NCBI GenBank assembly: GCA_041742355.1
Contig: JBGSIV010000245.1
Span: 1 to 10,496 of the forward strand
Reading direction: 5' to 3'
From: Candidatus Zixiibacteriota bacterium
Lineage (GTDB): Bacteria > Zixibacteria > MSB-5A5 > GN15 > FEB-12
Length of the DNA: 10,496 bases
The position numbers were made by a program, and so were the translations under genes. Below the pieces are notes generated by a model. It was given only the letters and a program-made list of their open reading frames with translations, did no database searches and was not told the origin of the DNA. Shown here in pieces: positions 1 through 10,496 of this stretch; the stretch's first letter is position 1, and every line of letters begins with the position of its first letter.

Positions 1-1
1 G

Positions 2-931
2 CTCAGCGGCGCCGGCTCGCTCGCCATCACCGCTTTCGCCGCCCGAGGCGACAGCCTGTACATAGGCACCTCCGGCGCCGGCGTCTGGGTCCTCTCACTT
101 GACGGCGGCACTACCTGGCAACCCTTCCGCACCGGCTTGCCGTGGAATCTGGCGTGGGATGTTTACACGCTGTACAACTTCGACGGTTTCCTCTTCGCCG
201 GCGCCGGCCAGAGCGCCTACATCTACCGCAACGCCTCCGGCACAAGCACTTGGGAAGCCATACTGATCACCGATATGTCCGGCGCCGGCACGGCGATGCT
301 CGACTTCGACCGCTCCGGAGCCACCCTCCTCGGCAGCGGCACCACCGGCCTGTTCACCAGCCCTGACACCGGCCTGACCTGGACCACCTTTCCGGGTCCC
401 TGGAACCCCGCCGGCGACGGCGCCCTGATCGTCACGCCCGAACACACCTTCGGCATGCTCGCGTACCTGACCCACGGAACCTACTTGTACGAATACGACG
501 GCCTCTCCTGGCAACTGCGCGACCACCTTGCCACCGTCGCCGCCTACGACATGATCGCGTTCGACAGTCGTCTCTACCTGGCCCACTTCACCGGGCTTCT
601 GTACGCCCCCCTCGACCCCACCGACATCACCGATCCCGAACCCCTCCTCCCGGCCACGCCGGCTCTCCTGCCGAACTACCCGAACCCCTTCAACCCGACC
701 ACGACCATCGCCTACGATGTCCCGTCAACCGGAGCGGTCACTCTGTCCGTAACAAATGCCGTCGGGCAGCACGTGTCTACCCTCGTGGATTCACGGCAGG
801 GGAGAGGCCGGCACAGCGTCGTGTGGGATGGCACCGACTCCTCCGGCCGCCGCGTCGCCTCGGGCATCTACTTCTACCGCCTCACCGTCGATGGTCAGAA
901 CGTAACGCGCAAGATGCTTCTTCTGAAGTAA
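2..931 (+). CDS. 5'-truncated secreted protein: BNR/Asp-box beta-propeller repeats plus C-terminal FlgD-Ig / T9SS type A-like sorting domain
   Basis: The frame is open from position 2 (LSGAGSLAITAFAARGDSLYIGTSGAGVWVLSLDGGTTWQPFRTGLPWN...), so the track start at 137 is internal. Asp-box motifs SLDGGTTW and SPDTGLTW are present, followed by a Pro/Asp/Thr linker and the C-terminal NYPNPFNPTTTIAYDVP...VWDGTDSSGRRVASGIYFYRL...TRKMLLLK. Stop TAA at 929-931. Confidence 0.9.
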   Translation, partial: LSGAGSLAITAFAARGDSLYIGTSGAGVWVLSLDGGTTWQPFRTGLPWNLAWDVYTLYNFDGFLFAGAGQSAYIYRNASGTSTWEAILITDMSGAGTAMLDFDRSGATLLGSGTTGLFTSPDTGLTWTTFPGPWNPAGDGALIVTPEHTFGMLAYLTHGTYLYEYDGLSWQLRDHLATVAAYDMIAFDSRLYLAHFTGLLYAPLDPTDITDPEPLLPATPALLPNYPNPFNPTTTIAYDVPSTGAVTLSVTNAVGQHVSTLVDSRQGRGRHSVVWDGTDSSGRRVASGIYFYRLTVDGQNVTRKMLLLK

Positions 932-984
932 CTCAGTCGGAAGATTGCTCAAGGCACGGTTCTCCTCCGACAGGGAGCGTTGGC

Positions 985-1018
985 TCCGGCTGATACCCAT
1001 GCCGGCCGGATCTTTTTC
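985..1018 (+). terminator. Possible intrinsic terminator after the secreted-protein gene
   Basis: TCCGGCTG (985-992) can pair with CGGCCGGA (1003-1010, one G-U pair) around a 10-nt loop and is followed by TCTTTTTC. Confidence 0.45.
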
Positions 1019-1035
1019 GGCGCCATCTTTAGTGC

Positions 1036-1064
1036 TTGCCAGCGCCGACCAGCCCCGCTACTTT
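1036..1064 (+). promoter_or_regulatory. Putative sigma70-type promoter for the lipoprotein gene
   Basis: TTGCCA (1036-1041), 17-nt spacer, TACTTT (1059-1064), about 30 nt upstream of ATG 1094. Confidence 0.55.
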
Positions 1065-1093
1065 GTCGCGATAACTTGAACCGAAAGGAATAC

Positions 1094-1678
1094 ATGAAAG
1101 CTACGCACTACGTTCTTATGGGCCTGCTCGTCGTCGGCCTGACCGTCAGCTGTTCCTCTCAGGACAACAAAGCGCCTGTCGACGTCGTCCGCGAGTGGAC
1201 TGACGCCCTCAAGGCGGGCGATTTTCAAAAGATGGCCTCTGTCATGCACCCCGAGGCCCTCACCGAATTCAAGGAAATCCTCCTGCCCGTCATGCAGGGC
1301 TTCCAGGAATCCATCGCGCAGGACACCACCGGCGTCGCCCAGGTTCCCGACAGCCTGAAACAGCAACTGGCCGGAATCGACCAGCTCGAACCGGCACAGT
1401 TCTACCCGCAGGCCATGAACGTGCTGACCTCCATCGTTCCCGACCTGCGCCAGAGCCTCAGCGGCATGACCTCGACCGTCATCGGCGGAGTGCCGGAAGG
1501 AGACACCCTCACCCACGTCGTCACCCGCACCCAGGCCGCCTACATGGGCCAGCCGATGATCAGCGACGTTGACGTTGTCTCGGTGAAGAAATCCGACGCC
1601 AACTGGCGGATCATGCTGACCGGCAACATCCGCGGGCTGGCCGAGGGCATCCGCAGCGCCTTCTTCGGGAGAGGTTGA
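1094..1678 (+). CDS. Putative lipoprotein (194 aa), possibly NTF2-like/DUF4878-like fold
   Basis: RBS GAAAGGA (1083-1089) precedes ATG 1094. The N-terminus MKATHYVLMGLLVVGLTVS-C is a signal peptide II with lipobox TVSC. PVDVVREWTDALKAGDFQKMASVMHP and the C-terminal VSVKKSDANWRI resemble NTF2-like lipoproteins. The track start at 980 (TTG) is probably too far upstream. Confidence 0.85.
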   Translation: MKATHYVLMGLLVVGLTVSCSSQDNKAPVDVVREWTDALKAGDFQKMASVMHPEALTEFKEILLPVMQGFQESIAQDTTGVAQVPDSLKQQLAGIDQLEPAQFYPQAMNVLTSIVPDLRQSLSGMTSTVIGGVPEGDTLTHVVTRTQAAYMGQPMISDVDVVSVKKSDANWRIMLTGNIRGLAEGIRSAFFGRG

Positions 1679-1727
1679 TCCCCCACTCGCCCGCTCGCTC
1701 CTCCCGAAACAGCGGACCACAAATGGT

Positions 1728-1754
1728 TAAGGCAGGACCGATGGTCCTGCCTTA
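1728..1754. terminator. Perfect 12-bp inverted repeat between convergent genes; likely bidirectional terminator
   Basis: TAAGGCAGGACC-GAT-GGTCCTGCCTTA lies between the + stop at 1678 and the - stop at 1801, with T-rich flanks on both strands (TTATTCGTT on +, TTAACCATTT on -). Confidence 0.7.
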
Positions 1755-1800
1755 TTCGTTCTATCGACACCGCGACACAGCCGCTGCTGTCCGCAGAAAA

Positions 1801-2925
1801 CTATCCTTCGATCATCTCGACATTGGCGCGCGGCACGACCGCCCGCTTCCCGTCGCCGAACTCCACCTCGAGCACGCGAGCCTTGGACTCGGACTCCAGG
1901 ACCGTCAGCGGCGACGGCAACCCGGTCACCGTGCCGATGTGGCCGAAGTACGGGTGCCGGATCACGCGCACCGGCGAACCGATCGCCAGCCCGCTGATCG
2001 TGGCGGCCGCCTGCTTCTCGACCTTGCCCTCCCTGGTCGCCGGAACAACCACCTCCGGCCGAATCACGCCGGCACGAATCTGGGTCGCCCCGTTGATACA
2101 GGCCAGCTCCCCTTCGTGGCGCTTCAGCAGATTCAACGTCGCCTCGGCCATCGCAATCGGCCCGAAACCCTCGGTTACCACCAGCGTGCAGCCAATCTCT
2201 TCCGAACCGGTGATCGCCACGCCGATATCGTAGCCGAGGAAATCGCGCAGGTCCTTGTCGTCGAACCCGCCCGTCACGATCCCCTTGACGCCGATCTTGA
2301 TCGCCTTCTTCAATGCATCGGCCGTCACGATCGACCCGCCGACCACCACCATACCCTTGAGGTCATCGGTGATCAGCCTCTCCTCGAGCGGCGTCTGGTT
2401 GTTCGGCACCACCACCTTGATTATCCCCTGCGTCTCGCCGCCGATGCCGAAAATCCCCTGCACGAACGAGGCGTACGTCGAAACGACACACCCTTCCCGC
2501 GGAACGACCTCGGTCACCTCGCCGCTGACATACGCGCGCACCTCGACCGGAATCGGCATGCCGCGCTGCAGCACCTGCCCGGTAATACTCGAAATCGATT
2601 CCAGCGTCCCGTCGATCGTGGCGCTCGCCGAACTGGATAACCACTTGATGAACGACTTTTTGACCGCAATCGGCTCGCCCGCCTTGATCGGGTCGCCTTC
2701 CTTCTTGACCATGACCAGTTCAAGGTCTTCCGGCGGCACACCGAGCTTGTTGGCGATATTGAGCGGCTCCACATTACCCGGCAACTCGGTCCGCGCCACC
2801 ACATCACTGGGCTTCACTTTGTCGCCCACCTTGACCAGCACCTCCCCCTTCAGGGGCAGAATGCGCCGCTTCTCGATGAGCATCCGTTCGGTGACCTTCA
2901 GTCCGGGCGTATAGGCATGAGCCAT
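1801..2925 (-). CDS. Conserved hypothetical cytoplasmic protein (374 aa): barrel-sandwich hybrid motifs, central alpha/beta domain, C-terminal KOW/SH3-like domain; co-transcribed with the GlmL-like ATPase
   Basis: ATG at 2925 (MAHAYTPGLKV) follows RBS AGGAAGGA (complement of 2931-2938). Hybrid half-motifs are GEVLVKVGDKVKPSDVVA, VKKEGDPIKAGEPIA, ATIDGTLESI and AYVSGEVTEV. GSPVRVIRHPYFGHIGTV is KOW-like. No signal peptide or TM segment. The track start at 3009 overlaps the upstream gene. Confidence 0.85.
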   Translation of the reverse strand: MAHAYTPGLKVTERMLIEKRRILPLKGEVLVKVGDKVKPSDVVARTELPGNVEPLNIANKLGVPPEDLELVMVKKEGDPIKAGEPIAVKKSFIKWLSSSASATIDGTLESISSITGQVLQRGMPIPVEVRAYVSGEVTEVVPREGCVVSTYASFVQGIFGIGGETQGIIKVVVPNNQTPLEERLITDDLKGMVVVGGSIVTADALKKAIKIGVKGIVTGGFDDKDLRDFLGYDIGVAITGSEEIGCTLVVTEGFGPIAMAEATLNLLKRHEGELACINGATQIRAGVIRPEVVVPATREGKVEKQAAATISGLAIGSPVRVIRHPYFGHIGTVTGLPSPLTVLESESKARVLEVEFGDGKRAVVPRANVEMIEG

Positions 2926-2956
2926 AAAATTCCTTCCTCTATAGCAAAAACAGGAC

Positions 2957-3709
2957 TTATCGGTTTTGTCTGCGCCGACGGCGAAGAACCATCGCGACGA
3001 TGAGCACAATGACCACCCCTCCGCCCCAGAACATGTACGGGCGGCGTTTGCCCGCCTCAGCTGGCGCTCCGGTCTCGATATCCGCCACTTTCAGCGTCTC
3101 TTTCGGGAGCATCTGCTCGGCGTCGCCGGCATGAAACGATGCGAGCACACCATTGAAGATCGGCAGTGCCTCCCCGAACGCCGCCACCGGCGCGTAGAAG
3201 TAGAACGTCGCCAACCCCTTGTCATGGAACCGCACCGCCAGCAGCAGCTTCTTGATGACTTCGCCGCGTTCGGTTATGTCGCTCACGACCGTGATCGTCT
3301 TCGTCTGCGCATCGTACGACGGCGAGTTGGACTTCATGTCCGCCAGCAGGTCGGCCACCGGGAAATACCGGATGTCCGTGCCGAACTTCTGACTCATGTC
3401 GCGCAGGGTCGAATCGATCTCCGCCTGCGTGAACGCTCCGCCGGTCGTATCCACCGTCATGATGAAGTACGCGCCGCTGAAAAACGGCACCGACGAAACG
3501 GGGGAGAAGGCCGCTTCATACTCGAGCGTCGACTTTCCCGCCTGGTTGGCCAGAAGGTGCGCATCAACCACCCGGTTGTCGACCTGCATCCACTCCGAAG
3601 GGTACTCGAAATAGAAATCTCCCGTGAGGCTGACATACGTCCCGGCCTGCCCCGTCAACGGCAGCGCCGCCACAGTCAGCAGCGCGATCAAAAAGATAGT
3701 GCTCTTCAT
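2957..3709 (-). CDS. Exported protein (250 aa) with Sec signal peptide, possible PsbP-like domain and C-terminal TM anchor with poly-Arg tail
   Basis: N-terminus MKSTIFLIALLTVAALPLTGQA is a signal peptide. GDFYFEYPSEWMQV resembles the F-x-x-P-x-x-W start of PsbP/Mog1-like domains. C-terminus is YMFWGGGVVIVLIVAMVLRRRRRQNR. The start codon overlaps the upstream stop (TAATG at 3711-3707). Confidence 0.85.
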   Translation of the reverse strand: MKSTIFLIALLTVAALPLTGQAGTYVSLTGDFYFEYPSEWMQVDNRVVDAHLLANQAGKSTLEYEAAFSPVSSVPFFSGAYFIMTVDTTGGAFTQAEIDSTLRDMSQKFGTDIRYFPVADLLADMKSNSPSYDAQTKTITVVSDITERGEVIKKLLLAVRFHDKGLATFYFYAPVAAFGEALPIFNGVLASFHAGDAEQMLPKETLKVADIETGAPAEAGKRRPYMFWGGGVVIVLIVAMVLRRRRRQNR

Positions 3710-5559
3710 TACATTTTCTCAGCCGGATAGATGTCCAGCTCGGTCATCCACCTCTTCAGGTTGTTCACCCGCTCATCCTCGGACAGCTCCGAGAGATCGA
3801 ACGGCCGGCCGCGCCCGTCGAGAATGATCCCGACCACGCCGCCCGTGATTTCGGTCTCCAGCTTGGCCCCCTTGCCGGCCCCGACATCGAAGCCACGCTC
3901 CGGCTCGAACACCGCCTTGACTTTCAGGGGCAAACCGTTCTCCGCCACACCGAGCGGGAATTTCTTCATCTCGAGGCTGCTCAGCGTGCCGGATACATCC
4001 CCCGTCGGCAGGCAAATGTGGTACTTCATCACCGGCCCGGGCTTCTTGAACGTGCCCTGCGGCGCGACACACGTGCCCAGGTGGATCAGGCAGTCCTTCT
4101 CGAACACCTCCGTCGCCGCCTTCGGCTGAACTTCCGTCAATACACCCAGCTGCGGCATCATGAAGATCGAGTCCACCGCCAGCCGCGTGACCCCCTCCGG
4201 CATAAAGGCGTCGATAAGCATAAGCGCCGACTGCTGCCGCCGCGGCGCATGCGACAGCACGCCCCCCGAACCGATCAGCATGTTCAGCGACATCATGTTC
4301 ACGATCGACTTGCCCGAGGCCGTCTGCTCGAACGCATCCGCGATCGTCCGCTGCTGCTGCACACCCTTGAGCACGGTGGCGAAATTCTTGTGCTGAATGA
4401 ACGCCAGTCGCAGCGCCTCCTTGGCGATCGCCTGTTCGAATATCAGCTCCTCCATCGACTGGGGAATCGTCGTCGGACGAATCATCTTGTTCTTCACCCG
4501 GTTGCGCAGGTCCCGCTCGTCCATTTTGAACGGCACCCACCGCATCACCATCGGCAGCGTCGCCTCGGCAAACACGTTCGAGATCGAGTACGACATGCCC
4601 AGGTTGGCCGACACTGTCCGGTTGAACACGCCGTCCGCGCCCCCCGGACGGAACACCGAGAAGACGTCCGTCGTCGCGCCGCCGATATCCACGCCGACCG
4701 CTTCGATATTATACTGGTCGGCAATCGTCTTTATAATGAGACCGACCGCCCCCGGCGTCGGCATGATCGGCGCATCCGTCCAGGACATCAGCTTCTTGTA
4801 ACCCGGCGCCTGCGCCATCACGTGTTCCATGAACAGCTCGTGAATTTCCTCGCGTGCTGGCAGGAGGTTCTCGCGCTCGAGCACCGGACGAAGATTGTCG
4901 ACCACCTTCAGGTCGACCTCATCCGCCAGCGTATCCTCGATCGCCTTGCGCGCTTCCTTGTTGCCCGCGTAAATCACCGGCAGCTTGTATGACGACCCCA
5001 GCCGCGGACGCGGATCGGCCGCCGAAATCAACTCGGCCAGTTCGACCACGTGCGTCGTCGTCCCGCCATCGATCCCCCCGGACAGGAGTATCATGTCCGG
5101 ACGAAGGTGGCGGATACGCTCGATCTGCTGGTGGGGGAGACGCCGGTCGTTCGACGCAATCACATCCATCACGATCGCTCCGGCGCCCAGCGCCGCCCGC
5201 TCGGCCGATTCGGCCGTCATCGAACGCACCACGCCGGCCACCATCATCTGGAGACCGCCGCCCGCCGACGACGTCGAAATGTACACATCCGTCCCGATAT
5301 TCCCCTTCGCCGGCGAAATGATCCGGCCCGCATCGTCAATCAGCTTCCGCCCCGACAATTCTTCCACTTCCGCCACCGCGTTCAGCACGCCCATCGTGAC
5401 ATCTTCAAACGGCGCTTCCACCGTCGTCGGCGCTTCGCCGCGAGTCGTCAGACGGTACTCCCCGTCCACGTACTCGATCAGAATCGCCTTGGTCGTGGTG
5501 GAACAGCAGTCGGTGGCGACGATAACCTTGATATCGTTGGGGTTGTCAAATTTTGCCAT
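3709..5559 (-). CDS. glmL: GlmL-family (glutamate mutase L-like; Clostridium 'MutL', not mismatch-repair MutL) ASKHA/actin-fold ATPase, long form (616 aa)
   Basis: ATG 5559 (MAKFDNPNDIK) follows RBS AGGAA. Motifs: phosphate-1 ATDCCSTTTK, APTTVE, TSSAGGGLQM, PDMILLSGGIDGG, PVIYAGN, NLRP, IMPTPGAV, phosphate-2 VDIGGATTDVFS, RTVSANLGMSYS and IGSGGVLSH. The track's TTG start at 5655 coincides with a -35 box. Confidence 0.9.
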   Translation of the reverse strand: MAKFDNPNDIKVIVATDCCSTTTKAILIEYVDGEYRLTTRGEAPTTVEAPFEDVTMGVLNAVAEVEELSGRKLIDDAGRIISPAKGNIGTDVYISTSSAGGGLQMMVAGVVRSMTAESAERAALGAGAIVMDVIASNDRRLPHQQIERIRHLRPDMILLSGGIDGGTTTHVVELAELISAADPRPRLGSSYKLPVIYAGNKEARKAIEDTLADEVDLKVVDNLRPVLERENLLPAREEIHELFMEHVMAQAPGYKKLMSWTDAPIMPTPGAVGLIIKTIADQYNIEAVGVDIGGATTDVFSVFRPGGADGVFNRTVSANLGMSYSISNVFAEATLPMVMRWVPFKMDERDLRNRVKNKMIRPTTIPQSMEELIFEQAIAKEALRLAFIQHKNFATVLKGVQQQRTIADAFEQTASGKSIVNMMSLNMLIGSGGVLSHAPRRQQSALMLIDAFMPEGVTRLAVDSIFMMPQLGVLTEVQPKAATEVFEKDCLIHLGTCVAPQGTFKKPGPVMKYHICLPTGDVSGTLSSLEMKKFPLGVAENGLPLKVKAVFEPERGFDVGAGKGAKLETEITGGVVGIILDGRGRPFDLSELSEDERVNNLKRWMTELDIYPAEKM

Positions 5560-5627
5560 CAATATTCCTACCGTTATGATTCTACTCTCATTACCAAATC
5601 CATGGCGCACCACTGCGCCTCCCGGCA

Positions 5628-5655
5628 AAGATAGACGATGCCGGGTACTTGTCAA
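5628..5655 (-). promoter_or_regulatory. Putative sigma70 promoter (proximal) for the glmL-like operon
   Basis: On the minus strand: TTGACA (5655-5650), 16-nt spacer, TATCTT (5633-5628). Confidence 0.6.
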
Positions 5656-5662
5656 GACGGTT

Positions 5663-5691
5663 AGTATAACCTGCCCGTTCAGCGATGTAAA
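5663..5691 (-). promoter_or_regulatory. Putative sigma70 promoter (distal) for the glmL-like operon
   Basis: On the minus strand: TTTACA (5691-5686), 17-nt spacer, TATACT (5668-5663). Confidence 0.55.
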
Positions 5692-5808
5692 CAGCGATTT
5701 TTCCCCGCCCCGCGCGACACAGCTTACGCCTTGCCGGGCCCGACCGCAATCTGCGGTATGTCCCCTTGTCGCAAGCAGCTGCGCTCCCTGGGCCCGGCCA
5801 CTTTTCGC

Positions 5809-5837
5809 TTGACTTGGAAGCTCACCGCAAATAGATT
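5809..5837 (+). promoter_or_regulatory. Putative sigma70 promoter for the membrane-protein operon
   Basis: TTGACT (5809-5814), 17-nt spacer, TAGATT (5832-5837), about 140 nt upstream of the first gene. Confidence 0.65.
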
Positions 5838-5972
5838 CTGCGAGTATCTCGCATGCCCTCGGTGAGAACCGGTACTCGTGACGGAAGTGGCTGGCGATTA
5901 AACAACTTGCCGGGGTCGTACGTCACTCCCTGGAAACGCCGATGGAACCCCGTATGATGCCATTGCAGAAGG

Positions 5973-7256
5973 GTGAACAGTTTGCTTAAATGCCTCGACC
6001 ACCTGGCCGAATCCTCCCGCTCGGCCTTCCTGTCCGCCGCCTTTCTGCTTGCCCTGGCTGTTTTTGCGCCCCTGACGTTCGCCCAGGACCAACCTGCCCC
6101 ACCTCTGACTGACTCCACCGGCGAAGCCACCGCCACCCCCCTTGCCCCGGTTCCCCCGACCGCTGTCACCGCCATCGACCGGCCCAACGACGCCGGCGGC
6201 GCAATTACTATATCATGGGAGCTGTCGACCGATGATGCCGCGGGGCGCGTGACCGAGTACAAGATCCTGCGCGCCGAGGGCGCCGCCGACGGCCCGGGCC
6301 CGTTTACCGAAATCGGCAACGCCACCGCCGGTCAGAACCGCTTCGAAGACGGCAACGTCGAGGACGACCGCGTCTACTTCTATAAAGTAGCAGCCCTCAA
6401 CACCCTGCGCGAGAACGGCATCACCCTCACCGAAACCACGGTCGAATCCGACGTCGTCGGACCGGTCGAATCGCACGCCCAGTGGTTCAACACCGGCCGC
6501 TCCCGCGTCCTCGTCGGCGTCCTCATCCTCTCCGGACTCATCATCTTCTACATCCAGCGCGCCCGCGCCGGCCGCGAGATCTTCATCCGCAAAATCGCCG
6601 GCCTCGAAGCCGTCGATGAAGCCGTCGGCCGCGCCACCGAAATGGGGAAGAAGATCTTTTACATCCCCGGCTCACAGGACATGGACAACGTCCAGACCCT
6701 CGCCGGCATCACTATCCTCGGCCGCGTCGCCGAACTCGCAGCCCAGTACGAAACCCACCTCGAGGTGCCCGTCTCTCGCTCCCTCGTAATGGTCACCTCC
6801 CGCGAGGTCGTCAAAGAAGCCTACATAAAAGCCGGCCGCACCGATTCCTACAACGATGACCAGGTGAAATACCTCACCGATGACCAGTTCGGCTATGCCG
6901 CCGCTATCGATGGCATGGTCGTGCGCGAACGCCCCGCCACCATCTTCCTCATGGGTTCGTTCTACGCCGAGGCGCTCGTCCTCGCGGAGACAGGCAACAG
7001 CGTCGGAGCCATCCAGATCGCCGGCACCGGGCAGCCCTCCCAGCTCCCCTTCTTCGTCGCCGCCTGCGACTACACGCTGATCGGCGAGGAACTCTTCGCC
7101 GCCTCCGCCTACCTGAGCAAGGAACCGCGCCAGCTCGGCTCGCTCAAGGGGCAGGATGTCGGCAAGGGCCTCATCCTCGTCGCCATCGCCATCGGCATCA
7201 TCCTGGAAACCCTGCACATCTGGGATGTGTCTAAACTCTTTACCGTGATCGATTGA
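5973..7256 (+). CDS. Membrane protein: signal peptide, fibronectin type III domain, TM helix, DUF6754-like domain, C-terminal TM (paralog 1)
   Basis: Signal peptide ...AFLLALAVFAPLTFA-Q. FN3 pattern PPTAVTA...ITISW...YKILR...FED...YFYKVAA. TM VLVGVLILSGLIIFYI. IRKIAGLEAVDEAVGRATEMG and AIQIAGT...QLPFF...DYTLIGEELFAASAYL are recognised as DUF6754-like. The start may be the in-frame TTG at 5982, which is better spaced from GAAGGG at 5968-5973. Confidence 0.85.
   Translation: MNSLLKCLDHLAESSRSAFLSAAFLLALAVFAPLTFAQDQPAPPLTDSTGEATATPLAPVPPTAVTAIDRPNDAGGAITISWELSTDDAAGRVTEYKILRAEGAADGPGPFTEIGNATAGQNRFEDGNVEDDRVYFYKVAALNTLRENGITLTETTVESDVVGPVESHAQWFNTGRSRVLVGVLILSGLIIFYIQRARAGREIFIRKIAGLEAVDEAVGRATEMGKKIFYIPGSQDMDNVQTLAGITILGRVAELAAQYETHLEVPVSRSLVMVTSREVVKEAYIKAGRTDSYNDDQVKYLTDDQFGYAAAIDGMVVRERPATIFLMGSFYAEALVLAETGNSVGAIQIAGTGQPSQLPFFVAACDYTLIGEELFAASAYLSKEPRQLGSLKGQDVGKGLILVAIAIGIILETLHIWDVSKLFTVID
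6594..6646 (+). repeat. Coding-sequence repeat shared by the two DUF6754-like paralogs (second copy at 10173-10225)
   Basis: 53 nt with 3 mismatches between the copies, encoding IAGLEAVDEA(V/I)GRATEMG. Confidence 0.8.
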
Positions 7257-7257
7257 T

Positions 7258-7905
7258 ATGCGGCGCGAAATACCCCTCCTGATCACTGGCATTGTCGGCA
7301 TCGTCTTCATCGTCCAGTACTTCATCCCACACTACCCGTTCGGACGCATGTCGGACTGGTTCTCCGACTGGTTCAGCATCGTTGCCTCCTGCGCCATCCT
7401 CCTCGGCGCCCTGAACCTCATGAAAATGTCCGTCCTCAAAGTGATCTCGCGCAAAGGCGACTGGATCTACGCGCTCATCACCATCGCCTGCTTCGCGCTC
7501 ATCACCGTCATCGGGCTCGCCGAAGGACGCGACTTCCGCGACACGGGCACCGGCTTCTCATGGCTGTATGACTACGTCTACTCGCCGCTGTCCTCCACCA
7601 TGTTCGCCATCCTCGCCTTCTTCGTCGCCTCGGCTTCCTACCGCGCCTTCCGCGCCCGGAACTTCGAAGCGACTCTCCTTCTGCTGGCGGCGTTCTTCGT
7701 CATGCTGGGACGCGTCCCGGTCGGCGATGTCCTCACCGGCTTCCTGCCGGAATCCATGCAGATGTCCCACCTGGCCACCTGGATCATGAACATCCCCAAC
7801 ACCGCCGGCCAGCGCGCCATCATGATCGGCATCGCCCTCGGCCTCGTCTCGACATCCGTGCGCATCATCCTCGGCATCGAACGCTCTTACCTGGGAGGGG
7901 AGTAG
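7258..7905 (+). CDS. Conserved hypothetical integral membrane protein (~6 TM, 215 aa)
   Basis: Starts 1 nt after the upstream TGA. About six hydrophobic segments, with PLSSTMFAILAFFVASASYRAFR and GQRAIMIGIALG...RIILGIER motifs. Codon usage is GC3-rich. Confidence 0.85.
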   Translation: MRREIPLLITGIVGIVFIVQYFIPHYPFGRMSDWFSDWFSIVASCAILLGALNLMKMSVLKVISRKGDWIYALITIACFALITVIGLAEGRDFRDTGTGFSWLYDYVYSPLSSTMFAILAFFVASASYRAFRARNFEATLLLLAAFFVMLGRVPVGDVLTGFLPESMQMSHLATWIMNIPNTAGQRAIMIGIALGLVSTSVRIILGIERSYLGGE

Positions 7906-7908
7906 GCC

Positions 7909-8928
7909 GTGAACGAACCCGCCACCAAACATCGCATCCCCGAATTCATCGTCGGTGCCGTCCTGCTGCTGCTGGCTATTGTCGCGTACATCGGACGGCG
8001 CGCCGACTGGTTCCCGCCGATCGTCCTCGGAACCGCAGCCTCCGTCGTCGTCATCATCCTGATCGCGGCCTCGCTCGCCTGGATCCTCATACGAACTATC
8101 CAGGGCCATCAGGCCGAACGGCGCATCGTCTACCTCTACATCGGTATCGCCGTGACCCTGCCCCTCTTCATGAGCCTCACCCAGAAAATCAGCATCTCCC
8201 CGGAAGTGCAGACACTCTACAACGGCTTGGCCGCACTGCCGCCCGGCTCCAAAGTCCTCGCCACTTTCGACTACGATCCCCCCTCGGCCCCGGAACTCCA
8301 GCCCATGGCCGAGACCTTCTTCCGCTACGCTTTCCACAACGACCTCAAAGTCATCGTCATCGGACTCTGGCCGCAGGGCCCCCAGCAGGCCAACCTCGCC
8401 CTCAACAAGATTCTCGCCGAAGACGAATTCAAACAGATGAACCTCCGCTACGGCGTCGACTACGTCAACCTCGGCTTCCAGTCCGGCAACGAATTCGTCA
8501 TCCAGCGCATGGGCTCGAGCATCCGTTCCATGTTCCCGGCCGACATCTACGGCACCCCGTACGACAGCCTCCCGCTGGTTCGCAATGTCCGCAACTTCAG
8601 CAACATCGATTACTCCTTCAACCTGTCCGCCGGATACCCCGGCACCAAGGAATGGGTGCTCGTCGCCGTCGATCGCTACGGCCTCAACCTCGGCGCGGGA
8701 AACACCGCCGTCCAGGTCACCGAAATGTACCCCTACGTCCGCTCCGGACAGATCATCGGTATCCTCGGCGGTATGAACGGCGCGGCCGAATTCGAAAAGA
8801 TCACCGACCAGATCGACAAGGGCACCCGCTTCATGCTCTCGCAGTCTTTCGCCCACATGGTCGTCATCGCCTTCATTTTCATCGGCAACGTGGCCTACTT
8901 CACCATCGAACGGAAAGGGAAGAGGTAG
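7909..8928 (+). CDS. Membrane protein with 3 N-terminal TMs, a ~220-aa soluble alpha/beta domain (probably extracytoplasmic) and a C-terminal TM (339 aa)
   Basis: GTG start follows GGAGGGGAG (7894-7902). Hydrophobic segments lie at about aa 11-28, 36-60, 72-88 and 315-331. Soluble motifs are FDYDPPSAPELQP, YGVDYVNLGF, SAGYPG and GILGGMNGAAEFE. Basic tail ERKGKR. Confidence 0.85.
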   Translation: MNEPATKHRIPEFIVGAVLLLLAIVAYIGRRADWFPPIVLGTAASVVVIILIAASLAWILIRTIQGHQAERRIVYLYIGIAVTLPLFMSLTQKISISPEVQTLYNGLAALPPGSKVLATFDYDPPSAPELQPMAETFFRYAFHNDLKVIVIGLWPQGPQQANLALNKILAEDEFKQMNLRYGVDYVNLGFQSGNEFVIQRMGSSIRSMFPADIYGTPYDSLPLVRNVRNFSNIDYSFNLSAGYPGTKEWVLVAVDRYGLNLGAGNTAVQVTEMYPYVRSGQIIGILGGMNGAAEFEKITDQIDKGTRFMLSQSFAHMVVIAFIFIGNVAYFTIERKGKR

Positions 8929-8934
8929 CCGGCC

Positions 8935-9600
8935 ATGGAAGGCGGATTCATGAACCACTTCGCGCTCTGGGTCGCGGCCCTGCTCACCCTTGGCATAGTC
9001 TCGTTCCTCTACCGCGATAACCCCTGGTACAAAGTGTGCGAGGCAATCTTCGTCGGCATCTCCGCCGGCTACTGGTTCGTCACCTACGTGTGGGACAACC
9101 TCGTCGGCAAATTCTGGGAAGGCATTTTTCCCCCCGCCGGCGCCGAACGCTCGCCCGACTGGTTCATGCTCCTCTTCGGCGGCTTCCTCGGCCTGCTCAT
9201 GCTCATGCGCCTGTTCCCCAAAATCGGCTGGGTGTCGCGCTGGCCGCTGGCCTTCATCGTCGGCGCCACCGCCGGCCTCTACCTGGTCACCTACTTCGCC
9301 TCCAACGTCATGGTCCAGATCGAGGACACCCTCCGCCCGCTGCTCGGCGAAAACTACGACGCCTCCTTCGCCGACGTCGTCGGCAACACGGTCGTCTTCA
9401 TCGGCACCTTCTCCGGCCTCGTGTACTTCTTCTTCAGCAAAGAACACACCGGCGCCTTCGGCAAAACGGCCCGGGTCGGCATCTTCTTCTTGATGGTCAC
9501 CTTCGGAGCCTCTTTCGGATACACCGTCATGAGCCGTATGTCGCTCCTGATTGGACGCCTCGATTTCCTCTTCAGCGACTGGCTGGGGTTGATACAATGA
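8935..9600 (+). CDS. Conserved hypothetical integral membrane protein (~6 TM, 221 aa)
   Basis: ATG 8935 follows GGAAGAGG. About six hydrophobic segments, with SFLYRDNPWYK, VGISAGY, VGATAGL and FGASFGY motifs. Stop TGA at 9598-9600. Confidence 0.85.
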   Translation: MEGGFMNHFALWVAALLTLGIVSFLYRDNPWYKVCEAIFVGISAGYWFVTYVWDNLVGKFWEGIFPPAGAERSPDWFMLLFGGFLGLLMLMRLFPKIGWVSRWPLAFIVGATAGLYLVTYFASNVMVQIEDTLRPLLGENYDASFADVVGNTVVFIGTFSGLVYFFFSKEHTGAFGKTARVGIFFLMVTFGASFGYTVMSRMSLLIGRLDFLFSDWLGLIQ

Positions 9601-10496
9601 AGACGCACGGTCCGACAATATCGCCTCTCGGCCGGTCCTTCCGGCTCCTCCTGCTTGCCGCCCTGCTCCTCGGCGCAAACCTCACTTCCGCGCAGGAACT
9701 TCCCGACTCCGCCTCCCTCGACACTACCCTCGCCGCAGCCGACACCACCCCGATCATCGTCGCCCCGCCCACCTCCGTCATCGCCGAGGACCACGACTAC
9801 GATGACGGCGAGCGGCTCGACCTGCAGTGGATCCCCTCGATCGATGACCAGCCGGTCGACGGCACGGTGCTCGGCTACACCATATACCGCAGCGCGAACG
9901 GCGGCCCATTCGATTCCATCGGCGCCGTCGTGGCGCAGACCGCCGCTTACATCGACGACCAGTTGGAGCGGGACTCCACCTACCAGTACTATGTCGCCGC
10001 CGTCTCCGTCAATTCCTCCGCCGCGTCCCCCCGGACCCAGCCCATTTCCCCCGAGCGGGAGTGGATCAACTTCGGCCGCAAATGGCTCTTTGTCCTCGCG
10101 CTGGTCATCGGCGGCGCCGTGATCTACTTCATCCAGGCCGCCAAGTCCGGCCGGAACCTGTTTGTCCGACGCATCGCCGGCCTCGAGGCCGTCGACGAAG
10201 CCATCGGCCGCGCCACCGAAATGGGCCGCCCCATCCTCTACATACCCGGCATCCAGGACATGGACGACGTTCAGACCCTGGCTTCGATCACTATCCTCGG
10301 CCGCGTTGCCCAGCAGATCGCTACCTACGACACGAAGATTCGCATGCCCGTGTCCCGGTCACTCGTTATGACCGCCGGCCGCGAGACCATCAAAGCGGCC
10401 TATGCCGCCGCCGGCCGCCCCGACGCCTACACCGACGACATGGTGCAGTACGTGACCGACGAGCAGTTCGGCTATGTCGCCGCCGTCGACGGCATC
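9597..10496 (+). CDS. 3'-truncated FN3 + DUF6754-like membrane protein (paralog 2); absent from the supplied ORF track
   Basis: ATGA overlap with the upstream stop, then 300 open codons to the window end: MKTHGPTISPLGRSFRLLLLAALLLGANLTSA-QELPDSASLDTTL...PPTSVIAEDHDYDDGERLDLQW...YTIYRS...YQYYVAA...WLFVLALVIGGAVIYFI...FVRRIAGLEAVDEAIGRATEMG...TDEQFGYVAAVDGI. Confidence 0.9.
   Translation, partial: MKTHGPTISPLGRSFRLLLLAALLLGANLTSAQELPDSASLDTTLAAADTTPIIVAPPTSVIAEDHDYDDGERLDLQWIPSIDDQPVDGTVLGYTIYRSANGGPFDSIGAVVAQTAAYIDDQLERDSTYQYYVAAVSVNSSAASPRTQPISPEREWINFGRKWLFVLALVIGGAVIYFIQAAKSGRNLFVRRIAGLEAVDEAIGRATEMGRPILYIPGIQDMDDVQTLASITILGRVAQQIATYDTKIRMPVSRSLVMTAGRETIKAAYAAAGRPDAYTDDMVQYVTDEQFGYVAAVDGI

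Follow-up and report, generated by a model that had tools for sequence, protein, structure and literature searches.

The closest described relatives of the ATPase-like protein considered here are the GlmL/MutL proteins of mutase operons, classically found in the glmS-glmL-glmE arrangement. The reactivase role of classical MutL was argued by analogy, with citation of a diol-dehydratase paper, and the closest characterised relatives of the long form of GlmL are thought to be chaperones and not kinases (both from a figure legend in PMC4682846). The long form has a homologous ASKHA core (25–31% identity over about 450 aa) and the same phosphate motifs and GGxDGG loop. It differs in length (616 aa against 416–467 aa for classical GlmL/MutL and Or-4) and, unlike the mutase-type proteins, it has a fixed partner (protein A), is linked to a membrane cassette, and is found without glmS/glmE. 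Together, these parts very probably make up some kind of ATP-linked membrane machine. An earlier note on this DNA had proposed an ATP-driven machine, and its independence from the mutase, the linkage of its two arms and the predicted interface between them all came out in favour of that reading.

Organization of the locus

The window, i.e. the whole stretch of 10,496 nucleotides that was analysed, comprises positions 1–10,496 of contig JBGSIV010000245.1 from Candidatus Zixiibacteriota bacterium (GCA_041742355.1). By ORF calls, its reading frames are real and as earlier described, with the following features:

1728–1754, no strand: 12-bp hairpin where two genes converge, probably terminating the minus operon
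1801–2925, minus: partner A, 374 aa, soluble (ORF call)
2957–3709, minus: protein B, 250 aa, exported and anchored (ORF call; hydropathy)
3709–5559, minus: long-form GlmL-like ASKHA protein, 616 aa (PF13941, E=1e-126)
5560–5972, no strand: divergent intergenic region, sigma-70-like sites on both strands (consensus matches only)
5973–7256, plus: D (DUF6754), 427 aa, start codon uncertain (PF20539, E=6e-122)
6627–6647, plus: GRATEMG motif of the first D, residues 219–225 (invariance and predicted contacts)
7258–7905, plus: E, 215 aa, six predicted TM (ORF call; topology prediction)
7909–8928, plus: F, 339 aa, TM, Rossmann-like domain, TM (model pLDDT 92.3; fold searches; topology prediction)
8935–9600, plus: G, 221 aa, five to six predicted TM (ORF call; topology prediction)
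9597–10496, plus: D of a second copy, open-ended ORF (fn3-like and DUF6754), cut by the contig end (DUF6754 match)
10206–10226, plus: GRATEMG of the second-copy D (sequence)

The spacing of the plus-strand genes is as claimed before, the genes lying 1, 3 and 6 nt apart or, at 9597–9600, overlapping by ATGA. What had been taken for a five-gene operon is, however, a four-gene D-E-F-G cassette followed by the D of a second copy, and relatives usually have tandem repeats. An alignment of the two D proteins gives 47% over 284 aa, the fn3-like region included; of their description as FN3+DUF6754 proteins, DUF6754 was found in both, but fn3 only in the second and below the cutoff (20.6 against 25 bits). 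Walker A, DxHxxG, CxxCH and CxxC motifs are absent from all eight proteins, in agreement with the earlier note. Its parts list has to be redrawn with a multi-copy cassette of four genes, with two more small genes of the system (X and Y, located elsewhere in this genome), and with B outside the core.

Consensus matching placed sigma-70-like sites on both strands of the divergent region, TTGACA-16-TATCTT at 5655–5628 (minus) and TTGACT-17-TAGATT at 5809–5837 (plus), and five such sites within 900–6100 against 1.3 ± 1.2 in shuffled sequence. The hairpin is present in a single copy in the genome, with no repeated element here, and Rfam gave no match anywhere in the window.

The long-form GlmL and its independence from glutamate mutase

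The 616-aa protein is a member of the broad MutL/GlmL family (PF13941, 423.5 bits against a cutoff of 27), and falls below the cutoffs of NF040745 (methylaspartate mutase accessory GlmL, 234 against 475 bits), NF040744 (Or-4, 217 against 600 bits) and TIGR01319 (171.5 against 204 bits); a PDB sequence search returned no meaningful relative. It is probably an ATPase, judging by its ASKHA motifs, which are phosphate-1 (D17..K24), phosphate-2 (DIGGATTD, 291–298) and adenosine (GSGG). The columns D17, T296, D298 and G432 are invariant in 41 aligned rows, and DIGGATTD is kept in 120/120 close homologues. Residue 19 is Cys in the window against Gly in 119 of these 120; contigs from three other runs have a Gly codon at this position, and G19C is probably an error or a private variant.

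That the long form is independent of glmS/glmE, as first suspected, is borne out by the genomes. In those of its own phylum (Zixibacteria-like), GlmL was matched in 120 of 121 and glutamate mutase E (GlmE) in 7 of 121, and in a second phylum GlmE occurred in 2 of 201, both without long GlmL and without DUF6754. Both glmS and glmE are absent from the own genome (93.8% complete), and no mutase subunit was found across 1.25 Mb covering 80 loci of relatives; the classical glmS-glmL-glmE arrangement was recovered in the positive controls. Long GlmL also lies on a separate branch from the glmS-glmL-glmE proteins (FastTree support 91). A role as mutase helper is rejected for this GlmL-like protein.

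A related possibility is that GlmL does the ordinary work of a reactivase for some unlinked B12 enzyme, and that the membrane genes are a separate matter. PF13941 membership and the shared motifs, including the GGxDGG loop, fit this, and a B12-binding mutase-type subunit is encoded on another contig of the genome. An aminomutase could also be the client: PF09043 (aminomutase) had no match in 1 + 5 genomes, but this search is uninformative because the positive controls likewise gave none. The scores below the three cutoffs, the separate branch, the rarity of GlmE (7/121 and 2/201 genomes), the 80 loci and the predicted docking of GlmL on D stand against the reactivase, which we regard as largely refuted and extremely improbable. 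Databases nonetheless mislabel long GlmL as a vitamin-B12 enzyme helper: sequences by the thousand carry the labels ‘glutamate mutase L’ or ‘methylaspartate mutase’, by which metabolic reconstructions can be misled.

Partner proteins and the membrane cassette

Protein A has N-terminal barrel-sandwich hybrid repeats. Pfam (below cutoff) and a minority of Atlas labels relate it to RnfC/NqrA N-terminal and biotin/lipoyl hybrid domains, but unlike the former it has no Fe-S or flavin motifs, and unlike the latter it has a hydrophobic hairpin tip, KxFFGLF, where the carrier-lysine motif would be. A lipoyl/biotin carrier role was rejected because no invariant carrier-lysine motif is present. Of the former ‘hybrid/KOW’ description, the barrel-sandwich hybrid was upheld, but KOW has no Pfam support and goes back to the name of an Atlas cluster and to ‘NusG’ names at JGI. 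Invariant arginines occur in A, with no invariant His or Cys, and T, R, G, R and P of the motif TQIRAGVxRP (281–290) never vary, whether A is free or fused. The protein is present in 54 of 80 related loci, and is fused to GlmL in 44/150 distant representatives, most of these fusions missing its C-terminal part; rarer GlmL fusions are X-GlmL (1) and an exported domain with TM before GlmL (2 seen). A PDB sequence search with A gave no meaningful relative. For B, the signal peptide and C-terminal membrane anchor were confirmed by hydropathy, but its place in the core was not: without any Pfam match and found in 19/80 loci, B is a lineage-restricted accessory.

The predicted topology of D comprises a signal peptide, a variable exported N-domain, a TM, a cytoplasmic Rossmann-like domain and another TM (model pLDDT 89.7), and that of F places its Rossmann-like domain, flanked by TMs, on the extracytoplasmic side, with two extra N-terminal TMs in the window copy. 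E is predicted to have its N-terminus inside, and G to have its core N-terminus outside. Insertions as long as about 400 aa, TPR repeats among them, are found in the outer loop that follows TM3 of E; among the 120 listed of 282 longer proteins, none had E fused to D, F or G, and all had loop insertions. PDB sequence searches with D, E, F and G revealed no solved relative or transporter fold, and in Foldseek D had no match at E ≤ 0.001, whereas F had two that were weak and of low TM. The two proteins, on opposite membrane faces, agree in the order of their secondary-structure elements and have 10 of their top-50 fold matches in common. Since homology was undetectable by profile comparison with and without secondary structure (probability 2–8% for D-F and under 1% for E-G, neither significant), the basis for an inverted repeat is a fold that is very widespread. 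Rossmann-like transhydrogenase dIII, sirtuins, RCK/TrkA-N and MT0777 are tied among the fold matches (Z 9.2–10.4 for D, 7.5–9.9 for F), in flat lists at 4–15% identity with none standing out, a likeness of fold that does not imply function. The outer domain of F also weakly matches sugar-binding-protein lobes (Z 7.4–8.4).

The presence of RCK/TrkA-N in the list for D (Z 9.1–9.7, rmsd 3.0–4.9, 115–139 aligned) would suit a system for signal or energy-state coupling, in which the cassette would act as receptor or gated channel and GlmL-A would be a nucleotide-sensing switch, like the RCK rings on Trk/Ktr channels. Variable outer domains and the GntR domain fused to one GlmL relative can be read in the same way. 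This is unlikely, however, with a fold list as flat and generic as that of D (best Z 10.6), a D consensus without GxGxxG, and no kinase, cyclase or regulator recurring in the operons.

Predicted docking of GlmL on D

The three-chain model of the complex scored 0.61 against 0.00 for the best control, so that the interface sought between the two arms was indeed predicted, with the invariant GRATEMG helix of D docked on GlmL; when GlmL was swapped for another protein the score was 0.00. The mark on this scale was reached by 116 of 157 solved pairs and 2 of 215 mismatched pairs, a calibration only roughly valid for a three-chain job with own-made alignments. At least 94% of contacts were in common between runs, and partner pLDDT was at least 77. 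G, R, T, E, M and G of the motif are invariant in 47/47 rows, and the predicted interface is made of invariant D residues, with Glu223 central, and conserved GlmL residues. D also has near-invariant C200/D201 (A2 numbering), of which D201 falls within the predicted interface. A conserved patch of GlmL (110–115, 136–139, 161–170, 224, 227, 398–402) is the predicted docking site for D; within GlmL, the 137–139 loop and R224, the latter in 38/41 long forms and 0/5 mutase-type proteins, are specific to the long forms. Docking of the GlmL-A unit on the GRATEMG helix is a model-based prediction, and it points to two single residues, D-E223 and GlmL-R224.

Distribution, linkage and copy number

The two arms are linked and co-distributed, as had been supposed. 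Among 201 genomes of the second phylum, 60 had any component and 53 of these had GlmL, A and D together; one or more parts were missing in the other 7. D was found without GlmL in genomes G180 and G183 (both D loci on short contigs), and GlmL-A without D in G299. The own-phylum counts were 120 and 121 of 121 genomes; the single miss, G085 with cassettes and no GlmL, was rejected as a counter-example, being an assembly gap of Ns across the gene. No p-value is claimed for these counts, because the genomes include kin and are not independent. In 29/80 loci GlmL has a D gene within 10 kb (19 co-directional, 10 divergent), and A and D are kept in all five Poribacteria genomes tested although unlinked. 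A second, fused GlmL-A exists in six genomes, and the three inspected have no cassette within the stretch examined. One uncultured phylum has the system almost without exception, and several further phyla have it too. Such near-universal retention and the high identity of GlmL are explained by a housekeeping role as well as, or better than, by nutrient uptake.

This genome has one GlmL ATPase and five divergent cassettes (42–58% identical), and GRATEM[G/A] is kept in all four D copies having an assembled N-part. These numbers bear on kinase-coupled uptake, or group translocation, in which the cassette would be a facilitator and GlmL would phosphorylate or ATP-activate the entering substrate. 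Sugar kinases and hydantoinase/oxoprolinase A subunits phosphorylate or ATP-activate their substrates, weak Hydantoinase_A matches (E about 1e-5) occur in GlmL relatives, and the invariant arginines of A and C200/D201 of D could serve such chemistry. One enzyme would, however, have to serve all five cassettes and A has no invariant His or Cys, which makes this quite unlikely, the closest characterised relatives moreover being thought chaperones (PMC4682846).

Another reading, not very likely either, is that the same complex is a housekeeping machine of the envelope. It would export a protein, a lipid or a component of the wall, or insert it, and GlmL would work in the manner of an Hsp70 ratchet or form a scaffold as MreB and FtsA do. 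The system is core in its own phylum, GlmL is very conserved (85–92% identity among its 120 best matches), ancient D paralogues are maintained as separate clades, the outer domains are large and variable, and a tolQ-type gene is present in 15/80 loci. These 15 are mainly close relatives, however, and descent can explain the association; presence is patchy in the second phylum (56/201), the system is absent from 14 control genomes, and no substrate or envelope gene is consistently linked.

Proposed mechanism

The co-travel and predicted docking of GlmL with the membrane unit indicate an undescribed ATP-driven membrane machine. Its identification as a primary active transporter of the importer type, with an ASKHA-fold and not an ABC motor, is offered tentatively. 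As a whole, this reading describes a possible new transporter class, a shade less probable than its negation, in which a pseudo-symmetric four-subunit unit (D/E in, F/G out) has a detachable actin/Hsp70-fold motor that is shared among cassettes and docks through a conserved glutamate-bearing helix. D, E, F and G would make up one membrane complex, with the Rossmann-like domain of D inside, that of F outside, and E and G as roughly six-TM subunits of opposite predicted orientation. The cytoplasmic GlmL-A unit, probably with small protein X, would dock on the GRATEMG helix of D, and the ATP/ADP conformational cycle of GlmL, as in chaperone-like ASKHA proteins, would turn the cassette from an outward-facing to an inward-facing state and back. 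One motor may serve several paralogous cassettes differing in their outer domains.

Peptides or amino-acid-derived solutes are weakly favoured as cargo. About 18 of 96 flanking ORFs scanned (of 141 called) belong to amino-acid/peptide metabolism, by a hand count without a base rate, and in the flanks of related loci neither a binding protein nor any one pathway recurs consistently. If the importer reading is true, a new transporter class is core to Zixibacteria and spread over many little-studied phyla. Planctomycetes that are named and in culture, among them Caulifigura, Planctomicrobium and Thalassoroseus, have E homologues, so that genetics on the system seems practicable.

Comparison with known machines

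In a search of open-access papers without their supplements, no description of DUF6754 or of a GlmL-cassette system was found. One MsiK-type ABC ATPase is shared by several systems. A shared module is also known from ECF transporters, as described in two papers (PMC7755397, PMC10368641). We infer that here, too, a single module energises several membrane units on the substrate side, but unlike ABC and ECF systems the eight window proteins have no Walker A or ABC family match, and D, E, F and G have no sequence relation to any solved protein. The likeness to Trk/Ktr channels is at the level of fold only. Unlike Rnf/Nqr redox pumps, the window proteins have no CxxC/CxxCH motifs and no family match above cutoff; no PTS family match was found among them either. 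D has a Cys that is near-invariant, and F a His that is invariant.

Hsp70 import motors (mtHsp70-Tim44, BiP-Sec63) and the diol-dehydratase reactivase DdrAB turn the ASKHA ATP/ADP cycle into mechanical work on a partner, the Hsp70 motors being attached to a channel in the membrane. In the present system we detected neither a peptide-binding domain nor a J-protein or Sec/Tim homologue, and the partner, unlike theirs, is an uncharacterised prokaryotic cassette. To our knowledge, prokaryotic ATP-driven solute pumps are P-loop (ABC, F/V, ArsA) or P-type ATPases, and an ASKHA-fold motor docked on a membrane cassette of its own would add a further way to couple ATP to membrane work.

Gene content of the window

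The genes described here belong to a gene system that is real and conserved across phyla, and its function is putative. The window spans the entire contig C245, which comes from a genome 93.8% complete, and its re-examination confirmed all of the ORFs, gaps and motif absences listed in the earlier note. The system is encoded by the following genes:

1801..2925, minus strand: A, 374 aa
2957..3709, minus strand: B, 250 aa, exported/anchored
3709..5559, minus strand: GlmL, 616 aa, ASKHA (actin/Hsp70-fold) protein, PF13941 above the Pfam cutoff
5973..7256, plus strand: D, 427 aa, DUF6754 above the Pfam cutoff
7258..7905, plus strand: E, 215 aa
7909..8928, plus strand: F, 339 aa
8935..9600, plus strand: G, 221 aa
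9597..10496, plus strand: second D, DUF6754 above the Pfam cutoff

The Pfam cutoff was reached by GlmL and the two D genes only, and by none of A, B, E, F and G. GlmL scored under the cutoffs of NF040745, NF040744 and TIGR01319 and belongs to the broad PF13941 family, outside the curated GlmL and Or-4 families; near homologues carried mostly Zixibacteria names. Cys19 in its phosphate-1 loop (codon 5503-5505) is a sequence error or a private variant: Gly occupied this position in 119 of 120 near homologues, a Gly codon was found in contigs of three other runs, one of them otherwise identical across 467 bases, and the best-matching run showed a contig break at this codon.

Two other plus-strand ORFs were observed in the window. 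Positions 2-931 encode a protein end with BNR-like repeats and a FlgD-Ig/T9SS-type C-terminal sorting domain, bearing no relation to the system, and positions 1094-1678 a probable 194-aa lipoprotein, single-copy, with weak SnoaL/DUF4440-like matches.

Cassette organization and fusions

The unit of the plus arm is a D-E-F-G cassette. For its single GlmL and single A, the own genome had five matches to DUF6754 as well as five sets of E-F-G (contigs C245, C169, C138, C295 and C184), the second D of the window and the E-F-G set of C184 probably being one cassette split by the assembly. Of 80 GTDB loci built around GlmL, 54 contained A; D and E were each found in 29, F and G each in 25, and B in 19. 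These counts are lower bounds, as contig edges cut many loci. The gene order was D-E-F-G, with frequent tandem copies; the cassettes diverged from GlmL, as in the window, in 10/80 loci and lay on the same strand in 19/80, typically as Y-X-GlmL-A-D-E-F-G, where X (~130 aa, 38/80) and Y (~160 aa, 20/80) are small recurrent neighbours. Record titles for the same-strand layout included Planctomycetota, Eisenbacteria, Fidelibacterota, Lentisphaeria and Desulfuromonadaceae, among others. In the own genome, X and Y were located on C305 (locus L104, 1992-2977), near ORFs labelled by eye as periplasmic-binding-like and gyrase-B-like. Tandem D copies from different genomes were resolved into distinct branches and hence are old paralogues.

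Of the best 150 distant representatives, 44 had GlmL fused to A, one (P0266) had it fused to X, and in two it was preceded by an exported domain with a membrane anchor (M1-peptidase-like in P0249, a different domain in P0243); P0299 carried a GntR domain ahead of GlmL. The GlmL-A fusions suggest that the two proteins bind each other. The TQIRAGVxRP motif of A was kept in both free and fused forms, among which no invariant His or Cys was found, and the hairpin tip at residues 90-97 (window 2635-2658, consensus KxFFGLFK) is a candidate membrane-contact loop.

Co-distribution and independence from glutamate mutase

As related genomes are not independent, counts are reported and no p-value. In the own phylum, PF13941 was matched in 120/121 genomes (a single match in 110), an N gap spanning the gene in the sole exception, and DUF6754 in 121/121, with 2-6 matches each (mode 5), which are not strict copy numbers. 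In the second sample (201 genomes, the phylum of the Planctomycetaceae record G126), DUF6754 was matched in 56 genomes, PF13941 above cutoff in 57 and A in 55; all three occurred together in 53 and none in 141. Seven genomes held a partial set: one a short classical GlmL adjoining glmE and glmS (G169), two fragments at contig ends, and four partial otherwise. In all five Poribacteria genomes tested, the GlmL locus had neither A nor cassette, and one A and one D were encoded elsewhere. Across the Poribacteria loci (L050-L075), GlmL, A and D-E-F were scattered over the chromosome, all retained. The link between the two arms claimed in the earlier note was confirmed by both neighbourhood and co-distribution, and its separation of long-form GlmL from glmS/glmE was borne out: glutamate mutase E exceeded the cutoff in only 7/121 and 2/201 genomes, the latter two lacking the system, and no mutase subunit was found across 1.25 Mb of the 80 GlmL loci. 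This independence is from glutamate mutase and may not extend to aminomutases, whose profile PF09043 was matched in no control. Additionally, a FastTree branch with support 91 separated long-form GlmL from five mutase-type proteins. Classical MutL is named a reactivation chaperone in a figure legend, which cites a diol-dehydratase paper (PMC4682846); that the present GlmL serves as such a B12 reactivase is very improbable.

Two side observations concern these families. In 6/121 own-phylum genomes, PF13941 was also matched by an additional, divergent gene whose frame spans 930-980 aa; the three inspected (L113, L114 and L115, from G107, G017 and G104) were GlmL-A fusions, with the cassette absent from the stretch inspected. 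Some own-phylum genomes, mostly showing long GlmL alone, carry a 651-aa frame (L010, 853-2805) that joins a B12-binding part (DIHSVG) to a glutamate mutase E match and adjoins a gene labelled by eye as racemase-like.

Predicted GlmL-D docking and folds

GlmL(10-500), A(1-298) and the cytoplasmic domain of D were co-folded, giving a score of 0.61 against 0.00 for the best of three controls. The mark was reached by 116/157 solved complexes and 2/215 mismatched pairs, counts that are approximate for a three-chain job with custom alignments. At least 94% of contacts were common to the runs, partner pLDDT was at least 77, and the score was lost once GlmL was replaced. Sequence searches of the PDB gave no similar complex, which makes it unlikely that the pass reflects a memorised structure. 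The model supports, but does not show, binding of GlmL to D; of the complex suggested earlier, the GlmL-D interface was predicted, and A contributed only two contact residues. The predicted interface was centred on the GRATEMG helix of D (residues 219-225), whose G, R, T, E, M and G were invariant in 47/47 alignment rows, the glutamate touching the glycine-rich 161-167 loop and R224 of GlmL. R224 was present in 38/41 long forms and 0/5 mutase-type proteins, 4/5 of which also have the glycine loop. All four D copies of the own genome with an assembled N-part kept the motif, one as GRATEMA; this long-branched, most divergent paralogue (L106 5136-6023, C138) may bind the motor differently.

The models of D (pLDDT 89.7) and F (pLDDT 92.3) were confident and matched in the order of their elements, six helix-strand units followed by one helix, with a TM helix at either end, the predicted domains being generic Rossmann-like (top matches: D, Z 10.6, rmsd 3.2, 146 aligned; F, Z 9.9, rmsd 3.5, 140 aligned; ten entries shared by the top-50 lists). 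By the positive-inside rule, the D domain is predicted to be cytoplasmic and the F domain outside, with E N-in and the G core N-out. This same order on opposite faces points to an inverted repeat, a feature that is common among transporters; however, profile comparison detected no D-F or E-G homology, which counts against it. The outer loop of E takes insertions of up to ~400 residues, some TPR.

Putative function and comparison with known systems

The reading favoured above four rivals, though held at somewhat under even chances, is an importer whose ASKHA motor is shared: D, E, F and G would assemble into one complex, GlmL would turn over ATP, one such motor would serve several cassettes, and transport would be inward. 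About 18 of 96 flanking ORFs scanned (141 called; an author count without base-rate control) concerned amino-acid or peptide metabolism, including five glycine-cleavage genes, exported metalloproteases and an oligopeptide permease, which weakly hints at cargo. An envelope or export machine built from the same genes is unlikely, a nucleotide-gated receptor or channel less likely, and kinase-coupled uptake less likely again.

We know of no characterised system like GlmL/A with D-E-F-G cassettes, and no description was found in the literature searched (subscription papers and supplements lay outside its scope). The importer proposed here has working parallels. Hsp70 translocation motors resemble the proposed GlmL motor in logic, with no detectable likeness in sequence. 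Sequence likeness to ECF transporters is likewise undetectable, but in these, according to passages of PMC7755397 and PMC10368641, one ATP module is common to several membrane units, the same logic as proposed for GlmL and its cassettes.
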